Of a DNA stretch of 64,000 nt, positions 1 to 64,000 are shown piece after piece. Position 1 is the first letter of the stretch. Each line of letters opens with the position of its first letter. Source of the stretch: a bacterium (GTDB taxonomy: Bacteria > Patescibacteriota > Patescibacteriia > Patescibacteriales > Patescibacteriaceae). Where the stretch lies: the NCBI GenBank assembly GCA_035438725.1, contig DAORIW010000002.1:2882-66881 (forward strand). The letters run 5' to 3'. Under the pieces are notes generated by a model. That model was not told the DNA's origin. It saw only the letters and a list, made by a program, of their open reading frames with translations, and did no database searches. The position numbers and the translations under genes were made by a program.

Positions 1-1884
1 ATTAAAATCGATAATCATACCGCCAATAAGATTATTCGTTCCTGGGGAATGCTATCTCGTCGTCTAGCTTCTCGCCGAGCGGCTGAGCCAAAAGTAAAAT
101 TAGTCGCACCGGCTGATGTTACTGTTATTGCGGTGCCTCCTTTTATAACCGTTAAAGATTTTTCGGCATTAGTAAAATTACCAATCAATAAAATTCTTGG
201 TGAATTGATGAAAAACAATATTTTTGCTTCGATGAATGAAAAAATTGATTTTGAAACAGCGGCCGTTATTGGGGCTGATTTAGGAGTAGAAGTAACACCG
301 TTGGGTACGGAGACTGATTCAATGGAAACTCAGTCAGCTCAAGATAAGATTAGAACTTCGATGATTGATAATGAATCTAAAACATTAATGACAAGACCAC
401 CGGTGGTTGTTATTATGGGTCACGTCGATCATGGTAAAACAAAATTATTAGATACTATTCGTCATAGTAATGTTGTTGCTTCTGAAGCCGGCGGTATTAC
501 TCAACATATCGGTGCCTATCAAATTACTCATAATGAAAAAGCGATTACCTTTATTGATACTCCTGGTCATGAAGCTTTTACGGCGATGCGTAACCGCGGT
601 GCTAAAGTTGCTGATTTGGCGGTTTTAGTTGTGGCTGCAGATGACGGTGTTAAACCGCAAACTATTGAAGCCTATCGAATTATTGAAGCGGCTAAAATTC
701 CTTTTGTGGTGGCTATTAATAAGATTGATAAGAGCGACGCTAATCCTGAAAAGGTAAGACAAGAGTTATCTTCGATGTTGAATATTTTAGTTGAAGACTG
801 GGGAGGTAAAACTATTTCCGTTCCGCTTTCAGCCAAAACTGGTGAAGGTGTTCCAGCTCTCTTAGATATGTTGTTACTGATGACTGATTTACAGGCAGAT
901 ACATTACAGGCAGATCCAAGTACATCAGCTGTTGGCACAATTATTGAATCTCGTCTTGATAAAGGTGAAGGTGCGATCGCGACGGTATTAGTGCAAAATG
1001 GAACTTTGCGGGTCGGTGATCCAATTATATTTAATGGTTTCGCCGCTGGTAAAGTTCGCGCTTTAAAGGATTTCACAGGCCTTTCCGTGGAGCAGGCCAT
1101 TCCCGGTACTCCTGTAAAACTTATTGGTTTAAAATCTGTTCCCGAGGTAGGAGATATTTTAGAAGTAGGGGAAGGTGAAAAGAATAAAACAAAGAGCTAT
1201 AGTGCTACTCGTCAGACAATCGCTCTTCCGGTTATTGAAAATGAAAATGGAGAAGAATCTGAACCAGTTGAGACTATTTCCTTGATTATAAAAAGTGACA
1301 TGTTAGGTTCCGGTGAAGCAATTGAGAACTCGTTATCAAAAATCGATAGCCAAGGTGTAAAAGTAAATATTATTAGTAAAGGTTTAGGTAATATTACTGA
1401 AGGTGATATTGTTCGGGCTGAAACTAATGGTGCAAATATTTTTGGTTTTAACGTAAAGGTTTCGCCACAAGCAGAAAATCTAGCTCGCGATAAGGGTGTG
1501 TCAGTAAAATTATATAAAGTTATCTACGATTTGATTAACGACGTTAAGACAACCATTCAAGAATTAGTAAAACCAGAAGTCGAGCGGGTTGATCTTGGTC
1601 GATTAAAAGTTATGGCTATTTTTCGAACGGAACCAAAAATGCAAATTATTGGTGGTCGAGTGCTGGATGGTGAAATTAAAGCTAATGCTTTTGTGGAAGT
1701 TATGCGTGAAAAAGAATTAGTCGGTGAAGGAAAAATTACTAGTTTGCAAAGTGGTAAAGTGGAAGTGCAGCGAGTGGAAACTAATCAGGAGTGTGGAATG
1801 CGTTTTGAAGGTAAAGCGATTATTGAAGAAGGAGATATTTTAGCCTTCTACGAGGAAAAGCAAATTATTAAGAAAGTAGGTTAA
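1..1884 (+). CDS. infB: Translation initiation factor IF-2 (5' end outside window; frame is open from nt 1)
   Basis: GTPase motifs VVVIMGHVDHGKTKLLD, DTPGHEAF, NKIDK; full IF-2 C-terminal domains; no stop upstream of the tracked Met in the same frame. Confidence 0.95.
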   Translation: MKIDNHTANKIIRSWGMLSRRLASRRAAEPKVKLVAPADVTVIAVPPFITVKDFSALVKLPINKILGELMKNNIFASMNEKIDFETAAVIGADLGVEVTPLGTETDSMETQSAQDKIRTSMIDNESKTLMTRPPVVVIMGHVDHGKTKLLDTIRHSNVVASEAGGITQHIGAYQITHNEKAITFIDTPGHEAFTAMRNRGAKVADLAVLVVAADDGVKPQTIEAYRIIEAAKIPFVVAINKIDKSDANPEKVRQELSSMLNILVEDWGGKTISVPLSAKTGEGVPALLDMLLLMTDLQADTLQADPSTSAVGTIIESRLDKGEGAIATVLVQNGTLRVGDPIIFNGFAAGKVRALKDFTGLSVEQAIPGTPVKLIGLKSVPEVGDILEVGEGEKNKTKSYSATRQTIALPVIENENGEESEPVETISLIIKSDMLGSGEAIENSLSKIDSQGVKVNIISKGLGNITEGDIVRAETNGANIFGFNVKVSPQAENLARDKGVSVKLYKVIYDLINDVKTTIQELVKPEVERVDLGRLKVMAIFRTEPKMQIIGGRVLDGEIKANAFVEVMREKELVGEGKITSLQSGKVEVQRVETNQECGMRFEGKAIIEEGDILAFYEEKQIIKKVG

Positions 1885-1888
1885 GCGT

Positions 1889-2212
1889 ATGTCACGGATG
1901 GAACAAGTTAATGCCACCCTTCAGCAGGAGTTGGCTTTTTTAGTAGCTGAACATATTCATCTTAAAGGTGGTTTGGTAACGATTGTGTGGGTTGATTGTA
2001 CGCGCGATCTGCGAGAAGCAACAATCGCTGTTTCAGTTTTACCGGAAAAATTTGCCGGTACCGTTCTCGGACAGTTACGACAAAAATCGGGAATTTTTGC
2101 TTCACAACTGCGTAAACGAATACGCATGAAACGACTACCGTCATTTCGTTGGGAACTAGATACGACGGAAAGTAATGCGGCGGTTCTCGAGGATATTTTT
2201 CAGACTCTGTGA
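1889..2212 (+). CDS. rbfA: Ribosome-binding factor A
   Basis: 107 aa, typical RbfA length and pattern, directly after infB as in the conserved infB-rbfA arrangement. Confidence 0.88.
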   Translation: MSRMEQVNATLQQELAFLVAEHIHLKGGLVTIVWVDCTRDLREATIAVSVLPEKFAGTVLGQLRQKSGIFASQLRKRIRMKRLPSFRWELDTTESNAAVLEDIFQTL

Positions 2213-3177
2213 TTACTTCTTCATATTCTCAACTAATCGACCGTTTAGCCGCGGCGAAAAATATTTTATTAATTACTCATATTTCTCCCGATGGTGATGC
2301 TTTGGGTTCGCTTGGATTTATGAGCGAATGGCTATCAGTACTACATAAAAACTATACTTCGTATACGGCCGGTCCTTTGCCGTCGACTCTTTCTTTTTTA
2401 CCAAATTACCATGAATTTATAACTGATAAAGAAAAAATTAAAGTTGAAGAGTATGATGTAATTATTAGTTTAGATTGTGGAAGTGTCGCTCGTACTAATA
2501 TCGCTACGGAAATAAAAAATCGACGGCCTGATCAGTTTTTTATAGAAATAGATCACCATCCAGCAATTGAAAAAGCCTCAGATTTAGAAATACGTGAACC
2601 GACAGCCGCTGCCACGGCAGAAATTTTATATAAAATTTCACAAACCGCTCACCTTCCGTTAACTCCCAGGATGTCACATTGTTTATTGACCGGTATTTTA
2701 ACAGATACCGGAAATTTTTCTTTTTCCGTTACCAGTGAGCATACGATAGCCGCCGCTGCTCAGATGTTACTGCAAGGGGCAAGTTTACCAAAAATTATTG
2801 ACCGTACCTGGCGGACAAAAAAATTACCTGATTTGAAATTATGGGGATTAGCTTTATCTCGGTTAAAACTTTTGCCTCGATATGGTGTTACGTATACCCA
2901 TATTTCTTCCACCGATCTTAAAGAGACTCAAAGTGATCATGAGGCGCTTGAAGGTTTACCTGAATTTATCTCGGCTTTGCCCGATACGCAGGCCATCATG
3001 GTTTTGTTTGATGATGAAAAGGGGATGATTCATGGAAATTTACGAACAACTCAAAATAACATTGATGTTGGAGCATTAGCGAGGCGACTCGGGGGTGGTG
3101 GCCACCGTAAAGCGGCCGGTTTTAGTCTGACCGGAAAATTAATTAAGAGTAATAACGGTTGGAGGGTTGAAACTTAG
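2209..3177 (+). CDS. DHH/DHHA1 phosphoesterase (NrnA-like oligoribonuclease/pAp phosphatase)
   Basis: Motifs HISPDGDALGS, IEIDHHP, GGGHRKAAG; GTG start overlaps the rbfA stop (GTGA). Confidence 0.85.
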   Translation: MITSSYSQLIDRLAAAKNILLITHISPDGDALGSLGFMSEWLSVLHKNYTSYTAGPLPSTLSFLPNYHEFITDKEKIKVEEYDVIISLDCGSVARTNIATEIKNRRPDQFFIEIDHHPAIEKASDLEIREPTAAATAEILYKISQTAHLPLTPRMSHCLLTGILTDTGNFSFSVTSEHTIAAAAQMLLQGASLPKIIDRTWRTKKLPDLKLWGLALSRLKLLPRYGVTYTHISSTDLKETQSDHEALEGLPEFISALPDTQAIMVLFDDEKGMIHGNLRTTQNNIDVGALARRLGGGGHRKAAGFSLTGKLIKSNNGWRVET

Positions 3178-3206
3178 GCCTAGACAGGCTACAGTTATAG
3201 ATAGTT

Positions 3207-4904
3207 ATGTCTACAATTACTCAAAAACACGAAGAAGAAGGTCCTCTTACGATTACGCCGGGGGCAAAGAAAATATTTCAAGCGATGTATTTAGAACAGC
3301 ACCCGTCTTCAGGTGATGATGAAACTATTGCTCGACTCCAGGTCTCTGACTTGATTTCCAAGATGGCTTTCTATTATGAAAAAATTCGAAATTCAGTTCA
3401 TTATTCCGAAGAACATTTACTGCGCAAAGATTCCATTTTTCGCATCCTTAAACGTCAGTTAGTTATTGAAGGTTCGGTCCGAGTGGTTCGGGCTGAGGAT
3501 AGCCGCACGCTTGCCCAGCATCTGTTAATTGAGTTAATTCGGGCTGGTTATTTACCAAATAATAAGTTACCCGAAACTAAGATTGATGAAGTCGCTGACT
3601 TGATTAATAAATATATTTCTTTACGAACCTTAGCCTTAAGCGAATCGGCCAGTCAATTTAATTTTTTTTCAAACTCTAAAAAAACCGAGGAAAGTTTCGA
3701 GAACCGAGCTGAATTAACTAATTGGTTAATGGGTTTGGCAGCGGCCGAAATTGAAGAACATATTGGGTATAATCATGCAACCCGAACAATCGTTTTAGCA
3801 ATGTACCGGATGCTTGAAAAAAGAATTGAATTGCCACCCACTTTACCATATAGCAAGGATTTACCGATTCAAATTTATGTCGCAATTTATCGAAACCTTT
3901 TAAAATTTGATGATGACATGTTGTCGTTAATTCTTTTCCGATATTATAATGCCGATTGGCAAGGTGTAACCGACGTATCTTTACGAAAAATTGCTATTCA
4001 GTTACCAACCCTAAAACGAATTATTGATGCCCAGTTAACACATCCCTTATGTGCTCAACTTAATCGAATAACTAGAACTTATACCGTTTATTTTAAAATT
4101 TTAGAAGACGTAGTTCGTGAGGACCCCGTTGGTATTTATGAAAGTTTTAATGAGGATCCAAAATTATTTGATCGCAAGATTAAATTAGCTTGTACTAAAC
4201 GATATAACGATGCTCGTAATACCTTATGGCGGGCCGCCTGGCGTAGTATTATTTATATTTTGATCACTAAGTCGGTTTTTGTGGTATTACTTGAAGTACC
4301 AGCCACACAATTTTTTGGTGAAGTGGTAAATTTTATTTCATTAAGCATTAATATTTCTTTCCCAGCTGTTTTAATATTTCTATCTGCTCTTTTTATTACG
4401 TTACCTAAGGAAGATAATACTCAGCGAATTATTGCCGGAATTGAGGAGATCGTGTTTAATGAAAAGAAGCGACCGGCGATTAAATTACGTAAACCCCGCG
4501 GTCGCCACCCTGTCATGAATGTTATTTTTACCTTAATTTATACGGTGACCTTTTTTGTTTCTTTTGGTTTAACAGTGTGGTTTTTAGAGCTGATTAATTT
4601 TAGTTGGGTTAGTGTTATTATCTTTTTATTCTTCTTGGCTTTTGCTAGCTATTTTATAATTAAAATTCGTCGGACAGCCAAAGAATGGGTAGTAGTAGAA
4701 AAACGAGAAAATATTGTTGGCTTTATGATTGATTTTTTCTCTGTTCCAATTGTCGCCACTGGAAAATGGTTATCGGGAAAATTTGCTCGGCTGAATGTTT
4801 TTGCTTTTGTTCTCGACTTTATTATAGAAGCGCCATTCAAAGTTTTTGTTGAAATCGCCGAGCAGTGGACGAGATATGTAAAGGAAAGAAAAGAAGAATT
4901 ATAA
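3207..4904 (+). CDS. Hypothetical protein, soluble N-terminal ~340 aa plus C-terminal multi-TM region
   Basis: Long ORF in operon context; hydrophobic helices in the C-terminal third; no family recognised. Confidence 0.6.
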   Translation: MSTITQKHEEEGPLTITPGAKKIFQAMYLEQHPSSGDDETIARLQVSDLISKMAFYYEKIRNSVHYSEEHLLRKDSIFRILKRQLVIEGSVRVVRAEDSRTLAQHLLIELIRAGYLPNNKLPETKIDEVADLINKYISLRTLALSESASQFNFFSNSKKTEESFENRAELTNWLMGLAAAEIEEHIGYNHATRTIVLAMYRMLEKRIELPPTLPYSKDLPIQIYVAIYRNLLKFDDDMLSLILFRYYNADWQGVTDVSLRKIAIQLPTLKRIIDAQLTHPLCAQLNRITRTYTVYFKILEDVVREDPVGIYESFNEDPKLFDRKIKLACTKRYNDARNTLWRAAWRSIIYILITKSVFVVLLEVPATQFFGEVVNFISLSINISFPAVLIFLSALFITLPKEDNTQRIIAGIEEIVFNEKKRPAIKLRKPRGRHPVMNVIFTLIYTVTFFVSFGLTVWFLELINFSWVSVIIFLFFLAFASYFIIKIRRTAKEWVVVEKRENIVGFMIDFFSVPIVATGKWLSGKFARLNVFAFVLDFIIEAPFKVFVEIAEQWTRYVKERKEEL

Positions 4905-4912
4905 TTTTTTCT

Positions 4913-5428
4913 ATGGCTATTTTTGACGTCATTGTCATCGTTATTCTTGCCGGCTTTGTTTTTTATGGTTTCTTTTTTGGCCTTATTCGGACGGTCGGAA
5001 TGTTAGCTGGTATTTTAGTTGGTGCTTGGTTAGCTTCTAAGTTATACCTAACGGTTTACGGCTGGGTGAGCTCTTGGCTACCGGGAAGCTCTAATATTGG
5101 AAAGCTGGTTTGTTTTATTATTTGTTTTTCAATTATTAGTCACACCGTGAGTTGGTTATTTATTTTATTTGAACAAGCTTTTAAGCTAGCAACAATCGTT
5201 CCTTTTTTGAAAACTATTAATCGATTACTGGGAGCTATCTTTGGTTTTGTTGAGGGTGCGTTAGCGATTGGTTTAGTTCTGTATGTAGCGGGCCGCTATG
5301 TACCAAGTGGAATGTCAGTAGCTAAATGGCTTGATAGTTCAGCGATCGTTTCTTTTTTAATTGGTTTTTCAAAAATATTAGCCCCGTTTTTGCCAGAGAT
5401 TTATAAAAAGATTCAGTCTTTTATTTAA
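4913..5428 (+). CDS. CvpA-family membrane protein
   Basis: MAIFDVIVIVILAGFVFYGFFFGLIR N-terminus typical of CvpA; start moved to ATG 4913, just after the upstream stop at 4902-4904. Confidence 0.72.
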   Translation: MAIFDVIVIVILAGFVFYGFFFGLIRTVGMLAGILVGAWLASKLYLTVYGWVSSWLPGSSNIGKLVCFIICFSIISHTVSWLFILFEQAFKLATIVPFLKTINRLLGAIFGFVEGALAIGLVLYVAGRYVPSGMSVAKWLDSSAIVSFLIGFSKILAPFLPEIYKKIQSFI

Positions 5429-5431
5429 TAT

Positions 5432-6274
5432 ATGTTTTTTGATACTCATAGCCATGTTAATAGCGAGGCTTTTTTAAATGATGCTGATACAGTTATTAAG
5501 CGCGCCTTGGAAGAAAATACTTCGGTAGTTATTATTGGCACGGATTATAAGTCGTCGAAAAAAGCTCTTGAGCAAGCTAATAAGTATCAGAATAGTGTTT
5601 GGGCAACTGTTGGGTTACATCCGTTATCTATCCAGCCGTCAATTGAAGAAACTTCGACCGGAGTTCGAGAAATACCAGCCGAAAAATTTAATGTTGATAT
5701 GTATGACACCTTGGCAAAATTTCCAAAAACGGTGGCGATCGGAGAAATTGGCTTAGACTATGCTTGGCGAGATACGGATGTTGATCTTGAGAGATTAAAA
5801 AGAGAACAGAAAGTTGTTTTACTTCAACAGTTAGTTTTAGCGAGGCGATTTGATTTACCGGTTATTATTCATTGTCGACAGGCACATGATGACTTAGTTC
5901 CGCTCTTACAAGCTTTTCGACATGAATACAAGGATCGTTTGCCGAAAGATCGACCGTGGGGAGTAATACATTGTTTTTCCGGGGATGAAAATTTAGCTTG
6001 GCAGTATTTTAATCTTGGCTTAATTATTTCATTCACTGGCTTAATAACATTTAGTCAGCGTTGGGATGAATTAATTCGTAAAGTACCGTTAGAAAAAATT
6101 ATGATTGAAACGGATTCGCCTTATATGACGCCAGAACCTTATCGCGGTAAACGAAATGAACCGGTTTTAGTAAAGTATGTTGCCCAGCGGATTGCCGAAA
6201 TTAGGGGAGTAACGGTTGAACAAATTGGGGAGGTCACGACAGCCAATGCGAAGCGAATGTTTAAGTTGAAATAA
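5432..6274 (+). CDS. TatD-family metal-dependent hydrolase
   Basis: MFFDTHSHVN start, GEIGLDY, IHCR, ETDSPYM motifs. Confidence 0.9.
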   Translation: MFFDTHSHVNSEAFLNDADTVIKRALEENTSVVIIGTDYKSSKKALEQANKYQNSVWATVGLHPLSIQPSIEETSTGVREIPAEKFNVDMYDTLAKFPKTVAIGEIGLDYAWRDTDVDLERLKREQKVVLLQQLVLARRFDLPVIIHCRQAHDDLVPLLQAFRHEYKDRLPKDRPWGVIHCFSGDENLAWQYFNLGLIISFTGLITFSQRWDELIRKVPLEKIMIETDSPYMTPEPYRGKRNEPVLVKYVAQRIAEIRGVTVEQIGEVTTANAKRMFKLK

Positions 6275-6287
6275 TTTTAATATTTTT

Positions 6288-6673
6288 ATGGTATTACCTG
6301 ATATCAAAATTTCGTCTCTAATTTCAGAGGGCAAGATTGTAATTAACCCGTTTAATGAAAAACGTTTAACTCCTCAAGGGTATGATATTTCCCTTGAAGA
6401 TTTTAGTATTAAGCCGGGAGAATTTAAAGTTTTTAAAACGTTAGAAAGAATCGAAGTGCCTAATAATTTATTAGCAATTCCTTTTTTGCGGACCACGTAT
6501 GCTTTTAAGGGTTTAAGGGTCATTTAAAAATTGCTTTATATAATAGTGGTACAGAAATTATTGAAGCTGAAAGAAGTGATCATCTTATAGCCCCTCTCCA
6601 TTTAATTTTTATTCAGATTAATGGTGAATCTGGAGTTCCTTTCGGAGGTAGAATTGACGAATATTTAGATTAG
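6288..6673 (+). pseudogene. dCTP deaminase/dUTPase-fold gene, frameshifted and internally shortened
   Basis: The N-terminal 79 aa match the Dcd pattern (I-INPF..P.GYD, ERIEVPNN, RTT). Frame 0 stops at 6525-6527. The homologous C-terminal part (GFKGHLKIALYNSG...LIFIQ) continues in the frame starting at 6518 and runs to TAG 6671-6673. A tandem 8-bp duplication TTTAAGGG (6504-6511 and 6512-6519) lies at the junction. Confidence 0.55.
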
Positions 6674-6679
6674 AAGATT

Positions 6680-7102
6680 TTAAATCGCTTCTCGATAATT
6701 ATTTTCAAAATCTTTTTCAGCTTCTTGACGCTTCATCATGTTGGCTATTAATTTTCCTAAATCTTCTTTAGCCTCATTAAAACTTCTATATACTCCACTT
6801 GTTAATTCACTGTAGTCTGGAATAGTAGTGCCTGATAGGGTTGGTGAGGCATGAATAACAACATAGTCTTCTGGGTCAGCGGAAATTTCTGATTTGTTAG
6901 GCTTGCCAATTTCCGGAACGGCCCAGAATTCAAAAGTAACATTTTCCAATTTGGGATCAAAGGTTGTGCCTTCTCGGATATACAAAGGGGATGGTGATTT
7001 CTTTTCGTGTTCAAACCAACCAAGAATAGCTATATATACATCATTAGCCCGCGGCCTTGGGTTTGGTGTTTCTTTTTCGGAGAATAATTTAGATTCTATC
7101 AT
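6680..7102 (-). CDS. Hypothetical protein (140 aa)
   Basis: ORF only; a terminator from the upstream gene precedes it. Confidence 0.5.
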   Translation of the reverse strand: MIESKLFSEKETPNPRPRANDVYIAILGWFEHEKKSPSPLYIREGTTFDPKLENVTFEFWAVPEIGKPNKSEISADPEDYVVIHASPTLSGTTIPDYSELTSGVYRSFNEAKEDLGKLIANMMKRQEAEKDFENNYREAI

Positions 7103-7144
7103 ACGATTAAGTTGATGATTAATAAAAATAGTATATCATGAATA

Positions 7145-7178
7145 TAAAAAAGCCGTCTTTAGAAGAAATAGACGGCTT
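7145..7178 (-). terminator. Rho-independent terminator after the 7202-7531 gene
   Basis: Stem AAGCCGTCT (7150-7158) / AGACGGCTT (7170-7178), followed on the minus strand by TTTTT. Confidence 0.65.
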
Positions 7179-7201
7179 AAACTTTTTGTTTATGCTCTCT
7201 C

Positions 7202-7531
7202 TTATTGAACCTTTACTCTGATAAACATCTTGTGCTCATCAAATTCATTTATATTAAATTTATTTCCACTGACTTTGTGGAACTTACCTTCCCATAACTG
7301 GACTACTTGAATATCAACTTCGATATTCGCAAATAGTTTTTTCTTCTGAACTTCAGCTCTTATATCATTTATTGATAATGTGTCGGTGTCCATTTCGAAT
7401 ATATCAAGTTCGTTATAGACTTCATCAATTGTGTATGTGTAAGTTCCGGTTGGATCTTGATTTGTGCTCTGCTTAGCGGAAACAGATGAAAGAGAGATAA
7501 AAGTAAATAAGATTACGATAATGATTTTCAT
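7202..7531 (-). CDS. Small secreted hypothetical protein (signal peptide)
   Basis: N-terminus MKIIIVILFTFISLSSVSA is signal-like; own consensus promoter and terminator. Confidence 0.55.
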   Translation of the reverse strand: MKIIIVILFTFISLSSVSAKQSTNQDPTGTYTYTIDEVYNELDIFEMDTDTLSINDIRAEVQKKKLFANIEVDIQVVQLWEGKFHKVSGNKFNINEFDEHKMFIRVKVQ

Positions 7532-7686
7532 TGTATTTTCCTTTCTACCCCTTTGGCGGAGTATTGTTTAATTTATGGTTAATAAACCGCCTTCCTAGAT
7601 CATATCTAAGTATTAAGGCTGTTTCTTAACCATAAACCTCGGAAAGGAAACTATCTAATAAATTGGTAATGAACTGTGATGAATGT

Positions 7687-7715
7687 ATTATATCATATTA
7701 TGTACTATTTGTCAA
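7687..7715 (-). promoter_or_regulatory. Sigma-70 consensus promoter TTGACA-17-TATAAT (minus strand)
   Basis: Plus-strand TGTCAA at 7710-7715 and ATTATA at 7687-7692, separated by 17 nt. Confidence 0.6.
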
Positions 7716-7814
7716 TAGTATATTATGGATTTATTTTTATATTAGCCAAAAATTAGAGTATTTTTGATAGAATATTAATAATTTCTGGTTAATTATTAAA
7801 GAAAGTTGATTTTA

Positions 7815-7843
7815 TTGACTTATCCCTTGAAAGAGCCTATATT
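7815..7843 (+). promoter_or_regulatory. Candidate atp operon promoter TTGACT-17-TATATT
   Basis: TTGACT 7815-7820, TATATT 7838-7843, about 70 nt upstream of the first atp gene. Confidence 0.55.
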
Positions 7844-7911
7844 TACTAAGGGAGCCCATTGGACTCTATATAAACCAAGGACAATCCGGCCTTGTTTTTG
7901 TTTTCTAGTGT

Positions 7912-8175
7912 ATGGCTGAGAATCAAGAAGAGCTAAAAAAAGAACCTAAAAAAGCCTGGTATGTCGATGCTCTCCAGATGTTTACTAAATTATCAGGTTG
8001 GGTATTAGTACCGTTAGTTGTTGGCTATACTCTCGGAAGCTTTCTTGATAGGAAATATAATAGTGAGCCCAAATGGTTTTTTATTTCAATCGGTCTGGCT
8101 TTTATCATTTCAACAATTGGTATTGTCTATCAAGCCCAGAGTGAGTATAAGAAAATAATCCCACCGAAAAAATAA
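7912..8175 (+). CDS. AtpZ/AtpI-like small membrane protein
   Basis: 87 aa, two TM helices, positioned immediately before atpB. Confidence 0.6.
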   Translation: MAENQEELKKEPKKAWYVDALQMFTKLSGWVLVPLVVGYTLGSFLDRKYNSEPKWFFISIGLAFIISTIGIVYQAQSEYKKIIPPKK

Positions 8176-8176
8176 T

Positions 8177-9076
8177 ATGGTAGAATCGCACACTATTTCT
8201 GAAAGTACTGAAGTTAATCAATCCACAACTGAAACATCTCATGAAACCGTGTCGTCAACTGACGGACATGAAGAATTAGTTCATGAGCATACGTTGTTTG
8301 CTGAACCGTTATTTGAACTAGGTCCGTTGACTGTGACTAATTCATTATTAACTTCTTGGCTAGCGTTATTTATTCTGTTAGTTGTTGGTTTAGCTTTTAG
8401 AGCTCAACTCGGAGCCGTACCTAAAAAATTACAGAACATTGTAGAAATGGTCATGGAAAAATTTTTAGAAATTTTTGATGCTGTAACGGGTTCCCGAGAA
8501 CGCTCAATACAGTTAGCACCGTTTGTTATGAGTTTTTTTGTGTTAATTTTAATTAACAATTGGTTAGGATTGATTCCGGGAGTTGGTTCAATTGGACAAG
8601 TAGTTTTACATGAAGGACAGGAAACATTTATTCCTTACTTACGGGGCGGTACCGCTGATTTAAATACTACTCTTGCCTTAGCTTCGATTGCTGTTGTCGC
8701 TAGTCATATTTTTGGAGTAGTAGCCGTTGGTGCTTGGACGTACTTGAATAAATTTATCAACATTAAAGCCATTGCCGAAATTCCAAAAAAATTTTTAAAG
8801 GATCCGACGATTATTATCGTGAATCCCATTAAAGCGTTCGTTGGTTTGATTGAAATTATTGGTGAAGTGGCTAAGATTGCAAGTTTGTCATTTCGTTTAT
8901 TTGGAAATATTTTTGCCGGGGAAGTTTTATTGGCTTCAATGGCGGCGATCATCGCTTTTGCTGTTCCAATCCCATTTATGTTTTTGGAAATTATTGTTGG
9001 ATTGATTCAAGCGCTGATCTTTGCTATATTGGTTTTGATATATGTTTCTATCAGTACTACCGCTGAGGAACATTAG
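8177..9076 (+). CDS. atpB: F0 ATP synthase subunit a
   Basis: SFRLFGNIFAGEVL motif with the conserved Arg; multi-TM; Ser/Thr/Glu-rich N-terminal extension. Confidence 0.93.
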   Translation: MVESHTISESTEVNQSTTETSHETVSSTDGHEELVHEHTLFAEPLFELGPLTVTNSLLTSWLALFILLVVGLAFRAQLGAVPKKLQNIVEMVMEKFLEIFDAVTGSRERSIQLAPFVMSFFVLILINNWLGLIPGVGSIGQVVLHEGQETFIPYLRGGTADLNTTLALASIAVVASHIFGVVAVGAWTYLNKFINIKAIAEIPKKFLKDPTIIIVNPIKAFVGLIEIIGEVAKIASLSFRLFGNIFAGEVLLASMAAIIAFAVPIPFMFLEIIVGLIQALIFAILVLIYVSISTTAEEH

Positions 9077-9090
9077 TAGTTGAAAGTTGT

Positions 9091-9148
9091 AAAGTTATAA
9101 GGTTTATAACGTAGATAGTAAATCAGACGTTATGAACCTTATAACTTT
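9091..9148 (+). promoter_or_regulatory. 22-bp stem-loop in the atpB-atpE spacer
   Basis: AAAGTTATAAGGTTTATAACGT (9091-9112) pairs with ACGTTATGAACCTTATAACTTT (9127-9148); one G.U pair; 14-nt loop. Confidence 0.6.
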
Positions 9149-9186
9149 AAGAACTTTATAACTCAAATTTATTTATTAATTTTTAA

Positions 9187-9402
<216 letters not shown>

Positions 9403-9486
9403 TCTTTTGATGTACTGCCCTCTTTGGGCAGAGATTAAAAGAGTATTAATTGAAATTCGGTCAAAGATCGAATTGACGAAAAGAAT

Positions 9487-9984
9487 ATGGATTCTCTTAT
9501 TTCAACCTTTCATTTAGATGCCAAATTATTAATTGCTCAGATTGTAAACTTTGCGGTTGTTTTTTTGGTATTATATTTTTTAGTGTTTCGCCCGTTATTT
9601 AAAGTAACGACTGATCGTTCCAAAACAATTGAAAAGAGTCTGGCGGAAGCCAAGGAAATTGAAGAGCGTTTAGAAAAAACTAAAGCTGAACAGAAAGAAA
9701 TGATTAAGCAAGCCAAGATTGAAGCGTCCGTTGTACTTGAAGAAGCTAGTCGCCAAGCTGAAGAAAAAAAACTGGGGTTGGTTTCAAAAGCCAAAGAAGA
9801 GATTGGTGATTTGATTAATCGTGAGAAAGCTAAAATGCAAGCTGATAAGGCCGAAACGTTGCGAATGATTCGAGCCGAAGTTGCTGATTTAATAAAGTTA
9901 AGTTTAGAAAAAATTTTACAGGAAAAATCAGATAAGGTAAGTGATGAAAAAATTATTAATAAGGCCTTAAAGCACATGGAATAA
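9487..9984 (+). CDS. atpF: F0 ATP synthase subunit b
   Basis: N-terminal TM followed by a long charged coiled coil; operon position. Confidence 0.85.
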   Translation: MDSLISTFHLDAKLLIAQIVNFAVVFLVLYFLVFRPLFKVTTDRSKTIEKSLAEAKEIEERLEKTKAEQKEMIKQAKIEASVVLEEASRQAEEKKLGLVSKAKEEIGDLINREKAKMQADKAETLRMIRAEVADLIKLSLEKILQEKSDKVSDEKIINKALKHME

Positions 9985-9985
9985 T

Positions 9986-10387
9986 ATGGCATTAGCAACA
10001 CGCGCCTATGCTCGGGCCTTATACGAAGCAGTTCTAGATAAAAAGAAACCAGAAATAAAAATCTTGGTTACTAATTTTCTTCAGTTGCTAAAAGAAAAAA
10101 ATGGATTATCGCAAATTGAGGAAATTCTTTCACGGATTGAAGAAATTGATGATACTGAGAATCACTTGATTCGGGCGGAAGTTACGAGCGCCAGTCGGCT
10201 TGATGAAGTAAGTATAGGAAAGTTGGAAAGTTTTCTTCATAAACGAACTGGTGCGAAAGAAGTAGTCTGGGAGAAAAAAATTGATAAAAATGTTCTCGGT
10301 GGAGTTATTCTAAAGTTTCAAGATACGATTCTTGATTTAAGTATGGCGGGAAGAATTGAAGCCTTGGCTGAAGAAATTAAAAAGTAA
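9986..10387 (+). CDS. atpH: F1 ATP synthase subunit delta (short OSCP)
   Basis: YARALYEA start, LGGVILKFQDTILDLS C-terminal pattern; operon position. Confidence 0.78.
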   Translation: MALATRAYARALYEAVLDKKKPEIKILVTNFLQLLKEKNGLSQIEEILSRIEEIDDTENHLIRAEVTSASRLDEVSIGKLESFLHKRTGAKEVVWEKKIDKNVLGGVILKFQDTILDLSMAGRIEALAEEIKK

Positions 10388-10405
10388 TTATTTTTCATTT
10401 ATTGT

Positions 10406-11932
10406 ATGTCTAAAACTAAAGATTTTATTGTCGAACAAATTAAGGAAAGCATTGGTGCTTTCCAATCTTCGGCTAAAGAGAAAACAGTTGGTCGAGTTAT
10501 CAAAGTAAGTGATGGGATCGCATCAGTGGCGGGTTTAAATACTATTCGAATGTCAGAAATGGTTGAGTTTAAAACTGACGAGGGGATGGTAGCGGGCGTG
10601 GCCTTAAACTTAGAAGCTGATATGGTCGGAATTGCTATTTTGGGAAAATTTGAAGGTATCACTGAAGGTGCCGAAGTTACAGCCACGGGGCGTATTTTAG
10701 AAGTACCGGTTGGTGAAGCTTTGATTGGTCGAGTTGTTAACCCCTTAGGAGAACCTATTGATGGTAAAGGTGCAATTATTTCAAACCAATTTTATCCTGT
10801 TGAAAAGATTGCTCCAGGCGTTATTACCCGTCAGTCAGTTCATCAACCATTACAAACAGGTGTTAAGGCGATTGATGCGATGATTCCAATTGGACGAGGT
10901 CAACGTGAATTAATTATTGGTGATCGACAACTTGGAAAAACTGCCTTAGCGATCGATACGATTATTAATCAAAAAGGTAAAGATGTAATTTGTGTCTATG
11001 TTGCGATTGGTCAAAAAGAATCTAAAGTTGCTTCTATTTTAACTAAATTAGAAGCCGCGGGAGCCATGGACTTTACAACGGTAGTTTTAGCCGGGGCTTC
11101 AGCTGCTGCCCCACTTTTATATTTTGCTCCGTATGCTGGTTGTGCGATGGCTGAGTACTTTTTAGATAAAGGTAAAGATGTATTGATTGTGTATGATGAT
11201 CTCTCTAAACACGCGGTGGCCTATCGAGAAATTGCCTTAATCTTACGTCGTCCACCAGGACGTGAAGCGTATCCAGGAGATGTTTTTTATTTGCATTCTC
11301 GATTACTTGAACGCGCATGTAAATTAAATAAAGAATATGGCGGTGGATCAATTACTGCTTTACCAATTATTGAAACTCAGGCCGGGGATAACAGTGCTTA
11401 TATTCCGACAAACGTCATTTCAATTACTGACGGACAAATTTATTTAGAGCCTGATCTTTTCTATCAAGGTAATCGTCCGGCGATTAATGCCGGTCTTTCA
11501 GTATCGCGTGTTGGTTCCGCCGCTCAAATAAAAGCCATGAAAAAAGTGGCGGGAAAGATTCGTTTAGAAGCCGCTCAATATCGGGAATTAGCCGCTTTTG
11601 CTCAGTTTGGTTCTGACTTAGATGATGAAACTAAACAAAAGCTAGAACGGGGTCGTCGTTTATATGAAGTCTTTAAACAAGGTCAGTACGCGCCGTTGTC
11701 TGTTTCCGAACAGGTGGCAGTATTTTGGTCATTAATTAATGGTCATCTTGATAATATACCGGTTGAAAAAATTACGCAGTTTGAGTTAGGTTTCCGTCAT
11801 TATTTGTCTGTTTCTTTTGCTACAGTTTTAGAAAAGATAGAAAAAGGCGGGGAGCTCACTGATGAAATTGTAAAAGAATTAACTGAAGCGGTGAGTGATT
11901 ATAAAGGGACCTTAGATTATTTAATTAACTAG
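10406..11932 (+). CDS. atpA: F1 ATP synthase subunit alpha
   Basis: GDRQLGKTA Walker A, 508 aa, alpha signature throughout. Confidence 0.97.
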
Positions 11933-11937
11933 ATTGG

Positions 11938-11957
11938 ATCCTCGCCTACGCGGGGAT
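11938..11957 (+). repeat. GC-rich hairpin element (ATCCTCGC-CTAC-GCGGGGAT, followed by GAC)
   Basis: 8-bp stem with one G.U pair and a tetraloop, in the atpA-atpG spacer; same family as 33962-33982 and 34014-34033. Confidence 0.6.
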
Positions 11958-11970
11958 GACAACAGGTGAT

Positions 11971-12909
11971 ATGGCCAAGACTAAAGACATCCAACGACGA
12001 ATAAAATCGATTTCTAGCACCAAGCGAATTACGCGGGCGATGGAGATGGTTGAGGCGGCTAAAATGCGTAAAGCAGTGGAGGCGGTATTAGCTTCACGAA
12101 CGTATGCTAATTTAAGCTGGGAGACGTTAATGAATTTAGCAGCGGCGAGTGAAAAACAATTATCACATCCTTTATTACAAGCACGTACAAAAATTAATCG
12201 TCAGGCTTTAATTTTAATTACTGGTAATCGAGGATTATGTGGAGGATTTAATAGTGCGGTTATTTCTGAAGCGAGAAAAATTAGTAAAGGGTTTGAAGAT
12301 ACGACTGATATTATTTTGCTTGGAAAGAAAGGTGAGAGTATCGCTAGTAGTTTGCATGTTGAAGCCCAATTCCAAAAAGAAGAGGTTGAGTTAACGGTTG
12401 CTTTAATTGCGCCGATTGCTAAAATGGTGATTGATGGTTTTCGAACTGGACACTATGACCGAGTTTTAATTGCTTATACTGATTATATTAACGCCGCTAA
12501 ACAAGTCCCACGAGTAAAACAGATTTTACCTTTGGTTACACAAGCTGCCGATGGATCGTTAGGAATTTTAGGAAGTGATGATCGGGCTGGTTTGACTCAA
12601 GAATATATTATTGAGAAAAGTAAGGAGCACTTACATGGCGGTGGCTTTACTCATGAATATACTTTTGAGCCAAATGCCCAAATAGTCTTGGATGAAATTA
12701 TTCCACGCTTAGTAACGGTGCAAGTGTATCAGGCATTACTTGAATCAAATGCTTCCGAACACAGTGCTCGTATGGCCGCTATGCACCAAGCCACTAAAGC
12801 GGCTTCTGATTTAGTACAAGAATTAACCTTATTTTATAACAAGGCCCGACAGGCCGCTATAACTGCTGAAATCGCCGAGATTACCGCTGGCGTGGCAGCA
12901 CTTGAATAA
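11971..12909 (+). CDS. atpG: F1 ATP synthase subunit gamma
   Basis: MAKTKDIQRRIKSI start typical of gamma; AGGTGA Shine-Dalgarno ahead of ATG 11971; the tracked start 11956 lies inside the hairpin. Confidence 0.92.
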   Translation: MAKTKDIQRRIKSISSTKRITRAMEMVEAAKMRKAVEAVLASRTYANLSWETLMNLAAASEKQLSHPLLQARTKINRQALILITGNRGLCGGFNSAVISEARKISKGFEDTTDIILLGKKGESIASSLHVEAQFQKEEVELTVALIAPIAKMVIDGFRTGHYDRVLIAYTDYINAAKQVPRVKQILPLVTQAADGSLGILGSDDRAGLTQEYIIEKSKEHLHGGGFTHEYTFEPNAQIVLDEIIPRLVTVQVYQALLESNASEHSARMAAMHQATKAASDLVQELTLFYNKARQAAITAEIAEITAGVAALE

Positions 12910-14289
<1,380 letters not shown>

Positions 14290-14300
14290 ATAATAAATCA

Positions 14301-14741
14301 ATGTCTAACTCCATGACTCATTTTACTTTTGAAATTGCCTCGCCTGAGCGAGTAGTTTTAAAGGCGAATATGCATCAGGTCTCTGCACCGACGGTCATGG
14401 GAGAAATTACTATTTTGCCTTCCCATATTCCGTTAGTCGCGTTATTAAAACCAGGGGTGATTGAAGCTGTTACGATCGATGGTGTTCGAGAAATTATGGC
14501 TGTTTCCGGGGGGTTGATTGAGGTTATGGCCGGTAAAGTAGTCGTTTTAGCGGATACCGCTGAGAAAGCCTCAGAATTAGATGAAGAACGTATTAAACAA
14601 GCTCAGGAGCGAGCTTTAGGGCTTAAGGAGCAAGCTCGTCATCAGGATGATGTTGAGTTTGCCCGCTTAAGCGCTATGATCGAGAAAGAAGTTGCACGAG
14701 GGATGGCGGTTAGACGCTGGAGAGCAATCAATATAAAATAA
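14301..14741 (+). CDS. atpC: F1 ATP synthase subunit epsilon
   Basis: Beta-sandwich N-terminal pattern (V.AP...GE.TILP.H.PL) plus a C-terminal helical hairpin. Confidence 0.9.
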   Translation: MSNSMTHFTFEIASPERVVLKANMHQVSAPTVMGEITILPSHIPLVALLKPGVIEAVTIDGVREIMAVSGGLIEVMAGKVVVLADTAEKASELDEERIKQAQERALGLKEQARHQDDVEFARLSAMIEKEVARGMAVRRWRAINIK

Positions 14742-14784
14742 CAATTTAAATTATATAGTTCATTAAAAAAACGAAAGGATTTTT

Positions 14785-15870
14785 ATGCAATTTACTAAAT
14801 TGGCAAATCATTCGATTGAAGAAAAAGTAAAAGCTATTTTACAACGGAATGAGGAATATTCTGATAAGTTTCGTAAATCTGCTTTACAGCGTCGACAAAA
14901 CCAAGAACAACATTCTACGGCCATTGCGGCTTTTAAATGTATGGATGGTCGAGTGCATTTACCTATTCTTACTTCTTTACCACTAGGGATTATAAAACCA
15001 TTTCGTAGTTTAGGAGGTAAGTTTAATTTGGCCTGGCCATATCTTGATGCCAAATTTAAAAAGTGGGTTAAGGAGCAAGTAGAAAATAAGAAAGAGTGTT
15101 TAGTTTTAGTTACTTACCATTTTTCGGAAGGAAATGCAGATCATGGTTGTGCTGGATTTGGTTGCGATGTAGAAGCAGCCCGTACATATGTTCAAAAATT
15201 TAAAGAACAGATAGTACGTACGTACCATGACTATCCCAGAAAGATCTTTCCAATTATTGTAGGAATTGAAACTGATTCTCATTCTTTGCTTTTACATACC
15301 GACGACGGACAGATTATTAAAGTAAGTGATTTACAAGATAAGACTAAAGAGGCAATTTATATTAAATTAGTAGATAGCTACAAGAATTTATCCGAACAAG
15401 TTAGTGTTGATTTACTTGAGCTAGTGGTTGGAAATATTAAGCATATGAAAGAAGTAGCTTATGAAAAACGTGAAGCTCAAGATTATGAACACAAAGAATG
15501 GACGGTAGGTTTTGGAACTGGTTTCGATTGGTTACATGCTTATAATACTGCTCTAATAGTGGGCCCTTGGAGTCCTCGAATGGATCAAGATTTATTAACA
15601 GCTTTCTCGATTATTAAAAAGAATATGGATGAAGGGCGCATTAGTGATGATGGCTTTATCGTTCTTCTTTCAACTGAAAAAAATGAGCATGATAATGACG
15701 ATCAGGCTATTGAGAAAGTTAATTTTTTACAACAATTTGCTAAGAATACTTTGATTAATTCATCATATTCTAGCTTATTGGAAAAAGCTTACTTTTTACC
15801 AGTCTCTATAGATGGCTCTGGAAAGTTCACTGATTTAAGTGAGAGATTAAGAGATTTCCCTCAGTTTTAA
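14785..15870 (+). CDS. Hypothetical 361-aa protein co-transcribed with the atp operon
   Basis: AAAGGA Shine-Dalgarno; no terminator between atpC and this gene; strong terminator after it; Cys/His-containing motifs CMDGR and DHGCAGFGC. Confidence 0.6.
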   Translation: MQFTKLANHSIEEKVKAILQRNEEYSDKFRKSALQRRQNQEQHSTAIAAFKCMDGRVHLPILTSLPLGIIKPFRSLGGKFNLAWPYLDAKFKKWVKEQVENKKECLVLVTYHFSEGNADHGCAGFGCDVEAARTYVQKFKEQIVRTYHDYPRKIFPIIVGIETDSHSLLLHTDDGQIIKVSDLQDKTKEAIYIKLVDSYKNLSEQVSVDLLELVVGNIKHMKEVAYEKREAQDYEHKEWTVGFGTGFDWLHAYNTALIVGPWSPRMDQDLLTAFSIIKKNMDEGRISDDGFIVLLSTEKNEHDNDDQAIEKVNFLQQFAKNTLINSSYSSLLEKAYFLPVSIDGSGKFTDLSERLRDFPQF

Positions 15871-15894
15871 ATAGTATTTTATCCAATAGTTGAT

Positions 15895-15926
15895 AAAATT
15901 CGGTCTAATCCACCGAATTTTTTTTA
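15895..15926 (+). terminator. Rho-independent terminator closing the atp transcription unit
   Basis: Stem AAAATTCGGT (15895-15904) / ACCGAATTTT (15912-15921), then a T-run. Confidence 0.7.
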
Positions 15927-15984
15927 TATCTTTAATATGGTATACTACCTGTATAGATTAACTTATTTGCTCGAGCATTCTCTT

Positions 15985-16182
15985 ATGACTACTGTTCCGT
16001 GCCCCCTATGCCATAGCGACGTTATTGTTGATGACGACGCCTATGAAAAAGATTTGGTAACATGTACAAATTGTGAACGTGACCTCGAAATTACGTCGAT
16101 GACGCCTTTAGAGTTAAAAGCGATTGAGGATGAGGTTATAGAAAATGAAGAAGACCCCGAAGTGGAAAAGTTAAAAGAATAA
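15985..16182 (+). CDS. LysW-like zinc-ribbon protein with an acidic C-terminal tail
   Basis: CPLC...x17...CTNC zinc ribbon, LEI.....PLEL pattern, tail EDEVIENEEDPEVEKLKE ending in Glu; start moved to the Met preceding TTVPCPLC. Confidence 0.5.
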   Translation: MTTVPCPLCHSDVIVDDDAYEKDLVTCTNCERDLEITSMTPLELKAIEDEVIENEEDPEVEKLKE

Positions 16183-16187
16183 TATTT

Positions 16188-16216
16188 AAAAAAACGACCA
16201 GTCGGTCGTTTTTTGG
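16188..16216. terminator. Bidirectional terminator between convergent genes
   Basis: AAAAAAACGACC-AGTC-GGTCGTTTTTT: a 6-bp GC-rich stem flanked by an A-run and a T-run. Confidence 0.6.
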
Positions 16217-16227
16217 TTAGGTTTAAT

Positions 16228-17544
16228 TTATTCTTTAACGAGTTTGTTAAATTGTTCCCCGCGATCTTTATAATTTTTAAATAATCCAAAGCTGGCACAA
16301 GCGGGGGACATAAGGATGATATCACCTGAAACAGCTTGTTCCTGAGCCTTTGATAGTGCTTCACTCATACTATTAGCCATTGATATTTCTTTGGGATTAT
16401 ATTTTGCTTTTCGTAAAGAGTTTATAATTTTTGGTAAGGCTCTACCTTTAAAGAGGATGAGGTGTTTTACTTGTTTGGAAATTATTTTTGCCAGAGTAGT
16501 AAAGTCTGAACCCTTGTCAGCACCTCCGGCAATTAATAGTATTGGCTGTTTAAATGCCTTAAGAGCAGTGATGGTGGCGGCAGGAGTTGTGGCAAAACTA
16601 TCGTTATAATAAGTGATTCCATTTTTTTCAATAATTTTTTCAAGTCGGAAAGGAAGGCCTTTAAATTTTTTTACACCTGTTGTGATAGTTTTTATGGAAA
16701 GACCAATAGCACGTGCAACTGCAACCGCTGCGGCGATATTTTCCTTATTATGATCGCCAGGTAAATTAGAAAATAGAGTAGAAGTAGTAAAAAATGTTTT
16801 TTTGGTTTTTACTTTTTTTATATCAGTCTTATTTTTTAATACCTGGTTAATAATCGCTAGATCATTTTTTTTCTGATACCGTATTAAATTATATTTGGCG
16901 TTCCAGTACGATGATAGAGTGGGATGATAGTTGGGAACAGTTTTGTCAGAAGGTGCCAGATGCTCGGGAGAAAAATTTGTTAGGACGCTGATATGAGGGC
17001 TGGTTGTCATATCTTCAAGTTGAAAACTCGAGAGCTCAAGAATAACCCAATCAGTCTTTTTAATTTTCAATATAAAACTAAATGGCGCCACGCCAATATT
17101 TCCACCAATCCAGACACGCTTGCCTCCCGTTTTAAGAATGGAATAAATGAGACTAGCTGTTGTTCCTTTTCCCTTAGTACCGGTTACTCCGATAGTATTT
17201 TTCGTTGGACAAAAATCAAGAAATAATTGCATGGGTGAAATAATCTGGGTGTGATTTTTTTTCAAGTCACGACGAAGTTTGGGAGAAAAAAATGATCCAG
17301 GCGTACGAATAATGAGACTGAACTTTTTTAAATTATTAAAGGTTGGCTTGGAGATATTCCAGGTAATATGTTTCCAGTTTTTTAATTTCGGGTATTGTTG
17401 CTCCATATCCCCGCGAGACTGAAGGGCAAAAATAGTCAGGGGATATATTTCTTTTGTATGTATTAAAAATTCGATCAAGGAATAATTTTCTGGACCTAAA
17501 CCGACTATGGCAATGGTTTCTTTTTTTAGATCAGCTAATTTCAT
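16228..17544 (-). CDS. murD: UDP-N-acetylmuramoylalanine--D-glutamate ligase
   Basis: GVTGTKGKGTT P-loop; C-terminal GDIILMSPACASFGLFKNYKDRGEQF signature. Confidence 0.9.
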   Translation of the reverse strand: MKLADLKKETIAIVGLGPENYSLIEFLIHTKEIYPLTIFALQSRGDMEQQYPKLKNWKHITWNISKPTFNNLKKFSLIIRTPGSFFSPKLRRDLKKNHTQIISPMQLFLDFCPTKNTIGVTGTKGKGTTASLIYSILKTGGKRVWIGGNIGVAPFSFILKIKKTDWVILELSSFQLEDMTTSPHISVLTNFSPEHLAPSDKTVPNYHPTLSSYWNAKYNLIRYQKKNDLAIINQVLKNKTDIKKVKTKKTFFTTSTLFSNLPGDHNKENIAAAVAVARAIGLSIKTITTGVKKFKGLPFRLEKIIEKNGITYYNDSFATTPAATITALKAFKQPILLIAGGADKGSDFTTLAKIISKQVKHLILFKGRALPKIINSLRKAKYNPKEISMANSMSEALSKAQEQAVSGDIILMSPACASFGLFKNYKDRGEQFNKLVKE

Positions 17545-20354
17545 ATCGGTTTCATGTCGATCCAGTTTTTACCATGCTTGCCATCAACAATAATCGGTAC
17601 GGAAAGTTTAATTACGCCCTCCATAATTTTTTGAATTTTTGGAGTAATTTCTTTGATAATTTTTGGATCAATTTCAAAAACTAATTCATCATGAACTTGA
17701 AGTAGGAGCGTCACGCGACCCTGATATTCCTTATCAATTAACTCTTTAACCTTGATCATAGCGGCTTTAATCATATCGGCTTCGGTTCCTTGGATTGGAG
17801 TATTTACTGCCATACGTTCGGCACTTTTGCGAATCATGGCGTTTGTGGCATTTATTTCTTCTAGATAGCGCTTGCGGCCAAACAGTGTTTCAACATAGCC
17901 TTTTTTTTGGGCACCAGTAATAGTTTCGTCAACGTATTTTTTAATATTTTTATAGGCAGTAAAATATTCTTCAATAAATTTTCGGGCTTCTTCATATGAT
18001 ATATCGGCAGTTTGGGCGAGGCCATGGGGACCTTGTCCGTAGAGAATACCAAAATTAATTGTTTTAGCTTGGCGGCGCATATCAGCTGTAACTTTGGTAA
18101 TTGGTACATGATTAATTAAGGCGGCGGTGGCGGTATGAACATCCTCGCCATCTTTAAAAGCTTTTTTTAACATGGGATCGTTGGCAATATGGGCGGCGAT
18201 TCTCAGTTCGAGTTGTGAGTAATCAAGACTTAATAATTCATAACCTGGTTTAGCTATAAAGGCGGCTCTGATTTTTCGTCCGAGCTCAGTTCGAATCGGA
18301 ATATTCTGGAGGTTAGGATCAATTGAAGAGAGGCGACCGGTAGCAGCGATTGTTTGGTTAAATGATGTGTGAAGACGACCCGTTACCGGATTAATAAGTT
18401 CGGGTAAGGTACGAACATAGGTCGAAGCTAATTTTGTGACTTCGCGATACTCCAAAATTAAATCAATAATTTTATGCTTACCTTTTAATTTCGCTAATTC
18501 ATCGGCACCGGTGGAAATTCCAGTTTTAGTTTTTGAGAGGCCGAGGCTGGAAATGTTAAGGTCGGTAAAAAGAATTTCTTGAAGTTGTTTAGGTGATGAC
18601 AAGTTAAAATTTTTGCCACATAATTTCCAAACTTTTTTTTCAATACTCGCGATTTGAGTATCAAGTTCTTTTTCGAGTTTTTTTAAATAGACAGTATCTA
18701 AACTAATTCCGGCTCGTTCCATATCTATTAAGCAAGCAGTGAGGGGAATTTCAATGGTATCAAATAGTTTTTTTAAATTTTGTTTAATGAGCTCTGGTTC
18801 TAATTTCCCATAGAGTCTAAACGTAATATCGGCATCTTCTGAAGCGTAACAACCTAAACGTTCGACCGGCACAGTGTCATACCATAATTTTGATTTTCCG
18901 CTTCCGAGTAAATCTTCGGTAGAAATTTTTTCAAAATTAAGCCAGCGTAAAGCTAGATTATCTAGACTATATTGGCGGTTACCAGGATTTAAAACATAGG
19001 CGGCAATCATCGTATCAAAATCAAAACCATTAACTTCAATTCCAAATTCTTTTAAGATCTTAATATCAAATTTACCATTATGAGCAATTTTTTTAACAGT
19101 TTTATTTTCTAAAATGGGTTTAAGTTTTAAAAGCCAGGGATGAATCTCGGGGGCTTTGTCTTTAGCTTGCCAGCTAAATAGATCGCCTTTTTTTATGTGG
19201 CTACCTGTTAGGGAGGGTTGGTTAACTGATATAAAATACGCTTCGCCTTCTTTCCAGCTAAAACTTAACCCAAGGAGGGAAGAGGTAAAAGCATCTAAAC
19301 CACTTGTTTCAGTATCAAAGGCAAAACGTTTCTGTTTTTCTAATTTTTTTAAAAAAGTTTCAAAGGCTTTATTTTCCGTTATAACTTCGTATTTTAATTC
19401 TGTATGGTTACGAGTAAACTTATCTTCAGCCCGGGCACTACTTAATAAGGCCGCCGCCTTTTTATCGGCAACACCGGTTTGAATTAAGCGGGGGAGTAGT
19501 GATTTGAATTCGAGCTCATTGAAAAGTTTAGTGGCGAGGTCTCGATTAAAACCACCAAAATGTAATTTTTTTTGATCAAAAGGAAAATCAATATCGCGAC
19601 GGATCGTTGCGAGGTCATGACTCATAAAAGCATCATCCTTATAGGTTTCTAATAGTTCTCTAACTCGTGGTTTTATCGTTTCTGATTTTAAATGCTGGTA
19701 GAGATTTTTTATTGTTTTAAATTCTTGTAATAATTCAACGGCGGTTTTTTCACCAATACCCTTAACCCCTGGAATATTATCGCTTGGATCACCCCGGAGG
19801 GCTTTATAATCAATAATTTGGTCAGCTTCAAGACCGTAACGCTGGCGAACTTGTTCTTTGTCGTAAATTAAACTTTCAGTCAGCCCTCGACTCATCGTAT
19901 AAATTTTTGTATAATCATCAATTAACTGAAGTGTATCCATATCGCCGGTAACAATAATTTTTTCAGCCGTGTTGCCAACTTTTTTAACAATCGTACCAAT
20001 AACATCATCAGCTTCACAGCCGGAAATTTGAAACACGGGAATTTCTAGAACTTCTGCTACTTCTCGGGCACGAGGGATTTGAGCATACAACTCAGGGTCA
20101 GCTTTTACGCGAGTGGCTTTATATTTATCATAGGTCGTATGACGGAAGGTTGGGCCTTTCATATCAAGGGCAAGAGCGACCATATCTGGTTTAAACTCTT
20201 TGATCGCTCGGAGAAGAAAAGAGGTAAAGCCATAGACAGCATTTACCACTTCTCCCGAAGTTGTTTTCATTGTTACCGGTAGGGCGTGGAAACTACGGTG
20301 AATTAAGGCGTTTCCATCAAAAATTAGTAATTTGGGGAGCTTTTTTGGGGGCAT
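17541..20354 (-). CDS. polA: DNA polymerase I (5'-3' exo, 3'-5' exo and polymerase domains)
   Basis: LLIFDGNALIHRSFHAL, FDTETSGLD ExoI, DYSQLELRI, QVHDELVFE motifs; start moved to MPPKKLPKLL (ATG 20354); stop overlaps the murD start by 4 nt. Confidence 0.95.
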   Translation of the reverse strand: MPPKKLPKLLIFDGNALIHRSFHALPVTMKTTSGEVVNAVYGFTSFLLRAIKEFKPDMVALALDMKGPTFRHTTYDKYKATRVKADPELYAQIPRAREVAEVLEIPVFQISGCEADDVIGTIVKKVGNTAEKIIVTGDMDTLQLIDDYTKIYTMSRGLTESLIYDKEQVRQRYGLEADQIIDYKALRGDPSDNIPGVKGIGEKTAVELLQEFKTIKNLYQHLKSETIKPRVRELLETYKDDAFMSHDLATIRRDIDFPFDQKKLHFGGFNRDLATKLFNELEFKSLLPRLIQTGVADKKAAALLSSARAEDKFTRNHTELKYEVITENKAFETFLKKLEKQKRFAFDTETSGLDAFTSSLLGLSFSWKEGEAYFISVNQPSLTGSHIKKGDLFSWQAKDKAPEIHPWLLKLKPILENKTVKKIAHNGKFDIKILKEFGIEVNGFDFDTMIAAYVLNPGNRQYSLDNLALRWLNFEKISTEDLLGSGKSKLWYDTVPVERLGCYASEDADITFRLYGKLEPELIKQNLKKLFDTIEIPLTACLIDMERAGISLDTVYLKKLEKELDTQIASIEKKVWKLCGKNFNLSSPKQLQEILFTDLNISSLGLSKTKTGISTGADELAKLKGKHKIIDLILEYREVTKLASTYVRTLPELINPVTGRLHTSFNQTIAATGRLSSIDPNLQNIPIRTELGRKIRAAFIAKPGYELLSLDYSQLELRIAAHIANDPMLKKAFKDGEDVHTATAALINHVPITKVTADMRRQAKTINFGILYGQGPHGLAQTADISYEEARKFIEEYFTAYKNIKKYVDETITGAQKKGYVETLFGRKRYLEEINATNAMIRKSAERMAVNTPIQGTEADMIKAAMIKVKELIDKEYQGRVTLLLQVHDELVFEIDPKIIKEITPKIQKIMEGVIKLSVPIIVDGKHGKNWIDMKPI

Positions 20355-20512
20355 ATTTAGTACATATAGTATATCATTAATTTTCCTTAAATAGGCTAGT
20401 TGTGAGCATTTTTTAAATGAATATTTCAACGAAAATAATAAGAAAAATGTGTTTAGATTTGGTATTGGTTTAATCTGAATAGTTGATATTTAAAAAAAAT
20501 TACTTTGGAAAA

Positions 20513-20548
20513 TAAAAAAGACTCATATATAATTTTTCATATGAGTCT
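20513..20548 (-). terminator. Rho-independent terminator after the 20567-20887 gene
   Basis: 10-bp stem AGACTCATAT / ATATGAGTCT, with a T-run on the minus strand. Confidence 0.65.
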
Positions 20549-20566
20549 TTCTGAAGCTTAATAACA

Positions 20567-20887
20567 TTAAAACCTTTTATTGTAGTTAAAGGCATTTCCG
20601 AGTGCCGCAGATTTTAAGAGCCTACATTGTTTAATATATTCATTGATAGCGGGAATAGGTTCTCCTTCAAATAAATTATCTTTCATTCCGCTAACGTTTC
20701 CAATTATCTGACCATTCTCTAATTTAGACAATAGGAGCCCAACTTTTTCTTTTTTTGCAAGACCGGCGCCTTTTTTTAGGGCAGATATTGTATTTTCTGT
20801 TTTTATATAGTTAATATTTAAAGACTGAAGCTTTTTTTCAATGACTAAAAAATCATTGATCAGAGTTGTACTGTTTTTTTTGTCCAT
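20567..20887 (-). CDS. Hypothetical protein (106 aa)
   Basis: ORF with its own terminator; no family recognised. Confidence 0.5.
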   Translation of the reverse strand: MDKKNSTTLINDFLVIEKKLQSLNINYIKTENTISALKKGAGLAKKEKVGLLLSKLENGQIIGNVSGMKDNLFEGEPIPAINEYIKQCRLLKSAALGNAFNYNKRF

Positions 20888-20949
20888 TTTATCTTATTTT
20901 TTAAGGAATTTTTGTAAAACAATAATTTATGTGAATCTATCATTTTTAC

Positions 20950-21462
20950 TCAGACTCCGACTCTTTTTACATACGGATCAGTACCCCATCCTTTTTTATA
21001 CTTAGGGAGACCGACCGGATGATTTTCGTTCGCTAGTAATAAGTGCCGCCAAGCAAGTGGGCCTTCTCCGGCTAGCTGGGTAGCGATGGTTTCCTGAACA
21101 TATTTAATATCGCCTATTTTTAACTCGAGTTGAGGTTTATATTCAAAAGTCTCATTAGACAAAAATATTTTTCCTGTTCTTTTGTTTTTAAAAATGATAG
21201 CTTGGCTTTTCCCTAGACCTCCATAATCTCCCTCAAAAAAAGGAGCAACAAATAATATTTCTATTATATCTCCTATTTTGACTTTTCCAGCTTTTATTAG
21301 ACTGTCTAAGTTCGGAACCTCAACTCTTGTAATATGAGAATACCATTTACCATTTTCATAACTTGTTTTTTTTGAGTAACGAAAAAGTAAATATACGCCC
21401 ACGACAATAATTGTTAAAATAATAGCTGTTGGTATAACTGGGGTATTAATTTCTATATTCAT
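20950..21462 (-). CDS. Hypothetical membrane-anchored protein (170 aa)
   Basis: N-terminal TM PVIPTAIILTIIVVGVYLLF; consensus promoter upstream. Confidence 0.55.
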   Translation of the reverse strand: MNIEINTPVIPTAIILTIIVVGVYLLFRYSKKTSYENGKWYSHITRVEVPNLDSLIKAGKVKIGDIIEILFVAPFFEGDYGGLGKSQAIIFKNKRTGKIFLSNETFEYKPQLELKIGDIKYVQETIATQLAGEGPLAWRHLLLANENHPVGLPKYKKGWGTDPYVKRVGV

Positions 21463-21477
21463 TTTATTTTAATTTTT

Positions 21478-21532
21478 AGTTATTGGATTATCCCAGCTTC
21501 TAAGATTAAGAAGCTAGAAAAATCCAATAACT
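21478..21532 (-). promoter_or_regulatory. Long hairpin in the 5' leader of the 20950-21462 gene
   Basis: Perfect 11-bp outer arms AGTTATTGGAT (21478-21488) / ATCCAATAACT (21522-21532), plus an inner stem CAGCTTCT / AGAAGCT(A)G. Confidence 0.55.
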
Positions 21533-21564
21533 CATTAAGGAAATGTAAAAGATCGTAATAAGAT

Positions 21565-21593
21565 ATTATATCATGGATTTTGTTAAATGTCAA
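21565..21593 (-). promoter_or_regulatory. Perfect consensus promoter TTGACA-17-TATAAT (minus strand)
   Basis: Plus-strand TGTCAA 21588-21593 and ATTATA 21565-21570. Confidence 0.65.
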
Positions 21594-21600
21594 TGATAAG

Positions 21601-21723
21601 CAAAAAATCTCCTTATTAAAAGTAGATTTTCGTTTGTGGACAAACAGGACGTTATTAGAATATGTTCAGAGTTTATCACAAAGTATGAAGAAAAACTAAG
21701 TATTTCAATGGGAAAGTTGTTAT
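21601..21723. repeat. Intergenic repeat, copy A (~120 bp)
   Basis: Aligns by eye at roughly 85-90% identity with 22562-22686. Core: AGATTTTCGTTTRTGGACWAAYAGGACGTTATTAGAATATGTYCA...TATGAAGAAAAACYAAGTATTTCAATGGGAAARTTGTTAT. Confidence 0.7.
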
Positions 21724-21751
21724 CAAAAGATAGGTTCTATTTTAGTAAATT

Positions 21752-21792
21752 AATAAAATAAGGACTCATTTCGTTAAATTGAAATAGTCCTT
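21752..21792 (-). terminator. Terminator after the lipoprotein gene 21810-22466
   Basis: Stem AAGGACT.ATTTC / GAAAT.AGTCCTT, with a T-rich tail on the minus strand. Confidence 0.6.
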
Positions 21793-21809
21793 ATATTTTT
21801 TATACGTTC

Positions 21810-22466
21810 TTAATCATAACATTGCATGTATTCCATTGCGTACTTCCGTATAAACACGGTGTCTGATAAACTAATTTCCGACATATTTGATCCGGTGTAA
21901 CCCCCACATACTTGCCAGCTTCTTAAAAGAAGTGATTGATTTACATATTTTGGAGGGGTGAGGATTCTGTCATTTTCATAGCCTTCAAAAATTAAGACTA
22001 ACTGCTTTGTTTCCTTATTAATAATTAATAATAATTCTTTGCTATTTAAAGTGACCTGCCAATCACAGTTCCAAGCACTAATGTTTGGCTGCCAATGAAT
22101 GATATCGTAAGAATTATTACCTACTACAAATTTTGCTATTTTCAAAACTGCTCCTCCGAACCACTCTGACCACCTTATTCGAAACAGTTGATAGTCATGA
22201 GAGAATATTACCTGATCGTGATAGAGTAGATTTGTTGTTTCAAGGTGACTTGTGTCGGTGGAGCGTGTTATTTGATAACCTACTTCAGTAACAGATCGCC
22301 ACTCTAAATTAAGTGCTTCATTATAATATTTGTTAAACATAATACAGGCACTATCTTTTTCAACTGAATTAATTTGAGTTGATTGGCTCGGTGACTCATT
22401 GCATGATGTAAATAAAAAGCATAAAGATAGCCCCAGGAGTGCTAGGTAGGAATTAAGTACGTTCAT
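21810..22466 (-). CDS. Putative lipoprotein (hypothetical)
   Basis: MNVLNSYLALLGLSLCFLFTSC lipobox-like signal; AGGAG Shine-Dalgarno before ATG 22466; the tracked start 22541 lies inside the promoter. Confidence 0.58.
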   Translation of the reverse strand: MNVLNSYLALLGLSLCFLFTSCNESPSQSTQINSVEKDSACIMFNKYYNEALNLEWRSVTEVGYQITRSTDTSHLETTNLLYHDQVIFSHDYQLFRIRWSEWFGGAVLKIAKFVVGNNSYDIIHWQPNISAWNCDWQVTLNSKELLLIINKETKQLVLIFEGYENDRILTPPKYVNQSLLLRSWQVCGGYTGSNMSEISLSDTVFIRKYAMEYMQCYD

Positions 22467-22512
22467 TTTTTCTCCTATATTTAATTGTTTAAGAACTAAA
22501 ATATTTACCTTG

Positions 22513-22541
22513 ATATAAACATACTTTTTATTTTTTGTCAA
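22513..22541 (-). promoter_or_regulatory. Promoter TTGACA-17-TTATAT (minus strand)
   Basis: Plus-strand TGTCAA 22536-22541 and ATATAA 22513-22518. Confidence 0.55.
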
Positions 22542-22561
22542 TTCAAAATAGCAAGCTAAAA

Positions 22562-22686
22562 TAAAAAATCCTCTAAATAAAAAAGAAGATTTTCGTTTAT
22601 GGACTAAATAGGACGTTATTAGAATATGTCCAAAGCTTATTAAAAATATGAAGAAAAACCAAGTATTTCAATGGGAAAATTGTTAT
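22562..22686. repeat. Intergenic repeat, copy B (~120 bp)
   Basis: See copy A; same orientation and the same position just upstream of a -35 box. Confidence 0.7.
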
Positions 22687-22825
22687 GAGTAACTAAGAGT
22701 ATCTATAGGCATTAAAGTGTAATATTTTGATTAAAGTTTTCCTTGTCTTGTTTTTTTCTTTATTTTATGATGTAATCTATAGTTAGAACATTCAAAAAAT
22801 TAAATCATTTTAAATAGGAGGAAAA

Positions 22826-23533
22826 TTGAAAACTCACTTCATTTGTTTTTTACTAATTTTTTTAACCGGAAATATCTCTTTTAGTTTTGAAGAAAAGCTC
22901 AAATGCGAAAAAGATTCGAATATCACAGTAATATATGATTCAACAATATTAAATAAAGATGATACATCACAATCCCGCTTATCTTTTTCCAAAGAAGAAA
23001 TAGCAGCTCTTATTCATGGAGACACATTTGTATACGTTTATCCTCAAAAAATTATATATACCAACAAGTTTCCCTGGTCAGTAATCGATCACATCGAAGA
23101 AAAAAGTGATAAGTCATATATAAATAGTAATCGCACTAAAATTGTGAAAAAAAATATTACTAAAGTTTATTTTGAAAGATCAGGCGAGAATCTCCCCCTA
23201 CCATTTAGTAGAATATTTTTATGTGGATTGGGAGTGATAGGGTTAACTTTTTTATTTTCTTTATTTAATTCACAATCGCAAATAAGGCAATCTAAAAAGT
23301 ATCTTCTTAACCAAGAGAGATTTATTGATACCGTTGGGGTTTCTTCAATGGGTATCATGTTGTGTGGACTCGCTAGTTGGATATCCATGGGAACAGAAAC
23401 AGGAGTTTCCAGAAAATTATTATTTTTAATAGCAGGGGTATATTGGATAACTCTGTTTATTGCATATCGCTTGGGTAAAATTTATTTAAAAAGATTATTA
23501 AGAAAAAAAGAACTAAGCTTACAAAAAACTTAG
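22826..23533 (+). CDS. Hypothetical membrane protein (signal peptide plus C-terminal TM helices)
   Basis: TTG start 4 nt after AGGAGG; hydrophobic N-terminus and three C-terminal helices. Confidence 0.55.
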   Translation: MKTHFICFLLIFLTGNISFSFEEKLKCEKDSNITVIYDSTILNKDDTSQSRLSFSKEEIAALIHGDTFVYVYPQKIIYTNKFPWSVIDHIEEKSDKSYINSNRTKIVKKNITKVYFERSGENLPLPFSRIFLCGLGVIGLTFLFSLFNSQSQIRQSKKYLLNQERFIDTVGVSSMGIMLCGLASWISMGTETGVSRKLLFLIAGVYWITLFIAYRLGKIYLKRLLRKKELSLQKT

Positions 23534-23593
23534 AAGAAGATATTTTGAAAAATTTTAACCTGCAGATGATTTGTACTGCGGGTTTTTTAATAT

Positions 23594-23620
23594 AAAAAAT
23601 CCCCTTACTAAAAGGGGATT
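23594..23620 (-). terminator. Terminator downstream of tRNA-Ala
   Basis: Stem ATCCCCTT / AAGGGGAT, followed on the minus strand by TTTTTT. Confidence 0.55.
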
Positions 23621-23628
23621 AAAAGTTG

Positions 23629-23702
23629 TGGACCTGAAGGGATTCGAACCCTTGACCTCCTGCTTGCAAAGCAGGCATTCTAACCAGCTGAACTACAGGC
23701 CC
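23629..23702 (-). tRNA. tRNA-Ala (UGC)
   Basis: Cloverleaf GGGCCTG...CAGGTCC with G3:U70, anticodon loop TTTGCAA, GG in the D-loop, TTCGAAT T-loop; CCA not encoded. Confidence 0.95.
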
Positions 23703-23715
23703 ATGTATATATACG

Positions 23716-23970
23716 CTACTGTGGAACTGATACTTTTAGCAACGGTGATAAAATCCAACCCGTAAAGCCTTGAATTAAGCCTGTCATGGCCAGAATACCT
23801 AAAAAGGCAAGCGCTATTCCGAGCAGTTGATAGCCTAATCGAGAGCCACCAGAGCTGCCAAGTTTAGTTTCGAAAAACTCACTTGGGCCAAGTATTTCTA
23901 AAACTTTATTAGCTTTAACCGTTATAAGCGCTCCAACGATTAGCATCACTAAACCAACTAAAAAAACCAT
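23716..23970 (-). CDS. Small two-TM membrane protein (84 aa)
   Basis: ORF ends 13 nt before tRNA-Ala; hydrophobic helices. Confidence 0.5.
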   Translation of the reverse strand: MVFLVGLVMLIVGALITVKANKVLEILGPSEFFETKLGSSGGSRLGYQLLGIALAFLGILAMTGLIQGFTGWILSPLLKVSVPQ

Positions 23971-24000
23971 AGGGGTAAAATTTGATTTTAATATAGCTTA

Positions 24001-25215
24001 TTATCGAACATAATTCAATGGATTGACTACTCGGCCATTGAGGATGACTTCGAAGTGAAGGTGAGGCCCCGTAGAACGACCAGTTGAGCCCATGGCAGCA
24101 ATATACTGTCCCTTAGAAACCTTTTGGCCAACATTGACTCCGAAAGCTGAAAGGTGAGCATATCGAGTCGTCTTGCCCCCTCCATGATTAATAATAATTT
24201 GGTTACCATAGCCACCGTTATTCCAGCCAGTAGTTGTAACAACGCCATCATCTGCCGCATAAATTGCTGTGCCAATACGATTAGCAACGTCAACACCCGT
24301 ATGTCGCCAAGAGAAATACTGAGTTATGTTATGACCAGTTGTTGGCCAGACCATTCGTGCGCCTGCGGGAACAATCGCCGAGGGACCAGGAATTAATTTT
24401 TTAATTGCATTTAAACCTTTAGAAGCAGATCCGGCAATTTGTCTCGAGGTTGTTTTTGGTCCTTGAGCAATTAATTTACCCCCAGGAATTACTAAGCGGG
24501 CACCAATACGAATTTGGTTGGCATTAGTGATTCCATTGCTCGCCATAATCTGTTCTGGAGTAACACCATAGAGACTAGCGATTTGTCCAAGCGTTTGTCC
24601 ACTGACGACGCTATGGGATACACCGCTTGTTGGAAGAATAGTTAGTTTATCTCCCGGTTGAATGACACTCGTGGCTGACAAATTATTTTCCCACAAAATA
24701 GTGTTGGCGGAAATATTAAAGCGTCGGGCGATACCACTAATGGTGTCGCCATTTTGAACGGTGTAGGCGATGGCACTTGTTCGAGCAGGAGTACTGGGAG
24801 TAGGACTACCAGGTATTTCATTTTTTGGAGATTCATTTGTAAATAAATTTAAAGGAACTCGTAATAAAGCTAATGATTCATTTTTAGTTTTTCGCCACAA
24901 GGTAATATCGTAATTAGGATAATCTTCGATAAATTGCTCGGCGTCAACTGTATCACCAGTTATCAATTGTGAGAGTAAAGTTTTACCAACGAGCTCACTA
25001 GAAGAGAGGGGAACAGATCGATTGGTAAGATTGCCAGTTGTTAAAATAACAGCGATCAATATAAAGAGAGCTGGTAATACATAGCGACTCGTAAGTAAAT
25101 AACCAATTTTTCGACCAGCCTTGGGTGAAGCGGAAATCTTTCGGTTTATTAAAGCGTAGAGGCGATAAAATGGAACAACAAAAATATTTAATAAAATGCG
25201 ACCAATAAAGGCCAT
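24001..25215 (-). CDS. LysM-domain M23 family metallopeptidase (cell-wall hydrolase)
   Basis: Two LysM repeats (YTVQNGDTISGIARRF, HSVVSGQTLGQIASLY); M23 motifs HTGVDV and GSTGRSTGPHLHFEV; start placed at ATG 25215, after AAGGCGG. Confidence 0.9.
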   Translation of the reverse strand: MAFIGRILLNIFVVPFYRLYALINRKISASPKAGRKIGYLLTSRYVLPALFILIAVILTTGNLTNRSVPLSSSELVGKTLLSQLITGDTVDAEQFIEDYPNYDITLWRKTKNESLALLRVPLNLFTNESPKNEIPGSPTPSTPARTSAIAYTVQNGDTISGIARRFNISANTILWENNLSATSVIQPGDKLTILPTSGVSHSVVSGQTLGQIASLYGVTPEQIMASNGITNANQIRIGARLVIPGGKLIAQGPKTTSRQIAGSASKGLNAIKKLIPGPSAIVPAGARMVWPTTGHNITQYFSWRHTGVDVANRIGTAIYAADDGVVTTTGWNNGGYGNQIIINHGGGKTTRYAHLSAFGVNVGQKVSKGQYIAAMGSTGRSTGPHLHFEVILNGRVVNPLNYVR

Positions 25216-25361
25216 AGGCTTAAACACCGCCTTAACAAAAAAAGCGGTTAAAAACCTCTTTGCATGAATTATTATTTTTAGCGCGAAGAGCAGTATTGCC
25301 GCTCCAATTCGCTTAATAGTCGTACTAATACGTATTAACTTACTTTACCTTGATACTGATT

Positions 25362-25390
25362 ACAATACCACAATATAAGGTTAGAGTCAA
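25362..25390 (-). promoter_or_regulatory. Candidate promoter TTGACT-17-TATTGT with TG extension (minus strand)
   Basis: Plus-strand AGTCAA 25385-25390 and ACAATA 25362-25367. Confidence 0.45.
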
Positions 25391-25404
25391 TCAACAAAAA
25401 GTTA

Positions 25405-25707
25405 CTATTTTGCTTTTCGTTTAGTCTTTTCTTCAGAGGAATTCTTTGAAAGGAGGGTTACTAATTTACCTACACCCGAAACAATAAAATTAAGATATGA
25501 GGTAGAGGCGGTAAATTTTTCTTTGATTAAATTAACAATTTCGTCAACCGCATCTAGCTTCTTTTTTAATTGACTGATTGTTTGATGAATTTGTTTAAGT
25601 GCGCCAATGGCGTAATACATAATCCAGGCTATGAAAATAGTTATCCATAAAATACAGAAAGCCAGAACTAAGAAAAATATATCTTGACTCGTTGAAATAA
25701 AATTCAT
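25405..25707 (-). CDS. Hypothetical membrane protein (100 aa)
   Basis: ORF with one N-terminal TM pair; no homology recognised. Confidence 0.45.
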   Translation of the reverse strand: MNFISTSQDIFFLVLAFCILWITIFIAWIMYYAIGALKQIHQTISQLKKKLDAVDEIVNLIKEKFTASTSYLNFIVSGVGKLVTLLSKNSSEEKTKRKAK

Positions 25708-25734
25708 ATATTTGTTTTATTTTAAGTTTAAATT

Positions 25735-26112
25735 TTAGAGGTAAGCGTCAATTGCTTCTCCAGGAACACCAGCCGATAAAATTTTTATTCCGCTGTGATC
25801 AGAACCAATTCCCAGTTCGTCAGTGGCGCATAACATTCCGGCTGATTCAACGCCACGAATCGTTGCTGCTTTAATAGTAACACCATTAGGTAAGATAGTT
25901 CCAATTGTCGCCAAAGGGACTAATTGTCCGACCTCGATATTCGGGGCACCACACACGATTTGGGCGGTTTCTGGTTGGCCGATATTAACCTTGGCAATTC
26001 GTAAACGGTCAGCATTGGGATGCGGTTCAACGCTTATTATTTTTGCGATGATGACGCCAGGAAATGAAGTAGCAGGTTTTTTCTTTCCAAAAAGATTTGT
26101 GAAAAATGACAT
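25735..26112 (-). CDS. tRNA-binding domain protein (YtpR/CsaA/PheT-N-terminal type)
   Basis: VEPHPNADRLRIAKVNIG...IVCGAPN...RGVESAGMLC pattern of the OB-fold tRNA_bind domain. Confidence 0.8.
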   Translation of the reverse strand: MSFFTNLFGKKKPATSFPGVIIAKIISVEPHPNADRLRIAKVNIGQPETAQIVCGAPNIEVGQLVPLATIGTILPNGVTIKAATIRGVESAGMLCATDELGIGSDHSGIKILSAGVPGEAIDAYL

Positions 26113-26118
26113 ATAATT

Positions 26119-26511
26119 TTATTCTTCTTGAGCTTTATCGCCCTGATAACTAAGTAAGAAAAATTCTAAAGCTGATAAAGCGAGAATTAATAATCCAACA
26201 TTCAGCCAGCTAAATAATTTTTGTGAAAAAAGGAATAGGACACTAGTAACTAATACTGAGGCCAGTAACGCTTGTCTGAAAGCAATTAAAACTGATTGCG
26301 AGACAAGTTCTTGTTTTAAGGCGTAGAAACGAATTATGAAACCAATAATCGATCCTGTTCCACTAATCGCACACAGTAGTAGAATATAGAAAAGAATAAT
26401 TCCCGAAAGCGTGGTAGCGGTTGGATCAATATTAACAACAATTAAGCCAAGCGCTAACCAAAAAATGAGCGTGGCGATCGTCATGAACATGAGATAGGAA
26501 CGGAGGGACAT
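26119..26511 (-). CDS. Hypothetical four-TM membrane protein
   Basis: ORF, strongly hydrophobic. Confidence 0.5.
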   Translation of the reverse strand: MSLRSYLMFMTIATLIFWLALGLIVVNIDPTATTLSGIILFYILLLCAISGTGSIIGFIIRFYALKQELVSQSVLIAFRQALLASVLVTSVLFLFSQKLFSWLNVGLLILALSALEFFLLSYQGDKAQEE

Positions 26512-26548
26512 AGGAAATAAATGTTATTAGTATATTGTAACGTTATTT

Positions 26549-29524
26549 TTAAATATCGGCTACTGGCCCATGCTGACAATACTTACAATCACTTTGAGAA
26601 GAGGGCTGAAAATCGCTTGTTTTAATTTTTTCTATTAAAGCTATCATGTCGTTCTTTACTTTCTCGATCTCTCCCGGCTTAGCCATAAAAGACAGGCGTT
26701 CGTTATCTTTTAGATAATGAAAGGTTAAGCGGCTGATCGGTAGTTGGAAACTTTGTTCAAGGGCCGCTTGGTAGAGTAAGAGCTGACGTTTATTTTTATA
26801 ACCAAAAGGTTTAGGTAGAGTTCCGGATTTATAATCTATAATTTCGTAGGTGCCATCGGGTAATTTATCAACACGGTCCACAGTTCCGATTAAAGAATAT
26901 GAGTCGAGAGCTAAGTTGAATTTTTTTTCTAGAAAAACAACTTGGGGTCGAGATTGAGTAAAGTCTGTTTGGAAGTCGGCGAGCATTTTTTTACCTAAGG
27001 TTTTATAGTCGTCGGCTTGTTTTTTATTTTCATACCCATTGTCTTGCCAAAAAGAAGTATACAGGTTAAGTAAGTTTTTAAGTGAAAAGACTTCGGGATC
27101 GATTTTTTTTTCACCAAACAAGCTTGGCTGAAAACCATTATCGAGTAATGGTAAAACATATTGGCGTAAGCAAGAATGGAGGCATCGTCCAAAGACCGCT
27201 TGTGGATTATCTTCGAGCGGAATTTTCAAGATATAAATAAATTTATAATCCAGCGGACAACGTTCAAAAGTTGTTAATTGAGAAAAGGAAAATTTTTGTG
27301 GTAGAAAATATGGTGGAGTTACTAAGGATGGATTTAGTAACGCGAGATCTCTTTCTAATTCAGTCGGAGCGTTAGCTTCACTTGTTTCAATAGTAATATT
27401 CGCTTCCTCCACAAAGCGGGAAGGTTTTTTTTCTCGCGCCCCACCGTAATCTTTAGCGCCGCTTAAATACAAACCACGTTTGGCCCGAGTGAGAGCGACG
27501 TACATTAGGCGTCGTTCTTCTTCTAAATGTGCTTCACTGCCGCTACTACGGGGACCGCCGAGAGCTTCGGGAATAATAATTTTATCAGTACGTGTAATTG
27601 TCGGGAATTTTTTATCGACTAAGTTTGGGATAAAGACCTGACCGAATTCTAAACCTTTAGCAGCGTGAATTGTCATTATTTTTACTGTATCCGCATCATC
27701 AAAGTTAAAGCGTAGTCCGCCGGTTTCTCCCGCTTCCATTTCAAGATTAATTAAATCAAGAAAATCTTTAAGCAGGCCACTTTTGTCAGCTTCTTCAAAA
27801 GATTTTATTTTTCCATAAAACTGATTAAGGTAATTAAAAGCTTCTCGATCCTGATCATGATCAAGTCCTGGTTCAAATAATTCACGAACAATGGCGATGA
27901 ATATTTTTGATGTTTTTTGATCTTTCGTGAGTAGGGCATGAGCACGGATCTGATGTACTAATTTCTGGGCGGTGGTTTTTCCTTCCGGACTTATTTCTGT
28001 CACGGTATCGATTTTTTCAAGAGTCTCATAGAGCGACCAGAGCTTTTTTCTCGCCCATTTATTTAAAATAAGAAGGTCACTATGTGAGACTTTAAACATC
28101 GGTAAATTAAGCACTCGGTATAAAGCGGCGGGTTCATGATAGTTGTCAAGTAGTTGTAGGTAGGCGAGAGTATCAAGAATAATACTCTTATAGTAGAGAC
28201 CCTTAAGGGAAACAAAGTGATTTGGAATATTGCGGCGAGTCAGCTCACGAGTAAATTTATCAGCCGTATCATTAGCACGAACTAAAATCGCCATATCAGC
28301 CCAGTTTTCAGCTTGACCGCTGGAATGAAGGGCTTGAATTGTATCGGCGATCGTAGTAGTTTCGGCGAATTCGGTCGGGAATTGAAAATAGTGCAGTGTA
28401 CCGGTTTTTTTTAGATTAGAATGGAGTTGTTTATCAATTTTTAATTTAGTTTCAAGACGATTCGGATTATTATGGTTAATAAACATATAAGCAGTATCCA
28501 AAATATTTTGAGTCGATCGATAATTTTCCGTTAAGACAATTTCTTTGGCTGTTGGAAAATCATCCTTGAATTGCATGATATTAGAAAGTGAAGCACCACG
28601 GAAACGATAAATACTTTGATCATCATCGCCGACTGCCACTAAATTATTATGAGGCGCCGCCAACATTTTTATTAATTCATATTGAGCGGTATTGGTATCT
28701 TGGAATTCGTCTACCATGATGTACTTAAATTGTGTTCGGTACTGCTGTAGAATATTAGGTCGCTCCTTGAAGAGTTTAATGGTGTAACGAATTAAGTCCC
28801 CGAAATCAAGTAAACCTTGATCGAGTAGAATTTGGTTATAGGTTTGGTAGGCTTCGGCAAGTTCGGTTAAGCGAGAAAGATCGAGCTCCTCAGCTTCGTT
28901 TTTTTCGTCGGGTTCAGTTGCAATTTTTGATTTTGTTTTAGACGTTTTTTTCGGAGACGTATTAGTTGAGCTAGGAATGATATTCGTGTTTGCTTTAAAT
29001 GATTTAGAAAATTCTAAATATTTTTCCGGAGAAATATTTTCATCTTTTAATCTTGAAAAATGTTTTATCAGTTCATGAATAAATTTTGTTGGATCTCCCA
29101 AGGGTCGATAGTAATCGAGATTAAAAGCAGAAAGATTCTTTTTTATTAAAATCCATTGTTCAGTTTGAGTTAGAATTTTGAAAGCCGGGGAGAGACCAAT
29201 ATCAAGAGCGTGATCGCGTAAAATTCGCTCACCAAAACTATGAAAAGTATTAATCCAGAGATTTACATATCCGTATGGAAGTAATTTATCCGCTCGTTCC
29301 TCAAGTTCACCCGCACCTTTTTCGGTAAAGGTTGTTATTAAAATTTGATCTGGTTTAATTTCTTTTTCTTGAATTAAATAGGCTAGCCGATTTATAAGGA
29401 CCGTGGTTTTCCCGGTGCCTGCCCCAGCGACAATTAACAGCGGACCGTCGGTATGTTCAACGGCTTGTTTTTGGGCGGGATTAAGGGTAGAGAGGAGGTC
29501 GATGTGGGGTTTCATACTTAACAT
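26549..29524 (-). CDS. UvrD/PcrA-type SF1 helicase fused to a C-terminal PD-(D/E)XK (RecB/Cas4-like) nuclease
   Basis: GAGTGKTT Walker A, VDEFQDT, TIHAAKGLEF, YVALTRA; C-terminal FERCP...DRVD...EIIDYKSG...CKYC. Confidence 0.9.
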   Translation of the reverse strand: MLSMKPHIDLLSTLNPAQKQAVEHTDGPLLIVAGAGTGKTTVLINRLAYLIQEKEIKPDQILITTFTEKGAGELEERADKLLPYGYVNLWINTFHSFGERILRDHALDIGLSPAFKILTQTEQWILIKKNLSAFNLDYYRPLGDPTKFIHELIKHFSRLKDENISPEKYLEFSKSFKANTNIIPSSTNTSPKKTSKTKSKIATEPDEKNEAEELDLSRLTELAEAYQTYNQILLDQGLLDFGDLIRYTIKLFKERPNILQQYRTQFKYIMVDEFQDTNTAQYELIKMLAAPHNNLVAVGDDDQSIYRFRGASLSNIMQFKDDFPTAKEIVLTENYRSTQNILDTAYMFINHNNPNRLETKLKIDKQLHSNLKKTGTLHYFQFPTEFAETTTIADTIQALHSSGQAENWADMAILVRANDTADKFTRELTRRNIPNHFVSLKGLYYKSIILDTLAYLQLLDNYHEPAALYRVLNLPMFKVSHSDLLILNKWARKKLWSLYETLEKIDTVTEISPEGKTTAQKLVHQIRAHALLTKDQKTSKIFIAIVRELFEPGLDHDQDREAFNYLNQFYGKIKSFEEADKSGLLKDFLDLINLEMEAGETGGLRFNFDDADTVKIMTIHAAKGLEFGQVFIPNLVDKKFPTITRTDKIIIPEALGGPRSSGSEAHLEEERRLMYVALTRAKRGLYLSGAKDYGGAREKKPSRFVEEANITIETSEANAPTELERDLALLNPSLVTPPYFLPQKFSFSQLTTFERCPLDYKFIYILKIPLEDNPQAVFGRCLHSCLRQYVLPLLDNGFQPSLFGEKKIDPEVFSLKNLLNLYTSFWQDNGYENKKQADDYKTLGKKMLADFQTDFTQSRPQVVFLEKKFNLALDSYSLIGTVDRVDKLPDGTYEIIDYKSGTLPKPFGYKNKRQLLLYQAALEQSFQLPISRLTFHYLKDNERLSFMAKPGEIEKVKNDMIALIEKIKTSDFQPSSQSDCKYCQHGPVADI

Positions 29525-29595
29525 ATTTTAACATGAGGGAGTGACGATAGCAAATATAGAAAATAGCTAAAATAAGGTATTATTTATAAATATTA

Positions 29596-29624
29596 TTGAC
29601 AAAATTGTGTAAATATGGTATAGT
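29596..29624 (+). promoter_or_regulatory. Promoter TTGACA-17-TATAGT
   Basis: TTGACA 29596-29601, TATAGT 29619-29624. Confidence 0.6.
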
Positions 29625-29683
29625 CTTTGTTATGATTTAAATTCATTTAAAATAAAATAGTGGGTCAAAGGAGGCCAACAATA

Positions 29684-30319
29684 ATGAAAAAACAAAGAAT
29701 TTTGTTTTGGATACAGGTTGTTGGCGTTCTGATATTTGGAAGCTCGCAACTGTATCATATGATTAGTTATTCTACTATTGGATTAAGTGAAAGTATGTTT
29801 CTTTGTAATACAATAGTAGTAACAATTAATCTTGTGTTGGCTCTAAAGGCTAACAAAATTCAATCATCAAAAAATACTAAGGAGACAGTTCTAATATATT
29901 TTTTTGGAACATTGATTTATATGTCGTTCTTAGTAACGATGGCGATAAAAGCAGAAAGTGCATGGGGTAATTTAGATTGGATTACTATACAAATAGTATT
30001 GGGTTTGATAGCTGTGATGTTGTTGTATGTAAAATATAATAATATTAGTTATCGAAATCCTTTATTAAAAGGTGTAGTTAGTTTAATTTTGAAAGTTGTT
30101 CCCCAGTTAATCATGGCCTACAAAATTTATGAAGTAGGCGGCCAGGGGTTAAGCACAGTAACACTAATAGTTTTCCATATTCTTACTCTTTTAAGAATAT
30201 ATAAGGTTTGGGAAACTAAACGGGAAATGACATCCGAAAAAAATCGAACAGGATTATTACTTTCGGAGATAGGTAATGAAATTTCCTGGATTGTTGTAAC
30301 AATTGTGTGGATATTCTAA
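29684..30319 (+). CDS. Hypothetical multi-pass membrane protein
   Basis: AAGGAGG Shine-Dalgarno before ATG 29684; about 7 hydrophobic helices; own promoter and terminator. Confidence 0.55.
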   Translation: MKKQRILFWIQVVGVLIFGSSQLYHMISYSTIGLSESMFLCNTIVVTINLVLALKANKIQSSKNTKETVLIYFFGTLIYMSFLVTMAIKAESAWGNLDWITIQIVLGLIAVMLLYVKYNNISYRNPLLKGVVSLILKVVPQLIMAYKIYEVGGQGLSTVTLIVFHILTLLRIYKVWETKREMTSEKNRTGLLLSEIGNEISWIVVTIVWIF

Positions 30320-30348
30320 CTGATTGTAAAAAATAATATAAACGTAAA

Positions 30349-30377
30349 GTCCGAGATCAATGATCCCGGGCTTTTTT
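30349..30377 (+). terminator. Rho-independent terminator
   Basis: Stem GTCCGAGATC / GATCCCGGGC, then TTTTTT. Confidence 0.7.
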
Positions 30378-30428
30378 ATTTCTTATAACATAAATTACTT
30401 TATGATATGTATGATATAATAAATATAT

Positions 30429-32657
30429 ATGGCGGATCAAAATTTGATTAATTATATTAAAGAAGCTCAAGGTCAGGGGATAACTCAAGAGCAGATTAAA
30501 GATGATTTATTGAAGGCAGGTTGGCAAGCCGCAATGGTTGAAGATGGCTTTAGAGCTTTGGGATCTCCATTAATCACTCCTTTAGAAACCACAGCGGTCT
30601 TAGAAAAGAAAAAGTTTTCTCCTAAACTTATTCGAGGTTTAATAATTTTCGGTAGCACAATAGCGGTTTTGATAATCGCTTTTTTTGTTTTTAAAAATAA
30701 GATATTTTCATTAGCTAACCCTGAGTCTTCGGAAGAAGTTAGTAAAGTTGATCAGAAAAAGGTTGTTTCATCGCCTTTCTTACAATTTGATACTGAATTA
30801 AAGTTGGCTGATTATAAGAAAGATTTTGCCTATTATGAAGTTATTTGGAATAAAGAGAAAACTTGTTTTGGAATAGTTATAGAAGAAAATTTTAACCTAA
30901 AAGAAGAAACTCAATATCAATATATATCTTTTAAAGATAGTGTAGTTGGTCCTGTAAAAATAATGAATTCTGCTTGGCAAGAATTTAAATTTAGTGACGA
31001 CTGCAGTACCTTGGTATTTAAAGCTCAAGATAAGGAAGATGGTTTATATCATATATATAAGAATGGAGTAGCGATTTATACACAAGATCAGTTTGGTATT
31101 GGAGAATATATATTTGATTCAAAATCAAAAAAAATATTTTATATGGAGGAGAACAGTCTTTTTATCGATGGCGTTAACGTAGGCACGTACAACAATGCTC
31201 TACCGTTAAGTTCCTTAGTTAAAAATTTAAAATTTGATAATTTTGGAAATTATGTTTTTAAAGTAGTAGAAAAAAATCCAGAATATGAAATTTTTATTCA
31301 AAAAAATAAAAAACCACCATCTTCAGAATTCGGGTCTCTTTTACATGGAATTGAGGTAGACCCAAACTTAACTCTTGAAGAAAAAAATAAAAAAATGAAA
31401 GAAGTAATGGATACAATGACACCAGAGGAAATTGAAAAATTTACCGACGAAATGCTTTCTGAAGAATCTCTTATTCAAGAAATCCAACTAGGAGAGGATT
31501 TTAAAAAATTCAACTGGCTAACCAGGGAGATTTTAGTAGTTAACGGTAAACAAACAGAGCCTTTTAAAATTATTCATAGTTTCCACTTTACGGAAAACGG
31601 TGATTTACGATATTTAGCTAGTAAAAATGATGGAGATTATTTCTTTCATGATGGAAAATTAGAGCAACTAGAAAAATATGACCCGACGGATTCTTTTCGA
31701 AGATCATACAATAATTTTAAATCAAGTCCTGATGGTAAAAAATATTCATACACCGTCTCAATGTATAAAACTCCCTCTGATAATTTTACAAAGAATCTAG
31801 GAAATGAAGCAATAGTGAATCAAGAAATCGAGGAAAGTGAGAAGTTAAAAAAATATAAGCTTGTTCTTAATGGTATGGTTACAGAAGAATATGTAGGTTA
31901 TCCAACGGAAAATTTAATATTTAGTGCTGATAGTAAACATGTAGCTTATCATGTTTCTGATAGTGCAAATAATAACTTAGTTTTTTTGGATGGAAAAAAA
32001 ATAGGTTCCTTTCCTAATATTTCCAGTGGTTATTATAATTCTCTTTTTGCTTTTAGCGCAGACAATAAATTATATTTCAATACTTCTGACACCAAAGAAT
32101 CATGTTTGTATATTAATGGAGAAAAAAGTAATTGCCAACAAGGTACTTTTGATAACTTTACCTTTCGAGGAAATTCATTTGCCTATGTTCATAAATATGG
32201 TGACCATGAGAATGCGGCACGTTATAATGTAATTTTTAATGGCGTGGTTCATGGGCCGTACGACTCAATAGATGAATTAGAAATTAGTCCCGATGGTACA
32301 AAGTTTTTTCATATAACTATTGACAGGAAAGGTCTTTTCCTAAATGGGGAAATATTGGAAGCTGAATCAGCTTTTGCGGGAGATCTAGAACAACTGGCTT
32401 TCTTCACTCCTGATAGTCAGCATATTGTTTACTCGGCTCGTCCTACTGATACTAAAATAGAAATAAAAATGGATAAAAAAGTAATTGAGGAAATAGCTAC
32501 TCCACGATCCTATAACCAAGGATATAATCAAGACATTGATTATCTTAATCATCCCGGTTATCTTTTTGCGGCGCCGGATAAAAAAAGTGTTTGGTATTTC
32601 TTTAATCAAAGAGAAACCAAGCAGTTAATCGTAAAAAATATTAAATTAGGTCTTTAG
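30429..32657 (+). CDS. Membrane-anchored protein with PD40/TolB-like beta-propeller repeats
   Basis: Small N-terminal cytoplasmic helical domain, one TM, then repeated S(P/A)D(G/S)K..(Y/F) blades (SSPDGKKYSY, SADSKHVAYH, ISPDGTKFFH, FTPDSQHIVY). Confidence 0.6.
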   Translation: MADQNLINYIKEAQGQGITQEQIKDDLLKAGWQAAMVEDGFRALGSPLITPLETTAVLEKKKFSPKLIRGLIIFGSTIAVLIIAFFVFKNKIFSLANPESSEEVSKVDQKKVVSSPFLQFDTELKLADYKKDFAYYEVIWNKEKTCFGIVIEENFNLKEETQYQYISFKDSVVGPVKIMNSAWQEFKFSDDCSTLVFKAQDKEDGLYHIYKNGVAIYTQDQFGIGEYIFDSKSKKIFYMEENSLFIDGVNVGTYNNALPLSSLVKNLKFDNFGNYVFKVVEKNPEYEIFIQKNKKPPSSEFGSLLHGIEVDPNLTLEEKNKKMKEVMDTMTPEEIEKFTDEMLSEESLIQEIQLGEDFKKFNWLTREILVVNGKQTEPFKIIHSFHFTENGDLRYLASKNDGDYFFHDGKLEQLEKYDPTDSFRRSYNNFKSSPDGKKYSYTVSMYKTPSDNFTKNLGNEAIVNQEIEESEKLKKYKLVLNGMVTEEYVGYPTENLIFSADSKHVAYHVSDSANNNLVFLDGKKIGSFPNISSGYYNSLFAFSADNKLYFNTSDTKESCLYINGEKSNCQQGTFDNFTFRGNSFAYVHKYGDHENAARYNVIFNGVVHGPYDSIDELEISPDGTKFFHITIDRKGLFLNGEILEAESAFAGDLEQLAFFTPDSQHIVYSARPTDTKIEIKMDKKVIEEIATPRSYNQGYNQDIDYLNHPGYLFAAPDKKSVWYFFNQRETKQLIVKNIKLGL

Positions 32658-32663
32658 AAGGAT

Positions 32664-33947
32664 TTACTTGAGTAATTTTCTAAACTGCCCCTCATTTTTA
32701 TATGGTCCAATCACAGCCAGGTTAAGACCTTTTGGATGAAATATTTTTTGAGCAACTCGGCGAATATCTTCGGCTGAGATTTTTTTTATAATCGCTAAAA
32801 ATTCATTCGGGGTCATTAAAGATTTTTTATTTCCGCCTGGTTGTTGAGCTCGGATAACGAGTTGTCGGCCATACCAGTTAGCAATATCATCTGGACCTTC
32901 AAGACTGAGTAAAATTCGACCGGTAATAAATTGTTTGATTTTTTTTAATTCTTCCTTGGGCATTAATTCGGTTGTCAGTCGTTTATATTCTTCGATAATA
33001 ATCGTGATGGCTTTTTCGATCTTATCAACTGGTACGCCCGCTTGGGTGGCAAGGTAACCACTATCGGAATATGTTTCGGCACTGGTACGAACGTAATAAC
33101 AAAGTCCATTTCGTTCGCGCAAATTTAAAAAGAGACGAGCGCTCATTGAACCACCTAAGGCCGTAGCAATAATTTTATGAATAAATTCATCCTTGTTTCC
33201 ATAAGCTTCGGTTCGAACCCCGAGCGATAAATGGGCTTGATCGGTTTTTTTGTATTCGAGTTGAATTGCTGGAGAGGATTGTTTTTCGCGGACCGGTAAC
33301 TTTGGTTTAGCCTGACCCTTTGACCAGCTATTGAAAAAATCACTAATTAGTTTATGAGCTCCCTTTGGAATATCACCCGCTACACACACAAAAGAGTTAG
33401 AGGTTTTATATTGACTCTTAAAATAATTAACAAAATCTTCGCGCTGAAAGCTGGCGATATTTTCTTTAGTACCGATCGTATCCCAACCGGCCGGAGTATC
33501 ACCGTACAAACATTGTTCAAAAACATCTTCAATGCGCATGATTGGGTTATCGAGATACATGTTTACTTCTTCGATGATTACGCCTTTTTCGCGATTAATT
33601 TCTTCGCTTTCAAATTTAGAATGAAGGAGCATGTCAGACAAGACATCTAAGGCTAATTTAGTTTCTTGTTTAGCCACTTTAATCCAGTAGCCAGTATATT
33701 CTTTTGAGGTGAAGGCGTTATACTCTCCTCCGACGCGGTCGAGAGTAGAGGAAATAGTCAGTGTGTCAGGTCGCTTGTCCGTTCCTTTAAAAAACATGTG
33801 TTCGAGGAAATGAGACAAGCCACTATTTTTTCGATTTTCGTATTTTGAGCCAGTGGCGATCATCACTAAAATGGCCGTAGTTTTAGCTCCGGTCATAGGC
33901 ACGGTTAATAAGTTTAAACCGTTAGAAAGTTTTTTTATTTGAGGCAT
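32664..33947 (-). CDS. M16 (pitrilysin/insulinase) family zinc peptidase
   Basis: HFLEHMFFKGT inverted zinc motif; 427 aa. Confidence 0.9.
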   Translation of the reverse strand: MPQIKKLSNGLNLLTVPMTGAKTTAILVMIATGSKYENRKNSGLSHFLEHMFFKGTDKRPDTLTISSTLDRVGGEYNAFTSKEYTGYWIKVAKQETKLALDVLSDMLLHSKFESEEINREKGVIIEEVNMYLDNPIMRIEDVFEQCLYGDTPAGWDTIGTKENIASFQREDFVNYFKSQYKTSNSFVCVAGDIPKGAHKLISDFFNSWSKGQAKPKLPVREKQSSPAIQLEYKKTDQAHLSLGVRTEAYGNKDEFIHKIIATALGGSMSARLFLNLRERNGLCYYVRTSAETYSDSGYLATQAGVPVDKIEKAITIIIEEYKRLTTELMPKEELKKIKQFITGRILLSLEGPDDIANWYGRQLVIRAQQPGGNKKSLMTPNEFLAIIKKISAEDIRRVAQKIFHPKGLNLAVIGPYKNEGQFRKLLK

Positions 33948-33961
33948 ATTTTATTTTCGTC

Positions 33962-33982
33962 ATCCCGGCTTTGAGCCGGGAT
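33962..33982. repeat. GC-rich hairpin element (ATCCCGGC-TTTGA-GCCGGGAT, preceded by GTC)
   Basis: Perfect 8-bp stem in the glyQS-M16 spacer. Confidence 0.6.
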
Positions 33983-34013
33983 CCAGTTAATGTTATTAAA
34001 TCTTCTTGTCTAG

Positions 34014-34033
34014 ACCCCTGCCTTCGCAGGGGT
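34014..34033. repeat. GC-rich hairpin element (ACCCCTGC-CTTC-GCAGGGGT, followed by GAC)
   Basis: Perfect 8-bp stem with a tetraloop, inverted relative to the neighbouring element. Confidence 0.6.
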
Positions 34034-34057
34034 GACAGCTAAACGATGTTAATTGTA

Positions 34058-35422
34058 TTACAACCTTTCTTTTAAATAATTTTCCAACTCATCAATCTTA
34101 ATTCTTTTTTGTTCCATAGAATCTCGTTCTCGTACCGTTACGTCGTTGTGCTCTAAGCTATCAAAATCAACAGTGATACAAAACGGTGTTCCAATTTCAT
34201 CCTGGCGACGGTAGCGTTTCCCAACATTACCATTGTCATCAAATTCGCTTGGGTAAGCTTTCTTTAACATTGCGTACACTTCACGAGCCTTACTTACTAA
34301 CTCTGGCTTATTTTTCATCAAAGGAAAAACGGCGACTTTAACTGGGGCGAGTTTGGTTGGCAATCGTAAAACGATACGAGTATCTTCACCTGTTATTTCT
34401 TCGTGATAAGCCGAGAGTAATACTGCTAACATGGTTCGCTCTACGCCCATTGAAGGCTCAATGACATGCGGGATAGATTTAATATTATTTTCATCACTGT
34501 ATTCAAGGCCATGACTCTTCAAATCAAAATCATAACGATAGGCTAAACCGTAGAGTTCTTTCGTGCCAAATGGATACTTATATTCAAAATCAATAGTTTT
34601 CTTTGAATAATGGGCCCGCTCTCCATCTGGTATTTCAACTTCATTAATTGAAGCATCATAATCAATTCCGAGATCCTTAATCCAATTCACAACTTGCATT
34701 TTCCAGGCTTCGAAATAACCAAGCCATTCACTCTCAGTTTTTGGAGCGGGAATAAAATATTCGATTTCCATTTGTTCGAATTCACGAGTCCGGAATATAA
34801 AGTTGCCGGGGGTAATTTCATTTCGAAAAGCTTTACCGATTTGGCCGACACCAAAAGGTAATTTCTTACGAGAAGTATCAAGAATATTTTTAAAGTTGAT
34901 AAAAATACCCTGGGCGGTTTCCGGTCGGAAATAAGTAGCGTTACTTTCGTCTTCGACTGGTCCGAGATGAGTTTTCATCATCATGTTAAATTGTTTCGGT
35001 TCGGTTAGTTCGTTTCCGGCCGGACTTTTCAACTTAAGTTCAGTCATTTTTTCGGTCATGCTTTTAAAATCTAGACCACTCGTCTTAACCCCTTGTTCTT
35101 CCAGTAAATGATCTAAACGAAAACGTTCATGAGTTTTTTTATCTTCAACTAACGGGTCAGTGAAATGCCCGAGGTGACCACTTTTTTCCCAAACTGTTGT
35201 GTTTAAGAGAAGGGAACTATCAAGACCAACCATATCGTCGCGATTTTCAACAAAACATTTCCACCACAACTGTTTAATATTGTTTTTCAGCGTAACGCCT
35301 AAAGGACCGTAATCCCAACTGTTGGCTAGTCCACCGTAGATTTCTGAACCGGGAAAAACAAAGCCACGTCGTTTACATAACGAAATAATTTTCTCCATTA
35401 AATCTGATTTTTGCTCTTTCAT
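34058..35422 (-). CDS. glyQS: Glycine--tRNA ligase (homodimeric class II type)
   Basis: RRGFVFPGSEIYGGLANSWDYGPLG, FRNEITPGNFIFRTREFEQMEIEYF, GVERTMLAVL. Confidence 0.95.
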   Translation of the reverse strand: MKEQKSDLMEKIISLCKRRGFVFPGSEIYGGLANSWDYGPLGVTLKNNIKQLWWKCFVENRDDMVGLDSSLLLNTTVWEKSGHLGHFTDPLVEDKKTHERFRLDHLLEEQGVKTSGLDFKSMTEKMTELKLKSPAGNELTEPKQFNMMMKTHLGPVEDESNATYFRPETAQGIFINFKNILDTSRKKLPFGVGQIGKAFRNEITPGNFIFRTREFEQMEIEYFIPAPKTESEWLGYFEAWKMQVVNWIKDLGIDYDASINEVEIPDGERAHYSKKTIDFEYKYPFGTKELYGLAYRYDFDLKSHGLEYSDENNIKSIPHVIEPSMGVERTMLAVLLSAYHEEITGEDTRIVLRLPTKLAPVKVAVFPLMKNKPELVSKAREVYAMLKKAYPSEFDDNGNVGKRYRRQDEIGTPFCITVDFDSLEHNDVTVRERDSMEQKRIKIDELENYLKERL

Positions 35423-35476
35423 AATCGGTTATTTTATGACTTTATAATTAGGTAATTTAACAATAACGAGCTTATA

Positions 35477-36814
35477 TCATTCTGTCAAAAGGGAGGGTTT
35501 TCTTGAGGCCGCCATTATTCCCAATATCGACCCGCTTAACATAATTCCAAAGGGAAGACTAAAAAGCCAGTGATCAAATAAGGCAATAATTATAACGGCA
35601 AGAATAAGAGCCAGAACTAAATTTCGATGTTCTGAAATGGGATTATTTTCATCTTTAGAATCATCTTTATATATATGAATAAAGAACGTCCCAAAAAAAC
35701 TCAGTACTAAGATCAGTCCGAATATCCCTAGTTCAGCCGCCAGTAAAAGGAATGTATTGTGAACTGGTTGATAGAACCAACTGAGCTTTTTAGGATTATT
35801 TTTTTCTAAAGCTAGCGTATAGGTTCCTAATCCAAAACCAAAAAATGGTTTTTTTAGTAGTAGATCTTTGGCTGACCCGAGGCCATCAAGTCGTTCATGA
35901 GTAGAAATTTGTTCGAGTCTGGTATCGCCGGAAAGACGCGGAGAAAAGAGATATGAATATTGAAAAGAAATTAATGAAATAACTATTGTGATAGTTGCTA
36001 ACCAGCCAATAAAATCAGGTCGAATTTTTTTTGTTTTATATAGGTAAGAAATTATTAGGATTACAATTCCGGTGGTGGCGGCTAACCAAGCGGCTCGAGA
36101 AAAAGAAAGAACTGTTCCGGCCGATAAGATGGCGATTGAAAAAATAAGGATCAGGCCTTCAATTTTATTTTTGGCATCGTTTCGAAATAACCATAGCCAC
36201 GAAGCGATAATGAGAGCAAGAGCCATTAAGCCACCAAACATATTAGGATGGTCGAGACTTCCGTACGCTCGTAACCAACGTTCGGTTACTCCATCCGGAG
36301 CGACGGCTTCAATTACCGACACCCCGAGGGTTCGTGCATCGTGTTCGGCTAAACCAAGCCATTTGGAAGCAAAGGTTGATTGGCTAAGAAATTGCCAAAT
36401 TCCCAAGAGTCCATTAAGAGTAGCACCACTGACAAAGGCGAGACTTAGATGACGAAAAGAAATATCTGTGTTTGAAAGAATATAAAACAAAGAAATACTT
36501 AAAAATATAATTCCAAGTTTATATAAAGAAAGCAGGGGAGAGAGACTGAAAGGAATGATAACTAAGCAATACAGTACAAAACCCAATAATACATAATGAT
36601 GTTTCTTGAACTCAAAATGTAGGTTAAGATTTTTTTGGGAAATAATAAAAAAAATCAAAGACAGAATAATTAAAAGGGAAGTAGCATAGAGACTAATGGT
36701 ACCGTACTCCCAAGGACCATTATTAATTACCCCTTCTTTAATAATCCAGCGAGTTTGAAGAGGCAATGTAAACAGGGTGAGGAATATGAGCCAGTGCGTA
36801 ATTTTTTTTATCAT
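35477..36814 (-). CDS. O-antigen ligase/polymerase-like (Wzy_C) membrane protein
   Basis: About 11 TM helices with a periplasmic-loop pattern RAYGSLDHPNMFGG. Confidence 0.68.
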   Translation of the reverse strand: MIKKITHWLIFLTLFTLPLQTRWIIKEGVINNGPWEYGTISLYATSLLIILSLIFFIISQKNLNLHFEFKKHHYVLLGFVLYCLVIIPFSLSPLLSLYKLGIIFLSISLFYILSNTDISFRHLSLAFVSGATLNGLLGIWQFLSQSTFASKWLGLAEHDARTLGVSVIEAVAPDGVTERWLRAYGSLDHPNMFGGLMALALIIASWLWLFRNDAKNKIEGLILIFSIAILSAGTVLSFSRAAWLAATTGIVILIISYLYKTKKIRPDFIGWLATITIVISLISFQYSYLFSPRLSGDTRLEQISTHERLDGLGSAKDLLLKKPFFGFGLGTYTLALEKNNPKKLSWFYQPVHNTFLLLAAELGIFGLILVLSFFGTFFIHIYKDDSKDENNPISEHRNLVLALILAVIIIALFDHWLFSLPFGIMLSGSILGIMAASRKPSLLTE

Positions 36815-36816
36815 AA

Positions 36817-37716
36817 TTATATATTGATACCAATTTTTTGAAGTCGGAGTTGATATTCATGTTTAAAATATTCTCGTCGGTCAACGGTGTGTAATTTTAG
36901 GATATGATCAGAGATGATTACTTGTTGATTTTTATTGGCTAGGTTTCTAATAAGTGGAGACATAACTCGCCAATGTAATTTTTGAGAAATTTTTTCTAAA
37001 CTTCTAAGAAAGGAGAGTGACCAGAATGCCTGAGATACTTTTGATTGAAAGCGCCGGATTGGTTCGGCCGCTGCTCTCCAATTTGGAAGTTCCTCTCTCA
37101 ACCATTGATTAGCTTTAATTAATTTTTGATAATACGATATATCACCATACAAGGGCAGAAGTCCGGCCAGCCAGTAGGTAAAATAATAATCTTCTTCAAA
37201 TCGACAGTTTGTTAAATTTAAATTACTCTCATCAACTAAGAAACTTAAACAGAGGCGGTCGGCGCTATGATTTTTAGTGGGCCGAATGCCTAGAATTTTT
37301 ATAATTAGGGTAGCCGTTAATTTTGTAAGCCAGAGACGCTCTTGTTTAGTAATAATAAAAAGGTCACTGTCACTACTGGCCCGAAGATTATGAGAGCCAA
37401 TACTATTGGCTAAACAGATAAGACGAATGCCTGGTAGCCATTGAATAAAAAGAAGGCGTCGGCGGGTTTTTTGTATTTTTCGATTAGTGATTAGATATCG
37501 TTCCCGGCGAATCTCGAAAATATGTTGACGACCGGGTAAAAAATAAAAACCAAATTTTTTTTCAAGCGGAAGATTATAATCTTCTAAAGCCTCAGTGACA
37601 GCTGATAAGGAAGATTTTTCGGGGAGATATTGCCAGATTTCAAAAGCAGTCAGGGGATAATCAAAAATATCGAAATAGGCAATTGTTTTTAGAATAGAGG
37701 TCGAGAGCGAGGACAT
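36817..37716 (-). CDS. Hypothetical protein, possible nucleotidyltransferase fold
   Basis: GS-x8-SDSDLFII resembles the hG[GS]x9-13Dh[DE]h NTase motif. Confidence 0.45.
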   Translation of the reverse strand: MSSLSTSILKTIAYFDIFDYPLTAFEIWQYLPEKSSLSAVTEALEDYNLPLEKKFGFYFLPGRQHIFEIRRERYLITNRKIQKTRRRLLFIQWLPGIRLICLANSIGSHNLRASSDSDLFIITKQERLWLTKLTATLIIKILGIRPTKNHSADRLCLSFLVDESNLNLTNCRFEEDYYFTYWLAGLLPLYGDISYYQKLIKANQWLREELPNWRAAAEPIRRFQSKVSQAFWSLSFLRSLEKISQKLHWRVMSPLIRNLANKNQQVIISDHILKLHTVDRREYFKHEYQLRLQKIGINI

Positions 37717-37724
37717 GAAAAAAT

Positions 37725-38831
37725 TTAATCATTTTCTAATAGTGGTCTTTCTATTTCCATTGATTCAATAGAGGATTCCAGACCGGTAATTTTAATAACA
37801 TCTTTATCAACTTTTTTAAATTCTTTGTAGGCACTGTTAAAATGATTAACGGTCGTCGTCATACTGGTACCTAATTTTTGCATGTAGGTATCATAAATAG
37901 TTAAATGCTGACGTAGCTTCTCAACGTTAGCGCGGATTGTTATAGCGGTTTCTTCAATATGCATGGCTCGAAGTCCCTGGAGAACAGTTTGTAGGTAGGC
38001 GAGGAAGGAAGTCGGCGAAACAATAATAACTTTATACTTACTGGCCGCTCGTTGAATTAAGTTTTCAGTTTCTTCAGTAACCGCGCCGATTTTATTAATA
38101 ATTAAATCGTAATAAATTGCCTCATGGGGAATAAACATAAAAGCAAAATCCATTGTCCCTTTTTCGGGTTGGATATATTTTGATGTTTCGACAATTCTAT
38201 TTTTTAAATCGTTCAAGAAGACTTTTTCCAAACGTTCTTTTTCGGCGGGCTCACTGGCTTCGCTAATACGATTATAATTTTCCAACGAGAATTTTGAATC
38301 GATGGGAATAATTTTATCTTTGACAAAAACGGCCGCATCGACAATCGTTCCGTCCGGAAAACCAAATTGCATTTGATAACTGCCCGCCGGCATGACGTTC
38401 TTTAATAACGTCTCCAAATAATACTCACCAAGCACGCCTCGTTGTTTCGGATTTTTTAAAATATCTTGGAGGCTTTGGAGTTGTCCGGAAAAATTTACAA
38501 CTTGGCGATTAGTTTCATCAAGCTTAGTTAATTTTTCGGTGACGTCACTAATGAGTTTGGCGGACTGACCACTAATCGCTTGGATGATTTTTGTGGTTTC
38601 GCCAAATTGACGGCTGTGAGCAGCATGAGTTTCGGTTAATTTTTCATCAAGGGTCTGACGCAAGTCTTTATTCTGGTCGGCTAAATTAGCCAGTCGTTCC
38701 ATTAATGCCCCAAGCTCACCACTGTTTTGTTCAGAGGGACGGCGTAATAGAAGGATAATCGCGATAATAATTCCAATCGTTAAAATCAGGCCAAATATTA
38801 AGATAAGGGTAAAAGTCATAGTATTTTCCAT
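37725..38831 (-). CDS. rmuC: DNA recombination protein RmuC
   Basis: N-terminal TM plus coiled coil; GVLGEYYLETLL and IPIDSKF RmuC core. Confidence 0.85.
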   Translation of the reverse strand: MENTMTFTLILIFGLILTIGIIIAIILLLRRPSEQNSGELGALMERLANLADQNKDLRQTLDEKLTETHAAHSRQFGETTKIIQAISGQSAKLISDVTEKLTKLDETNRQVVNFSGQLQSLQDILKNPKQRGVLGEYYLETLLKNVMPAGSYQMQFGFPDGTIVDAAVFVKDKIIPIDSKFSLENYNRISEASEPAEKERLEKVFLNDLKNRIVETSKYIQPEKGTMDFAFMFIPHEAIYYDLIINKIGAVTEETENLIQRAASKYKVIIVSPTSFLAYLQTVLQGLRAMHIEETAITIRANVEKLRQHLTIYDTYMQKLGTSMTTTVNHFNSAYKEFKKVDKDVIKITGLESSIESMEIERPLLEND

Positions 38832-39166
38832 ATTGCTCTCTAACTGGTTTTATTATAAGCTAAAATAGAGTAATCGTTACATTATAGCAAATATATTAAA
38901 AAGTATATGTCTCACCCCTTTTTTTCTTGGAAAGCTAGACAATCATTTATTCTGTCGATGATTAGTTTTGTGTTGGGATTTATAGTGGCTTGGTTAATGT
39001 GTTCGGATACCTTTCAATATATGTTTGCGTTGATGTTTGCTACGTAATATGAAAAGTCGGGGTCGAACAAAAGTTGGAAGTAAGAGAGGAAATCCAGGTT
39101 ATCGGACACCGAGTTTTTTTAAGAATGTCCAAGTTAATTTTAAGCAGTCTACTAAAATAAAAAATA

Positions 39167-39919
39167 TTAGATCAACTCCCAAAACTTGTCATACCATGAA
39201 CGGTGCATAGCGCTAATTTCCTTACTCTCAATAATAACGCCCATAAAATTTTCTTTATAAGAGAGAAAAGCAACTTTATTTGCAAATATTTTCATATCAC
39301 CGCTAAAGGCATGAGCTGAATCTTTTATTATTTTAACCTCTCGTAGTTCTTCCTTTGCTCGTGCCTTCCATTTTTTTGCTTCAATAGAATCAGTCGTAAT
39401 AGTACGATTGATTATTTTTTTCTTTACACGTTCCTTAACATAGTAATCCCCAATTTCTTCGGGAAAAACTCTTTGGAAGTCAGTCATCCCTGTATAACTT
39501 AAAATAGTATCACCCGGAGCTACACTGTTTACTACTTCGCGATAAATATCCTTTATTCCACCCACTCCCTCGTAGAGAGTTATTTTTGGTTTATAAGGAA
39601 AGACATTGTGAAGTGATTGAAGGTGGGGGATAACGCTATCAATCATTTTGGCCCTCTCTTCTAAAGAGACTTTTAAGTTACGTGGATCTTCAATAAAGTA
39701 AGTTTTTTTACCCGATCTTTTGACTAAGCTTACATGGCCTTCGGACTGGAGTTCAGGAAGAATACTATAAACAGTAGTTCGTTTTAATTGGGCCATAGCG
39801 GCAATCGAAGCCACGGATGCTTCACCAAGTTCTAACAAGGTTAAATAGACCTTGGTTTTTTTATCAGAAAAACCGGTTAGTGATTGAATACTCTTTTCAA
39901 GATTGTTTAATTTTTTCAT
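39167..39919 (-). CDS. TrmB-family transcriptional regulator
   Basis: N-terminal wHTH KVYLTLLELGEASVASIAAMAQLKRTTVYSILPELQSEGHV; start moved to MKKLNNL, downstream of the promoter. Confidence 0.8.
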   Translation of the reverse strand: MKKLNNLEKSIQSLTGFSDKKTKVYLTLLELGEASVASIAAMAQLKRTTVYSILPELQSEGHVSLVKRSGKKTYFIEDPRNLKVSLEERAKMIDSVIPHLQSLHNVFPYKPKITLYEGVGGIKDIYREVVNSVAPGDTILSYTGMTDFQRVFPEEIGDYYVKERVKKKIINRTITTDSIEAKKWKARAKEELREVKIIKDSAHAFSGDMKIFANKVAFLSYKENFMGVIIESKEISAMHRSWYDKFWELI

Positions 39920-39944
39920 ATTGTCGAATTTTTTAGACACATTA

Positions 39945-39973
39945 AATATAGCAAAAAAATTGAAAATTGTCAA
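39945..39973 (-). promoter_or_regulatory. Promoter TTGACA-17-TATATT for the TrmB-family gene
   Basis: Plus-strand TGTCAA 39968-39973 and AATATA 39945-39950. Confidence 0.55.
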
Positions 39974-40030
39974 TAAAATATCAAATTATTAAGGTATATA
40001 AAAAATTATTATATATATTACAGACTAAAA

Positions 40031-40049
40031 TAGTAGAGTTGATATACTA
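40031..40049. promoter_or_regulatory. Inverted repeat TAGTA-N9-TACTA just upstream of the AlaRS-like start (candidate operator)
   Basis: TAGTA 40031-40035 and TACTA 40045-40049, 10 nt before ATG 40059. Confidence 0.3.
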
Positions 40050-40058
40050 GGTCTAAGT

Positions 40059-41186
40059 ATGAAAACAACTGAAATACGACAAATTATAAAAAATTTACCA
40101 AGAATACCCAATATCGCTTATTTGCATGAAGCGCCGGTTATTCATTCAGGTTTTCCATCATGCTTTAACCTTTCTTTTGGTGAGTATGAGTTATTGAGAG
40201 AATTTAATGGCCAATACTTAGTGTATGACCATGATTGTATCTATTCAAAGATACAGCCTTGCATTAGACACCAAGACTGGGAAACAATTGTTAAAGATGA
40301 AAAGAATCGCTGGCGTTATCTTTCTTTATTTAATATGGCTGATGTTTCAGGATTGATTATAAAACAAAATAATAAAGAACAGGAGGAATTGGGCAAGCAC
40401 GCTATTTTCTCGTTTGTACATTTTATTGTTTCACTTGGTCTAAAAAAAGAAAATTTACGAATCTCTTACTTTGCTGGTGGAAAGGTAAGGGATGTTACTA
40501 AAGGAAAGTATGAGTTAGAAACATACATTCCATCAGATCCCTTAAAAGATTATTGGAAGTCTTTAGGTATTAGTGAAAATCAGTTTATTTCAGATGCAAC
40601 TCGCGATACCTTTTTAGCTTTACAAGTATTTGGTTTACCTACTCCTTGGGGGTACCGCAATGAGATAAATTATTTGCATGACGGAAAATTACTTGATATT
40701 GGAACGGTTGAGTATATGAAATTTGAACCTGTGTTTGTAGATAAAAAGATTATAGCGCTTAAACCTTTTCGTCATTCTTTAGGAATTTCCGCAGTCGGTG
40801 TCGAGCGATTATTAATGATAATTAATAACCATGCAAACGTGTATGATATTGATATTATTGAACCGCTCATTCATGAAGTATTAGAAAGGTGTGAAAAAAA
40901 AGATAAGATTCAAGCAATGATTATAGTTCAGGCTATTCGAGCTCTGCACCAAATTATTTCTGACGGGGGAATATACTCTCGTTTAAACACTCGACGTAAA
41001 GAGTATGTACGTATGTTTTGTAGGGGTATGGTAGCAGCGGCCAAAAAAATAAACTATAATCTTTCCTCAATAAATATAAAAAAAATCTTGCAATTGAATG
41101 CAAAATTGCAATCATTCTATCCTCAGTTATTAAATAATATTGAAATAACGGGGCAAGAGATTCAAGCAAGAGTTAATCAATTATAA
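40059..41186 (+). CDS. Stand-alone, diverged alanyl-tRNA synthetase catalytic-domain (class IIc) paralog, 375 aa
   Basis: Collinear with the AlaRS N-terminus: TEIRQ; [11 protein letters not shown] vs [24 protein letters not shown] vs [24 protein letters not shown] vs CGPCTEIFYDHG; VEYMKF vs [28 protein letters not shown] vs [33 protein letters not shown] vs IRSCAFLIADG. No editing or C-Ala domains. Confidence 0.75.
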   Translation: [375 protein letters not shown]

Positions 41187-41207
41187 AAAAAATATGTAAA
41201 AAAATAA

Positions 41208-41279
41208 AGGGACGTAGCTCAATAGTAGAGCGTCTGCCGTATATGCAGATAGTTGAAGGTGCAAATCCTTCCGTCCCGA
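41208..41279 (+). tRNA. Atypical tRNA-like gene 1 (UAU at the anticodon position)
   Basis: Cloverleaf (A)GGGACG-TA-GCTC-AATAGTA-GAGC-G-TCTGC-CGTATAT-GCAGA-TAGTT-GAAGG-TGCAAAT-CCTTC-CGTCCC(G)-A. G at position 33, no G18G19, G at position 55, A1 opposite G72. Confidence 0.6.
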
Positions 41280-41290
41280 CACATAAATAA

Positions 41291-41375
41291 AGGGAGGTGG
41301 CGAAATTGGTAAACGCACTTACGTAAAAGTAAGCGACTGAAATGTCTTGGGGGTTCAAGCCCCCCCCCCTCCCGA
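41291..41375 (+). tRNA. Atypical type-II tRNA-like gene 2 (Leu-like, UAA/AAA region)
   Basis: (A)GGGAGG-TG-GCGAAATTGGTAAACGC-A-CTTAC-GTAAAA-GTAAG, long variable arm, GGGGG-TTCAAGC-CCCCC, two extra C, CCTCCC(G)-A. 6-nt anticodon loop and a C9 run. Confidence 0.5.
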
Positions 41376-41398
41376 CTAGCTTATGTAAAAATTTTAAT

Positions 41399-41470
41399 AG
41401 GGGCGTAGCTCAATAGTAGAGCGTCTGTTTTACCTACAGAAGACTGGAAGTGCAATTCTTCCCGTCCCGA
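41399..41470 (+). tRNA. Atypical tRNA-like gene 3 (UAC at the anticodon position)
   Basis: (A)GGGGCG-TA-GCTC-AATAGTA-GAGC-G-TCTGT-TTTACCT-ACAGA-AGACT-GGAAG-TGCAATT-CTTCC-CGTCCC(G)-A. C at position 37, no G18G19, G at position 55. Confidence 0.6.
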
Positions 41471-41527
41471 CAAGTAAGTATTTATACTATAAAATACTCC
41501 TTTCGAAGTGTTCTATAATTACTAAAT

Positions 41528-43750
41528 TTATTTCCCATACTCACAGCTTTTACTACTACAGCGTGGTTCCTCTTTTCCTTCAACTAACGGTTGTCCGCAA
41601 TCAGGGCACATGTCGCCCGTTGGTTTGCTATTGAAAGCAGTCTTGCAATCAGGGTAACGATCACAGGCATAGAAGATTCCACGGCGACTTCTTTTTTGAA
41701 CAATATTACCTTCTTTACAGACTGGACATGTAATCGTTGGTCCTTCGCTCACATTTAGATTTTTAATATTCTTGCATTTTGGATAATTACTACAACCTAA
41801 GAATGGACCGAAGCGCCCAGTTTTTATCGCCATCGGACTACCACATTTTTCACAGACATCGTCTTTATGTTTTTCGGTTAAGGCTTTCATTTTCTCATCC
41901 ATCTCGGGTGAGTTCTTGTCCATGGATTTAATATTTTTACATTCCGGGAAATTACTGCAACCTAAAAATGATCCAAAGCGCCCCGTTTTAATTACCATCG
42001 GACTTCCGCATTTCTCACATTTTTCATCGGATAGTTTTTCTGGCATAATATCGTCCTTTTTTACTTCTTCATACTTGGCGGTCAGGTTGGTATGAAAAGG
42101 ACCATAGAATTCACTGAGAACTGGTTTCCATTCTTTCTCGCCTTCGGCAATTTCATCCAAATCATTTTCTAGTTTTGCGGTAAATTCTAAGTCAACAATA
42201 TTTGGAAAATGGGCGACTAATAAATCAATAACAATCCCGGCGATGTCAGTTGGTTTCAAACGTTTGTTTTCATCGCGGCCCACATAATTTCTCGCCTCAA
42301 TTGTACTAATTGTCGGGGCGTAGGTTGAAGGTCGACCAATACCATATTTTTCTAATTCTTTAACGAGAGTCGCATCGCTGTAGCGAGCTGGTGGTTTGGT
42401 AAAATGTTGTTCCGGTTTTAATTCTTTAAGGTCAACAATATCTTTTTCTTTTACTTCAGGTAAAAGCATTTCCTGACTTTTTTCCGGGTAGATTTTTAAA
42501 TATCCTTGAAAGAAAATTGTTTGACCGGTTGCCCGAAACTCACCGCGGCCAGCGGTAACGTCAATGGCTACTTGATCTAATTCGGCGGGCGGCATTTGGC
42601 TGGCTACCGCGCGCTGCCAAATTAATCGGTATAATTTTAATTGATTAGGTGCCAAAAAATCTTCTAAACTTTCTGGAGTACGACTTACCTCGGAAGGGCG
42701 AATTGCTTCATGAGCTTCTTGCGCGCCTTTTGATTTAGTCTTAAATCGTCGGGGTTCTTCTAAAGCATATTCTTTACCGAGGGTTGAGATTAAATGTTCT
42801 CGAGACTCATCAAGAAATTTTTGCGATAAATTTAAGGAGTCGGTACGCATGTAGGTAATCAAACCAATACTACCTTCCGGACCTAATTCCACACCTTCAT
42901 AGAGTTGTTGAGCGAGCATCATTGTTTGTTTGGCTGAAAAACCAAGCATCCGGTTAGCAGTTTGTTGTAAGCTCGAGGTAGTGAACGGGGAAGGGGCGGT
43001 TTTTTTAGCGCGTTTTTTTTCAACGGCGGCGATAGTATATTTTTCTTTGCTTAATTCAGTTACTAAGGCTGTGGCCGCTTCCTCGCTTTTAATTTCTAAT
43101 TTATCAAGTGTCTTACCATTGATTTTATTTAATTCGGCGGTAAATTCTTGTTTATTTGATGTTATGAGATCAGCGGCTAATGTCCAATATTCATCAGTTT
43201 TAAAAGCCTCAATTTCTCGTTCACGCTCAACTATTAAACGCACCGCTACTGATTGAACACGACCAGCCGATAAACCACGAGCAACTTTTTTCCATAAGAA
43301 AGGAGAAAGTTCATAACCAACCAAGCGATCTAGAATACGTCGTGCTTGTTGAGCATCTACTAATTTATTATTAATTGTTCGAGGATGAGCCAAAGCTTCT
43401 TCAATTGCTTCCTTGGTAATTTCATGAAAAACAATCCGCTGGGTTTTGTCAGTCGGTAATTTTAATGCTTCGGCTAAATGCCAGGCAATCGCTTCTCCTT
43501 CGCGGTCTTCGTCGGAGGCGAGAATTACTTCGGTGGCTTTATCGGCTAATTTTTTTAATTTAGTAACGGTTTTTTTAGCTTTAGTTGGAATAATATATTG
43601 CGGCGCAAAGTCATGCTCAACGTTAATGCCTAATTTTGATTTTGGCAAATCACGAATATGGCCGAATGATGATTCGACATTAAAACCTTTGCCTAAAAAT
43701 TTGGCGATGGTTTTTGCTTTGGTTGGTGATTCGACAATAACTAATTTCAT
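41528..43750 (-). CDS. topA: DNA topoisomerase I with C-terminal zinc ribbons
   Basis: MKLVIVESPTKAKTI Toprim start, active-site region ITYMRTDS, repeated C-x2-C...C-x5-C fingers. Confidence 0.95.
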   Translation of the reverse strand: MKLVIVESPTKAKTIAKFLGKGFNVESSFGHIRDLPKSKLGINVEHDFAPQYIIPTKAKKTVTKLKKLADKATEVILASDEDREGEAIAWHLAEALKLPTDKTQRIVFHEITKEAIEEALAHPRTINNKLVDAQQARRILDRLVGYELSPFLWKKVARGLSAGRVQSVAVRLIVEREREIEAFKTDEYWTLAADLITSNKQEFTAELNKINGKTLDKLEIKSEEAATALVTELSKEKYTIAAVEKKRAKKTAPSPFTTSSLQQTANRMLGFSAKQTMMLAQQLYEGVELGPEGSIGLITYMRTDSLNLSQKFLDESREHLISTLGKEYALEEPRRFKTKSKGAQEAHEAIRPSEVSRTPESLEDFLAPNQLKLYRLIWQRAVASQMPPAELDQVAIDVTAGRGEFRATGQTIFFQGYLKIYPEKSQEMLLPEVKEKDIVDLKELKPEQHFTKPPARYSDATLVKELEKYGIGRPSTYAPTISTIEARNYVGRDENKRLKPTDIAGIVIDLLVAHFPNIVDLEFTAKLENDLDEIAEGEKEWKPVLSEFYGPFHTNLTAKYEEVKKDDIMPEKLSDEKCEKCGSPMVIKTGRFGSFLGCSNFPECKNIKSMDKNSPEMDEKMKALTEKHKDDVCEKCGSPMAIKTGRFGPFLGCSNYPKCKNIKNLNVSEGPTITCPVCKEGNIVQKRSRRGIFYACDRYPDCKTAFNSKPTGDMCPDCGQPLVEGKEEPRCSSKSCEYGK

Positions 43751-43780
43751 GAAATTGCGAAATAAAAATTATAAATAAAG

Positions 43781-44869
43781 TTAGAAAAGACGAATATAAC
43801 TCATGTTTCCGGTGTTTTTTACGAGTCCTTTTAATTCCATAATAGTCAGTCTACTGTTTATCAGCCCCATGTCAAGTTTAGTATTCTGTCTAATTTCGTT
43901 GATATGCCTTGGTTCATGACTAAGAAATTTTAAAATCAAGGTTTCTTCTGGAGAAAGAGTAATGGTTTCTTTTACAGGATTTTTTTCTTGTAAGTTTTCA
44001 AGTTTTAGAATTTTTAGAATATCAGATGTTTCGGTAATTAAGGCCGCACCTTGCTTTATTAAATTATTAGTTCCTCGTGATAGGGGAGAATAAATATTTC
44101 CTGGTACTGCCATTACTTCCCGATTCTCTTGGAGGGCATAGTGGGCGCTAATTAATGCCCCGGATTTTTCCGAAGCTTCTATTAATAGTGTAGCTTGAGC
44201 GAGTCCAGCAATAATTCGATTGCGTTGCGGAAAGTTACCTTTGAACGGTGGAGTGTCTGGAGGAAATTCAGAAATTAAACACCCACTCTGGCTAATTTTT
44301 TCTGCTAATAGTTTATTACAACTTGGATAAATATTATTAAGACCTGAACCGAGAACAGCGATCGTCTTTCCTTTTTCTTCCAGTGTTACATTATGAACTA
44401 ACTCGTCAATTCCTAAGGCTAAACCACTTATAATAATGAAATTGATTTTAGCTAGATCACGTACTAATCGCTCAACTATTTGTTTTCCGTAAGCGGATGG
44501 TCTTCGTGAGCCTACGATTGAAATCGTTGGTTGACTAAAAGAATCAGTTGTTAATATCCCTTGATAGTATAGTATCGGTGGTGGAAGATAAATTTGCTTT
44601 AAGAGAGCTGGATAGTTTGATTCATCGACACTTAGTGTTTGTATATTTTCTTCGGTTAAACTTTTTTTAAAAATTTCTATTTTGAAATTTTTTCGAAAGT
44701 AAATTAATTCGCTAATGGCCGCGTTATCCAAGCCAGCTTTTTGTAAGGCAGAAACAGGAGCTTCCCAAGCTTTTTGCCAACTAAAAAAATAGGCCCGCAA
44801 TCGCTTGAGACGAGAGGGGCCTATTTTATTGCACTGGCTTATCGCCAGCAGAAAATCTTTTTCTTCCAT
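43781..44869 (-). CDS. dprA: DNA-processing protein DprA (Smf)
   Basis: Rossmann core IVGSRRPSAYG...SGLALGIDE...AVLGSGL...GAL; C-terminal wHTH. Confidence 0.9.
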   Translation of the reverse strand: MEEKDFLLAISQCNKIGPSRLKRLRAYFFSWQKAWEAPVSALQKAGLDNAAISELIYFRKNFKIEIFKKSLTEENIQTLSVDESNYPALLKQIYLPPPILYYQGILTTDSFSQPTISIVGSRRPSAYGKQIVERLVRDLAKINFIIISGLALGIDELVHNVTLEEKGKTIAVLGSGLNNIYPSCNKLLAEKISQSGCLISEFPPDTPPFKGNFPQRNRIIAGLAQATLLIEASEKSGALISAHYALQENREVMAVPGNIYSPLSRGTNNLIKQGAALITETSDILKILKLENLQEKNPVKETITLSPEETLILKFLSHEPRHINEIRQNTKLDMGLINSRLTIMELKGLVKNTGNMSYIRLF

Positions 44870-44877
44870 GTTTACAT

Positions 44878-45657
44878 TTATTCAAATTCTAAGGTCAGAG
44901 GTAGATGATCGGAAATTTCATCTTGAAGAACTTCAAAATGTTTAACAGTAATATCTGGAGAAATTAAAATATAATCTGCGAATTTATCAGGTTTTGAGTA
45001 ATAGCTACTTCTCGTAGAAGTGAAGGGCGAAGATTTTACAAGATTGATCATGTTCTGTTCTAAAATTTTAATGCTTTGACAATCAGGTTGTAAATTAAAA
45101 TCACCACATAATATTTTTTTACCATTTTTAGTTTTCAGGAAATTATGTAATATAGTAGATTGCGTTAATCGTTCAGCCGTATCTTTTTTGTGTGTATCTT
45201 GTTGCCAGAGTCCATGAAGATTAAGAATGGAAAGCATTTCTGTCTCTTTAATTTTAAGATCAATCCACTGACAACTTCCTGTTATTTTCCCCCCTAAGAA
45301 TACTTTATTAGGTATCGTATTACTATAACATCGAAAGCCTCCGTGATTATTTACTAATAAGTCTTTTTTGATAAAAATAGCTTGTCCAGGAAGAGTTCCT
45401 TTTTTTAAAGGTTCATCCTGAAAATGTATAGCTTCTTTTGGAGCATGGTATTTAAAAGCTATAAAATCCGGAAGACATTTTTCAATTTCTAAAAAAATGT
45501 TTAGTCGAGCCTTATGAACCGGAGTAACCTCAGGTTCTAGACCAAATATCATTTCCTGAAAACAAAAAATATCAGTGCCGGGAGCCTGAAGTTTAATAAA
45601 ATCAATTAAGGGTTCAAAAATTTTTCCACCCCAGATATTTAAGGTGATAAGTTTCAT
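44878..45657 (-). CDS. Endonuclease/exonuclease/phosphatase (EEP) family protein
   Basis: LNIWGG..., FCFQEM, GDFN, SDHLPL motifs; start moved to ATG 45657 because the tracked N-terminus overlaps tRNA-Ile. Confidence 0.75.
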   Translation of the reverse strand: MKLITLNIWGGKIFEPLIDFIKLQAPGTDIFCFQEMIFGLEPEVTPVHKARLNIFLEIEKCLPDFIAFKYHAPKEAIHFQDEPLKKGTLPGQAIFIKKDLLVNNHGGFRCYSNTIPNKVFLGGKITGSCQWIDLKIKETEMLSILNLHGLWQQDTHKKDTAERLTQSTILHNFLKTKNGKKILCGDFNLQPDCQSIKILEQNMINLVKSSPFTSTRSSYYSKPDKFADYILISPDITVKHFEVLQDEISDHLPLTLEFE

Positions 45658-45670
45658 GAGTTTCAATATG

Positions 45671-45744
45671 TACGCCTGCTTGGACTCGAACCAAGGACCC
45701 TCGAGGTATAAGCTCGATGCTCTAACCAACTGAGCTACAGGCGC
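45671..45744 (-). tRNA. tRNA-Ile (UAU)
   Basis: GCGCCTG-TA-GCTC-AGTTGGTTA-GAGC-A-TCGAG-CTTATAC-CTCGA-GGGTC-CTTGG-TTCGAGT-CCAAG-CAGGCGT-A; canonical elbow; G1.U72. Confidence 0.85.
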
Positions 45745-45764
45745 TTACTTTACAACTTCGGTAG

Positions 45765-45838
45765 TGATCACTAGTGGACTCGAACCACCGACCTCCACGA
45801 TGTCAACGTGGCGCTCTAACCAACTGAGCTAAGCGATC
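45765..45838 (-). tRNA. tRNA-Val (GAC)
   Basis: GATCGCT-TA-GCTC-AGTTGGTTA-GAGC-G-CCACG-TTGACAT-CGTGG-AGGTC-GGTGG-TTCGAGT-CCACT-AGTGATC-A. Confidence 0.9.
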
Positions 45839-45887
45839 TCTTAATCTTTTTTACGTTACCACTTAAAATTTATTTCTTCAAGAGAGA

Positions 45888-47066
45888 TTAGACTTTAAGT
45901 AGAGCGATTTTTTTTTCAAATTCAGTAATTAATGATTGAGAGGCTTCCGTCAGCGGTTGAGCTAATGAAATATGAGCTAAATTTCGACTACCTTGACCCT
46001 TAAAATTTTCTGTTAGTTCAAGCGCATTGAGATTGCGGACACTGTGAACAATTACCTGAGTTTTCATATCCTCCTCGTATATCAGCACAATTATTTCGGC
46101 ATTAGGCATATTAATAATCAACTCATCGATGATGTCAGCTAGATGATTAGGACTAGTAGTTGTTTCGTTGAAGTCGGAAGTTTTAATAATTGACCAGACT
46201 AAACGGCCATCTAATTTTTCTTTTAAACCAGTTAATACTCGTCCCCAAAGTTTTAGAACATTTAATTGTCGTGAACGATAGAGCGCATTTATTATTTCTT
46301 CTCGTCGTCCACCGATGGTTACTAGTTTGGAAGCAACTGTTAAAGCATGGGGTGTAATATGAGGTGTCTTAAAACTTTTAGTTTCGGTAATTAACCCCGT
46401 TAATAAGCAGGTGGCGATATCTTCAGTTATTTTTTCCTCGCCATGGCTTGAAAAAAGATCATATAAAATTTCGGTAACTGAAACCGCCTTAACATTTACA
46501 CTATTAATTTGTCCAAAATTTTCGTTAGCCGGGTTATGATCAATATTTATAATCGGTGTTTTGAAGAAAAACTCTGTATTTTTATTATAGATTTCACCTA
46601 ATGACTCAAGGTCGCCAGTGCCGATAACAAAAATTAGATTATATCGAAAATCTGAAGAGCGGGAAGAAATATCAGTTGGTGTAAATAATCCGCTTTTAAG
46701 CGTAACTATAAAATCAAGCGATTGTTTTTCTAAGCGATATTCAACTTGATCAACGGCAGCGTTGGTTATATTTAACGAGACAATAAATTTTCGTACATTA
46801 TCAAGCTGGTGAGCGATAGTTTGAAAGTTGGGTAGGAACGAGTAAGAAGAAGGGGAGTTAGGCTTCTCGGCCACTATATCAACTGTCTTGCCTCTTTCAA
46901 CGAGCCAGGCTTTTAAAGCCAGACTTGATGCAACGGGGTCACCAAACCACTCCTTACTAAAGGTAATAAGGATACGGGAAGCTTTATCAACTTGCTCGAT
47001 GATTTGTTGATCGATAGTCAGCATAGATGGCTTAGAGAAAGAGCCGCTTTTGAGCGACTCTGACAA
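45888..47066 (-). CDS. DHH/DHHA1-family paralog with degenerate catalytic motifs
   Basis: NrnA-like architecture, but motif I reads FGDPVASS (not DGDALGS) and motif III reads IDHNP (not DHH); the start may instead be ATG 47024 (MLTIDQQ). Confidence 0.68.
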   Translation of the reverse strand: MSESLKSGSFSKPSMLTIDQQIIEQVDKASRILITFSKEWFGDPVASSLALKAWLVERGKTVDIVAEKPNSPSSYSFLPNFQTIAHQLDNVRKFIVSLNITNAAVDQVEYRLEKQSLDFIVTLKSGLFTPTDISSRSSDFRYNLIFVIGTGDLESLGEIYNKNTEFFFKTPIINIDHNPANENFGQINSVNVKAVSVTEILYDLFSSHGEEKITEDIATCLLTGLITETKSFKTPHITPHALTVASKLVTIGGRREEIINALYRSRQLNVLKLWGRVLTGLKEKLDGRLVWSIIKTSDFNETTTSPNHLADIIDELIINMPNAEIIVLIYEEDMKTQVIVHSVRNLNALELTENFKGQGSRNLAHISLAQPLTEASQSLITEFEKKIALLKV

Positions 47067-47202
47067 ATATATAAGATGGTGAGAGATTCAGATTCCCGTT
47101 TATACGAGAATAAACCAATATTTCAATTTAAAGGAAACTTTTGATGCTGTCAAGAAATTACTTAAAAGGTGGTAAGTTTAAGCCAATGATAGAGAAAAAT
47201 AC

Positions 47203-47231
47203 TTGACAGTGAGGGTTTTCGTTATTATACT
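47203..47231 (+). promoter_or_regulatory. Promoter TTGACA-17-TATACT for tRNA-Glu
   Basis: TTGACA 47203-47208, TATACT 47226-47231, about 22 nt before the tRNA 5' end. Confidence 0.6.
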
Positions 47232-47253
47232 ACAGGGAGTAAATTAATCTTAT

Positions 47254-47325
47254 GGTCCCTTCGTCTAACGGTTAGGACGCCAGGTTTTCATCCTGGTAAC
47301 AGGGGTTCGATTCCCCTAGGGACTA
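47254..47325 (+). tRNA. tRNA-Glu (UUC)
   Basis: GGTCCCT-TC-GTCT-AACGGTTA-GGAC-G-CCAGG-TTTTCAT-CCTGG-TAAC-AGGGG-TTCGATT-CCCCT-AGGGACT-A; G1.U72. Confidence 0.9.
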
Positions 47326-47519
47326 CATTAATTAGTGATAGTTATTCACTTCTTTGAGGCCACGAATTTTTTGAGATCTTTAGGTTGGTTTTGATCAGAA
47401 GATAATTTTATTGATTCCATATTATACGGCTGTACAAATTTATTATTGATTTGTCTCTCTTCGTGGATAATGTTATATTGAGAAAACTAAATAATATATA
47501 CGGAGATATAATTACCTCT

Positions 47520-48440
47520 ATGGATTACGATTTAATTATTATCGGGGCGGGGGCGGCGGGAATGACAGCGGGAATTTATGCTTCCCGTTATCAATTACAG
47601 AATGTCATTATTGGCGACTTAGTGGGGGGTTTAACGACTGAAGCTCATAAGATTTTTAATTGGCCGGGTGATCCAGGGATTTCCGGTTTTGAATTGACTC
47701 AAAAAATGGCAGAGCATGTTAGACAGTCAGAAGGTGAAATTATCTCGGACTTGGTAACGGATATTGAGCAACAAATTGATTCGACCTTTATTGTAAAAAC
47801 CAAGGCCGGAAAAAATTTTACGAGTAAACGAATATTATTTACATCAGGAACTAAACATCGAAAACTGGGAGTTGATCGAGAAGACGAATTATCGGGGCGA
47901 GGTGTAGCTTATTGTGCAACCTGTGATGGGCCATTTTTTAAAGATAGAGTAGTGGCGATGGTGGGAGGAGGTAATAGTGTTATTTCGGCTGCCTTATATT
48001 TAGCTGACGTTGCTTCTCATGTCTATGTTATTTGTCGAGCGCCAATGCTAAAAGGTGAACCGGTGTGGCGAGAGGAACTCATCAAGCGTCCGAATGTCAC
48101 CATACTTTATGAGACTAATATTATCGGACTAGTCGGGCAAGAAAAGTTAGAAGCAATAACGTTGGATAAATCTTTTGAAGAAAAGAGTGAAATAAAATTA
48201 GACGGTCTGTTTATTGAAATTGGTTTATTGCCGCAAACAGAGTTATTTAAAAAATTAGGTGGCGAAACTGACGCGGCCGGATATATTAGGGTTAAACCGG
48301 ATATGTCAACAAATGTGAAAAATGTGTATGCCGCCGGTGATTCAACTGATGCCTCTAATAATTTTCATCAAATTGTAACTGCTTGTAGTGAAGGTGCAGT
48401 CGCTGCTGATGCAATCTATAAATCATTGTCCGTTGCTTAA
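47520..48440 (+). CDS. trxB: Thioredoxin-disulfide reductase
   Basis: DLIIIGAGAAGMTAG FAD motif, redox CATCDG, GGGNSV NADPH motif; start placed at MDYDLIIIG. Confidence 0.9.
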   Translation: MDYDLIIIGAGAAGMTAGIYASRYQLQNVIIGDLVGGLTTEAHKIFNWPGDPGISGFELTQKMAEHVRQSEGEIISDLVTDIEQQIDSTFIVKTKAGKNFTSKRILFTSGTKHRKLGVDREDELSGRGVAYCATCDGPFFKDRVVAMVGGGNSVISAALYLADVASHVYVICRAPMLKGEPVWREELIKRPNVTILYETNIIGLVGQEKLEAITLDKSFEEKSEIKLDGLFIEIGLLPQTELFKKLGGETDAAGYIRVKPDMSTNVKNVYAAGDSTDASNNFHQIVTACSEGAVAADAIYKSLSVA

Positions 48441-48455
48441 TTTATTTCAAATATT

Positions 48456-48490
48456 TAAAAGGCATATGTTGAAGTATGTCTTTTTTAATA
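48456..48490 (+). terminator. Candidate terminator after trxB
   Basis: Stem AAGGCATA / TATGTCTT (one G.U pair), then TTTT. Confidence 0.45.
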
Positions 48491-48587
48491 AAAAAGTGAC
48501 AAGTGCAATTTCACCTGAAGAATGGTATAATTCCTACTGGAAAACCTATTTTAATGATATTATCCTAGTTTACTAATTTTTTTTATT

Positions 48588-49631
48588 ATGACCTTACGTG
48601 ATTTTTTTAAAACTGCTATTGATCGAAATGCTTCTGATCTTTTTTTGGTCTCTCAGGCTGTCCCGTCGCTTAGAGTAAATACACACATTGAACCGATTAA
48701 TCATGAATTATTAACCCATGATTATCTTACGGAAGAAGTTCAAAAAATTATGGCACCTGATCAATGGAAAAAATTTATTGATAGCCGAGAATATGATTTT
48801 TCTTATGAATATTTTGGTAAACGTTTTCGAGTTAACTTGCATTTTCAGCGTGGTCAAATAGCGATTGCTGCTCGTTTAATTTCTAATTTATCACCTAATC
48901 CCGCTTCACTTGGTTTTACCGATGTTATGTACAATATAACACGCTTGCGAGATGGGTTAATTTTAGTAACTGGTCCGTCGGGTAGTGGTAAGTCGACGAG
49001 TCTTGCCGCCATGATTAATATTATTAATCAAGAACGTGACGCGCATATTATAACCATTGAAGACCCGATCGAATATGTTTTTGAAAATGATAAATGTTTA
49101 ATTGAGCAACGTGAGTTAGGGAGTGACACCTTAAGTTTTGCCGATGCTTTAAAATACTCTTTGCGTCAGGATCCCAATATTATTATGGTTGGTGAAATGC
49201 GTGATCCCGAAACTATGGCCGCCGCCTTAACGGCCGCCGAGACCGGCCACTTAGTGCTCTCAACCCTTCACACGGCCTCTACCCCGGATACTATTTTTCG
49301 TATTGTTGACTCCTTTCCTCCATATCAACAACAACAAGTCTTGAATCAATTAGCTGCCTCTCTGCGGGCAGTAATCGGACAGCAATTATTACCAAAAAAG
49401 GGTGGTGGTTTAATTGCGGCTTTTGAAATCATGTTAAATAATCAGGCAACTGCTAATTTAATTCGTCGTAGCCAAGTTGGACAAATTATGTCGATTATTC
49501 AAACAAGTTCGAAAGACGGGATGATTCCAATGAATAAATCAATTGATCAACTTGTTGAACGAAGTTTAGTAGAGCCCTCAACTGCCGAAACTAGAAAACG
49601 TAATCTAGAAACTCAAGCAAGTTATTATTAA
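48588..49631 (+). CDS. pilT: Type IV pilus retraction ATPase PilT
   Basis: GPSGSGKST Walker A, ITIEDPIEY, MVGEMRD, GHLVLSTLHT; extended -10 TGGTATAAT at 48523-48531. Confidence 0.9.
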   Translation: MTLRDFFKTAIDRNASDLFLVSQAVPSLRVNTHIEPINHELLTHDYLTEEVQKIMAPDQWKKFIDSREYDFSYEYFGKRFRVNLHFQRGQIAIAARLISNLSPNPASLGFTDVMYNITRLRDGLILVTGPSGSGKSTSLAAMINIINQERDAHIITIEDPIEYVFENDKCLIEQRELGSDTLSFADALKYSLRQDPNIIMVGEMRDPETMAAALTAAETGHLVLSTLHTASTPDTIFRIVDSFPPYQQQQVLNQLAASLRAVIGQQLLPKKGGGLIAAFEIMLNNQATANLIRRSQVGQIMSIIQTSSKDGMIPMNKSIDQLVERSLVEPSTAETRKRNLETQASYY

Positions 49632-49649
49632 TAGAAGTAAGTATATATT

Positions 49650-49976
49650 ATGAACATTGATCGCTGGCAACAAATTCTTCAAACGGTTCGATCATCATTC
49701 GAAGTTGAAGATGAAGGTACGGAAACAAGTGATGAGCGTGGGGGAACTGAAATAGAATTTATTGTTTTTAATGGTCCTCTCGGACGTCTTCGATTAGAAT
49801 TTGAAACCCATGGCGCCTTAACGGGAACTAAAACTTTTTTTAAAAAAAGAGTGGGGGCCGAGATATCAGTTGAGCAGACGTATAGTCCCACGGAAAAAGT
49901 TCATCATTTTAGTGTCTGGAAATGGGATGAGGCGATGGAAGAATGGAATGAATTTCAATCATCAATGTTTACATAA
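49650..49976 (+). CDS. Hypothetical protein (108 aa)
   Basis: ORF immediately after pilT; no family recognised. Confidence 0.5.
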   Translation: MNIDRWQQILQTVRSSFEVEDEGTETSDERGGTEIEFIVFNGPLGRLRLEFETHGALTGTKTFFKKRVGAEISVEQTYSPTEKVHHFSVWKWDEAMEEWNEFQSSMFT

Positions 49977-49989
49977 AAATACAAAATAT

Positions 49990-52284
49990 ATGAAAAATAA
50001 ATCTTTATTAATAGTTACAATTTTGGCCATCGCGTTAGTTTCCACTGCCTGTGTTAAAAAGCCAGGTAATTCTGATGAAAATAAAACCAGCGATGTTTTT
50101 ACGAAAACTTTGGCGGCCCAGTCACAGATAAAGAAATTTTCTAATGCTAAAGAATTAACAGATTTTTTTGCTAGTCGACCACCGGTTTCTGAAGGAAGGG
50201 GTAGTTCTCCAACACTGAATGCGTCTGATATGATGGCAGTAAAAGAAAGTTCTCCTCAAGCATCACCAGCTGCTCCCAGTGGCATGGGTTTTGGTGGTGA
50301 TAATCAAGGCGAAGTTTTTTCGACGACAAATATTCAAGTTCAAGGCGTGGATGAATCTGATATCGTAAAAACCGATGGAGAATTTATTTATACAGTAAAA
50401 GATCAGAGTATAATGATCATTAAAGCGAAACCAGCTGGAGAAATGAAAATTATTTCTGAGATTGCTTTGAAGGGAACACCTCAAGAGTTGTATATTAAAG
50501 AAAATAAATTGGTTGTTTTTGGGTATAGTAATGGTGCTTATGCAAAAATGGCTGGTAGTATGGCCCCTTTTAGACCATTTTCAAGTTCAACTTTTTTTGC
50601 TGTCTATGATATTACTGATCGTGTTAAACCGACTATGTTAAAGCAGCTTGAGTTTGAGGGAAATTACACCTCTTCTCGTCTGATTGATAACCGTTTATAT
50701 TTTATTACTGCTAATTATAATTACTATCCCTTTGAAGATTCACCCTTACCTCGAGTCTTAGAAAATAATAATGTTATTTCTGATTCTAAAACCACAGAAA
50801 AATATATTTATCCCACCGTTTATTATATTGATACTCCTTCTTCTTTAAATGCTACGACGGTCACCGTTTTTAATCTTGATAGTATTGATGCCCCTCTCAA
50901 TTCACAGGTATTTTTAATGCCGTCCGGAGAAACAGTCTATGCTTCACCACAGGCTTTATATCTTGCGTACACAAAATATCTGAGCGAGTACTTATTACGA
51001 ATGATTGTTGCTCGAGAAATTTTAGGACCGCGTCTTAGCGATCGTGAACGGCAGCGAGTAGAAGCGATTGCTGCTACTGACCCTTTTATTTTGTCAGATG
51101 ACGAGAAGTTACAGAAGATAAACCAAATTATTGAATTATATATCAGTCGACTGTCAGTTGAGCAACAAAAAAATTTAAGTAAAGAAATTGAAGATGAATT
51201 TAATCGTCGTCATCCTGATATCGCTAATGAATTAGAAAAGACAGTCGTTCATAAAATTGCTTTTAGTGGTGACAGTCTTACATATGTCGGTTCGGGAGAG
51301 GTGACCGGTCATTTATTAAATCAATATTCACTTGATGAATATAATGGTAAATTGCGCTTGGCAACAACTCGTGGTCAATCATGGATTACTCCATTTTTAC
51401 CAATGATGCAGGGAGTAGGAGTGATGGAAGATCAGGCGGTTTCAAATATTAGTGCCCCTATTCGAGCCGACAGTTCGAATTCGATAAATAATGTATATGT
51501 CCTCGATGAATCATTAAAAACAATTGGAAAGATAGAAAGCCTAGCTCCCGGTGAACGAATTTATTCCGCTAGATTTATGGGTGGCCGAGCGTATTTTGTC
51601 ACTTTTAAACAGACTGATCCGTTATTTGTAATTGATCTTTCAAATCCTGAAAAACCTGTTGTTCTCGGTCAAATAAAAATTCCTGGTTTTTCAAATTATC
51701 TACATCCGTATGATGAGAATACGCTAATTGGTTTAGGCAAAGATGTAATTGATAAAGGTGATCAGGGAATTGAAGTACTTGGTCTCAAGTTAAGTTTGTT
51801 TGATGTTACTGAACCAACTGAACCAAAAGAATTATCAGCTATTACCTTAGGTGGTCGCGGTAGTGATACGGCCGCCTTATATGATTATAAAGCGTTCTTA
51901 TTTGATAAAGAAAAAAATCTTTTAGTAATACCCGCTGCTCTAACGGCGACGGGCAATATAGATTATCGTCAGGACTTTCAAGGAAGTGTGATTTTTAATG
52001 TTACCGCTAAGTCGATTAAAGAGAGCGGACGAGTAACTTTTCGTTTAGTTAACGAAATGAGTTCTCAAAATAATTATATTGATGACACTGTTCGACGAAA
52101 TATATTTATTGGTGATACATTATATTCTCTGTCGCCGGCGACGATTAAGGCCAGTCAGTTAACTAGTCTTGCGTTGATAAAATCGCTTGATATTCCGACT
52201 CAAGTAGAACCGGAAAACTTAGTTCCGCCAAGTTTGCCTTATGAAAAACCTCAAAGTGCTCCTGCGCCAACTCCTCTCCGCTAA
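49990..52284 (+). CDS. Secreted beta-propeller domain lipoprotein
   Basis: MKNKSLLIVTILAIALVSTAC lipobox; C-terminal ARFMGGRAYFVTFKQTDPLFVIDLSNPEKPVVLGQIKIPGFSNYLHPYDENTLIGLGKD, typical of the secreted beta-propeller domain family. Confidence 0.78.
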   Translation: MKNKSLLIVTILAIALVSTACVKKPGNSDENKTSDVFTKTLAAQSQIKKFSNAKELTDFFASRPPVSEGRGSSPTLNASDMMAVKESSPQASPAAPSGMGFGGDNQGEVFSTTNIQVQGVDESDIVKTDGEFIYTVKDQSIMIIKAKPAGEMKIISEIALKGTPQELYIKENKLVVFGYSNGAYAKMAGSMAPFRPFSSSTFFAVYDITDRVKPTMLKQLEFEGNYTSSRLIDNRLYFITANYNYYPFEDSPLPRVLENNNVISDSKTTEKYIYPTVYYIDTPSSLNATTVTVFNLDSIDAPLNSQVFLMPSGETVYASPQALYLAYTKYLSEYLLRMIVAREILGPRLSDRERQRVEAIAATDPFILSDDEKLQKINQIIELYISRLSVEQQKNLSKEIEDEFNRRHPDIANELEKTVVHKIAFSGDSLTYVGSGEVTGHLLNQYSLDEYNGKLRLATTRGQSWITPFLPMMQGVGVMEDQAVSNISAPIRADSSNSINNVYVLDESLKTIGKIESLAPGERIYSARFMGGRAYFVTFKQTDPLFVIDLSNPEKPVVLGQIKIPGFSNYLHPYDENTLIGLGKDVIDKGDQGIEVLGLKLSLFDVTEPTEPKELSAITLGGRGSDTAALYDYKAFLFDKEKNLLVIPAALTATGNIDYRQDFQGSVIFNVTAKSIKESGRVTFRLVNEMSSQNNYIDDTVRRNIFIGDTLYSLSPATIKASQLTSLALIKSLDIPTQVEPENLVPPSLPYEKPQSAPAPTPLR

Positions 52285-52672
52285 ATATTCCATCCTGTTG
52301 ATTTCGGGGCTTTTGGCTGCTATGGTTATTGTTCCCCTTGTTTTAGTCGTTAATCATCAGGTTTCGCAGTCCGTTAAACCTGAGAATAAAGTGGAAAATA
52401 GAGGAATTACCTCTGATTATAACGCTGAGGCTAAAGCAGCGGTTAGTGATTATCAAGATTTTTTAAAAGGTGAAAAATCAGAAGCTGATATCAAAAACCG
52501 TCGTGATTATTTATTATCATTAAAGATTTCTAAAGAAAATCAAGCACTGCATTTATCATTAGTAATGATAGCTGATAACTTATTAGCTAGTAGAAATGAT
52601 TTAAACGAAAAAAATAGAGTCCAGCGTATGCTTACAACACTAATCACCGATCATCCGATTCTTAGTAATTAA
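52241..52672 (+). CDS. Hypothetical single-TM protein
   Basis: ORF overlapping the previous stop by 44 nt; the start is uncertain. Confidence 0.42.
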   Translation: MKNLKVLLRQLLSAKYSILLISGLLAAMVIVPLVLVVNHQVSQSVKPENKVENRGITSDYNAEAKAAVSDYQDFLKGEKSEADIKNRRDYLLSLKISKENQALHLSLVMIADNLLASRNDLNEKNRVQRMLTTLITDHPILSN

Positions 52673-52675
52673 ATT

Positions 52676-53428
52676 ATGCGGTTTCGTTTTTTTATCCTTC
52701 CATTCATTGTGTTACTAACAGTAGCGGCCGCTATTAGTTGGTTTTATAGACCAACCTATGGTATTTGGATAATGTTTATTTTGTTGATTGGATATTTATG
52801 GTCGGCTTGGTGGCTTGATCCTGAGCGTTCTGATTGGTGGCGTTTTGCTATTACTCCTTGGTTACTTTCACTTGCTTTATTACTGTTTTGTTTACTTGTG
52901 TCGGGCGGTTGGTTAGTCTTTGTATTTATGACACTTTTAGTTCTTCTTCAAGCGGTGTACTGGCGTTATGTTTTGGTCTACACTGATTCGGCTGCCTCGT
53001 ACACGCCTTTCAGCTTAGAACGTTTGTCATTTATTATTAATTTTCTAGTTGTCTTTTTGTTAGCCTCGGCGATGTATGGCTTTAAAACTTTTTTAGATAT
53101 TTCAACATGGATTTTATTACCGATTTTTGGAGTATGTTTAGCAATATTAATTTCTCAGAGATTATGGATCAGTAAGGCCACCGGAGGAGTGGCTTGGAGA
53201 TTAGCCGGCAGTCTTTTTATAGGCACTATACAGATTTTTCTACTTACTTCATTCTTACCACTTGATTTTCGTTTACTTGGATTTTTAGTAGCTGCCGCTT
53301 ATTATGGTTTTATTTCCCTAGGATCAGAAGTTACTGACAACACAGTTAATCGTCGCAATGTGTGGATTCTTATTACAATTTTAACGCTTGCCAGCTTAGC
53401 AGTATTTTTAACTGCTCGTTGGTACTAA
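52676..53428 (+). CDS. Hypothetical multi-pass membrane protein
   Basis: 250-aa hydrophobic ORF. Confidence 0.5.
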   Translation: MRFRFFILPFIVLLTVAAAISWFYRPTYGIWIMFILLIGYLWSAWWLDPERSDWWRFAITPWLLSLALLLFCLLVSGGWLVFVFMTLLVLLQAVYWRYVLVYTDSAASYTPFSLERLSFIINFLVVFLLASAMYGFKTFLDISTWILLPIFGVCLAILISQRLWISKATGGVAWRLAGSLFIGTIQIFLLTSFLPLDFRLLGFLVAAAYYGFISLGSEVTDNTVNRRNVWILITILTLASLAVFLTARWY

Positions 53429-53437
53429 ACTACGACT

Positions 53438-54502
53438 ATGCAATTTTCTCCCCGCTCAAAAAATTGGTTCGTTATTCTGCTTATTATTATTTCAGGACTA
53501 CTAGGTGGTATCTTAGGAAACTGGATATATATGTATGTTTTGGATACGTACTATAATATTCCTCAGGGTAATTATTTGAGTTCATCTCATACTTCCAATA
53601 TTGTTGTTCGTAATCCACAAAAAAATACTTCTCCCGATAATATTTTTGAAGCACTTTCGGTTTCAGAAAATAACTTAGTGGGGATTTTTAAGCGAACTGA
53701 TATCTATCTTCCAGAGAATAAATCTAGCCAAGGATTAGTGTTAACTAGTGATGGCTGGATTGTTATTACCTCTGAAATTGAAACACCTAAAAAAGAAAAT
53801 TGGAAAGATTACGTGGCGATTGCTAATGATAAGAAGGTCTACACTATTGATCAGATTATCTTTGATGCTCATACTGGCTTACATTTCGTGCATTTAGTTA
53901 ATGCTCATAATTTGCCTGTTAAAGATTTTATCAGTAGTCATGATTTGGTGGTCGGTCAAGAAGTACTCGGACTGGAGTGGAGAGGGGTTGCACAGGCGGG
54001 GGAAATTAATAATTCGATTCAATCGATTCACTCGAGTGATCAACCACTGCGTGATTTACCAATAACGGGTTTTCCAAATACTAGTTTAGTAATTTTTGAT
54101 AATGAAGGTCGTATTATTGGTTTTACCCGAGGATCTCAAGCTTTCTCAATGGATTCAATAAATAATATATTTAATAGACTTTTAACCACTGGAAAAATTG
54201 AATATCCACGCTTAGGTGTAACGTATATTAACCTTGATGCGTTACCGGTCGACTCGGGAGAGGGTGCGTTATTAATAGTGAAAGATAAAATACCAGCGGT
54301 TATAATTGGTAGTCCGGCTCAAAAGGCTGGTCTTCAAGCCGGAGATATTATTATTTCATTCGAGAATGAAAATCTGAGTAGTATTAATGACCTAGCAAGT
54401 CTTTTAACTAAACATGCTCCGGGTGATACAGTTACCATAACTATTTTAAGAAAGAAAGAAACTAAGCGTCTTTCAATCACACTTGATAGCTTGGGTTTAT
54501 AG
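53438..54502 (+). CDS. HtrA-like trypsin-fold/PDZ protein lacking the catalytic His and Ser
   Basis: N-terminal TM; C-terminal PDZ (GSPAQKAGLQAGDIIISFENENL); GNSGG is replaced by NTSLVIFDNEG and TNxHV by ITSEIE. Confidence 0.62.
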   Translation: MQFSPRSKNWFVILLIIISGLLGGILGNWIYMYVLDTYYNIPQGNYLSSSHTSNIVVRNPQKNTSPDNIFEALSVSENNLVGIFKRTDIYLPENKSSQGLVLTSDGWIVITSEIETPKKENWKDYVAIANDKKVYTIDQIIFDAHTGLHFVHLVNAHNLPVKDFISSHDLVVGQEVLGLEWRGVAQAGEINNSIQSIHSSDQPLRDLPITGFPNTSLVIFDNEGRIIGFTRGSQAFSMDSINNIFNRLLTTGKIEYPRLGVTYINLDALPVDSGEGALLIVKDKIPAVIIGSPAQKAGLQAGDIIISFENENLSSINDLASLLTKHAPGDTVTITILRKKETKRLSITLDSLGL

Positions 54503-54507
54503 TAATT

Positions 54508-55671
54508 ATGCGTTTACGAACATTACCACTTTTAAGTACCTTACGGGGACAACGTCTCTTACTTCGTCTCGATCTTAATGTACCTTGTAAGGGTTTGCAT
54601 GTTGAGGATGATTATAAAATTATTTCGGCCTTGCCTACTATAAAAAAATTACGGTCATTGCCTTTAATAATTATGTCTCATCGTGGCGAGCCTATTACAA
54701 ATGGGAAAAGATATAATTTCAATAACGCATATTCTTTAGCACCTGTTGTGCAAAGACTGAAAAAATATGCAGGTGGTCGAGTTTTTTTAGCGACTGGTTC
54801 ATGGACTGAAATACAGAAGCAAGCCGCAGCTTTAAAACCAGGAGAAATTATGGTTTTAGAGAATTTAAGATTTTGGTCTGGAGAAATTAAAAATAATATT
54901 GCCTTTGCGCGTGACCTAGCTTCATTAGCCACAGTATATGTTAATGACGCTTTTGCCGTTTCTCATCGACGCCATGCTTCAATTGTGGCGATTACTCGCT
55001 TTTTACCTTCATACGCTGGTCCGTTATTAGAAGCTGAAATTAATCATTTATCAAAAGTTGGAAAGTCGCGATCAATGGTAGTTGTTTTTGGCGGAGCAAA
55101 AATTTCTGATAAATTACCACTTATAAAAAAATTTTTACCACGTGCTAAAGCAATCTTAGTTGGAGGAGGAATTGCCAATGCACTATTAAAAGCACGAGGT
55201 TACGAAGTGGGAACTTCTTTTTATGAAATTAAGAGTCTTGCGGCTGCTAAACGTTTACTTTCTCCAAAAATAATTATTCCGGAAGATGTTATTGTTCAAC
55301 GTGGTCGCCAGGTTCGAACGGTACTGGTAAAAGAAGTACAAAAAAATGAGGCAATTTTTGATATTGGACCAAGAACGAGTCAACTATACAGTAATTATTT
55401 AAGATCAGCTAAAACTATTGTTTGGAATGGCCCCCTCGGTTTATTTGAAAGTCCCGCTTTTACAGAAGGAACTAAAGTAGTCGCCATTGCTATTTCCCAA
55501 GCCACAAAAAAAGGAGCGTTTTCAATTGTCGGCGGCGGTGAAACAGTTGAAGCAGTTAGAAAAATAAAATTAACTCACCCTCTGAGCTGGATTTCGACTG
55601 GTGGCGGAGCAACCCTCCATTTTCTAAGCGGTAAAACCTTACCGGGATTAAACGTCTTGAGACGTTCATAA
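54508..55671 (+). CDS. pgk: Phosphoglycerate kinase
   Basis: RLDLNVP, ENLRF, VNDAFAVSHRRHAS, GGAKISDKL, WNGPLGLFE, STGGGATL. Confidence 0.93.
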   Translation: MRLRTLPLLSTLRGQRLLLRLDLNVPCKGLHVEDDYKIISALPTIKKLRSLPLIIMSHRGEPITNGKRYNFNNAYSLAPVVQRLKKYAGGRVFLATGSWTEIQKQAAALKPGEIMVLENLRFWSGEIKNNIAFARDLASLATVYVNDAFAVSHRRHASIVAITRFLPSYAGPLLEAEINHLSKVGKSRSMVVVFGGAKISDKLPLIKKFLPRAKAILVGGGIANALLKARGYEVGTSFYEIKSLAAAKRLLSPKIIIPEDVIVQRGRQVRTVLVKEVQKNEAIFDIGPRTSQLYSNYLRSAKTIVWNGPLGLFESPAFTEGTKVVAIAISQATKKGAFSIVGGGETVEAVRKIKLTHPLSWISTGGGATLHFLSGKTLPGLNVLRRS

Positions 55672-55672
55672 T

Positions 55673-57241
55673 ATGACAGCTATAAAAAAAACTGTTCGGC
55701 CTAAGCCGGTAGTGCTTATTTCCATAGAAGGATGGGGGATTGCTCCAGCTTATTCAGGCAACGCTATTACCGAAGCTCAACCACCTTATTTTAATCATCT
55801 CATTAGCCATTATCCGGCTCTTTCCCTTAAGCCTCTTCTCTCTTCCGCGAGTGTTGCGGCTGGTAAATCTATTACTAATGAACTCAGTCATCTAACAATC
55901 GCCTTTGGTCAGGAGGTGGCGGATACCTCTTTAGTTATTAATAATCATATTAATTGTGGTGATTTTGAAAATAAATTGCAGTTAGTTTCTGACAAGATAG
56001 TGAGTCGACGTCTTCATATTATTAGTTTAATTTCTAAGAGTAATTCCGAAGCCTCACTTAATTATCTTGATGAAGTGATTCAGTGGCTCGCTCATGTTCC
56101 GCATCAAGAAATATTTTTACATGTAATTCTTGATGGTCGAGACATGTCCTCAAAGGGGGGACAGGCCTTAGTATTAGAAGTAGAGAAAAAATTACTGACT
56201 GTAAATGGAGCTATTGCCACTATCACTGGTCGTCTCTATGCAATGGATTTACATCAACATGAAAGTCGAATCCAGAAAACAATTGCCGCTTTAATAAGCA
56301 GCGAGGGGAACCAAGCTCAATCGAGTAGCGAGGCCTTTGAGGAAAGCTATAAAAAGAAAATTTTTGACGAAGATTTTTCACCAACCATTATTACTAAAAA
56401 TGGCTTACCGATTGCCTCAATTACGTCTGAAGATGTTATTCTTTTTTTAAATTTTAATTCAATTAGCATTCGATCATTAGCGGAGTCTCTTGTAGAAAGT
56501 TTTTCTACGTTACCTCTAGTCTTTAGTTTTGGTGATTATAAGCTTGAAGAAAAAATTCACCCTCTATTTTCTAACTCTGTCTCACCAAAACCATTTACCC
56601 AATTGATTTCTGAAGCAGGTTTCCGACAACTAAGAATTTCCGATAGCGAGGGTTTTGCGGCAGTGACCGCTTTTTTAAATGGTGGAGATGAAAAAAGTTT
56701 TTCTGGTGAAGATCGTCAATTAGTTTCCGTACCTGTGGTTGATAGTTATCATGATACCCCTACTTTTAATAATGAAGAGGTTACAAAAGAAACCGTTAAG
56801 GCAATTGAAGAAAATAAATATGATTTTATTGCTGTAAACTTTTCTAACGTGGATCGAGTGGCACATCAGGGCAATATTTCTGCTGCTCAGGCAGCTATTA
56901 TTTCAATTGATACATCGCTTAATAAAATTATAGCCGCCATATTAGAAACTTCAGGAGTAGCTATTGTTGTCGGCTCTCATGGTTTAGCTGAACAAATGAA
57001 TGAACAGCCAAGTGATCATTTTCTCCCCCATACAACTAATATGGTTCCTTTTATTTTAGCCGGTAAACCGTTTGCTGGTTATAGTTTGGGATTGCCGGAA
57101 GCAATTGGGGGTGATCTGAGTATTTTATCTCCGGCCGGGAGCTTACTTGATATTGCGCCAACAATTTTAAAATTACTTAGATTACCGATTCCTAAGGAAA
57201 TGACTGGAAAAAGTTTTTTTGATGAATTACGCTTAGTCTAA
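55673..57241 (+). CDS. Cofactor-independent phosphoglycerate mutase (iPGM) family protein with non-canonical active-site residues
   Basis: Collinear with iPGM (KPVVLISIEGWG, ILDGRDM, NFSNVDRVAHQG, HTTNMVPFIL, PKEMTGKSF), but several catalytic and substrate-binding positions are substituted (see findings). Confidence 0.75.
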   Translation: MTAIKKTVRPKPVVLISIEGWGIAPAYSGNAITEAQPPYFNHLISHYPALSLKPLLSSASVAAGKSITNELSHLTIAFGQEVADTSLVINNHINCGDFENKLQLVSDKIVSRRLHIISLISKSNSEASLNYLDEVIQWLAHVPHQEIFLHVILDGRDMSSKGGQALVLEVEKKLLTVNGAIATITGRLYAMDLHQHESRIQKTIAALISSEGNQAQSSSEAFEESYKKKIFDEDFSPTIITKNGLPIASITSEDVILFLNFNSISIRSLAESLVESFSTLPLVFSFGDYKLEEKIHPLFSNSVSPKPFTQLISEAGFRQLRISDSEGFAAVTAFLNGGDEKSFSGEDRQLVSVPVVDSYHDTPTFNNEEVTKETVKAIEENKYDFIAVNFSNVDRVAHQGNISAAQAAIISIDTSLNKIIAAILETSGVAIVVGSHGLAEQMNEQPSDHFLPHTTNMVPFILAGKPFAGYSLGLPEAIGGDLSILSPAGSLLDIAPTILKLLRLPIPKEMTGKSFFDELRLV

Positions 57242-57250
57242 TCTGTATAT

Positions 57251-58882
57251 ATGATTGCCTTAACTAAAAAATTGCTGCCGAAAATATTTCGTTCATCAGA
57301 AACAATTGCCGGAGCGGCTTTAATTATTGCCGCTTTTTCAATTGCGAGTCGAGTATTAGGAGTATTACGAGATAGAATTTTAGCTGGGACATTTGGCGCT
57401 GGTCAAACACTAGATATCTATTACGCCGCTTTCCGTTTTCCGGATTTGATTTTTAATTTATTAGTTTTAGGAGCTTTATCAGCGGGATTTATCCCAATTT
57501 TTTCTAGTTTAATGAGTAAAGGAGAAGATCAAAAAGCTTGGCGCCTCACTAATAATATTTTTAATATTCTAAGCTTAGGTTTAACTGTTCTTTGTAGCTT
57601 TGGAATAATTTTTGCTCCTTGGCTTACTACTTTTATTGCTCCTGGTTTTGCTCCGGAAGCTCAGACAATTTTAATTCCTTTGAGTCGTATCATGTTTATT
57701 TCTCCGTTACTACTCGGCATATCGAGTATTGTTGGTAGCGTGTTGCAATCCAAGCGAAGATTTTTTGTATATTCGTTATCGCCCATTTTTTATAATTTAG
57801 GAATTATTACTGGTGCTCTATTTTTAGCACCACGCTTTGGAATTATTGGGTTAGCCTGGGGGGTCGTGGGAGGGTCATTACTGCATTTATTAATTCAGCT
57901 CCCAACTTTTTTTCGTTTAGGTTTTCGTTATCGTATGATATTTGAATGGCGAGATAGAAATGTTTTATCAGTTTTTAAGATGATGTCTGCTCGAACTTTT
58001 AGTTTAGCAGTGACACAGGTAAATTTAATTGTTATTACTATTATTGCCTCGACGTTAGCTACGGGTTCCCTAGCTATTTTTAATTTAGCAAATAATCTCC
58101 AATTTTTTCCGGTCAGTATTTTTGGAATATCTTTTGCTCTGGCGGTATTTCCCTTAATGGCGGCGACTGAAGATCGTGTGACGCTCAGACATCTTTTTTC
58201 ACGAACGTTTAGACAAATTTTATTTTTTATTATTCCGGCGACAGTAATAGTAATTGCTTTACGAGCGCAAATTGTTCGATTAGTTCTTGGTTCGGGAAAA
58301 TTTGATTGGACGGCGACTGTCTTAACCATCGAAACACTTGGTTTTTTTGCTGTTTCTTTTTTTGCACAAGCAACATTGCCACTTTTAAATCGTGCCTTTT
58401 TTGCTCAAAAAGATTCTCGAACTCCGCTGTATACCGGCTTAGTAGCTGAAGCTGTTAATATTATTCTTTCGATTTGGTTATCAAGAAAATATGGACCACC
58501 TGGTTTAGCGCTTGGTTTTTCTATTAGCACAATTGTAAATTTTGTTTTATTATTTGTTTTTTTGCATCGTCGCTTAAGTGGTCTTGATGAGCGACGAATT
58601 GTTATTTCTATTTTTAAATTTACGATAGCTGCTTTGTTAGCGGGTTGTGCGATTCAAGCGATGAAATTATTAGTGTGGCCATATGTTGATATGAGTCGAT
58701 TTTGGGGAGTGCTTTTGCAGGCCACCACGGCTGGTATTTTTGGCGGAATTGTTTATTTAGGAACCTGCTCTTTATTAAAGAGCGAGGAGTTTTTAGAAAT
58801 ATGGAAAGTGGCTAAGGGTAGATTACTCAAACCCAGCAAAGACTTCAAAGCTGATGACCAGGGTGAGGCAAGAGGTATTTAA
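57251..58882 (+). CDS. murJ: Lipid II flippase MurJ (MviN)
   Basis: SRVLGVLRDRILAGTFGAG...DIYYAAFRFPD N-terminal signature; about 14 TM helices. Confidence 0.9.
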   Translation: MIALTKKLLPKIFRSSETIAGAALIIAAFSIASRVLGVLRDRILAGTFGAGQTLDIYYAAFRFPDLIFNLLVLGALSAGFIPIFSSLMSKGEDQKAWRLTNNIFNILSLGLTVLCSFGIIFAPWLTTFIAPGFAPEAQTILIPLSRIMFISPLLLGISSIVGSVLQSKRRFFVYSLSPIFYNLGIITGALFLAPRFGIIGLAWGVVGGSLLHLLIQLPTFFRLGFRYRMIFEWRDRNVLSVFKMMSARTFSLAVTQVNLIVITIIASTLATGSLAIFNLANNLQFFPVSIFGISFALAVFPLMAATEDRVTLRHLFSRTFRQILFFIIPATVIVIALRAQIVRLVLGSGKFDWTATVLTIETLGFFAVSFFAQATLPLLNRAFFAQKDSRTPLYTGLVAEAVNIILSIWLSRKYGPPGLALGFSISTIVNFVLLFVFLHRRLSGLDERRIVISIFKFTIAALLAGCAIQAMKLLVWPYVDMSRFWGVLLQATTAGIFGGIVYLGTCSLLKSEEFLEIWKVAKGRLLKPSKDFKADDQGEARGI

Positions 58883-58906
58883 TATCCTTACACGTATAAA
58901 GAACAT

Positions 58907-59689
58907 ATGAAAATACATTTTATTGGTTTATCATGTTTTTTAATAGAAAATGATTCTGGTTTTAGAATTTTAATTGATCCGTTTAATGACCAACCTGAAT
59001 GGTCACTTGGTCTAACATTTCCTACTACCTTTAAAGGCTCTTCTTTTGGGACAAATATTGTTTTAATGTCTGAGCCCGATGCAGATCATTCATATTCGAA
59101 AGGTGATTGGTTGCAGTACGGACCTGAAACAAAACCAAATTGTAATCCTTTCCCTAATTTCGATTTGAAGGGGACAATTGTGTATGAGTATCATGGTGAT
59201 TTAAATATTGCCTATCATTATACGATTGATGGATTACGATTAGCCCACTTTGCTGATAATGCTCATCTTCTTACCGAACAACAATGCGCAGAAATTGGTT
59301 CACCTGACATAGTATTTATGTCACCACCTAAAGTACCCGGTGCAGACGGCCTGGAAATAGTTCGTAAAAATATTGAAATGTTAAAACCAAAAATAATTAT
59401 GTGGACGCATCACATAGTACCACCGGATTTACCTAAAACTACCGATAGTCAATCTTTAAGAAATTATTTTATAAAATATTTTAAAGAAAATGCTAGTACA
59501 AATCAGTTTTACGAAGGAGAAGATAGTTTTATTCAGCTCTGTTATATTTTGGAAAATGCTTTTATTCTAAATACCGAATATTCCGGAATTATTGTTTCCG
59601 AAACATCAATAACTATTGATAAGAATGTAATATCTACTAGTAAAGAAAAAATTCAAAGTTATTTATTTACCTCCATGCTCGCTGAGTAA
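58907..59689 (+). CDS. MBL-fold (metallo-beta-lactamase-like) hydrolase, divergent
   Basis: FLIENDSGFRILIDPF... and EPDADHS resemble the MBL motif region. Confidence 0.55.
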   Translation: MKIHFIGLSCFLIENDSGFRILIDPFNDQPEWSLGLTFPTTFKGSSFGTNIVLMSEPDADHSYSKGDWLQYGPETKPNCNPFPNFDLKGTIVYEYHGDLNIAYHYTIDGLRLAHFADNAHLLTEQQCAEIGSPDIVFMSPPKVPGADGLEIVRKNIEMLKPKIIMWTHHIVPPDLPKTTDSQSLRNYFIKYFKENASTNQFYEGEDSFIQLCYILENAFILNTEYSGIIVSETSITIDKNVISTSKEKIQSYLFTSMLAE

Positions 59690-59693
59690 TACT

Positions 59694-59990
59694 ATGTCAC
59701 AGACCTTTAAACGAACAATTGAAAATTTTACTTGTGAGCAGTGTGGTCAACAGGTTATAGGGAATGGTTATACTAACCATTGTCCGAATTGTTTATATAG
59801 TAAACATGTTGATATTAATCCGGGGGATCGAGGAGCGGTTTGTGGAGGTATGATGAAGCCAGTACGAATTGAAATGAAGGGACAAGAGTGGTTTCTTCTC
59901 CAACTTTGTCTTACGTGTGGTTTTGAACGAAAAAATAAGGTAGTGTCGGAAGATAACCGTAATGCCTTATTTAAGCTGGCTTCTGGATAA
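59694..59990 (+). CDS. RNHCP-domain zinc-ribbon protein
   Basis: FTCEQCG...YTNHCPNCLYSKHVD...CGGMM...CLTCG. Confidence 0.7.
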   Translation: MSQTFKRTIENFTCEQCGQQVIGNGYTNHCPNCLYSKHVDINPGDRGAVCGGMMKPVRIEMKGQEWFLLQLCLTCGFERKNKVVSEDNRNALFKLASG

Positions 59991-60040
59991 ATTTTGGCTT
60001 ATTTTAGATAAAATACTATGTGTACTGCTTAAAAAATTGC

Positions 60041-60069
60041 TTGACTTACTCGTTAAAAAACGCTACTAT
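60041..60069 (+). promoter_or_regulatory. Promoter TTGACT-17-TACTAT for RNase P RNA
   Basis: TTGACT 60041-60046, TACTAT 60064-60069. Confidence 0.5.
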
Positions 60070-60076
60070 GAAACAA

Positions 60077-60506
60077 CCTTGTCTTGAGATAATCGCTCGG
60101 TACACAGATGATTGCTTTATTCAAAATGGATAGAGAGGAAAGTCCGGACTCCAGAAAAAGGGCAGTGGGTAACGCCCACCAGAAGTAATTCTAGGGAAAG
60201 TGCCACAGAGACAATACTAGCTGACTCATAGAGTCAGTGAAAGGTGAAAAGTGAGTTTAGGTTGCTAAAGTCAGCCAGAACTCTCGTCGCTTGGTGACAG
60301 GCTGACGCGGTAAACCCTGCCTGGAGCAAGAGCAAACCTTTTTTCGTCAATGATGAAAAAAGATGAAAAGTAGCTCGCTTGAATTCTTAAGCAATTAAGG
60401 ATCTAGATAGATAATCATCGTTCGGTTCTCAGCGTGTTATATAACATTCTGAGGTCGGATACAGAATCCGGCTTATCGTGTGCCGGGTGTTTATTTCATG
60501 ATAAGG
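60077..60506 (+). ncRNA. rnpB: RNase P RNA (bacterial type A)
   Basis: Universal P4 strands GAGGAAAGTCCGG (about 60134) and ACAGAATCCGGCTTA (about 60461), GGGTAACGCCCA, AGTGCCACAGAGA, GGTAAACCC; long P1 pairing 60077-60105 with 60478-60506. Confidence 0.9.
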
Positions 60507-60511
60507 CATGT

Positions 60512-61927
60512 ATGAAAAAATCAGATTTATTTTTTTCCGTTATCTTGGTTCCGCTTGATTTTTTAATGATTGTCGCGGCTGGGTTATCGGCTTATTATCT
60601 TCGTTTTTCAGAGCTGTCCACTGATATTCGACCAGTGATTTTTAGTTTACCGGTCGGAGAATATATTTCTATTGTTTTAATACTTGCTACCGTTTGGCTT
60701 ATTATTTTTAGTTTTTCCGGGTTATATAATATTCGGGAATTAGGTAGCCTTAAAGTTGAATTAAAAAAAGTAATCATGGGCTGCTCACTTGGATTAGTGG
60801 CCGTTGTAATTTTTATTTTCTTTTACCGTGAACTTTTTTCTTCACGTTTTATTGTTTTAGTTGGTTGGGCTTTTGCAATTCTCTATGTTGGTGTGGGAAG
60901 AATCTTAGTAACATTAATTCGTCGTTTATTATTTCGTAATGGTCAAGGAATTCATTCAGTTGTTGTGGTGGGCGAAAGCCAAACCGCCGACCATTTGGTA
61001 CGAGAATTTGCCCGTCGGCCAGGACTTGGTTTTGTAATTGTAAAGCGTTTATCCGATTTTAGTTTAGAATCAGCTAAAGAACTAGAAGCACTATTAGCCG
61101 TTAGAGAAGTAGATGAAATTTTACAAGCTGATCCCACTCTTTCTAAAAGTGATCGTTTACGATTATATGACTTTGCTGATGAACATCATTTGGTGTATAA
61201 GTATGCAGCTGATCTTTTGGAAACAAAAGTTTTGCGAGTTGAGGTTGATGAACTAGCCGGTATTCCGATTGTTGAAGTTAAAAAAACTCCTCTCGATGGT
61301 TGGGGGAGAGTTGCTAAACGAATTGGGGATATTATTGGTTCCATTTTTCTAATAGTAGTAACCAGTCCCATTATGCTTTTGGTTATTATCGCCATTAAAC
61401 TCGATTCTCGGGGGCCTATTTTCTTTTCTCGACTTGATGATGATTCACCTTTGTATCGAATTGGTCAGGGAGGTAAAAAGTTTCGTTATTTAAAATTTCG
61501 TTCGATGGTTCCGCGAATGAATAGTTTGCGCTACAGTGAGTTAGCTGATCGTAATGTACGTTCCGACGGACCGATGGTAAAGATAAAAGATGATCCTCGA
61601 GTAACTCGAGTTGGAAAATTTATCCGTCGATTTAGTTTTGATGAATTACCGGAATTATTTTTAGTCCTCGTTGGTACAATGAGCTTAGTTGGTCCTCGTC
61701 CACATTTACCTGAGGAAGTAGCTAAATATGAAGGTCGTCATAAAAAAGTTTTAACAATTAAGCCGGGTATTACCGGATACGCTCAGGTTTCTGGGCGAAG
61801 TGATTTAACTTTTGAAGAAGAAGTGAGACTGGATATTTATTATATTGAAAACTGGGCAATTGTTTCTGATATTATTATTCTTCTAAAAACACCATTAGCG
61901 GTTCTTCGTCCGCGCGTGGCTGAGTAA
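60512..61927 (+). CDS. Polyprenyl-phosphate sugar phosphotransferase (WbaP/EPS initiating transferase family)
   Basis: N-terminal TMs plus Bac_transf core KRIGDIIGS..., KFRSM, DELPELFLVLVGTMSLVGPRP; start moved to ATG 60512, outside rnpB. Confidence 0.88.
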   Translation: MKKSDLFFSVILVPLDFLMIVAAGLSAYYLRFSELSTDIRPVIFSLPVGEYISIVLILATVWLIIFSFSGLYNIRELGSLKVELKKVIMGCSLGLVAVVIFIFFYRELFSSRFIVLVGWAFAILYVGVGRILVTLIRRLLFRNGQGIHSVVVVGESQTADHLVREFARRPGLGFVIVKRLSDFSLESAKELEALLAVREVDEILQADPTLSKSDRLRLYDFADEHHLVYKYAADLLETKVLRVEVDELAGIPIVEVKKTPLDGWGRVAKRIGDIIGSIFLIVVTSPIMLLVIIAIKLDSRGPIFFSRLDDDSPLYRIGQGGKKFRYLKFRSMVPRMNSLRYSELADRNVRSDGPMVKIKDDPRVTRVGKFIRRFSFDELPELFLVLVGTMSLVGPRPHLPEEVAKYEGRHKKVLTIKPGITGYAQVSGRSDLTFEEEVRLDIYYIENWAIVSDIIILLKTPLAVLRPRVAE

Positions 61928-61928
61928 T

Positions 61929-63050
61929 ATGAAAGTTGCTTTAATCCATGACCATTTGGCTCAGGCTGGAGGAGCCGAAAAAGTTCTCCAGGTTTTATGC
62001 GAATTGTTTCCTGAGGCGCCAATTTACACTCTTTTATATGAGCCGGAAAATGTTGATCGTCATTTTAAAAATCGAAAAATTCTTACTTCAATCATTCAAC
62101 GTTTACCCGGAGGCATTAAACATTACCAGTGGTATATGCCCTTTATGCCGATGGCGGTTGAATTTTTTAATTTAAGTGAATTTGATTTAGTTATTTCTGA
62201 TGCTAGTGCTTTCGCCAAAGGAGTGCTCACGGGTACTCATACGCTGCATATATGTTATTGTCATACGCCAACTCGATATTTATGGGATTATAGTCACCAG
62301 TATATTCAAGAGCTTCGTTATAATAAATATTTTAAAAAAATTATTTCCTTGATTCTTAATTATGTCCGACTTTGGGATAAGGCGGCCGCTGATCGGGTCG
62401 ATTATTATATCGCCAATTCTAAAACGAGTCAGCAGCGTATCGCTAAATATTATCGTCGTACGTCTGAAGTCATTTATCCACCGGTTGAGCTTGACCGTTT
62501 TCATATTTCTGAAAAACCTGGAGAATATTTTTTGATTGGCGGACGCTTAGCGTCCTACAAACGGATTGATATTGTTATTGAAGCTTTTAAAGAGCTTGGG
62601 TGGCCTTTGAAAATTTTTGGTGATGGAGTCGATTTGGAGCGCTTACAGAATATCGCCAACGGAGCTTCTCACATAGAATTTTTAGGTCGGGTGAGTGAAG
62701 ATGAGAAAGCTGATTTATATCGTAACTGTAAAGCATTCATTAATCCCCAAGAAGAAGATTTTGGCATTACGGTCATTGAGGCCATGGCCTCCGGCCGACC
62801 CGTAATTGCGTTTCGGAAAGGCGGTGCGACGGAAACGGTAGTTGAAAATAAAAGTGGACTCTTTTTTGATCTTCAAACCCCGGCTGCTTTAATTGCTTGT
62901 TTGCGAAGTTTTAAAGAAGAAGATTTTAAAGCATCGGAACTTCGTCAATACGCTCAACAATTTTCCGTCGATCGTTTTAAAGAAAAAATTTCTTTAGCCG
63001 TAACTCGCGAATATGAACGATTTAAAAACGGCCATGAATATCTTGATTGA
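61929..63050 (+). CDS. Glycosyltransferase family 4 (GT-B)
   Basis: C-terminal EEDFGITVIEAMASGRPVIA pattern (E-x7-E). Confidence 0.85.
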   Translation: MKVALIHDHLAQAGGAEKVLQVLCELFPEAPIYTLLYEPENVDRHFKNRKILTSIIQRLPGGIKHYQWYMPFMPMAVEFFNLSEFDLVISDASAFAKGVLTGTHTLHICYCHTPTRYLWDYSHQYIQELRYNKYFKKIISLILNYVRLWDKAAADRVDYYIANSKTSQQRIAKYYRRTSEVIYPPVELDRFHISEKPGEYFLIGGRLASYKRIDIVIEAFKELGWPLKIFGDGVDLERLQNIANGASHIEFLGRVSEDEKADLYRNCKAFINPQEEDFGITVIEAMASGRPVIAFRKGGATETVVENKSGLFFDLQTPAALIACLRSFKEEDFKASELRQYAQQFSVDRFKEKISLAVTREYERFKNGHEYLD

Positions 63051-64000
63051 TATCCGTCCGTTAATGGATGAGCGTTATAGTGGTGTGGCCGAGTATACCG
63101 TAGAGCTTTTACGTGCCATATTCATGTTTGACCAAACAAATAATTATTGGCTTTTTTATAATTCAGCTCGTGATATACGTTATCGTTTACCCGTCTTTAA
63201 TCAGCCAAACGTTCGAGTAATTCGAACACGATTTCCTAATAAAATACTTAATTACGCTTTTTTAAAAATTTTTCAAAGACCCTATTTTGATCGATTAATA
63301 GGGGAGAAGATTGATATTTTTTTCATGCCCCATTTCAATTTTGCTGCTTGGTCACCCTCAGTTACATCTGTTTTAGCAGTTCATGATATTTCCTTTCTTC
63401 ATTATCAAGAATTTTTTAGTTGGCGTAAAAATATCTGGCATCGCCTATTAGGGGTAAAAAAATTAATTGGTCGTTTTTCAAAGATTGTAACTCTTTCTGA
63501 AAATACTCGAGTTGATGTCATTAATACAGTTAAGGTAAGGGGGGAAAAAGTTACCACCTTCTATTCAGGAATTTCTTCGGTATTTAAAAAATATGCTATT
63601 GATAATCAGGAAATAAAAAGGGTTAAAGAAAAATATCGATTACCGGATAATTTTTTATTATTTCTCGGAACAGTGGAACCTAGAAAAAATATTGAAGGTT
63701 TAATCAGAGCCTTTGAAATTGTTAAACAACGCCAGCCTTCAGATTTAAAATTGGTAATAGCGGGAGGTCGTGGTTGGAAGTCTAAACCGATCTACGAAGC
63801 GGCCGCCAAATCTTCGCAGACAACAGATATTATTTTTCTAGGATATGTTGAGGCTTATGAAAAAGTTTTTTTGTATAATTTAGCGACGTTGTTTGTCTAC
63901 CCGTCTTTTTATGAAGGTTTTGGTTTTCCCCCTTTAGAGGCAATGGCCTGCGGCGTACCCACTATTGTTAGCGCTGTTTCATCGTTACCAGAAATAGTAG
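63034..64000 (+). CDS. Glycosyltransferase family 4, 3' end outside the window
   Basis: Manual translation from ATG 63034: MNILIDIRPLMDERYSGVAEYT...FLGTVEPRKNIEGLIRAF...YPSFYEGFGFPPLEAMACGVPTIVS; open to the window edge; overlaps the previous stop by 17 nt. Confidence 0.8.
   Translation, partial: MNILIDIRPLMDERYSGVAEYTVELLRAIFMFDQTNNYWLFYNSARDIRYRLPVFNQPNVRVIRTRFPNKILNYAFLKIFQRPYFDRLIGEKIDIFFMPHFNFAAWSPSVTSVLAVHDISFLHYQEFFSWRKNIWHRLLGVKKLIGRFSKIVTLSENTRVDVINTVKVRGEKVTTFYSGISSVFKKYAIDNQEIKRVKEKYRLPDNFLLFLGTVEPRKNIEGLIRAFEIVKQRQPSDLKLVIAGGRGWKSKPIYEAAAKSSQTTDIIFLGYVEAYEKVFLYNLATLFVYPSFYEGFGFPPLEAMACGVPTIVSAVSSLPEIV

Follow-up and report, generated by a model that had tools for sequence, protein, structure and literature searches.

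Organization of the Locus

The window, as the whole stretch of 64,000 nucleotides analyzed here is called, comes from a Patescibacteria genome. It contains a TrmB-type regulator gene on the minus strand that is divergent from a plus strand gene for a protein resembling alanyl-tRNA synthetase (AlaRS), followed on the same strand by three tRNA-like genes. The features are as follows.

39167–39919, minus strand: TrmBL2-like wHTH regulator, 250 residues (Pfam TrmB PF01978; AF2 and PDB structure match)
39920–40058, no strand: divergent A+T-rich control region between regulator and enzyme (consensus scan)
39945–39973, minus strand: candidate promoter of the regulator gene, TTGACA-17-TATATT with an extended -10 TG (11/12 matches, from the consensus scan alone)
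40059–41186, plus strand: stand-alone paralog of the AlaRS catalytic fragment, 375 residues (AF2, Foldseek, and profile matches)
41208–41280, plus strand: tRNA-like RNA 1, Ile-like, UAU (ARAGORN; Rfam 58 bits; own covariance model, CM, 87 bits)
41291–41376, plus strand: tRNA-like RNA 2, type II, Leu-like (ARAGORN "tRNA-???", 41291–41373; Rfam 29.5 bits)
41399–41471, plus strand: tRNA-like RNA 3, Val-like, UAC (ARAGORN; Rfam 55.8 bits; own CM 89.6 bits)

The TAA stop codon of the enzyme gene (41184–41186) and the start of RNA 1 (41208) are separated by exactly 21 nt, as in the sequence-only reading of this locus, which had also described the genes as uninterrupted by promoters or terminators; our scan of the window likewise gave no promoter-like or terminator-like site on the plus strand between the enzyme ORF and RNA 3. 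The enzyme gene and the three RNA genes may be co-transcribed. The divergent control region has a weak plus strand promoter-like site (39960–39989) in the scan and several imperfect inverted repeats. Because the candidate promoter of the regulator gene falls within the TTG-extended regulator ORF (39167–39973, minus strand), translation probably begins at the ATG at 39919, giving 250 residues; the gene is called with this length in L054, a 98% relative.

The earlier assignment of the minus strand gene to the TrmB family, with a candidate promoter of its own, was upheld. Its product scores 41 bits against Pfam TrmB PF01978 (cutoff 25.6), and the AF2 model (pLDDT 92) has TrmBL2 (5bpd, E 4e-15) as its best match in the PDB, with the TrmB fold also matched. 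In the model a winged helix at the N terminus precedes a C-terminal domain that is predicted to be non-catalytic and PLD-like, its best PDB matches being PLD-fold proteins. As in the TrmBL2/TrmB family, the PF01978 wHTH domain is followed by a coiled coil and the PLD-like domain. Unlike TrmB and TrmBL1, the regulator has no sugar-binding subdomain, its architecture being of the short TrmBL2 type, and it falls below the cutoffs of the equivalog models (18.6 and 14.6 bits versus 650 and 500 for TrmB and TrmBL1, and also under that of TrmBHalo). It further differs from TrmBL2/TrmB in being bacterial (CPR) as well as archaeal and in having a C-terminal domain that some members of the AlaRS-like enzyme family carry as a fused domain. 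In 37 of 107 loci a regulator homolog lies upstream of the gene for the AlaRS-like enzyme, in divergent orientation. Together with the fusions, this bears out the proposal that the regulator belongs to the module, and the fusions suggest that it may bind the enzyme or the ligand of the enzyme.

The AlaRS-like Enzyme

The enzyme consists of a class II core and a helical tRNA-recognition subdomain, after which the 375-residue chain ends; there are no Mid2, editing, or C-Ala domains. In Foldseek searches the best matches of its AF2 model (pLDDT 97.2) were the catalytic fragments of human, Escherichia coli, and Aquifex aeolicus AlaRS, with TM scores of 0.73–0.77 at 18–20% sequence identity. The match to Pfam tRNA-synt_2c is weak (6e-8), and the scores against the alaS models are far below their cutoffs (35.7 bits versus 457 for TIGR00344 and 25.2 bits versus 529 for NF002436). 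As compared with the AlaRS fragments (E. coli AlaRS441, A. aeolicus 1RIQ, and human 4XEM/5V59), the enzyme has the same fold over all 375 residues, with the arginines of motifs 2 and 3 and the helical subdomain for acceptor binding still in place, but it differs in its low identity, its failure with the alaS models, the replacement of alanine-pocket residues, the missing domains, and partner RNAs that lack G3.U70.

Residues R70, R250, D213, T216, E218, W197, G198, R200, and E202 are invariant among 89 homologs, and the basic residues of the helical domain are invariant or nearly so. R70 and R250, the arginines of class II motifs 2 and 3, align with the QxCxR and G(L/V)ER sequences of AlaRS. 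In the alanine pocket (E. coli numbering), Asp235 anchors the α-amino group, and Asn212, Val214, and Gly237 also contribute. A HMMER alignment to 1RIQ/3HTZ places I243 of the enzyme at the position of Asp235, which across the family appears to be I, V, L, A, T, or G and never acidic; in the same way Asn212, Val214, and Trp170 would be replaced by T216, E218, and L186. These data support the earlier description of the enzyme as a truncated AlaRS paralog with an apparently remodeled active site. At E ≤ 1e-10, 224 of 1.84 billion cluster representatives belong to the family; its members are nearly all 350–400 residues long and come from Patescibacteria and DPANN archaea. It is a small and separate family.

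Split AlaRS is known in Nanoarchaeum, and the AlaRS fold of the enzyme and the presence of its family in DPANN could suggest that it supplies the catalytic half of alanyl-tRNA synthetase in this organism. This is extremely improbable and is refuted at L091, where a family member adjoins a true alaS of 591 residues (596 bits for TIGR00344; 764 bits for NF002436, cutoff 529), so that the enzyme is very probably neither a housekeeping nor a split AlaRS; the coexistence agrees with the earlier expectation that it is not the sole AlaRS. The score of 35.7 bits against an alaS cutoff of 457, the non-acidic residue at the Asp235 position, and the rarity of the family (about 220 clusters among 1.84 billion representatives) point the same way. 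In addition, the true tRNA-Ala of the window carries G3.U70, whereas G3-C70 is found in 17 of 18 linked RNAs.

The Three tRNA-like RNAs

ARAGORN detects three tandem genes after the enzyme, as had been noted, and the MFE fold of each RNA is a cloverleaf. All three exceed the gathering threshold of Rfam tRNA RF00005 (29 bits), RNA 2 being borderline, but their scores of 58, 29.5, and 55.8 bits are below the 64–74 bits of the four textbook tRNAs in the window. RNA 1 has the anticodon loop CGUAUAU (anticodon UAU, G33), the D-loop AAUAGUA (A18 G19), and the T-loop UGCAAAU (G55). RNA 3 has the anticodon loop UUUACCU (anticodon UAC, C37), A18 G19, and the T-loop UGCAAUU, as well as G5.U68, a pair also present in the canonical tRNA-Val(GAC) of the window. 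RNAs 1 and 3 thus have D-loop AG in place of GG and T-loop UGC, and both have C74. RNA 2 has a long variable arm, a C10 run, and a 5-bp "anticodon" stem closed by the 6-nt loop GUAAAA, and therefore no anticodon. The A1·G72 mismatch and A73 are common to the three. The RNAs therefore depart from the elongator design (7-nt loop, U33, purine-37, paired 1:72, G18G19, and U54-U55-C56), as the sequence-only reading had stated; its anticodons were recovered by ARAGORN for RNAs 1 and 3, with none assigned to RNA 2, and the canonical tRNA-Ile(UAU) that it had reported nearby lies at 45670–45744 (ARAGORN).

Within one genome, the RNAs of the Ile-, Val-, and Leu-like types have a common acceptor-stem sequence (AGGGACG, AGGGAGG, and AGGGGCG), in contrast to the canonical tRNAs, which are unlike each other. 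Between the 98%-related strains, the tRNA-like RNAs have about 7 changes in 230 nt as compared with 0 in 223 nt for canonical tRNAs. Position 33 is among the differences (U33 to G): the L054 counterpart of RNA 1 has U33 and U31. That of RNA 2 has U1.G72 and C8, giving a regular acceptor/T arm.

Conservation in Relatives

The nearest Patescibacteria clade, defined by at least 40% identity, provides 36 usable loci, in 26 of which a tRNA or tRNA-like gene abuts the enzyme gene on the same strand. Aberrant tRNA-like RNAs occur in 20 of these 26, the aberrations being T-loop UGC, D-loop AG for GG, pyrimidine-37, or the absence of an anticodon loop. The UGC T-loop is found in 20 of 42 distinct gene-adjacent RNAs and in none of 33 non-adjacent ones; the same counts hold for GUGC(A/G)A combined with D-loop AG. 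In a covariation test, 98.4% of cells were paired and 12 of 21 pairs had compensatory changes; none of 500 shuffles attained the real values for paired fraction, compensatory-pair count, or covariation score. This strong covariation of the stems indicates that the RNAs are under selection. Recurrence at about 20 independent loci, in many independent genomes, is not a matter of chance and establishes the arrangement, which the earlier reading had put forward as a candidate module, as a real one.

The linkage does not extend to the whole family. DPANN and distant CPR members have no adjacent tRNA-like gene, and the core function of the family therefore needs none next door. The earlier reading has to be revised in this respect: the core cassette is the regulator with the enzyme, and the tRNA-like RNAs are an add-on of one bacterial clade. 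Clustering of neighboring genes revealed no Fem, MprF, or L/F-transferase genes in about 820 kb of loci, nor any transferase or acceptor gene linked to the enzyme.

Several layouts suggest that the tRNA-like sequences could instead act in cis, as 3' elements of the mRNA or as sensors: as RNase P/Z punctuation, as an autoregulatory site of the thrS type to which the enzyme binds, or as a charge-state signal read with the TrmBL2-like regulator. The ORF of at least nine loci overlaps the tRNA-like sequence and terminates within it. Seven of these loci use the D-loop UAG (C termini ending RGVAQ), L051 uses the U8-A9-G10 UAG, and L008 uses a UAG of the long "anticodon" arm; cleavage by RNase P at such loci would give a non-stop mRNA. 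The L001 start codon lies 1–3 nt downstream of a tRNA-Ser. The uninterrupted stretch between ORF and RNAs in the window, the conservation of the regulator, and the fusion of its C-terminal domain to the enzyme in some members are also in keeping with action in cis. We nevertheless regard it as distinctly unlikely. Spacers of 9–90 nt and up to three tandem RNAs (in the window and several other loci) exceed the needs of punctuation, the conserved A73-C74, acceptor-stem sequence, and elbow suggest a processed, CCA-tailed RNA acting in trans, and the conservation of the anticodon would have no explanation.

Decoding Potential

At least eight distinct RNAs have, as their "anticodon" arm, a stem of 5–11 bp capped by a loop of 3–6 nt, in one case a GCAA tetraloop, and every Leu-like type II RNA lacks an anticodon loop. 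Pyrimidine-37 is present in four of seven distinct Val-like RNAs. Together with G33 in RNA 1, the change at position 33 and the faster divergence of the tRNA-like RNAs between the 98%-related strains, and the canonical tRNA-Ile(UAU) in the same genome, these features support the earlier claim of a departure from decoding design; the RNAs would be poor or impossible decoders, and they may be kept off the ribosome. The 18 distinct type I RNAs all have U34 and A35, followed by U36 or C36, and all five of their anticodon-stem pairs covary. A 375-residue enzyme of the acceptor end could not read this anticodon, and so a reader other than the enzyme, either IleRS/ValRS or the ribosome, seems to matter for the Ile- and Val-like RNAs.

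The Ile- and Val-like RNAs could also be the odd but working tRNA-Ile(UAU) and tRNA-Val(UAC) of the lineage, whose adjacency has no functional meaning, the enzyme gene riding in a tRNA operon with an unrelated metabolic or sensing role under the TrmB-like regulator and the anticodon-less copies being decaying pseudogenes. UAC and UAU are standard bacterial anticodons, RNA 3 shares its G5.U68 with tRNA-Val(GAC), a canonical-looking tRNA-Ile(UAU) or tRNA-Val(UAC) abuts the enzyme gene instead in L002, L067–69, and L076, and ordinary tRNA genes of other identities often flank the enzyme gene (tRNA-Ser-GGA/CGA upstream in five distinct loci; Asp, Asn, Arg, and Lys elsewhere). However, across genomes the RNAs without an anticodon have intact acceptor, D, and T arms with perfect pairing, and long compensated stems, which argues that they are not decaying. 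Pyrimidine-37, G33, and the A1·G72 mismatch harm decoding, the Ile-like gene duplicates the canonical tRNA-Ile(UAU) of the same genome, and the UGC T-loop is confined to gene-adjacent copies. We consider this explanation quite improbable.

Comparison with Known Systems

No description of an AlaRS-like/tRNA-like module was found in the literature, consistent with the earlier reading, which had proposed a candidate new module. PylRS is a class II synthetase whose gene lies beside that of its own structurally aberrant tRNA; in tRNAPyl the D-loop is small and lacks GG, the T-loop is atypical, and the anticodon stem is long. The module resembles this and other dedicated aaRS/tRNA pairs in its gene arrangement. 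However, the enzyme family is unrelated to PylRS, and tRNAPyl decodes UAG on the ribosome, whereas the anticodons of the RNAs described here are of sense type or missing, and other features also disfavor decoding. The tRNA-like domain of tmRNA is an anticodon-less acceptor that is read by AlaRS through the acceptor arm alone, which is a second parallel to an AlaRS-type enzyme with anticodon-less RNAs. Genuine AlaRS charges this domain, which has G3.U70, and SmpB accompanies it into the ribosome; the module RNAs lack G3.U70 and an mRNA-like domain.

In another explanation, the ordinary IleRS, ValRS, and LeuRS charge the tRNA-like RNAs, and the enzyme binds the charged acceptor end and moves the branched-chain aminoacyl group to a nucleophile bound in the former adenylate site. 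IleRS and ValRS need A35 plus U36/C36, and the anticodon is of no importance to bacterial LeuRS. The way in which anticodons have decayed fits these identity rules: the Ile- and Val-like RNAs keep U34-A35-Y36 with covarying stems, and the anticodon loop is gone from all type II RNAs of the Leu-like kind. On the other hand, C4:G69 is a determinant of E. coli IleRS, and the Ile-like RNAs have G4:C69 versus C4:G69 in the canonical tRNA-Ile(UAU) of the window; no acceptor pathway is linked to the enzyme.

This explanation has two precedents. AcmF of ascamycin biosynthesis is a truncated AlaRS-like, aminoacyl-tRNA-dependent transferase with Ala-tRNAAla as donor (PMC12945691). Compared here by description alone, it resembles the enzyme in having only the aminoacylation and tRNA-recognition domains and an altered alanine-activation site, and its action at a tRNA acceptor end outside translation resembles the role proposed below (PMC12945691). 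AcmF is reported to have lost most of its ATP-binding residues, however (PMC12945691). In the present family the alanine-site residues are replaced as well, but the ATP-site arginines and acidic residues (R70, R250, D213, and E202) are invariant, and an adenylating enzyme therefore fits better. AcmF is also encoded in a nucleoside-antibiotic cluster of Streptomyces, and its Ala-tRNAAla is the ordinary one (PMC12945691), whereas the present enzyme gene has tRNA-like genes and a regulator of its own in place of a biosynthetic cluster. The second precedent is the non-proteogenic tRNAGly of Staphylococcus, charged by normal GlyRS and serving as donor for the pentaglycine bridge of peptidoglycan (PMC7826273). 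It resembles RNAs 1 and 3 in having T-loop UGC/UGU instead of UUC, and therefore no Psi55, and an altered D-loop G18/G19, and its extra isoacceptors likewise coexist with proteogenic ones (PMC7826273). In contrast to the module RNAs, several of which have no anticodon loop and none of which has a linked Fem-type gene, it has a working anticodon, binds EF-Tu poorly, is used by FemXAB, and has no linked aaRS paralog. We regard the transferase explanation as unlikely.

Proposed Function of the Module

The interpretation that we put forward, tentatively and as somewhat short of an even chance, is that the enzyme loads an acyl group onto private, non-decoding RNA carriers for non-ribosomal use. The enzyme would retain the class II ATP/adenylate chemistry of AlaRS and the helical subdomain that binds the acceptor arm, with the alanine pocket replaced, and would adenylate a substrate other than alanine, possibly not a standard α-amino acid. 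It may then charge the tRNA-like RNAs encoded directly downstream by esterifying the adenylated group to their 3' ends, recognizing them by their common features, namely the acceptor stem N1-G2G3G4-R5-N6-G7, A73, and the unusual A18/G55 elbow. The module would be a regulator-enzyme cassette that has gained private RNA substrates; these RNAs would have descended from tRNA-Ile, tRNA-Val, and tRNA-Leu, and the divergent TrmBL2-like regulator would govern the cassette. The UGC T-loop, pyrimidine-37, G33, 1:72 mismatch, or absent anticodon loop would bar the RNAs from translation; such a T-loop is also a mark of the staphylococcal non-proteogenic tRNAGly (PMC7826273). Kept from translation, the RNAs may act as dedicated acyl carriers toward a non-ribosomal acceptor.

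The dedicated aminoacyl-RNA supply line suggested by the sequence-only reading is thus retained in part. A recurrent module, a remodeled enzyme, and poorly decoding RNAs speak for it, but the tRNA-like RNAs are not part of the core cassette, and the anticodon of some still appears to be read. If the proposal is correct, this member of the Patescibacteria would have a private RNA-based acyl-carrier system outside protein synthesis.

Organization of the Locus

The window contains a gene for a TrmB-type winged helix-turn-helix (wHTH) regulator, a divergent gene for a paralog of the alanyl-tRNA synthetase (AlaRS) catalytic fragment, and three tandem tRNA-shaped genes, a layout proposed in a sequence-only reading and borne out by ORF listing, ARAGORN, and Rfam.

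39167-39973, minus strand, TrmB-type wHTH gene as listed (ORF listing)
40059-41186, plus strand, AlaRS-like ORF of 375 aa, divergent from the TrmB-type gene
41208-41280, tRNA-shaped gene, RNA 1
41291-41376, tRNA-shaped gene, RNA 2
41399-41471, tRNA-shaped gene, RNA 3

The promoter TTGACA-17-TATATT falls within the TTG-extended 5' end of the listed regulator ORF, which makes the ATG at 39919 the most likely start; it gives 250 aa, the same as the gene call in L054, the locus of a 98%-identical relative. The distance from the AlaRS-like stop codon to the first tRNA-shaped gene is exactly 21 nt.

The claim that these three RNAs are non-standard and that the other four tRNAs of the window (Ala-UGC, Ile-UAU, Val-GAC, and Glu-UUC) are textbook agrees both with the Rfam tRNA scores, which are 58, 29.5, and 55.8 bits for RNAs 1, 2, and 3 as compared with 64-74 bits for the four, and with their sequence deviations. 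All three still give a cloverleaf fold. From the sequence, the anticodon loop of RNA 1, CGUAUAU, has a UAU anticodon but G33, and that of RNA 3, UUUACCU, has UAC with C37; RNA 2 is a type II, Leu-like RNA with a 5-bp stem capped by the 6-nt loop GUAAAA in the anticodon position. RNAs 1 and 3 share the D-loop AAUAGUA, with AG at the place of G18G19, and the T-loop UGCAAxU, with G at position 55. A1 faces G72 in all three RNAs, and A73-C74 come next. The same A73-C74 end, with no encoded CCA, is found in the canonical tRNAs of the window, so the 3' context of the tRNA-likes is normal for this genome. Rfam matches only tRNA in these RNAs; YrlA, at 20 bits against a cutoff of 69 bits, reflects shared tRNA-like elements, and a known RNA family was rejected.

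RNA 2 has a C homopolymer (41359-41368) of ten residues, C10, whereas L054 has C8. The shorter run gives regular acceptor and T arms, and the longer one leaves two bases over. Either the length is truly polymorphic or the homopolymer was misread in sequencing. A listed 283-aa ORF with a TTG start (44878-45729, minus strand) overlaps the canonical tRNA-Ile(UAU) at 45670-45744; the same ORF, of the Exo_endo_phos family, is called as 259 aa in L054, and its listed start is thus an over-extension. Approximately 2.4 kb of the topA-dprA interval of L054 (13786-16258) are missing from the window (43750-43790); this segment holds ORFs of 79 and 444 aa, neither with a Pfam match.

Fold and Active Site of the AlaRS-like Protein

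The AlaRS signal in the enzyme sequence is weak (Pfam tRNA-synt_2c, 6e-8, residues 233-368; TIGR00344, 35.7 bits against a cutoff of 457). An AlphaFold2 model computed with 89 homologs has a pLDDT of 97.2 and a pTM of 0.93, and the closest PDB structures are all AlaRS catalytic fragments (human 5V59/4XEM, Escherichia coli 3HXU, and Aquifex aeolicus 1RIQ), with TM scores of 0.73-0.77 at 18-20% identity. The protein consists of the class II core followed by the helical portion of the domain for tRNA recognition, and nothing beyond. Invariant among the 89 homologs are R70 (in a QPCIR motif; the aligned counterpart of the motif 2 arginine of AlaRS), R250 (in the G-V-E-R of motif 3), residues D213, T216, and E218, and the loop W197-G198-x-R200-x-E202. 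The residues that hold alanine in AlaRS are, in a HMMER alignment to the A. aeolicus enzyme, all substituted. The position of Asp235 of E. coli AlaRS, the anchor of the α-amino group of alanine, is occupied by I243, in a column that is I/V/L/A/T/G in the family and never acidic; the other changes in the alanine pocket are Asn212 to T216, Val214 to E218, and Trp170 to L186. With the arginines of motifs 2 and 3 retained and the alanine residues replaced, the adenylate chemistry therefore looks intact and the substrate pocket different from that of AlaRS, as judged from the alignment.

When 1.84 billion representatives were searched exhaustively with a profile, only 453 proteins passed E ≤ 1e-3 and 224 passed E ≤ 1e-10; canonical AlaRS was not among them. 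The members, nearly all stand-alone proteins of 350-400 aa, are found in Patescibacteria and DPANN archaea (Pace-, Woese-, and Nanoarchaeota); the source annotations consulted name them "hypothetical protein" or "alanyl-tRNA synthetase." Among the long matches checked, only P0247 (910 aa) matches tRNA-synt_2c strongly; it is a tandem of two AlaRS-catalytic-fragment-like halves, with tRNA-synt_2c at 3.6e-124 on the second half, and belongs to a different AlaRS-like lineage. A phage or defense origin was rejected: the enzyme has no relatives in 2.9 million viral contigs and no PADLOC match. The Csa3/CasR matches of the regulator are weak and confined to its wHTH.

That the protein might be part of the alanyl-tRNA synthetase of the organism, as half of a split enzyme or its sole AlaRS, is extremely improbable and was ruled out by the TIGR00344 score, the small separate family, and a 4.6-kb contig, L091, that holds a TrmB-like gene, a family member, and a genuine alanine-tRNA ligase together.

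L091 126-866, minus strand, TrmB-like gene
L091 1001-2128, plus strand, AlaRS-like gene, 375 aa
L091 2372-4147, minus strand, genuine alaS (short, 591 aa), convergent to the AlaRS-like gene; NF002436 764 bits (cutoff 529), TIGR00344 596 bits (cutoff 457)

The tRNA-Ala of the window has G3.U70, which calls for a canonical AlaRS, and we infer that the AlaRS-like protein is not the AlaRS of this organism. A separate alaS and standard tRNA-Val(UAC) and tRNA-Leu(UAA) had been anticipated elsewhere in the genome; alaS was found beside the family member in L091, whereas the 10-kb flanks on either side of the window contain neither alaS nor any further tRNA.

Recurrence of the Enzyme-RNA Linkage

Loci with family members were fetched from species-representative genomes (53) and metagenomes (80), together with L054, and scanned with ARAGORN and a covariance model for which eleven of the RNAs were used. 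The synteny anticipated in relatives recurs: in the clade with at least 40% identity to the window protein, a same-strand tRNA or tRNA-like gene lies directly against the enzyme gene in 26 of the 36 loci with usable flanks, and in 20 of these 26 it is of the aberrant class. That ordinary tRNAs merely accompany an unrelated enzyme is a decidedly unlikely account of these loci, of which the remaining six (L002, L067-69, L074, and L076) have canonical-looking or otherwise atypical tRNA-Ile(UAU) or tRNA-Val(UAC), and in which the UGC T-loop occurs in 20 of 42 distinct gene-adjacent tRNAs or tRNA-likes as compared with 0 of 33 others. Farther out in the family, all DPANN members included, no tRNA-like was found beside the gene, although ordinary tRNA genes are often near, and Rfam gave no match downstream of the archaeal genes.

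The type I RNAs have the anticodons UAU (Ile-like) or UAC and, once, CAC (Val-like). None of the type II, Leu-like RNAs has an anticodon loop, and long stems are also seen in some type I RNAs.

Arms at the anticodon position
Window and L054, type II: 5 bp, 6-nt loop
L012, type II: 6 bp, AAAAA loop
L062, type II: 6 bp, GCAA tetraloop
L011 and L064, type II: 10-11 bp, 3-nt loop
L006, L008, and L009, type I: 8-10-bp stems, 4-6-nt loops

Several individual loci have features of their own. A tRNA-like just upstream of the enzyme gene in L032 (3847-3944; its sequence equals L081 2377-2474) has a D-loop enlarged by a ~25-nt hairpin insertion, and its "anticodon" arm is a 6-bp stem with a loop of 9 nt. 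In L002 (3705-3990) a canonical tRNA-Ile(UAU) lies upstream of the enzyme gene, and ~230 nt after it comes a repeat of its 3' half, GAGTCCAAGCATGCGCA, apparently the trace of an insertion into this tRNA gene. Pacearchaeota-type loci (L015 ~5206-5240, L021, L024, L026, L046, and L016) have a common hairpin, CTTCTTTCTTAAAAAGAAAGAAG, right after the AlaRS-like gene; it has no Rfam match and may serve as a terminator or as a partner RNA.

Selection on the RNAs

In the 18 distinct type I RNAs, standard pairs fill 98.4% of the cells, and compensatory double changes are present at 12 of 21 pairs; in the anticodon stem, covariation extends to all five. In 500 shuffles, none of the three measures (paired fraction, count of compensatory pairs, and covariation score) came up to the observed value, and the signal is lost when the partners are slid. 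The tRNA-likes are therefore functional RNAs under selection rather than decaying copies. The window and L054 genomes are 97.4-98.3% identical; their three shared canonical tRNAs have 0 differences in 223 nt, as compared with ~7 in 230 nt for the three tRNA-likes, and position 33 of RNA 1 is G in the window and U in L054. The missing anticodon loops, the pyrimidine at position 37 (in 4 of 7 distinct Val-likes), G33, the opposition of A1 and G72, and the canonical tRNA-Ile(UAU) in the same genome argue against selection for decoding.

The pairs G2-C71, G3-C70, G4-C69, and G7-C66 are nearly constant in the tRNA-likes, and A73 and C74 are invariant. The window RNAs, with three different "identities," have near-identical acceptor stems (AGGGACG, AGGGAGG, and AGGGGCG), whereas those of the canonical tRNAs of the same genome each differ from the others. 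A common stem is as expected if one acceptor-arm reader serves all three RNAs, and AlaRS-type enzymes are acceptor-arm readers. The wobble pair G5.U68, present in 14 of the 18 type I RNAs and in RNA 3 of the window (41399-41471, plus strand), is suggestive as an identity mark and may be a lineage-specific Ile/Val feature. As a private mark like G3.U70 it was rejected as not specific: it is also found in the canonical tRNA-Val(GAC) of the window (45764-45838, minus strand) and in canonical-looking tRNA-Ile(UAU) and tRNA-Val(UAC) beside the enzyme gene (L002, L067-69, and L076).

To our knowledge, the only well-studied non-proteogenic tRNAs are the tRNAGly of staphylococci. In these, which serve the peptidoglycan bridge, the T-loop has TGC/TGT in place of TTC and no pseudouridine (PMC7826273). 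The UGC T-loop of the tRNA-likes is this same hallmark. In the most economical register of the 7-nt D-loop, read from the primary sequence, G19-C56 would be kept and A18 would pair with G55, so that both partners of G18-Ψ55, a tertiary contact of normal tRNA, would be changed jointly. A18 as a by-product of an in-frame UAG stop was ruled out, as it is also present in RNAs with no ORF overlap.

ORF Ends within the RNAs

The AlaRS-like ORF of at least nine loci reaches the tRNA-like gene still open, and its stop codon lies inside the RNA. In seven it is the D-loop UAG (C termini ...RGVAQ*); in L051 it is the UAG of U8-A9-G10, and in L008 it is in the long "anticodon" arm.

In-RNA stops: L001 5138-5155; L003 1481-1498; L004 5150-5167; L005 ~4687-4707; L009 2756-2776; L010 5156-5173; L034 5150-5170; L008 5145-5179; L051 5173-5182
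Normal tRNA-Ser (GGA or CGA) directly upstream of the enzyme gene: L001 3913-4003; L010 3760-3847; L017 3889-3976; L029 3796-3884; L132 2296-2384

RNase P cleavage at the 5' end of such an RNA would leave a non-stop mRNA. In L001, the enzyme ATG is 1-3 nt after the 3' end of tRNA-Ser, leaving no room for a Shine-Dalgarno site; the tRNA-ORF-tRNA order there resembles mitochondrial punctuation. Both arrangements are in keeping with tRNA-likes that act in cis or as sensors, a role that we consider quite unlikely.

The Regulator as a Partner of the Enzyme

The model of the regulator has a pLDDT of 92, and its nearest match is TrmBL2, an archaeal chromatin protein and regulator; the C-terminal domain has a PLD-like fold without the HKD motif. 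Some family enzymes, namely P0122 (522 aa), P0136 (the protein of L053, 533 aa), and that of L107, have a C-terminal extension of ~145 aa in which Pfam found no domain and which is homologous over the whole domain to the C-terminal domain of the window regulator (BLASTP E 2e-11, 24-27% identity).

Fusions of the enzyme with the PLD-like regulator C-domain: L053 3989-5617; L107 2459-4042; proteins P0122 and P0136

P0165 (527 aa) may be a third fusion. In 37 of the 107 loci with enough upstream sequence, both bacterial and archaeal, a regulator HMM identified a full-length divergent regulator starting less than 700 nt from the enzyme gene. The absence of a conserved protein partner, to which clustering of neighboring ORFs pointed, was ruled out by BLASTP, tblastn, and HMM searches; with single-linkage clustering, the fused proteins pull TrmB-like ORFs into the AlaRS-like cluster and hide the linkage. 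The divergent TrmB-AlaRS-like pairing claimed for the window thus recurs in these loci, and the regulator and the enzyme constitute the conserved core of the module. From the natural fusions, we predict that the regulator C-domain binds the enzyme or the same ligand as the enzyme.

Possible Functions

The reading that we tentatively prefer, at somewhat less than even probability, is that the enzyme would adenylate a substrate other than alanine and load it onto private tRNA-like carriers that would be held out of translation and donate the group to a non-ribosomal acceptor, with the regulator tuning the cassette. The main objection to charging by the enzyme is that U34-A35-Y36 is kept in the Ile- and Val-like RNAs, at positions out of reach for an enzyme of 375 aa that acts at the acceptor end. 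The anticodon is required by IleRS and ValRS but not by bacterial LeuRS. The conservation of U34-A35-Y36 and the fact that it is precisely the Leu-like RNAs that lack the anticodon loop altogether fit these class I identity rules and motivate the chief rival, that normal synthetases charge the RNAs and the AlaRS-like protein is a transferase dependent on aminoacyl-tRNA, like the AlaRS-like AcmF (PMC12945691). However, the ATP site is described as lost in AcmF (PMC12945691), and the present family has kept it; we regard this rival as rather unlikely. In a more specific form of the private-carrier reading, which is possible but somewhat doubtful, the system would be self-contained and independent of translation: an AlaRS-derived class II synthetase with a new substrate would charge its own anticodon-less tRNA-likes through the acceptor arm and the A18/G55 elbow, controlled by a regulator that shares a domain with it. 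Of the original interpretation, a dedicated aminoacyl-RNA supply line, the reality of the module and its non-canonical nature stand on its recurrence and the RNA features, whereas the biochemical role is a proposal.

The separate pieces, aminoacyl-tRNA synthetase paralogs, non-proteogenic tRNAs, and TrmB regulators, are known. A full-text literature search found no description of the family, the RNAs, or the arrangement, in accord with the earlier statement that this is not a described system; what appears to be new is the combination of a dedicated synthetase paralog coupled to partly anticodon-less tRNA-likes and a domain-sharing regulator. In CPR genomes the tRNA-likes presumably pass for tRNA-Val or tRNA-Ile or are left undetermined, as in the ARAGORN calls here, and the present labels of RNAs and enzyme distort estimates of decoding capacity and synthetase content. 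The domain fusion provides a concrete, testable link between an enzyme and a regulator family that is abundant in CPR. The RNAs are an example of tRNAs retired from decoding, in which the T-loop change of the staphylococcal cell-wall tRNAs has arisen independently. If the enzyme charges private carriers, this would be a new route of RNA-dependent, non-ribosomal acyl transfer, in organisms (Patescibacteria and DPANN) of which both the minimal metabolism and the symbiotic life are poorly understood, and a natural orthogonal synthetase/RNA pair by acceptor-arm recognition, of interest for synthetic biology. The self-contained system, if true, would be the first case of a synthetase and a tRNA-like dedicated to each other but to no codon, in symbiotic bacteria of ultra-small size and with an enzyme-regulator core common to DPANN archaea.

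Follow-up and report, generated by a model that had tools for sequence, protein, structure and literature searches.

The main new finding of this analysis is that a gene for a stand-alone AlaRS-like protein is coupled to genes for tRNA-like RNAs. The gene lies in a 64,000-nucleotide stretch of DNA from an ultra-small CPR bacterium of the Patescibacteriota (contig DAORIW010000002.1; hereafter the window), and in 22 of 26 CPR-clade loci a same-strand tRNA-like gene abuts it, when ~1.1% would be expected from the density of such genes in the flanks with the loci treated as independent of phylogeny. The protein and the odd tRNA-like genes next to it suggest an undescribed enzyme-RNA partnership; full-text literature searches found neither the protein family nor its coupling to tRNA genes described.

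The ORF is real and its product is a true but very remote relative of AlaRS. The initial annotation had placed the protein on the class II scaffold of AlaRS and had proposed a profile search and a comparison of a predicted model with AlaRS structures, and both bear the placement out. The Pfam search gives a significant match to PF01411 (tRNA-synt_2c; 32.1 bits, with the gathering score at 30.3) that covers residues 233-368 only, TIGR00344 alaS matches at 35.7 bits against an equivalog cut-off of 457, and the top PDB sequence match is A. aeolicus AlaRS (E=0.018). The AlphaFold2 model of the 375-residue protein (pLDDT 97.2, pTM 0.93) matches the catalytic fragments of human, E. coli and A. aeolicus AlaRS in Foldseek at TM 0.74-0.78 with E ~1e-20 and ~18% identity. 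As in canonical AlaRS (PF01411; PDB 3HXU, 1RIQ, 4XEM), the class IIc fold is followed by a helical tRNA-recognition domain. The initial annotation was wrong in letting the protein end where this domain begins: residues 248-375 form seven helices in the model and pair with AlaRS residues ~236-360 (Pfam HMM positions 213-351), and ~125 residues of the domain are kept. These include a conserved D302-G...N310-x-x-R313 segment, which pairs with the ADG...PSNENR segment of E. coli AlaRS and in which D302 is present in 86/92 and R313 in 84/92 homologues. What is missing relative to canonical AlaRS is the distal part of the recognition domain, the editing domain and C-Ala; the lack of the latter two had been noted correctly, as neither editing (tRNA_SAD) nor C-Ala domains have a Pfam match in the protein, which stops at residue 375, or in its 92 relatives. 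On the best explanation, the protein descends from the aminoacylation core of AlaRS and stands alone, with the catalytic domain and the opening helical portion of the tRNA-recognition domain. A split AlaRS or GlyRS-alpha identity was ruled out, GlyQ matching at TM ~0.35 only, and is also disfavoured by the presence in the window of an archaeal-type GlyRS and a normal tRNA-Ala.

Table 1. Coordinates of the AlaRS-like ORF, its two domains and the tRNA-like genes that follow it in the window.
Feature	Position	Strand	Evidence or remark
ORF for 375-aa stand-alone AlaRS-like protein	40059..41186	+	Member of unannotated CPR/DPANN family
Class IIc catalytic core, aa 1-247	40059..40799	+	Residue mapping, column counts, fold match
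Helical tRNA-recognition (ATL/Mid1-like) domain, aa 248-375	40800..41183	+	Secondary structure, AlaRS alignments, conservation counts
t1, G55-type tRNA-like gene, anticodon UAU	41208..41279	+	87.8 bits to model R1
t2, tRNA-like gene with long variable arm, derived from tRNA-Leu	41291..41375	+	29.5 bits to Rfam tRNA
t3, G55-type tRNA-like gene, anticodon UAC	41399..41470	+	87.5 bits to model R1

Residues of the protein were paired with those of E. coli AlaRS by phmmer and by placing the E. coli enzyme in the alignment of the 92 family sequences with MAFFT-add, and the active-site assignments are based on these alignments and on the predicted model. R70 pairs with R69, the motif-2 Arg, and G247-x-E249-R250 with the motif-3 GxER; L186 pairs with W170, T216 with N212 and E218 with V214, the last three AlaRS residues being those that form the alanine pocket in the E. 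coli AlaRS-AlaSA structures; I243 pairs with D235 and A245 with G237. hhalign concurs at both anchors and departs only in the register of strand 210-226, where we dropped its register for that of phmmer and MAFFT-add because the invariant D213, T216 and E218 are then spaced like E209, N212 and V214. The by-eye alignment of the initial annotation was thus reproduced in its retained motif-2 and motif-3 contexts as well as in its three proposed replacements, W170 to Leu, N212 to Thr and D235 (given there as Ile/Ser) to Ile: L186, T216 and E218 are each found in 92/92 homologues, the column equivalent to D235 holds I in 45, V in 27, L in 11, A in five, T in three and G in one and an acid in 0/92, and position 245 is A, G or V. 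In AlaRS, Asp235 is the universal acid that binds the alpha-amino group of alanine (PMC12143591).

In the alignment, the equivalents of the residues of the ATP, Mg and adenylate site, R70, D73, F91, E202, D213, G247 and R250, are invariant (92/92) across two domains of life, and W197, G198 and R200 are further invariant residues that are new relative to AlaRS. The replacement pocket is more hydrophobic (Leu, Thr, Ile/Val/Leu, Ala) with one new Glu and one new Arg in addition, which suggests a substrate larger and more hydrophobic than alanine. Because invariance is seen at the adenylate site and also at the alanine-pocket positions, where other residues have taken over, the evidence favours an active site that has been re-specified rather than lost, in which catalysis would be kept and the substrate changed. 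The initial annotation had left the choice between an altered substrate and RNA binding without catalysis. The invariant ATP site and replaced pocket speak for the former and leave a purely non-catalytic role as the weaker reading, and an RNA-related role is supported by another route, namely by the retention of the helical tRNA-recognition domain and the coupling to non-canonical tRNA-like genes.

The family to which the protein belongs consists of stand-alone proteins from CPR bacteria and DPANN archaea (204 word-index matches; 443 clusters at 50% identity with E<=1e-3), nearly all of 350-410 aa, and just 37/92 members reach PF01411 at E<=0.01. Six CPR and DPANN neighbourhoods have only tRNAs in common, without a conserved operon partner or acceptor pathway, and neither the window nor the sampled neighbourhoods hold genes for Fem, MprF or L/F-transferase. 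A viral or mobile origin was ruled out by the lack of relatives in IMG/VR, the lack of a notable PHROG match and the chromosomal housekeeping context; the BFVD matches are giant-virus mini-AlaRS alone and are structurally as distant as cellular AlaRS. A defence system was likewise dismissed, PADLOC giving no match.

The three tRNA-like genes of the window (41208-41470, +) lie on the same strand as the ORF and start 22 nt past its stop codon; they had been overlooked in the initial annotation. No terminator or good promoter was found between the ORF and these genes, and a search of the surroundings of the gene for a T-box leader or further known kinds of RNA gave only tRNA matches and a sub-threshold match to YrlA. 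Both t1 and t3 score above the Rfam tRNA (RF00005) gathering score. t1 has an A1·G72 mismatch, A73, a D-loop AAUAGUA without GG, a T-loop UGCAAAU and G33, the last being U in a sister strain; t3 has A1·G72, G5·U68, A73, the pyrimidine C37 and a T-loop UGCAAUU, all conserved in the sister strain. The 'anticodon' loop of t2 has 6 nt (GUAAAA), and at its acceptor end t2 agrees with t1 and t3 in having N1·G72...A73. A run of ten C residues leaves two surplus C residues between its T-stem and acceptor stem; t2 of the sister strain has the identical 6-nt loop and, with a run of eight, forms a perfect cloverleaf. An assembly artefact was rejected as the source of these odd RNAs, given that this strain, 98% identical, again shows t2 with a 6-nt loop and t1 and t3 with A1·G72; the C10 run of t2 and G33 of t1 are strain-specific and could be sequence errors. 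A canonical tRNA-Ile(UAU) is present at 45671-45744 (-), 4.4 kb off, making t1 an extra copy. The tRNA-Ala(UGC) of the window (23629-23702) is normal and has the G3·U70 pair.

Across the CPR clade, the coupling holds down to ~40% protein identity with the remaining neighbourhood wholly reshuffled. In ~42/66 of the closest protein clusters the protein ends in RGVAQ or GV, the translated 5' end of a tRNA, so that the stop codon of the ORF lies inside the RNA gene in these relatives. The RNAs form covarying cloverleaves, with 98.6% of cells paired and compensatory changes in 11 pairs, and all matches to model R1 of at least 84 bits (the G55 type) are at the gene, the canonical tRNAs of the flanks scoring at most 72 bits in the ~880 kb sampled. 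In all ten G55-type RNAs the D-loop is ARYAGYA, in which G occurs once, and the T-loop reads U54-G55-C56, and the weakened elbow that results from G55 and the lack of G18G19 is found in many of the RNAs. The partner RNAs have an acceptor end in common (N1, G2-C71, G3-C70, G4-C69 and an invariant A73; G3-C70 in 10/10 abutting RNAs), and within a locus Leu-, Ile- and Val-like bodies carry one such end. Most class-I-type RNAs have a proper 5-bp/7-nt anticodon arm with U34-A35 (UAU in seven, UAC in five), and in many of them the CUUAUAC loop of the canonical tRNA-Ile of the window recurs. Pyrimidine-37 is found in four and a non-U33 in two of the class-I-type RNAs, and non-decoding variants have 8-11-bp stems, GCAA tetraloops or 6-nt loops, among them the RNAs of loci L001, L003 and L004a, which have 9-bp stems and GNRA loops and are not Leu-like. 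Judged by these features, the RNAs seem ill-suited to normal decoding. Some loci have two or three tRNA-like genes, or have them on the upstream side; in a sister subclade Val-UAC and Ile-UAU/GAU genes of ordinary appearance lie upstream, and in some loci Ser, Asp, Asn, Arg or Lys tRNAs adjoin the gene. In ~4/26 CPR-clade loci, where a search for hidden tRNA-like elements found none, and in nearly all DPANN archaeal loci an abutting tRNA-like gene is absent, and the coupling in cis is therefore not obligatory.

Combining the protein and RNA data, we tentatively suggest that the protein is a ligase that uses ATP, has changed its specificity and charges tRNA-like carrier RNAs dedicated to it. 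In this model, (i) the gene and the RNAs would be co-transcribed, (ii) the enzyme would form an acyl-adenylate from ATP and a non-alanine substrate, (iii) the substrate would be passed to the 3' end of the tRNA-like RNAs, which may be recognised by their acceptor stems by analogy with the microhelices recognised by AlaRS and viral mini-AlaRS, and (iv) the charged RNAs would serve mainly as non-ribosomal aminoacyl carriers, as proposed by analogy with the cell-wall tRNAGly of Staphylococcus. In many relatives, an RNase P cut at the tRNA 5' end would take off the stop codon of the ORF and could in that way link the enzyme's expression with the maturation of the partner RNA. We regard as possible, with somewhat more doubt, the fuller proposal of a natural synthetase/RNA pair, in which a class IIc enzyme descended from the AlaRS core would have a new amino-acid or acyl specificity and would charge stop-codon-encoded orthogonal tRNA-likes by a shared acceptor code, feeding either a non-ribosomal transfer pathway common to CPR and DPANN or a conditional re-reading of NUA codons (Ile, Val, Leu). 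Several observations count against a ligase with carrier RNAs: there is no conserved acceptor-side gene of the Fem, MprF or L/F-transferase type nearby, the cis coupling is absent from the DPANN members and ~4/26 CPR-clade loci, and recognition by the acceptor alone leaves unexplained why most class-I-type RNAs strictly keep 7-nt CUUAUAC (Ile-UAU) or UAC loops, a retention that fits better to charging by IleRS and ValRS or to decoding.

These loops would be accounted for if the protein were an aminoacyl-tRNA-dependent transferase like AcmF of ascamycin biosynthesis, which is AlaRS-like and uses Ala-tRNA-Ala (PMC12945691). The ordinary IleRS, ValRS and LeuRS would then put Ile, Val or Leu on the RNAs, a defective elbow or 1:72 pair would keep them off the ribosome, and the protein would bind their acceptor end and hand the aminoacyl moiety to an acceptor, possibly bound in the AMP site, a reading that we consider rather doubtful. 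IleRS and ValRS read the anticodon and bacterial LeuRS does not, which would explain why UAU and UAC are kept on Ile- and Val-like RNAs and the loops of Leu-like ones are degenerate. The invariant A73 is common to the Leu, Ile and Val identity sets, and the more hydrophobic pocket would suit a branched-chain aminoacyl moiety. AcmF is also a precedent in being truncated to the aminoacylation and tRNA-recognition domains, in having an altered pocket and in acting outside translation, with Ala-tRNA as donor (PMC12945691). However, most ATP-binding residues are reportedly missing from AcmF, which has an acid, E232, at the D235 position and Gln at the N212 position (PMC12945691), and the pattern here, set against that description, is the opposite: the ATP site including the motif-3 Arg is invariant in 92/92, the D235 position is hydrophobic and never acidic, and the N212 position is Thr. 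Moreover, AcmF is encoded in a Streptomyces biosynthetic cluster and uses an ordinary tRNA, whereas the protein is encoded in housekeeping DNA with dedicated aberrant tRNA-like genes and has neither a biosynthetic-cluster context nor a conserved acceptor-pathway neighbour; and the non-Leu-like L001, L003 and L004a RNAs would hardly be readable by IleRS or ValRS. The same proper 5-bp/7-nt arms, many with the canonical tRNA-Ile loop, together with acceptor stems that are unified over Ile-, Val- and Leu-like bodies as a single acceptor-reading synthetase would select, are what would be expected of a second decoding system, in which the enzyme would charge NUA-reading tRNAs (UAU, UAC, UAA/UAG) for the ribosome and AUA, GUA and YUA would be read in a back-up, ambiguous or conditional manner, comparable to the deliberate mistranslation by Streptomyces ProRSx/tRNAPro-A. 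This is unlikely, as many partners (GNRA tetraloops, 8-11-bp stems, 6-nt loops) would be unable to decode, pyrimidine-37 occurs in four RNAs and a non-U33 in two, the elbow nucleotides G18 and U55 are absent as in translation-avoiding tRNAs, and the canonical tRNA-Ile(UAU) is already in the window.

In roughly two-thirds of close relatives the stop codon falls within the tRNA-like gene, which mechanically links translation of the ORF with processing by RNase P and points to an alternative in which the tRNA-like element acts in cis as the 3' end of the mRNA for the enzyme itself, either a processing or stability signal or an autoregulatory site, and the protein a non-catalytic binder or an enzyme acting on small molecules only. 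The lack of a conserved protein partner and the annotation of E. coli AlaRS as a DNA-binding repressor of its own gene agree with such a regulatory or processing role, which we nevertheless hold to be as improbable as the second decoding system: an adenylate site invariant over CPR and DPANN is hard to explain for a pure binder, DPANN members without the element keep the same invariant residues, and loci with two or three tRNA-like genes or with upstream ones fit a simple 3'-end element poorly. The upstream tRNAs of the sister subclade, the Ser, Asp, Asn, Arg and Lys tRNAs elsewhere and the loci without an adjacent tRNA would agree with coincidental synteny in a tRNA-gene neighbourhood, e.g. 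an ancestral Val/Ile cluster, in which the odd tRNAs are unrelated to the protein or are decaying duplicates. Coincidence is quite improbable, since the coupling survives amid reshuffled neighbourhoods, the RNAs show compensatory substitutions not expected of pseudogenes, the G55 type is restricted to the gene in the DNA sampled, and bodies of different origin carry one acceptor end per locus. Finally, nearly all partner RNAs have U34-A35 or a UA-containing loop, as might be expected if the protein placed an amino acid on an anticodon-loop base of U34-A35 tRNAs instead of on the 3' end. The precedent is GluQRS/YadB, a GluRS core without the anticodon-binding domain that glutamylates queuosine-34 of tRNA-Asp. 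We consider such a modification enzyme highly improbable: the helical domain that has been kept serves AlaRS for binding the acceptor stem, genes for modification enzymes are not usually accompanied by aberrant genes for dedicated substrates, and the GCAA-tetraloop partners offer no such target.

Comparison with known systems sets the proposed ligase and its carrier RNAs apart. Canonical AlaRS has the motif-2 Arg, the motif-3 GxER and the other ATP/Mg-site residues in common with the protein, but its Asp235, W170, N212, V214 and G237 are all replaced, and its cognate RNA is marked by G3:U70 whereas the RNAs abutting the gene have G3-C70. A parallel in architecture is the viral mini-AlaRS (Tupanvirus TuAlaRS, which binds and charges an acceptor-stem microhelix (PMC10036535), and the Terrestrivirus and Yasminevirus homologues in BFVD), which consists of the same catalytic and tRNA-recognition modules without editing or C-Ala domains. 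However, mini-AlaRS is a host-related, true AlaRS that complements yeast ALA1 and puts alanine on G3:U70 tRNA-Ala (PMC10036535), whereas the present family lacks the alanine pocket and G3:U70 partners and is a separate, deeply diverged prokaryotic family. On the RNA side, the S. aureus non-proteinogenic tRNAGly are marked by loss of G18, G19, U55 and C56, and these extra copies, which serve cell-wall (pentaglycine) synthesis, are thought to evade EF-Tu and the ribosome (PMC4574755). Similarly, the G55-type RNAs carry G55 and are without G18G19, and t1 is a duplicate of a canonical isoacceptor in the window. In contrast, the Staphylococcus tRNAGly have normal anticodon arms, are charged by the normal GlyRS, are used by FemXAB and are not fused to a synthetase-like gene, whereas the RNAs here keep C56, the anticodon arms of several are of non-decoding form and the neighbourhood has no Fem-type gene. 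The small-AlaRS of CPR, DPANN and Asgard (bioRxiv 10.1101/2023.05.29.542759) is found in the same kinds of organisms and is likewise reduced, with a catalytic and ATL core. By its description, it keeps the editing domain and is treated as the AlaRS of the organism, whereas the present family has neither an editing domain nor the alanine pocket.

AlaRS is regarded as among the most architecturally conserved synthetases. Free-standing catalytic-core paralogs of other synthetases include GluQRS, EpmA/PoxA, HisZ, AsnA and the amino acid:carrier-protein ligases; for AlaRS, AcmF alone was found described as a catalytic-core paralog with a new function in the literature searched. A family present across two great radiations of ultra-small symbionts would represent a new branch of synthetase evolution, and it could provide a natural orthogonal enzyme/RNA pair of use for genetic-code engineering. 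The predictions are open to direct assay by ATP-PPi exchange, charging of the three RNAs of 72-85 nt and EF-Tu binding. Standard tRNA finders mis-call or miss tRNA-like RNAs of this class, with G55, without G18G19 and with non-decoding anticodon arms, in CPR genomes. The tRNA-Leu(UAG) and tRNA-Lys(UUU) called by ARAGORN in L001 and L007 were rejected on folding, which gives long stems with a GCAA tetraloop or a 3-nt loop.

We rate the family of stand-alone AlaRS-like homologues in CPR bacteria and DPANN archaea, to which the 375-aa window protein belongs, as paralogs of a synthetase core with a proposed RNA partner of their own. The AlaRS kinship of the window protein is real but lies at the limit of sequence detection: (i) the Pfam tRNA-synt_2c model matches residues 233-368 only, at 32.1 bits (gathering score 30.3), (ii) the NCBI alaS equivalog reaches 35.7 bits where the cut-off is 457, and (iii) the top PDB match by sequence is A. 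aeolicus AlaRS (E=0.018). The relationship is settled by the match of the predicted structure: an AlphaFold2 model made from 92 homologues (mean pLDDT 97.2, pTM 0.93) aligns to AlaRS catalytic fragments from human, E. coli and A. aeolicus with TM 0.74-0.78, E ~1e-20 and ~18% identity, and GlyRS-alpha and ThrRS score far lower against it. The initial annotation had proposed both the HMM search and the model comparison, and both bear out its AlaRS assignment.

With E. coli alaS as reference (literature R69, W170, N212, D235 and G237 being the translation index minus 1), phmmer and MAFFT-add to the family alignment pair family R70 with the motif-2 arginine R69, D73 with D76, F91 with F90, L186 with W170, E202 with E183, D213 with E209, T216 with N212, E218 with V214, I243 with D235, A245 with G237 and G247-V-E249-R250 with the motif-3 GxER, the same mapping that had been drawn by eye. 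An hhalign alignment (probability 92%) concurs at both anchors and shifts strand 210-226; its register for this strand was not adopted, and the phmmer/MAFFT-add register is preferred because the invariant D213, T216 and E218 are spaced like E209, N212 and V214.

Invariant in the 92 family members are R70, D73, F91, L186, W197, G198, R200, E202, D213, T216, E218, G247 and R250, in agreement with the earlier proposals that the motif-2 Arg and the motif-3 Gly and Arg are kept and that W170 and N212 are replaced by Leu and Thr. The proposed loss of D235 holds as well, this column being I in 45, V in 27, L in 11, A in 5, T in 3 and G in 1, with an acid in none of the 92 members. In AlaRS, the conserved acid Asp235 binds alanine, serine and glycine by their alpha-amino group (PMC12143591). 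Thus, the mapped adenylate-site residues are all retained and the alanine pocket is swapped for a different, equally conserved set of more hydrophobic character, in which a Glu (E218) and an Arg (R200) are new. Between the changed substrate and the non-catalytic RNA-binding role suggested initially, the kept adenylate site and the re-made conserved pocket argue for the former, i.e. for a functional enzyme that has changed its substrate and against a paralog in decay; a purely non-catalytic role is less favored.

The protein does not end where the helical tRNA-recognition part begins, as had been thought: residues 248-375 form seven helices that align to AlaRS ~236-360 and include a conserved ADG...PSNENR segment (D302 in 86/92, R313 in 84/92, N or S in the N310 column). 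The editing domain and C-Ala are absent, as stated initially, along with the distal recognition subdomain.

Searching by word index retrieved 204 relatives, of which almost all are 350-410 aa long and almost all are labelled 'hypothetical'. Exhaustive profile searching across 1.84 billion representatives gave 443 clusters at E<=1e-3 (223 at E<=1e-10) and did not retrieve canonical AlaRS; only 37/92 members reach PF01411 at E<=0.01. In species-representative genomes, the hosts are CPR/Patescibacteria (Paceibacterota, Vogel-, Buchanan-, Berkel- and Peribacteria) and DPANN archaea (Pace-, Woese- and Nanoarchaeota, Iainarchaeum). Searches for viral copies and for defence-system and phage-family matches found none.

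Three tRNA-like genes (t1, t2 and t3), missed initially, follow the ORF on the same strand, the first beginning 22 nt past the stop codon, and no terminator or good promoter was found between ORF and trio. They have a common acceptor end (A1·G72 mismatch, G2-C71, G3-C70, G4-C69, A73) despite bodies of Ile (t1), Leu (t2) and Val (t3) tRNA types. Both t1 and t3 are of what we call the G55 type, with a D-loop AAUAGUA lacking the G18G19 pair and a T-loop U54-G55-C56 instead of U54-U55-C56; t3 has C37 and t1 has G33. Given the canonical tRNA-Ile(UAU) nearby, t1 is an extra copy and AUA is decoded via a UAU anticodon, not by the lysidine route. The canonical gene and a tRNA-Val(GAC) form a pair 4.4 kb away from the aberrant UAU and UAC genes.

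A 98%-identical sister strain keeps the trio at 96-99%. Its t2 has the identical 6-nt loop, a U at position 1 and hence a U·G pair, and C8 where the window has C10; only C8 gives a regular acceptor/T-arm junction, and the sister t2 is a perfect cloverleaf. Its t1 has U33 in place of G33. Thus, G33 and C10 are strain-specific, and the other features of the trio are real. The C10/C8 difference may be slippage or sequencing error; C-run length also varies in related Leu-like RNAs (L007a, L047a).

Features of the window and of related loci (L-numbers)
Feature	Coordinates	Strand	Remarks
AlaRS-like ORF	40059-41186	+	375 aa
t1	41208-41279	+	anticodon UAU
t2	41291-41375	+	tRNA-Leu-like body, long variable arm, 6-nt loop GUAAAA
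C homopolymer in t2	41360-41369		
t3	41399-41470	+	anticodon UAC
tRNA-Ile(UAU)	45671-45744	-	canonical, normal D- and T-loops; 4.4 kb from t1/t3
tRNA-Val(GAC)	45765-45838	-	
Endonuclease/exonuclease/phosphatase family ORF	44878-45729	-	283 aa; TTG start
TrmB-family HTH regulator	39167-39973	-	
GlyRS, archaeal/eukaryotic-type, dimeric	34058-35422	-	NF003211, 602 bits
ORF, no Pfam or NCBIfam match	30429-32657	+	742 aa
ORF, no Pfam or NCBIfam match	36817-37716	-	299 aa
RNase P RNA, bacterial class A	60096-60491	+	227.5 bits
Listed ORF	60434-61927		GTG start
Short listed ORF	41173-41358	-	
Short listed ORF	40954-41169	-	
tRNA-Ser, L001	5913-5998	same as gene	
tRNA-Ser, L006	5760-5847	same as gene	
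tRNA-Ser, L011	5889-5976	same as gene	
tRNA-Ser, L019	5796-5884	same as gene	
tRNA-Ser, L024	4845-4930	same as gene	
tRNA(UAU), L084	1124-1195		

The coupling of gene and RNA was followed across 117 related loci with ARAGORN and with R1, a covariance model of the G55-type RNA built from 10 sequences (98.6% of cells pair, compensatory changes occur in 11 pairs, G5·U68 in 9/10). In an NJ tree the coupling falls in one CPR clade of 26 loci. Within it, the tRNA-like genes of the window's subclade lie at the stop codon or overlap it and are of the G55 type or aberrant in other ways; a sister subclade carries Val-UAC and Ile-UAU/GAU genes immediately upstream of the family gene. In all, 22/26 of these loci have an abutting tRNA-like gene on the same strand, compared with 1.1% per locus expected from flank tRNA density (nominal binomial P = 2e-39, the loci not being independent), and at 8/83 loci in the other, mostly DPANN, clades; L041, L038, L024, L102, L055 and L058 are true exceptions that have no abutting RNA. 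Every R1 match of at least 84 bits lies at a family gene, and canonical tRNAs elsewhere in the flanks score at most 72 bits.

With the C-terminal tail as a protein-only proxy for overlap, ~42 of the 66 closest clusters terminate in [RG][GD][VI]AQ or GV. The RGVAQ and GV tails are the in-frame tRNA 5' end (AGG GGU GUA GCU CAR..., or GGG GUG UAG), which places the ORF stop codon within the RNA gene in those clusters. Because RNase P cleavage would leave a stop-less mRNA, we infer that gene and RNA are probably co-transcribed and their maturation linked. In the overlapping subclade (P0007-P0063) a conserved peptide F-x-N-D-[KR]-S-[IL]-K, absent from the window protein, just precedes the tail; this may be due to a constraint on the protein or to a conserved RNA leader 5' of the tRNA-like gene. 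A tRNA-Ser (GGA or CGA) of canonical appearance lies directly upstream of the family gene at five loci, which belong to different subclades; at L001 it is 3 nt from the start codon. The tRNA(UAU) upstream of the L084 family member has a G3·U70 pair in the acceptor GGGGGUG/CACCUCC; this pair, the identity element for AlaRS, is here combined with an Ile-type anticodon.

Judged by their sequences, the abutting RNAs do not look like ordinary decoding tRNAs. Among those with normal 5-bp/7-nt anticodon arms (UAU in 7, UAC in 5, CAC in 1), position 37 is a pyrimidine in 4 and position 33 is not U in 2. At the same genomic position, L001 has a 9-bp stem with a GCAA cap, L003 and L004a 9-bp stems capped by GUAUAU/GUAUAC, L005 an 8-bp stem with a 5-nt loop, L045 a Leu-like body with a 6-bp stem and GCAA tetraloop, L007a and L047a Leu-like bodies with stems of ~10 bp, and L064 and L043 D- or T-loop insertions. 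Acceptor stem, A73 and T-arm are conserved. In the Staphylococcus cell-wall tRNAGly, loss of G18, G19, U55 and C56 is the hallmark and EF-Tu binding is weak (PMC4574755).

Combining these data, we tentatively suggest, as the best-supported reading but at somewhat less than even odds, that the protein is an ATP-dependent ligase of changed specificity that loads dedicated tRNA-like carrier RNAs. The ligase would recognize their common acceptor end and load them for mainly non-ribosomal use; a two-module AlaRS core binds and charges an acceptor microhelix without C-Ala (mini-AlaRS, PMC10036535). Nearly all DPANN members lack an adjacent RNA as cis partner, which speaks against this reading, and no conserved neighbor indicating the final acceptor was found in the sampled neighborhoods. 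The predictions are directly testable with one protein and three short RNAs.

Alternatively, by analogy with AcmF, a truncated AlaRS-like enzyme with Ala-tRNA as donor (PMC12945691), IleRS, ValRS and LeuRS might charge the RNAs, which the protein would use as aminoacyl donors. This main rival, which we consider rather unlikely, would account for the retention of anticodons in the Ile- and Val-like RNAs and for their loss in the Leu-like ones. Against it, AcmF reportedly lost the ATP-binding residues and keeps an acid at the D235 position (PMC12945691), whereas the family shows the reverse. Ribosomal re-reading of NUA codons and a purely regulatory or cis-element role are each improbable, coincidental synteny slightly more so, and a GluQRS-like base modification the least probable. 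Full-text literature searches returned no description of the family or of the gene-RNA coupling. Among published entities, AcmF, viral mini-AlaRS and the small-AlaRS of CPR, DPANN and Asgard lineages come nearest, but each differs from the family in defining features (AcmF being compared by description).

The window is ordinary CPR chromosomal DNA with genes for PolA, a UvrD-nuclease, archaeal-type GlyRS, RmuC, a TrmB-like regulator, TopA, DprA, MurJ and RNase P RNA. It also has a normal tRNA-Ala(UGC) with G3·U70, and a genuine AlaRS is therefore expected elsewhere in the genome. Archaeal/eukaryotic-type GlyRS is reported to be in uniform use in CPR bacteria, and the window GlyRS agrees. The TrmB-family gene is divergent to the AlaRS-like gene across 85 nt and kept in the sister strain, and an archaeal family member (L124) also has a TrmB gene ~3 kb away; the window regulator may or may not control the AlaRS-like gene. 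GC is lowest (0.30) in the stretch of the window that holds the 742-aa ORF. The endonuclease/exonuclease/phosphatase ORF overlaps the same-strand tRNA-Ile(UAU) with its N-terminus 'MVRASSLYLEGPWFESKQ...', its TTG start falling inside the tRNA, and translation probably begins at the internal Met of 'MKLITLNIWGG'. Similarly, the listed GTG-start ORF overlaps the 3' end of the RNase P RNA, and its true start is therefore probably farther downstream. The two short listed ORFs on the strand opposite to the tRNA-like trio and the AlaRS-like 3' end are almost certainly spurious.

Follow-up and report, generated by a model that had tools for sequence, protein, structure and literature searches.

This locus raises the question of what three tRNA-like genes with unusual loops, lying one after another in a Patescibacteria genome, are for: whether they serve ordinary decoding or carry amino acids or other acyl groups for a different purpose. 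The window (i.e., the whole stretch of DNA that was analyzed, 64,000 nucleotides) contains, directly upstream of these genes, an open reading frame (ORF) for a protein resembling part of alanyl-tRNA synthetase (AlaRS). The features relevant to the argument are as follows.

40059..41186, + strand: stand-alone AlaRS-like ORF of 375 amino acids, comprising the aminoacylation core and the first helical tRNA-recognition subdomain
41187..41207, + strand: spacer of 21 nt from the ORF stop codon to g1
41208..41280, + strand: g1, class I tRNA-like RNA (ARAGORN; Rfam, 58.0 bits; R1 model, 88 bits), with A1·G72, G2G3G4, A5-U68, and A73, the A18/G55 elbow, and the anticodon loop CGUAUAU (G33, anticodon UAU)
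41291..41376, + strand: g2, class II (tRNA-Leu-like) tRNA-like RNA (ARAGORN; Rfam, 29.5 bits; R1 model, 19.5 bits), with a long variable arm, a canonical elbow, and the 6-nt anticodon loop GUAAAA
41399..41471, + strand: g3, class I tRNA-like RNA (ARAGORN; Rfam, 55.8 bits; R1 model, 88 bits), with A1·G72, G2G3G4, G5·U68, and A73, the A18/G55 elbow, and the anticodon loop UUUACCU (anticodon UAC, C37)
23628-23702: the true tRNA-Ala of the window, with G3·U70

Three real tRNA-like genes with unequal oddities

The three odd tRNA genes of the window are real. Against the Rfam tRNA model RF00005, which has a gathering score of 29 bits, g1 and g3 reach 58.0 and 55.8 bits (E ~1e-11), and g2 is borderline at 29.5 bits; ARAGORN labels the latter "tRNA-???" with a 2-nt anticodon. 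An earlier note, made from the sequence alone, had described a 5' half common to g1 and g3, the D-loop AAUAGUA, the T-loops UGCAAAU (g1) and UGCAAUU (g3), and anticodon loops with G33 in g1 and C37 in g3, all of which we could confirm. The A1·G72 mismatch over GGG/CCC and the 3' end ...CCC-G-A-C are likewise present in all three genes, in g2 on the condition that two C's of its C10 run are bulged, which is the only way for this gene to reach the acceptor register of g1 and g3 (A1·G72/GGG/A73). The register that Infernal assigns to g2 has two acceptor mismatches and no bulged C's. The odd D- and T-loops belong to g1 and g3 and do not extend to g2, the elbow of which is canonical, with a GG D-loop (AAAUUGGUAAA) and the normal T-loop UUCAAGC, and the 6-nt anticodon loop of which cannot present a normal anticodon.

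We found no alternative fold that restores U33, R37, G18G19, and U55: Infernal aligns the genes in the same register as that used in the earlier note, and the canonical positions are therefore not regained by refolding. The covariation analysis across homologous loci that had been proposed as a check supports all four cloverleaf helices; in the module RNAs, pairing is kept in 97.9% of cells, and changes on both sides are seen at 10 pairs. A functional elongator is expected to have a 7-nt anticodon loop in which position 33 is U and position 37 a purine; g1 departs from this by G33, g3 by C37, and g2 by its 6-nt loop.

An alternative elbow

In the Infernal alignment, the D-loop of g1 and g3 reads A14-A15-U16-A18-G19-U20-A21. 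Changes to the elbow are thus limited to G18->A and U55->G, while G19 and its partner C56 are kept. Loss of the G19-C56 pair had been claimed to dismantle the elbow; instead, the pair is present, and the elbow is altered, with A/G in place of G/U at 18:55. Among 323 unselected tRNAs, the 18:55 switch covaries (Fisher p=9e-46), with U55 accompanying GG in 245/251 cases and G55 accompanying a non-GG D-loop in 60/72. Two closely related loci, L172 and L174, have RNAs with identical acceptor and anticodon arms in which the elbow switches jointly between AGUGGCA+UUCGAAC and AGCAGUA+UGCAACC. The variant also occurs on a housekeeping tRNA-Thr(UGU) that heads a Thr-Tyr-Gly-Thr-EF-Tu-Trp operon, on a marine tRNA-Phe, and throughout whole tRNA arrays of 24 to 31 genes.

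As far as these sequences tell, A18/G55 is a covarying alternative elbow that is compatible with decoding. Because it covaries and is found in housekeeping decoders, it is no sign of a non-ribosomal role. Such a special, probably non-ribosomal role had been proposed for the genes; the proposal is still plausible, but the argument from the elbow is lost, and we regard the variant as probably incidental and structurally neutral. A lineage-wide idiosyncrasy was also considered and rejected, as a GG D-loop and a UUCRA T-loop are present in each of the four other tRNAs of the window and of 13 tRNAs from related loci. The elbow was further rejected as a marker of the module: a metagenome scan for the RNA signature yielded 80 loci, none with an AlaRS-like protein by hmmsearch, for which the positive control worked. 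These 80 loci carry ordinary tRNAs of many specificities.

A truncated AlaRS-like protein

The 375-aa protein matches AlaRS profiles weakly (Pfam tRNA-synt_2c, 32 bits; TIGR00344 alaS, 35.7 bits versus a cutoff of 457). Its AlphaFold model (pLDDT 97.4) retrieves AlaRS catalytic fragments as the best Foldseek matches (TM 0.73 to 0.77; 17 to 20% identity), followed by GlyRS-alpha, ThrRS, and PheRS. Only the region of the catalytic fragment is covered, with no Mid2, editing, or C-Ala domain; judged by whole-protein score and by the presence of all four domains, the protein is not an AlaRS equivalog. In AlaRS, this catalytic fragment recognizes the tRNA by its acceptor stem, independently of the anticodon.

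Across the family, which comprises 442 cluster representatives among 1.84 billion, the invariant residues are R70, F91, E202, D213, T216, E218, G247, and R250. The ATP-binding residues of motif 2 (R70 and F91) and motif 3 (G247-x-E249-R250) are kept, all of them invariant or nearly so, and D213 stands where AlaRS has Glu. The alanine pocket, on the other hand, is lost relative to Aquifex aeolicus AlaRS: Asn is replaced by T216 and Val by E218, both invariant among 89 sequences, and, in the family, Ile or another hydrophobic residue stands in place of the alpha-amino-binding Asp. A canonical AlaRS for comparison is absent from the 64-kb window. Conserved residues and the predicted antiparallel-sheet fold together identify the protein as a class II aminoacyl-tRNA synthetase (aaRS) catalytic core, putatively ATP dependent.

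Linkage of the protein with the RNAs

In the window, the ORF and g1-g3 are co-oriented, and no promoter- or terminator-like site lies between them. Approximately 16 of 23 related candidate phyla radiation (CPR) loci show the same order, an AlaRS-like gene followed by one to three tRNA-like RNAs; with a chance expectation of ~0.0025 per locus, the probability of 16/23 is ~6e-37. The RNA is found between −35 and +21 nt relative to the ORF stop codon in 12 GTDB loci and likewise in four of five further close relatives. In many species, the gene and the RNAs run in the same direction and abut or overlap. They can be very tightly joined, with the stop codon inside the first RNA gene and no spacer in 12/17 related loci, in two different registers, and with the C-terminal ...DKSIK tail of the protein conserved right up to the RNA boundary. 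This linkage is kept despite complete turnover of the anticodon stem and down to ~45% protein identity.

The arrangement varies in some relatives. Two loci (L030 and L032) have the RNAs upstream of the AlaRS-like gene, and in another (L178) the module sits within the spc ribosomal-protein operon. Adjacent tRNA-like RNAs are lacking at four CPR loci (L002, L007, L014, and L175), and none was detected with ARAGORN and a custom covariance model beside the DPANN-archaeal, Rokubacteria, and deltaproteobacterial homologues. All-against-all clustering of neighboring ORFs at 52 loci gave no conserved protein neighbor (Fem, MprF, CDPS, or integrase). A phage or defense origin was rejected: PADLOC gave no match, PHROGs gave only insignificant ones, and 2.9 million viral contigs contained no relatives. 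From the conservation of this arrangement, g1-g3 appear to be dedicated RNA partners of the truncated AlaRS-like enzyme encoded directly upstream.

A common acceptor signature

What the module RNAs have in common is the acceptor end, consisting of G2-C71, G3-C70, G4-C69, a weak 5:68 pair (usually G·U), G7-C66, and A73. The combination of G2-C71, G3-C70, G4-C69, and A73 is found in 22/25 module RNAs versus 0/17 neighboring tRNAs (p=4e-9), and it spans bodies that are Ile/Val-like, Leu-like, or devoid of an anticodon. Position 3:70 is G-C in 24/25 linked RNAs rather than the G3·U70 of the AlaRS type. At 1:72, most relatives have a covarying Watson-Crick pair (A-U in 8, G-C in 6, U-A in 4, and C-G in 2), and A·G is confined to the window and to two relatives (L176 and L177). 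The window also holds a canonical tRNA-Ile(UAU) with an acceptor stem different from that of g1, which is therefore not the housekeeping copy. Both marks of a dedicated aaRS-paralogue/tRNA pair, conserved linkage and a private identity set, are thus found here.

Proposed module

As the best explanation, to which we assign a probability of about 0.5, we propose that g1-g3 and the upstream enzyme form a self-contained, horizontally mobile aaRS-like/tRNA-like module that occurs mainly in the CPR. The enzyme would use ATP to activate some non-alanine substrate, which may be one of the other amino acids or a carboxylic acid of another kind, and would esterify it to the 3' end of the RNAs, recognizing them by their common acceptor stem. 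The charged RNAs would act as acyl or aminoacyl carriers outside ordinary decoding, which in the lineage of the window may be further compromised by G33, C37, the 6-nt loop, and the A1·G72 mismatch. A special role is rendered plausible by the linkage to the AlaRS-like gene (often overlapping), the acceptor signature, the members without an anticodon, and the excess of pyrimidines at position 37. None of these four features had been noticed in the earlier note.

More tentatively, and with rather less than even confidence, the comparison suggests a translation-independent acyl-carrier system of the CPR. In such a system, a minimal class II ligase derived from AlaRS would charge private carriers, some of them anticodon-less, with a non-alanine substrate; the GGG/CCC, G5·U68, and A73 stem would be the sole element recognized, and, with the stop codon lying within the carrier gene, synthesis of the enzyme would be tied to maturation of the carrier.

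Anticodon arms and competing explanations

Several module members, including g2, have no usable anticodon loop. The g2-homologous RNAs L011a and L012 have 5-nt loops (AAAAA in L012, and on a 9-bp stem in L011a), L172b and L174b have GAAA tetraloops, and L006 and L008a have an 8-bp stem with a tetraloop; the stems of these anticodon-less forms are intact and covary between species. Among the 15 class I RNAs, 5 have a pyrimidine at position 37 versus 16/632 controls (p=5e-5), and 6 have a noncanonical G33, C33, C37, or U37. The other side of the picture is that 9/15 have a fully canonical 7-nt loop (U33 and purine-37), with one loop, CUUAUAC, the same as that of the housekeeping tRNA-Ile(UAU), and that positions 34 to 36 are always N-A-Y (UAU, UAC, CAC, or GAU). 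A35 and Y36 thus stay constant through drift at positions 33 and 37 and complete turnover of the anticodon stems. An enzyme that reads only the acceptor stem leaves the N-A-Y conservation unexplained; the conservation would fit decoding or recognition by IleRS and ValRS.

The latter possibility underlies the alternative that survives best, although we consider it unlikely. The module would be the same and the chemistry reversed: housekeeping IleRS, ValRS, and LeuRS would charge the RNAs with branched-chain amino acids, and the AlaRS-like protein would be an aminoacyl-tRNA-dependent transferase like AcmF, selecting the carriers by their acceptor stem and passing the aminoacyl group to some acceptor. 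A35 and Y36 are the main identity nucleotides for ValRS and IleRS, and the class II RNAs are tRNA-Leu-like (D-arm GUGGCGAAAUUGGUAAACGC, long variable arm, and A73); bacterial LeuRS does not read the anticodon. AcmF itself, from ascamycin biosynthesis in Streptomyces sp. 80H647, is a truncated AlaRS-like, Ala-tRNA-dependent transferase of the same two-domain architecture that has lost most ATP-binding residues; it uses ordinary Ala-tRNA-Ala from the companion AlaRS AcmD within a biosynthetic gene cluster (PMC12945691). By its published description, AcmF resembles the protein studied here in being made of stand-alone AlaRS aminoacylation and tRNA-recognition domains, in having the alanine-binding Asn and Asp replaced (N219Q and D232E in AcmF), and in working on a tRNA acceptor end outside translation. 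It is the closest characterized truncated AlaRS-like protein, and its being a transferase and not a synthetase counts against the synthetase reading. The match is one of architecture, however, and does not extend to the loss of ATP-binding residues: motif 2 Arg/Phe, motif 3 GxER, and the acidic residues, which a pure transferase should not need, are retained in this family as invariant positions. In addition, AcmF has no dedicated RNA gene. The loci examined here have neither a biosynthetic-cluster context nor a conserved neighbor that could make an acceptor, and for the class III RNAs, the anticodon arms of which end in tetraloops, no housekeeping synthetase suggests itself.

Under decoding, the other explanation that fits N-A-Y, the class I RNAs would take part in translation and, together with the AlaRS-like enzyme, constitute a natural orthogonal pair; the substrate of the enzyme would be inserted at AUA and GUA/GUG (regulated mistranslation or recoding), comparable to ProRSx/tRNA-ProX of Streptomyces. 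We judge this distinctly unlikely. The invariably kept N-A-Y anticodon, the nine canonical loops with their CUUAUAC example, and an elbow compatible with decoding all agree with it, and an aaRS paralogue beside an anomalous tRNA gene is reportedly a recognized signature of such pairs. It is at odds, though, with the co-located partners that have the same stem and no anticodon (g2, L012, L011a, L172b, L174b, L006, and L008a), with the noncanonical positions 33 and 37 in 6/15 RNAs, and with the A1·G72 mismatch of the window, which is expected to weaken EF-Tu binding; a 1:72 mismatch keeps bacterial initiator tRNA off EF-Tu. AUA and GUA are moreover abundant in this 36% GC genome, such that substitution at these codons would be costly. 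In PylRS/tRNA-Pyl and ProRSx/tRNA-ProX, too, a divergent synthetase is linked to an atypical tRNA with its own identity set, but those tRNAs decode with functional anticodon loops, whereas here an anticodon loop is missing from several partners and the enzyme consists of a minimal core.

It is very unlikely, in our view, that g1 and g3 are simply ordinary tRNA-Ile(UAU) and tRNA-Val(UAC) genes with harmless lineage variants, that g2 is a decaying tRNA-Leu pseudogene, and that their position beside the ORF reflects co-transcription or insertion of a mobile gene. This would account for Rfam scores well over the gathering score, for an elbow variant seen in true decoders, and for the borderline score of g2 (29.5 bits), the C10 run of which disturbs the acceptor/T-arm junction; mobile genes are also frequently inserted beside tRNA genes. 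It would not account for the canonical tRNA-Ile(UAU) with a different acceptor stem already in the window, for an acceptor signature that spans three unrelated body types and several species and is absent from all neighboring tRNAs, for linkage that outlasts anticodon-stem turnover to ~45% protein identity, or for anticodon-less forms with intact, covarying stems; no integrase or mobility gene is linked at the 52 loci.

Least likely of all is a role mainly in cis, in which the tRNA-like structures would form the 3' end of the AlaRS-like mRNA and have a processing, stability, or autoregulatory function (e.g., RNase P cleavage removing the stop codon and leading to tmRNA tagging, or the protein binding the tRNA mimic of its own mRNA). 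Such a role is favored by the embedded stop codons in 12/17 loci and two registers, the DKSIK tail conserved to the boundary, the undivided ORF and RNAs of the window, and the precedents of the thrS operator, which mimics tRNA, and of viral 3' tRNA-like structures. Against it, two or three tandem RNAs with varied bodies, each with its acceptor, T, and D arms in full and an A73-C74 tail, exceed the needs of a cis signal; in L030 and L032, the RNAs precede the gene; the ORF of the window terminates at a stop codon of its own, 21 nt ahead of g1; and a role in trans remains compatible.

Comparison with known systems

The proposed module resembles canonical AlaRS and its tRNA in that the fold is matched over the whole length of the protein, the ATP-binding residues of motifs 2 and 3 are kept, and the partner RNAs have a G·U wobble and A73 in the acceptor stem with anticodon arms free to vary. 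AlaRS, however, reads G3·U70, whereas the partner RNAs have G3-C70 and their wobble at 5:68. Viral 3' tRNA-like structures, such as the valylatable one of TYMV, belong to viral genomic RNAs, form their acceptor stems as pseudoknots, and depend on host ValRS for charging; they share with the RNAs described here the position of a tRNA mimic at the 3' end of a coding RNA, a Val-type anticodon, and potential aminoacylation, while the present RNAs fold as true cloverleaves, are often arranged in tandem, and are encoded by cellular genomes.

The staphylococcal non-proteinogenic tRNA-Gly species (FemXAB) have U18U19 or C18U19 and have also lost U55/C56; their anticodon is still a normal UCC, the housekeeping GlyRS charges them, and they have no link to an aaRS paralogue (PMC4574755). 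The analogy with them that had been drawn for g1-g3 is apt as regards the altered D-/T-loop elbow, and both cases involve extra tRNA copies with a proposed escape from translation and carriage of an amino acid for another pathway. It breaks down at G19 and C56, which are kept here, and at the genomic context: the 52 loci have no Fem-type neighbor and, indeed, no conserved neighbor of any kind that could be a linked transferase. Our literature search found no description of the AlaRS-like protein family or of the module, the nearest being the work on AcmF and on staphylococcal tRNA-Gly; the AlaRS-like/tRNA-like module appears to be previously undescribed.

Implications

The covariation of A18 and G55 suggests that decoding tRNAs depend less strictly on U55 than is usually stated, and the elbow variant alone should not serve to call any tRNA non-proteinogenic. 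If the proposed reading is true, the module would be a naturally orthogonal minimal synthetase/tRNA pair that relies on acceptor-stem-only recognition and on an identity set other than G3·U70. Synthetic biology would gain a new orthogonal pair. With regard to aaRS evolution, the module would reveal what the AlaRS core is capable of without the other domains and would be relevant to how the operational RNA code arose. Because CPR and DPANN genomes are very small, an accessory aaRS-like module in them would imply an unrecognized tRNA-dependent pathway.

Sequence features of the three tRNA-like genes

The tRNA-like genes g1, g2, and g3 lie in tandem, directly downstream of an ORF for a 375-aa AlaRS-like protein (Rfam tRNA gathering score, 29 bits):

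40059-41186, + strand: AlaRS-like ORF, ending 21 nt before g1
41208-41280, + strand: g1; ARAGORN, Ile-tat; Rfam tRNA, 58.0 bits
41291-41376, + strand: g2; ARAGORN, "???" with a 2-nt anticodon; Rfam tRNA, 29.5 bits
41399-41471, + strand: g3; ARAGORN, Val-tac; Rfam tRNA, 55.8 bits

All of the sequence details listed in an earlier note on this DNA were found in the region from 41208 to 41471. A common 5' half and the D-loop AAUAGUA are present in g1 and g3, with T-loops UGCAAAU (g1) and UGCAAUU (g3) and anticodon loops CGUAUAU (G33; g1) and UUUACCU (C37; g3). Although their bodies differ, all three genes have one and the same acceptor end, with an A1·G72 mismatch over GGG/CCC and the 3' tail CCC-G-A-C. 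Infernal placed g1 and g3 in the register used in the note, so no alternative fold recovers the canonical nucleotides.

The observation itself is real, though part of the structural reading given to it was mistaken. In the alignment, the D-loop of g1 and g3 is A14-A15-U16-A18-G19-U20-A21. Of the elbow said to be lost, G19 and its partner C56 are kept, and the sole change is in the 18:55 contact (G/U to A/G). The suggested likeness to staphylococcal nonproteinogenic tRNA-Gly is only partial: those RNAs carry U18U19 or C18U19 and in addition are without U55/C56 (PMC4574755), whereas g1 and g3 retain G19 and C56. The elbow oddities do not extend to g2, a different kind of molecule: its D-arm is tRNA-Leu-like and contains GG, its T-loop is the normal UUCAAGC, its variable arm is long, and its anticodon loop has 6 nt. 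Fitting g2 to the common acceptor register requires bulging two C's of a C10 run. This run (41363-41372, at the T-stem/acceptor-stem junction) has two C's more than the homologous RNAs L012 and L011a; the surplus may be a real bulge or an assembly error in homopolymer length.

An organism-wide trait was rejected as the source of the oddities, as GG D-loops and UUCRA T-loops occur in all four remaining tRNAs of the window (Ala-UGC, Ile-UAU, Val-GAC, and Glu-UUC) and in 13 tRNAs from related loci. The housekeeping tRNA-Val(GAC) and tRNA-Ile(UAU), the latter with a G1·U72 wobble, stand in tandem at 45670-45838 (− strand); AUA is decoded in this organism by a UAU anticodon rather than by a lysidine-modified CAU tRNA. 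A mechanically called ORF (44878-45729) overlaps the tRNA-Ile gene, and its 5' end is thus probably over-extended. The window also contains a complete bacterial class A RNase P RNA (60096-60491, + strand; 227.5 bits), whose 3' end is overlapped by ∼58 nt by a 497-aa GTG ORF (60434-61927); the true start of this ORF is therefore probably further downstream.

An alternative tRNA elbow

Judged from sequence comparison, the A18/G55 elbow appears to be a covarying alternative and not a broken elbow. Two close relatives, L172 and L174, have RNAs with identical acceptor and anticodon arms and different elbows, one with AGUGGCA and UUCGAAC (G18/U55) and the other with AGCAGUA and UGCAACC (A18/G55). 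The Leu-like RNAs switch likewise (GG/U55 in g2 and L012; AG/G55 in L011a).

A metagenome scan for an A18 D-loop with a G55 T-loop returned 80 loci (L052 to L131), with tRNAs of many specificities; across these, the alternative elbow combines the D-loop ...A-G-Y-A with the T-loop U-G-C-R-A. Covariation was counted on tRNAs of these loci that the pattern had not picked. U55 occurred with a GG D-loop in 245 of 251 and G55 with a non-GG D-loop, mostly ...A-G-Y-A, in 60 of 72 (Fisher P = 9e-46). Carriers include a tRNA-Thr(UGU) heading a Thr-Tyr-Gly-Thr-EF-Tu-Trp operon in a bacterium of 65% GC, a tRNA-Phe on a marine chromosome fragment of 29% GC that was seen again in ∼20 contigs, and entire arrays of 24 to 31 tRNA genes (examples, L093:8627-8701 and L082:8556-8630; arrays, L060, L072, L088, L109, L120, and L124). 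The AlaRS-like protein was absent from all 80 loci by hmmsearch, for which the positive control worked. The presence of this elbow on housekeeping tRNAs, together with the strong covariation, indicates compatibility with decoding and removes the central argument of the earlier note, from an altered elbow to a nonribosomal role. We found no description of A18:G55 covariation in the open-access literature.

A third state, C55 in the T-loop UCCGAUU, is paired with a GG D-loop in a DPANN tRNA-Thr (L040:1341-1414) and in an RNA linked to an AlaRS-like gene (L176:2205-2277). A separate tRNA-like group (L059, L078, L081, L084, L089, L119, L107, and L130; e.g., L059:1420-1497) has D- and T-arms near-identical to those of the linked RNA of L010, along with a 6-bp anticodon stem, a GAAGGUU-type loop, the acceptor AGGAGAG, and C73-CCA; it lies among tRNA-Met, tRNA-Ile, and tRNA-Arg genes, without linkage to an AlaRS-like gene.

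A divergent AlaRS-like protein

The AlaRS-like protein predicted from the ORF upstream of g1 is very divergent: it scores 32 bits with Pfam tRNA-synt_2c and 35.7 bits with TIGR00344, for which the cutoff is 457. An AlphaFold model built from an 89-sequence alignment (pLDDT, 97.4; pTM, 0.93) was searched with Foldseek, and the best 19 matches were all AlaRS catalytic fragments (TM, 0.73 to 0.77; 17 to 20% identity) spanning the whole length of the protein. The protein therefore matches the aminoacylation core together with the first helical tRNA-recognition subdomain; the editing and C-Ala domains are both missing. The family is small and sharply set apart from AlaRS: of 1.84 billion cluster representatives, just 442 matched at an E value of ≤1e-3, and nearly all of these have a length of ∼375 aa. 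Its members, annotated as "hypothetical," occur in CPR/Patescibacteria, DPANN archaea, and a few Rokubacteria and deltaproteobacterial MAGs.

Key AlaRS residues and their family counterparts (alignments to Aquifex aeolicus AlaRS and conservation within the family)
Function; AlaRS; family
Motif 2 ATP binding; Arg; R70, invariant
Adenine stacking; Phe; F91, invariant
Acidic residue; Glu; D213, invariant
Motif 3 ATP binding; G-x-E-R; G247/E249/R250
Alanine pocket; Asn; T216
Alanine pocket; Val; E218
Alpha-amino group binding; Asp; hydrophobic residue

The protein resembles a class II enzyme that uses ATP and has exchanged alanine for another substrate.

Linkage of the gene to its RNAs

In 12 CPR loci, out of 51 loci from GTDB, the AlaRS-like gene is immediately followed by one or two tRNA-like RNAs, and in L030 and L032 such RNAs lie directly upstream (that at L032:3847-3941 has a ∼20-nt hairpin inserted in the D-loop and the anticodon loop GUGAAAA). 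Linked RNAs were also present in 4 of 5 further close relatives. With a chance adjacency of ∼0.0025 per locus, linkage in 16 of 23 loci gives P ∼6e-37. Ordinary tRNAs lying beside the gene by coincidence are improbable.

In 12 of 17 linked loci (L001, L003, L004, L005, L008, L009, L010, L034, L172, L174, L176, and L178), the ORF lacks its own stop codon and continues for 10 to 35 nt into the RNA gene. It ends either in the D-loop (...AGG GGT GTA GCT CAG TAG) or at U8-A9-G10 (...AAA GGG GTG TAG). Elsewhere the gap is 0 to 21 nt; the window ORF, with its own stop codon 21 nt before g1, is of this second kind. Since an RNase P cut at the RNA 5' end would yield a nonstop mRNA, synthesis of the protein may be coupled to maturation of the RNA in the overlap loci.

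No protein neighbor of the gene was conserved across the compared loci. In L178 (3001-4452) and L179, the gene and its RNA sit within the spc operon of ribosomal-protein genes, between those for L5 and S14, and so behave as a self-contained cassette; ∼230 nt of extra noncoding sequence lies ahead of S14. The cassette was not found in viral contigs, defense-system models did not match it, and neither it nor the protein family was found described in the open-access literature.

Shared acceptor end and candidate roles

The linked RNAs sort into three body types. Class I is Ile/Val-like (73 nt), with a 7-nt anticodon loop and N-A-Y at positions 34 to 36; class II is tRNA-Leu-like, with a long variable arm and 5- to 6-nt loops (GUAAAA, AAAAA, and UUUUG); class III has varied bodies and a stem with a GNRA or other tetraloop, or an 8- to 9-bp stem. 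Sequence covariation strongly supports the class I cloverleaf: 97.9% of cells are paired (34 to 57% in slid-partner controls), both sides have changed at 10 pairs, and every anticodon-stem pair has turned over.

Across 25 linked RNAs of all bodies, the acceptor end recurs: G2-C71, G3-C70, G4-C69, and A73 (24/25 each), G7-C66 (23/25), C74 (25/25), and a 5:68 pair that is G·U in 17, G-C in 4, A-U in 2, and A·C in 2, with a variable, covarying 1:72. None of 17 neighboring tRNAs has this combination (P = 4e-9). AlaRS-type enzymes read RNA by the acceptor stem only, through a wobble pair and A73. The linked RNAs resemble the AlaRS identity set in this respect and differ from the AlaRS cognate in having the wobble at 5:68, with G-C at 3:70.

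A dedicated module of AlaRS-like gene and linked RNAs is the best-supported model, and we give a probability of about one-half to ATP-dependent charging of these RNAs by the AlaRS-like paralogue through the shared acceptor stem. A less likely possibility is that the protein acts as a transferase on aminoacyl carriers charged by housekeeping enzymes. AcmF, a truncated AlaRS-like, Ala-tRNA-dependent transferase, is a precedent (PMC12945691), and the N-A-Y triplets of class I together with Leu-like class II suggest branched-chain aminoacyl carriers; however, AcmF has lost the ATP-binding residues that the present family keeps. An orthogonal decoding pair is doubtful. The loops of 9 of 15 class I RNAs are fully canonical and the triplet is always N-A-Y (UAU 7, UAC 8, CAC 1, and GAU 1). 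This N-A-Y conservation, which fits decoding or recognition by IleRS/ValRS, is the main point that charging through the acceptor stem does not account for. Against decoding, the class II and III partners are anticodon-less, six of the 15 class I RNAs have G33, C33, C37, or U37 (pyrimidine-37 in 5/15 versus 16/632 controls; P = 5e-5), the window RNAs and those of L176/L177 carry the A1·G72 mismatch, and the window encodes a canonical tRNA-Ile(UAU) elsewhere, whose acceptor stem differs. A purely cis-acting 3'-end element is the least probable reading.

A special, probably nonribosomal role of g1 to g3 is plausible, as the earlier note proposed, though not for its reasons: the support comes from outside positions 41208 to 41470, and points to a dedicated module of an AlaRS-like enzyme and tRNA-like RNAs.
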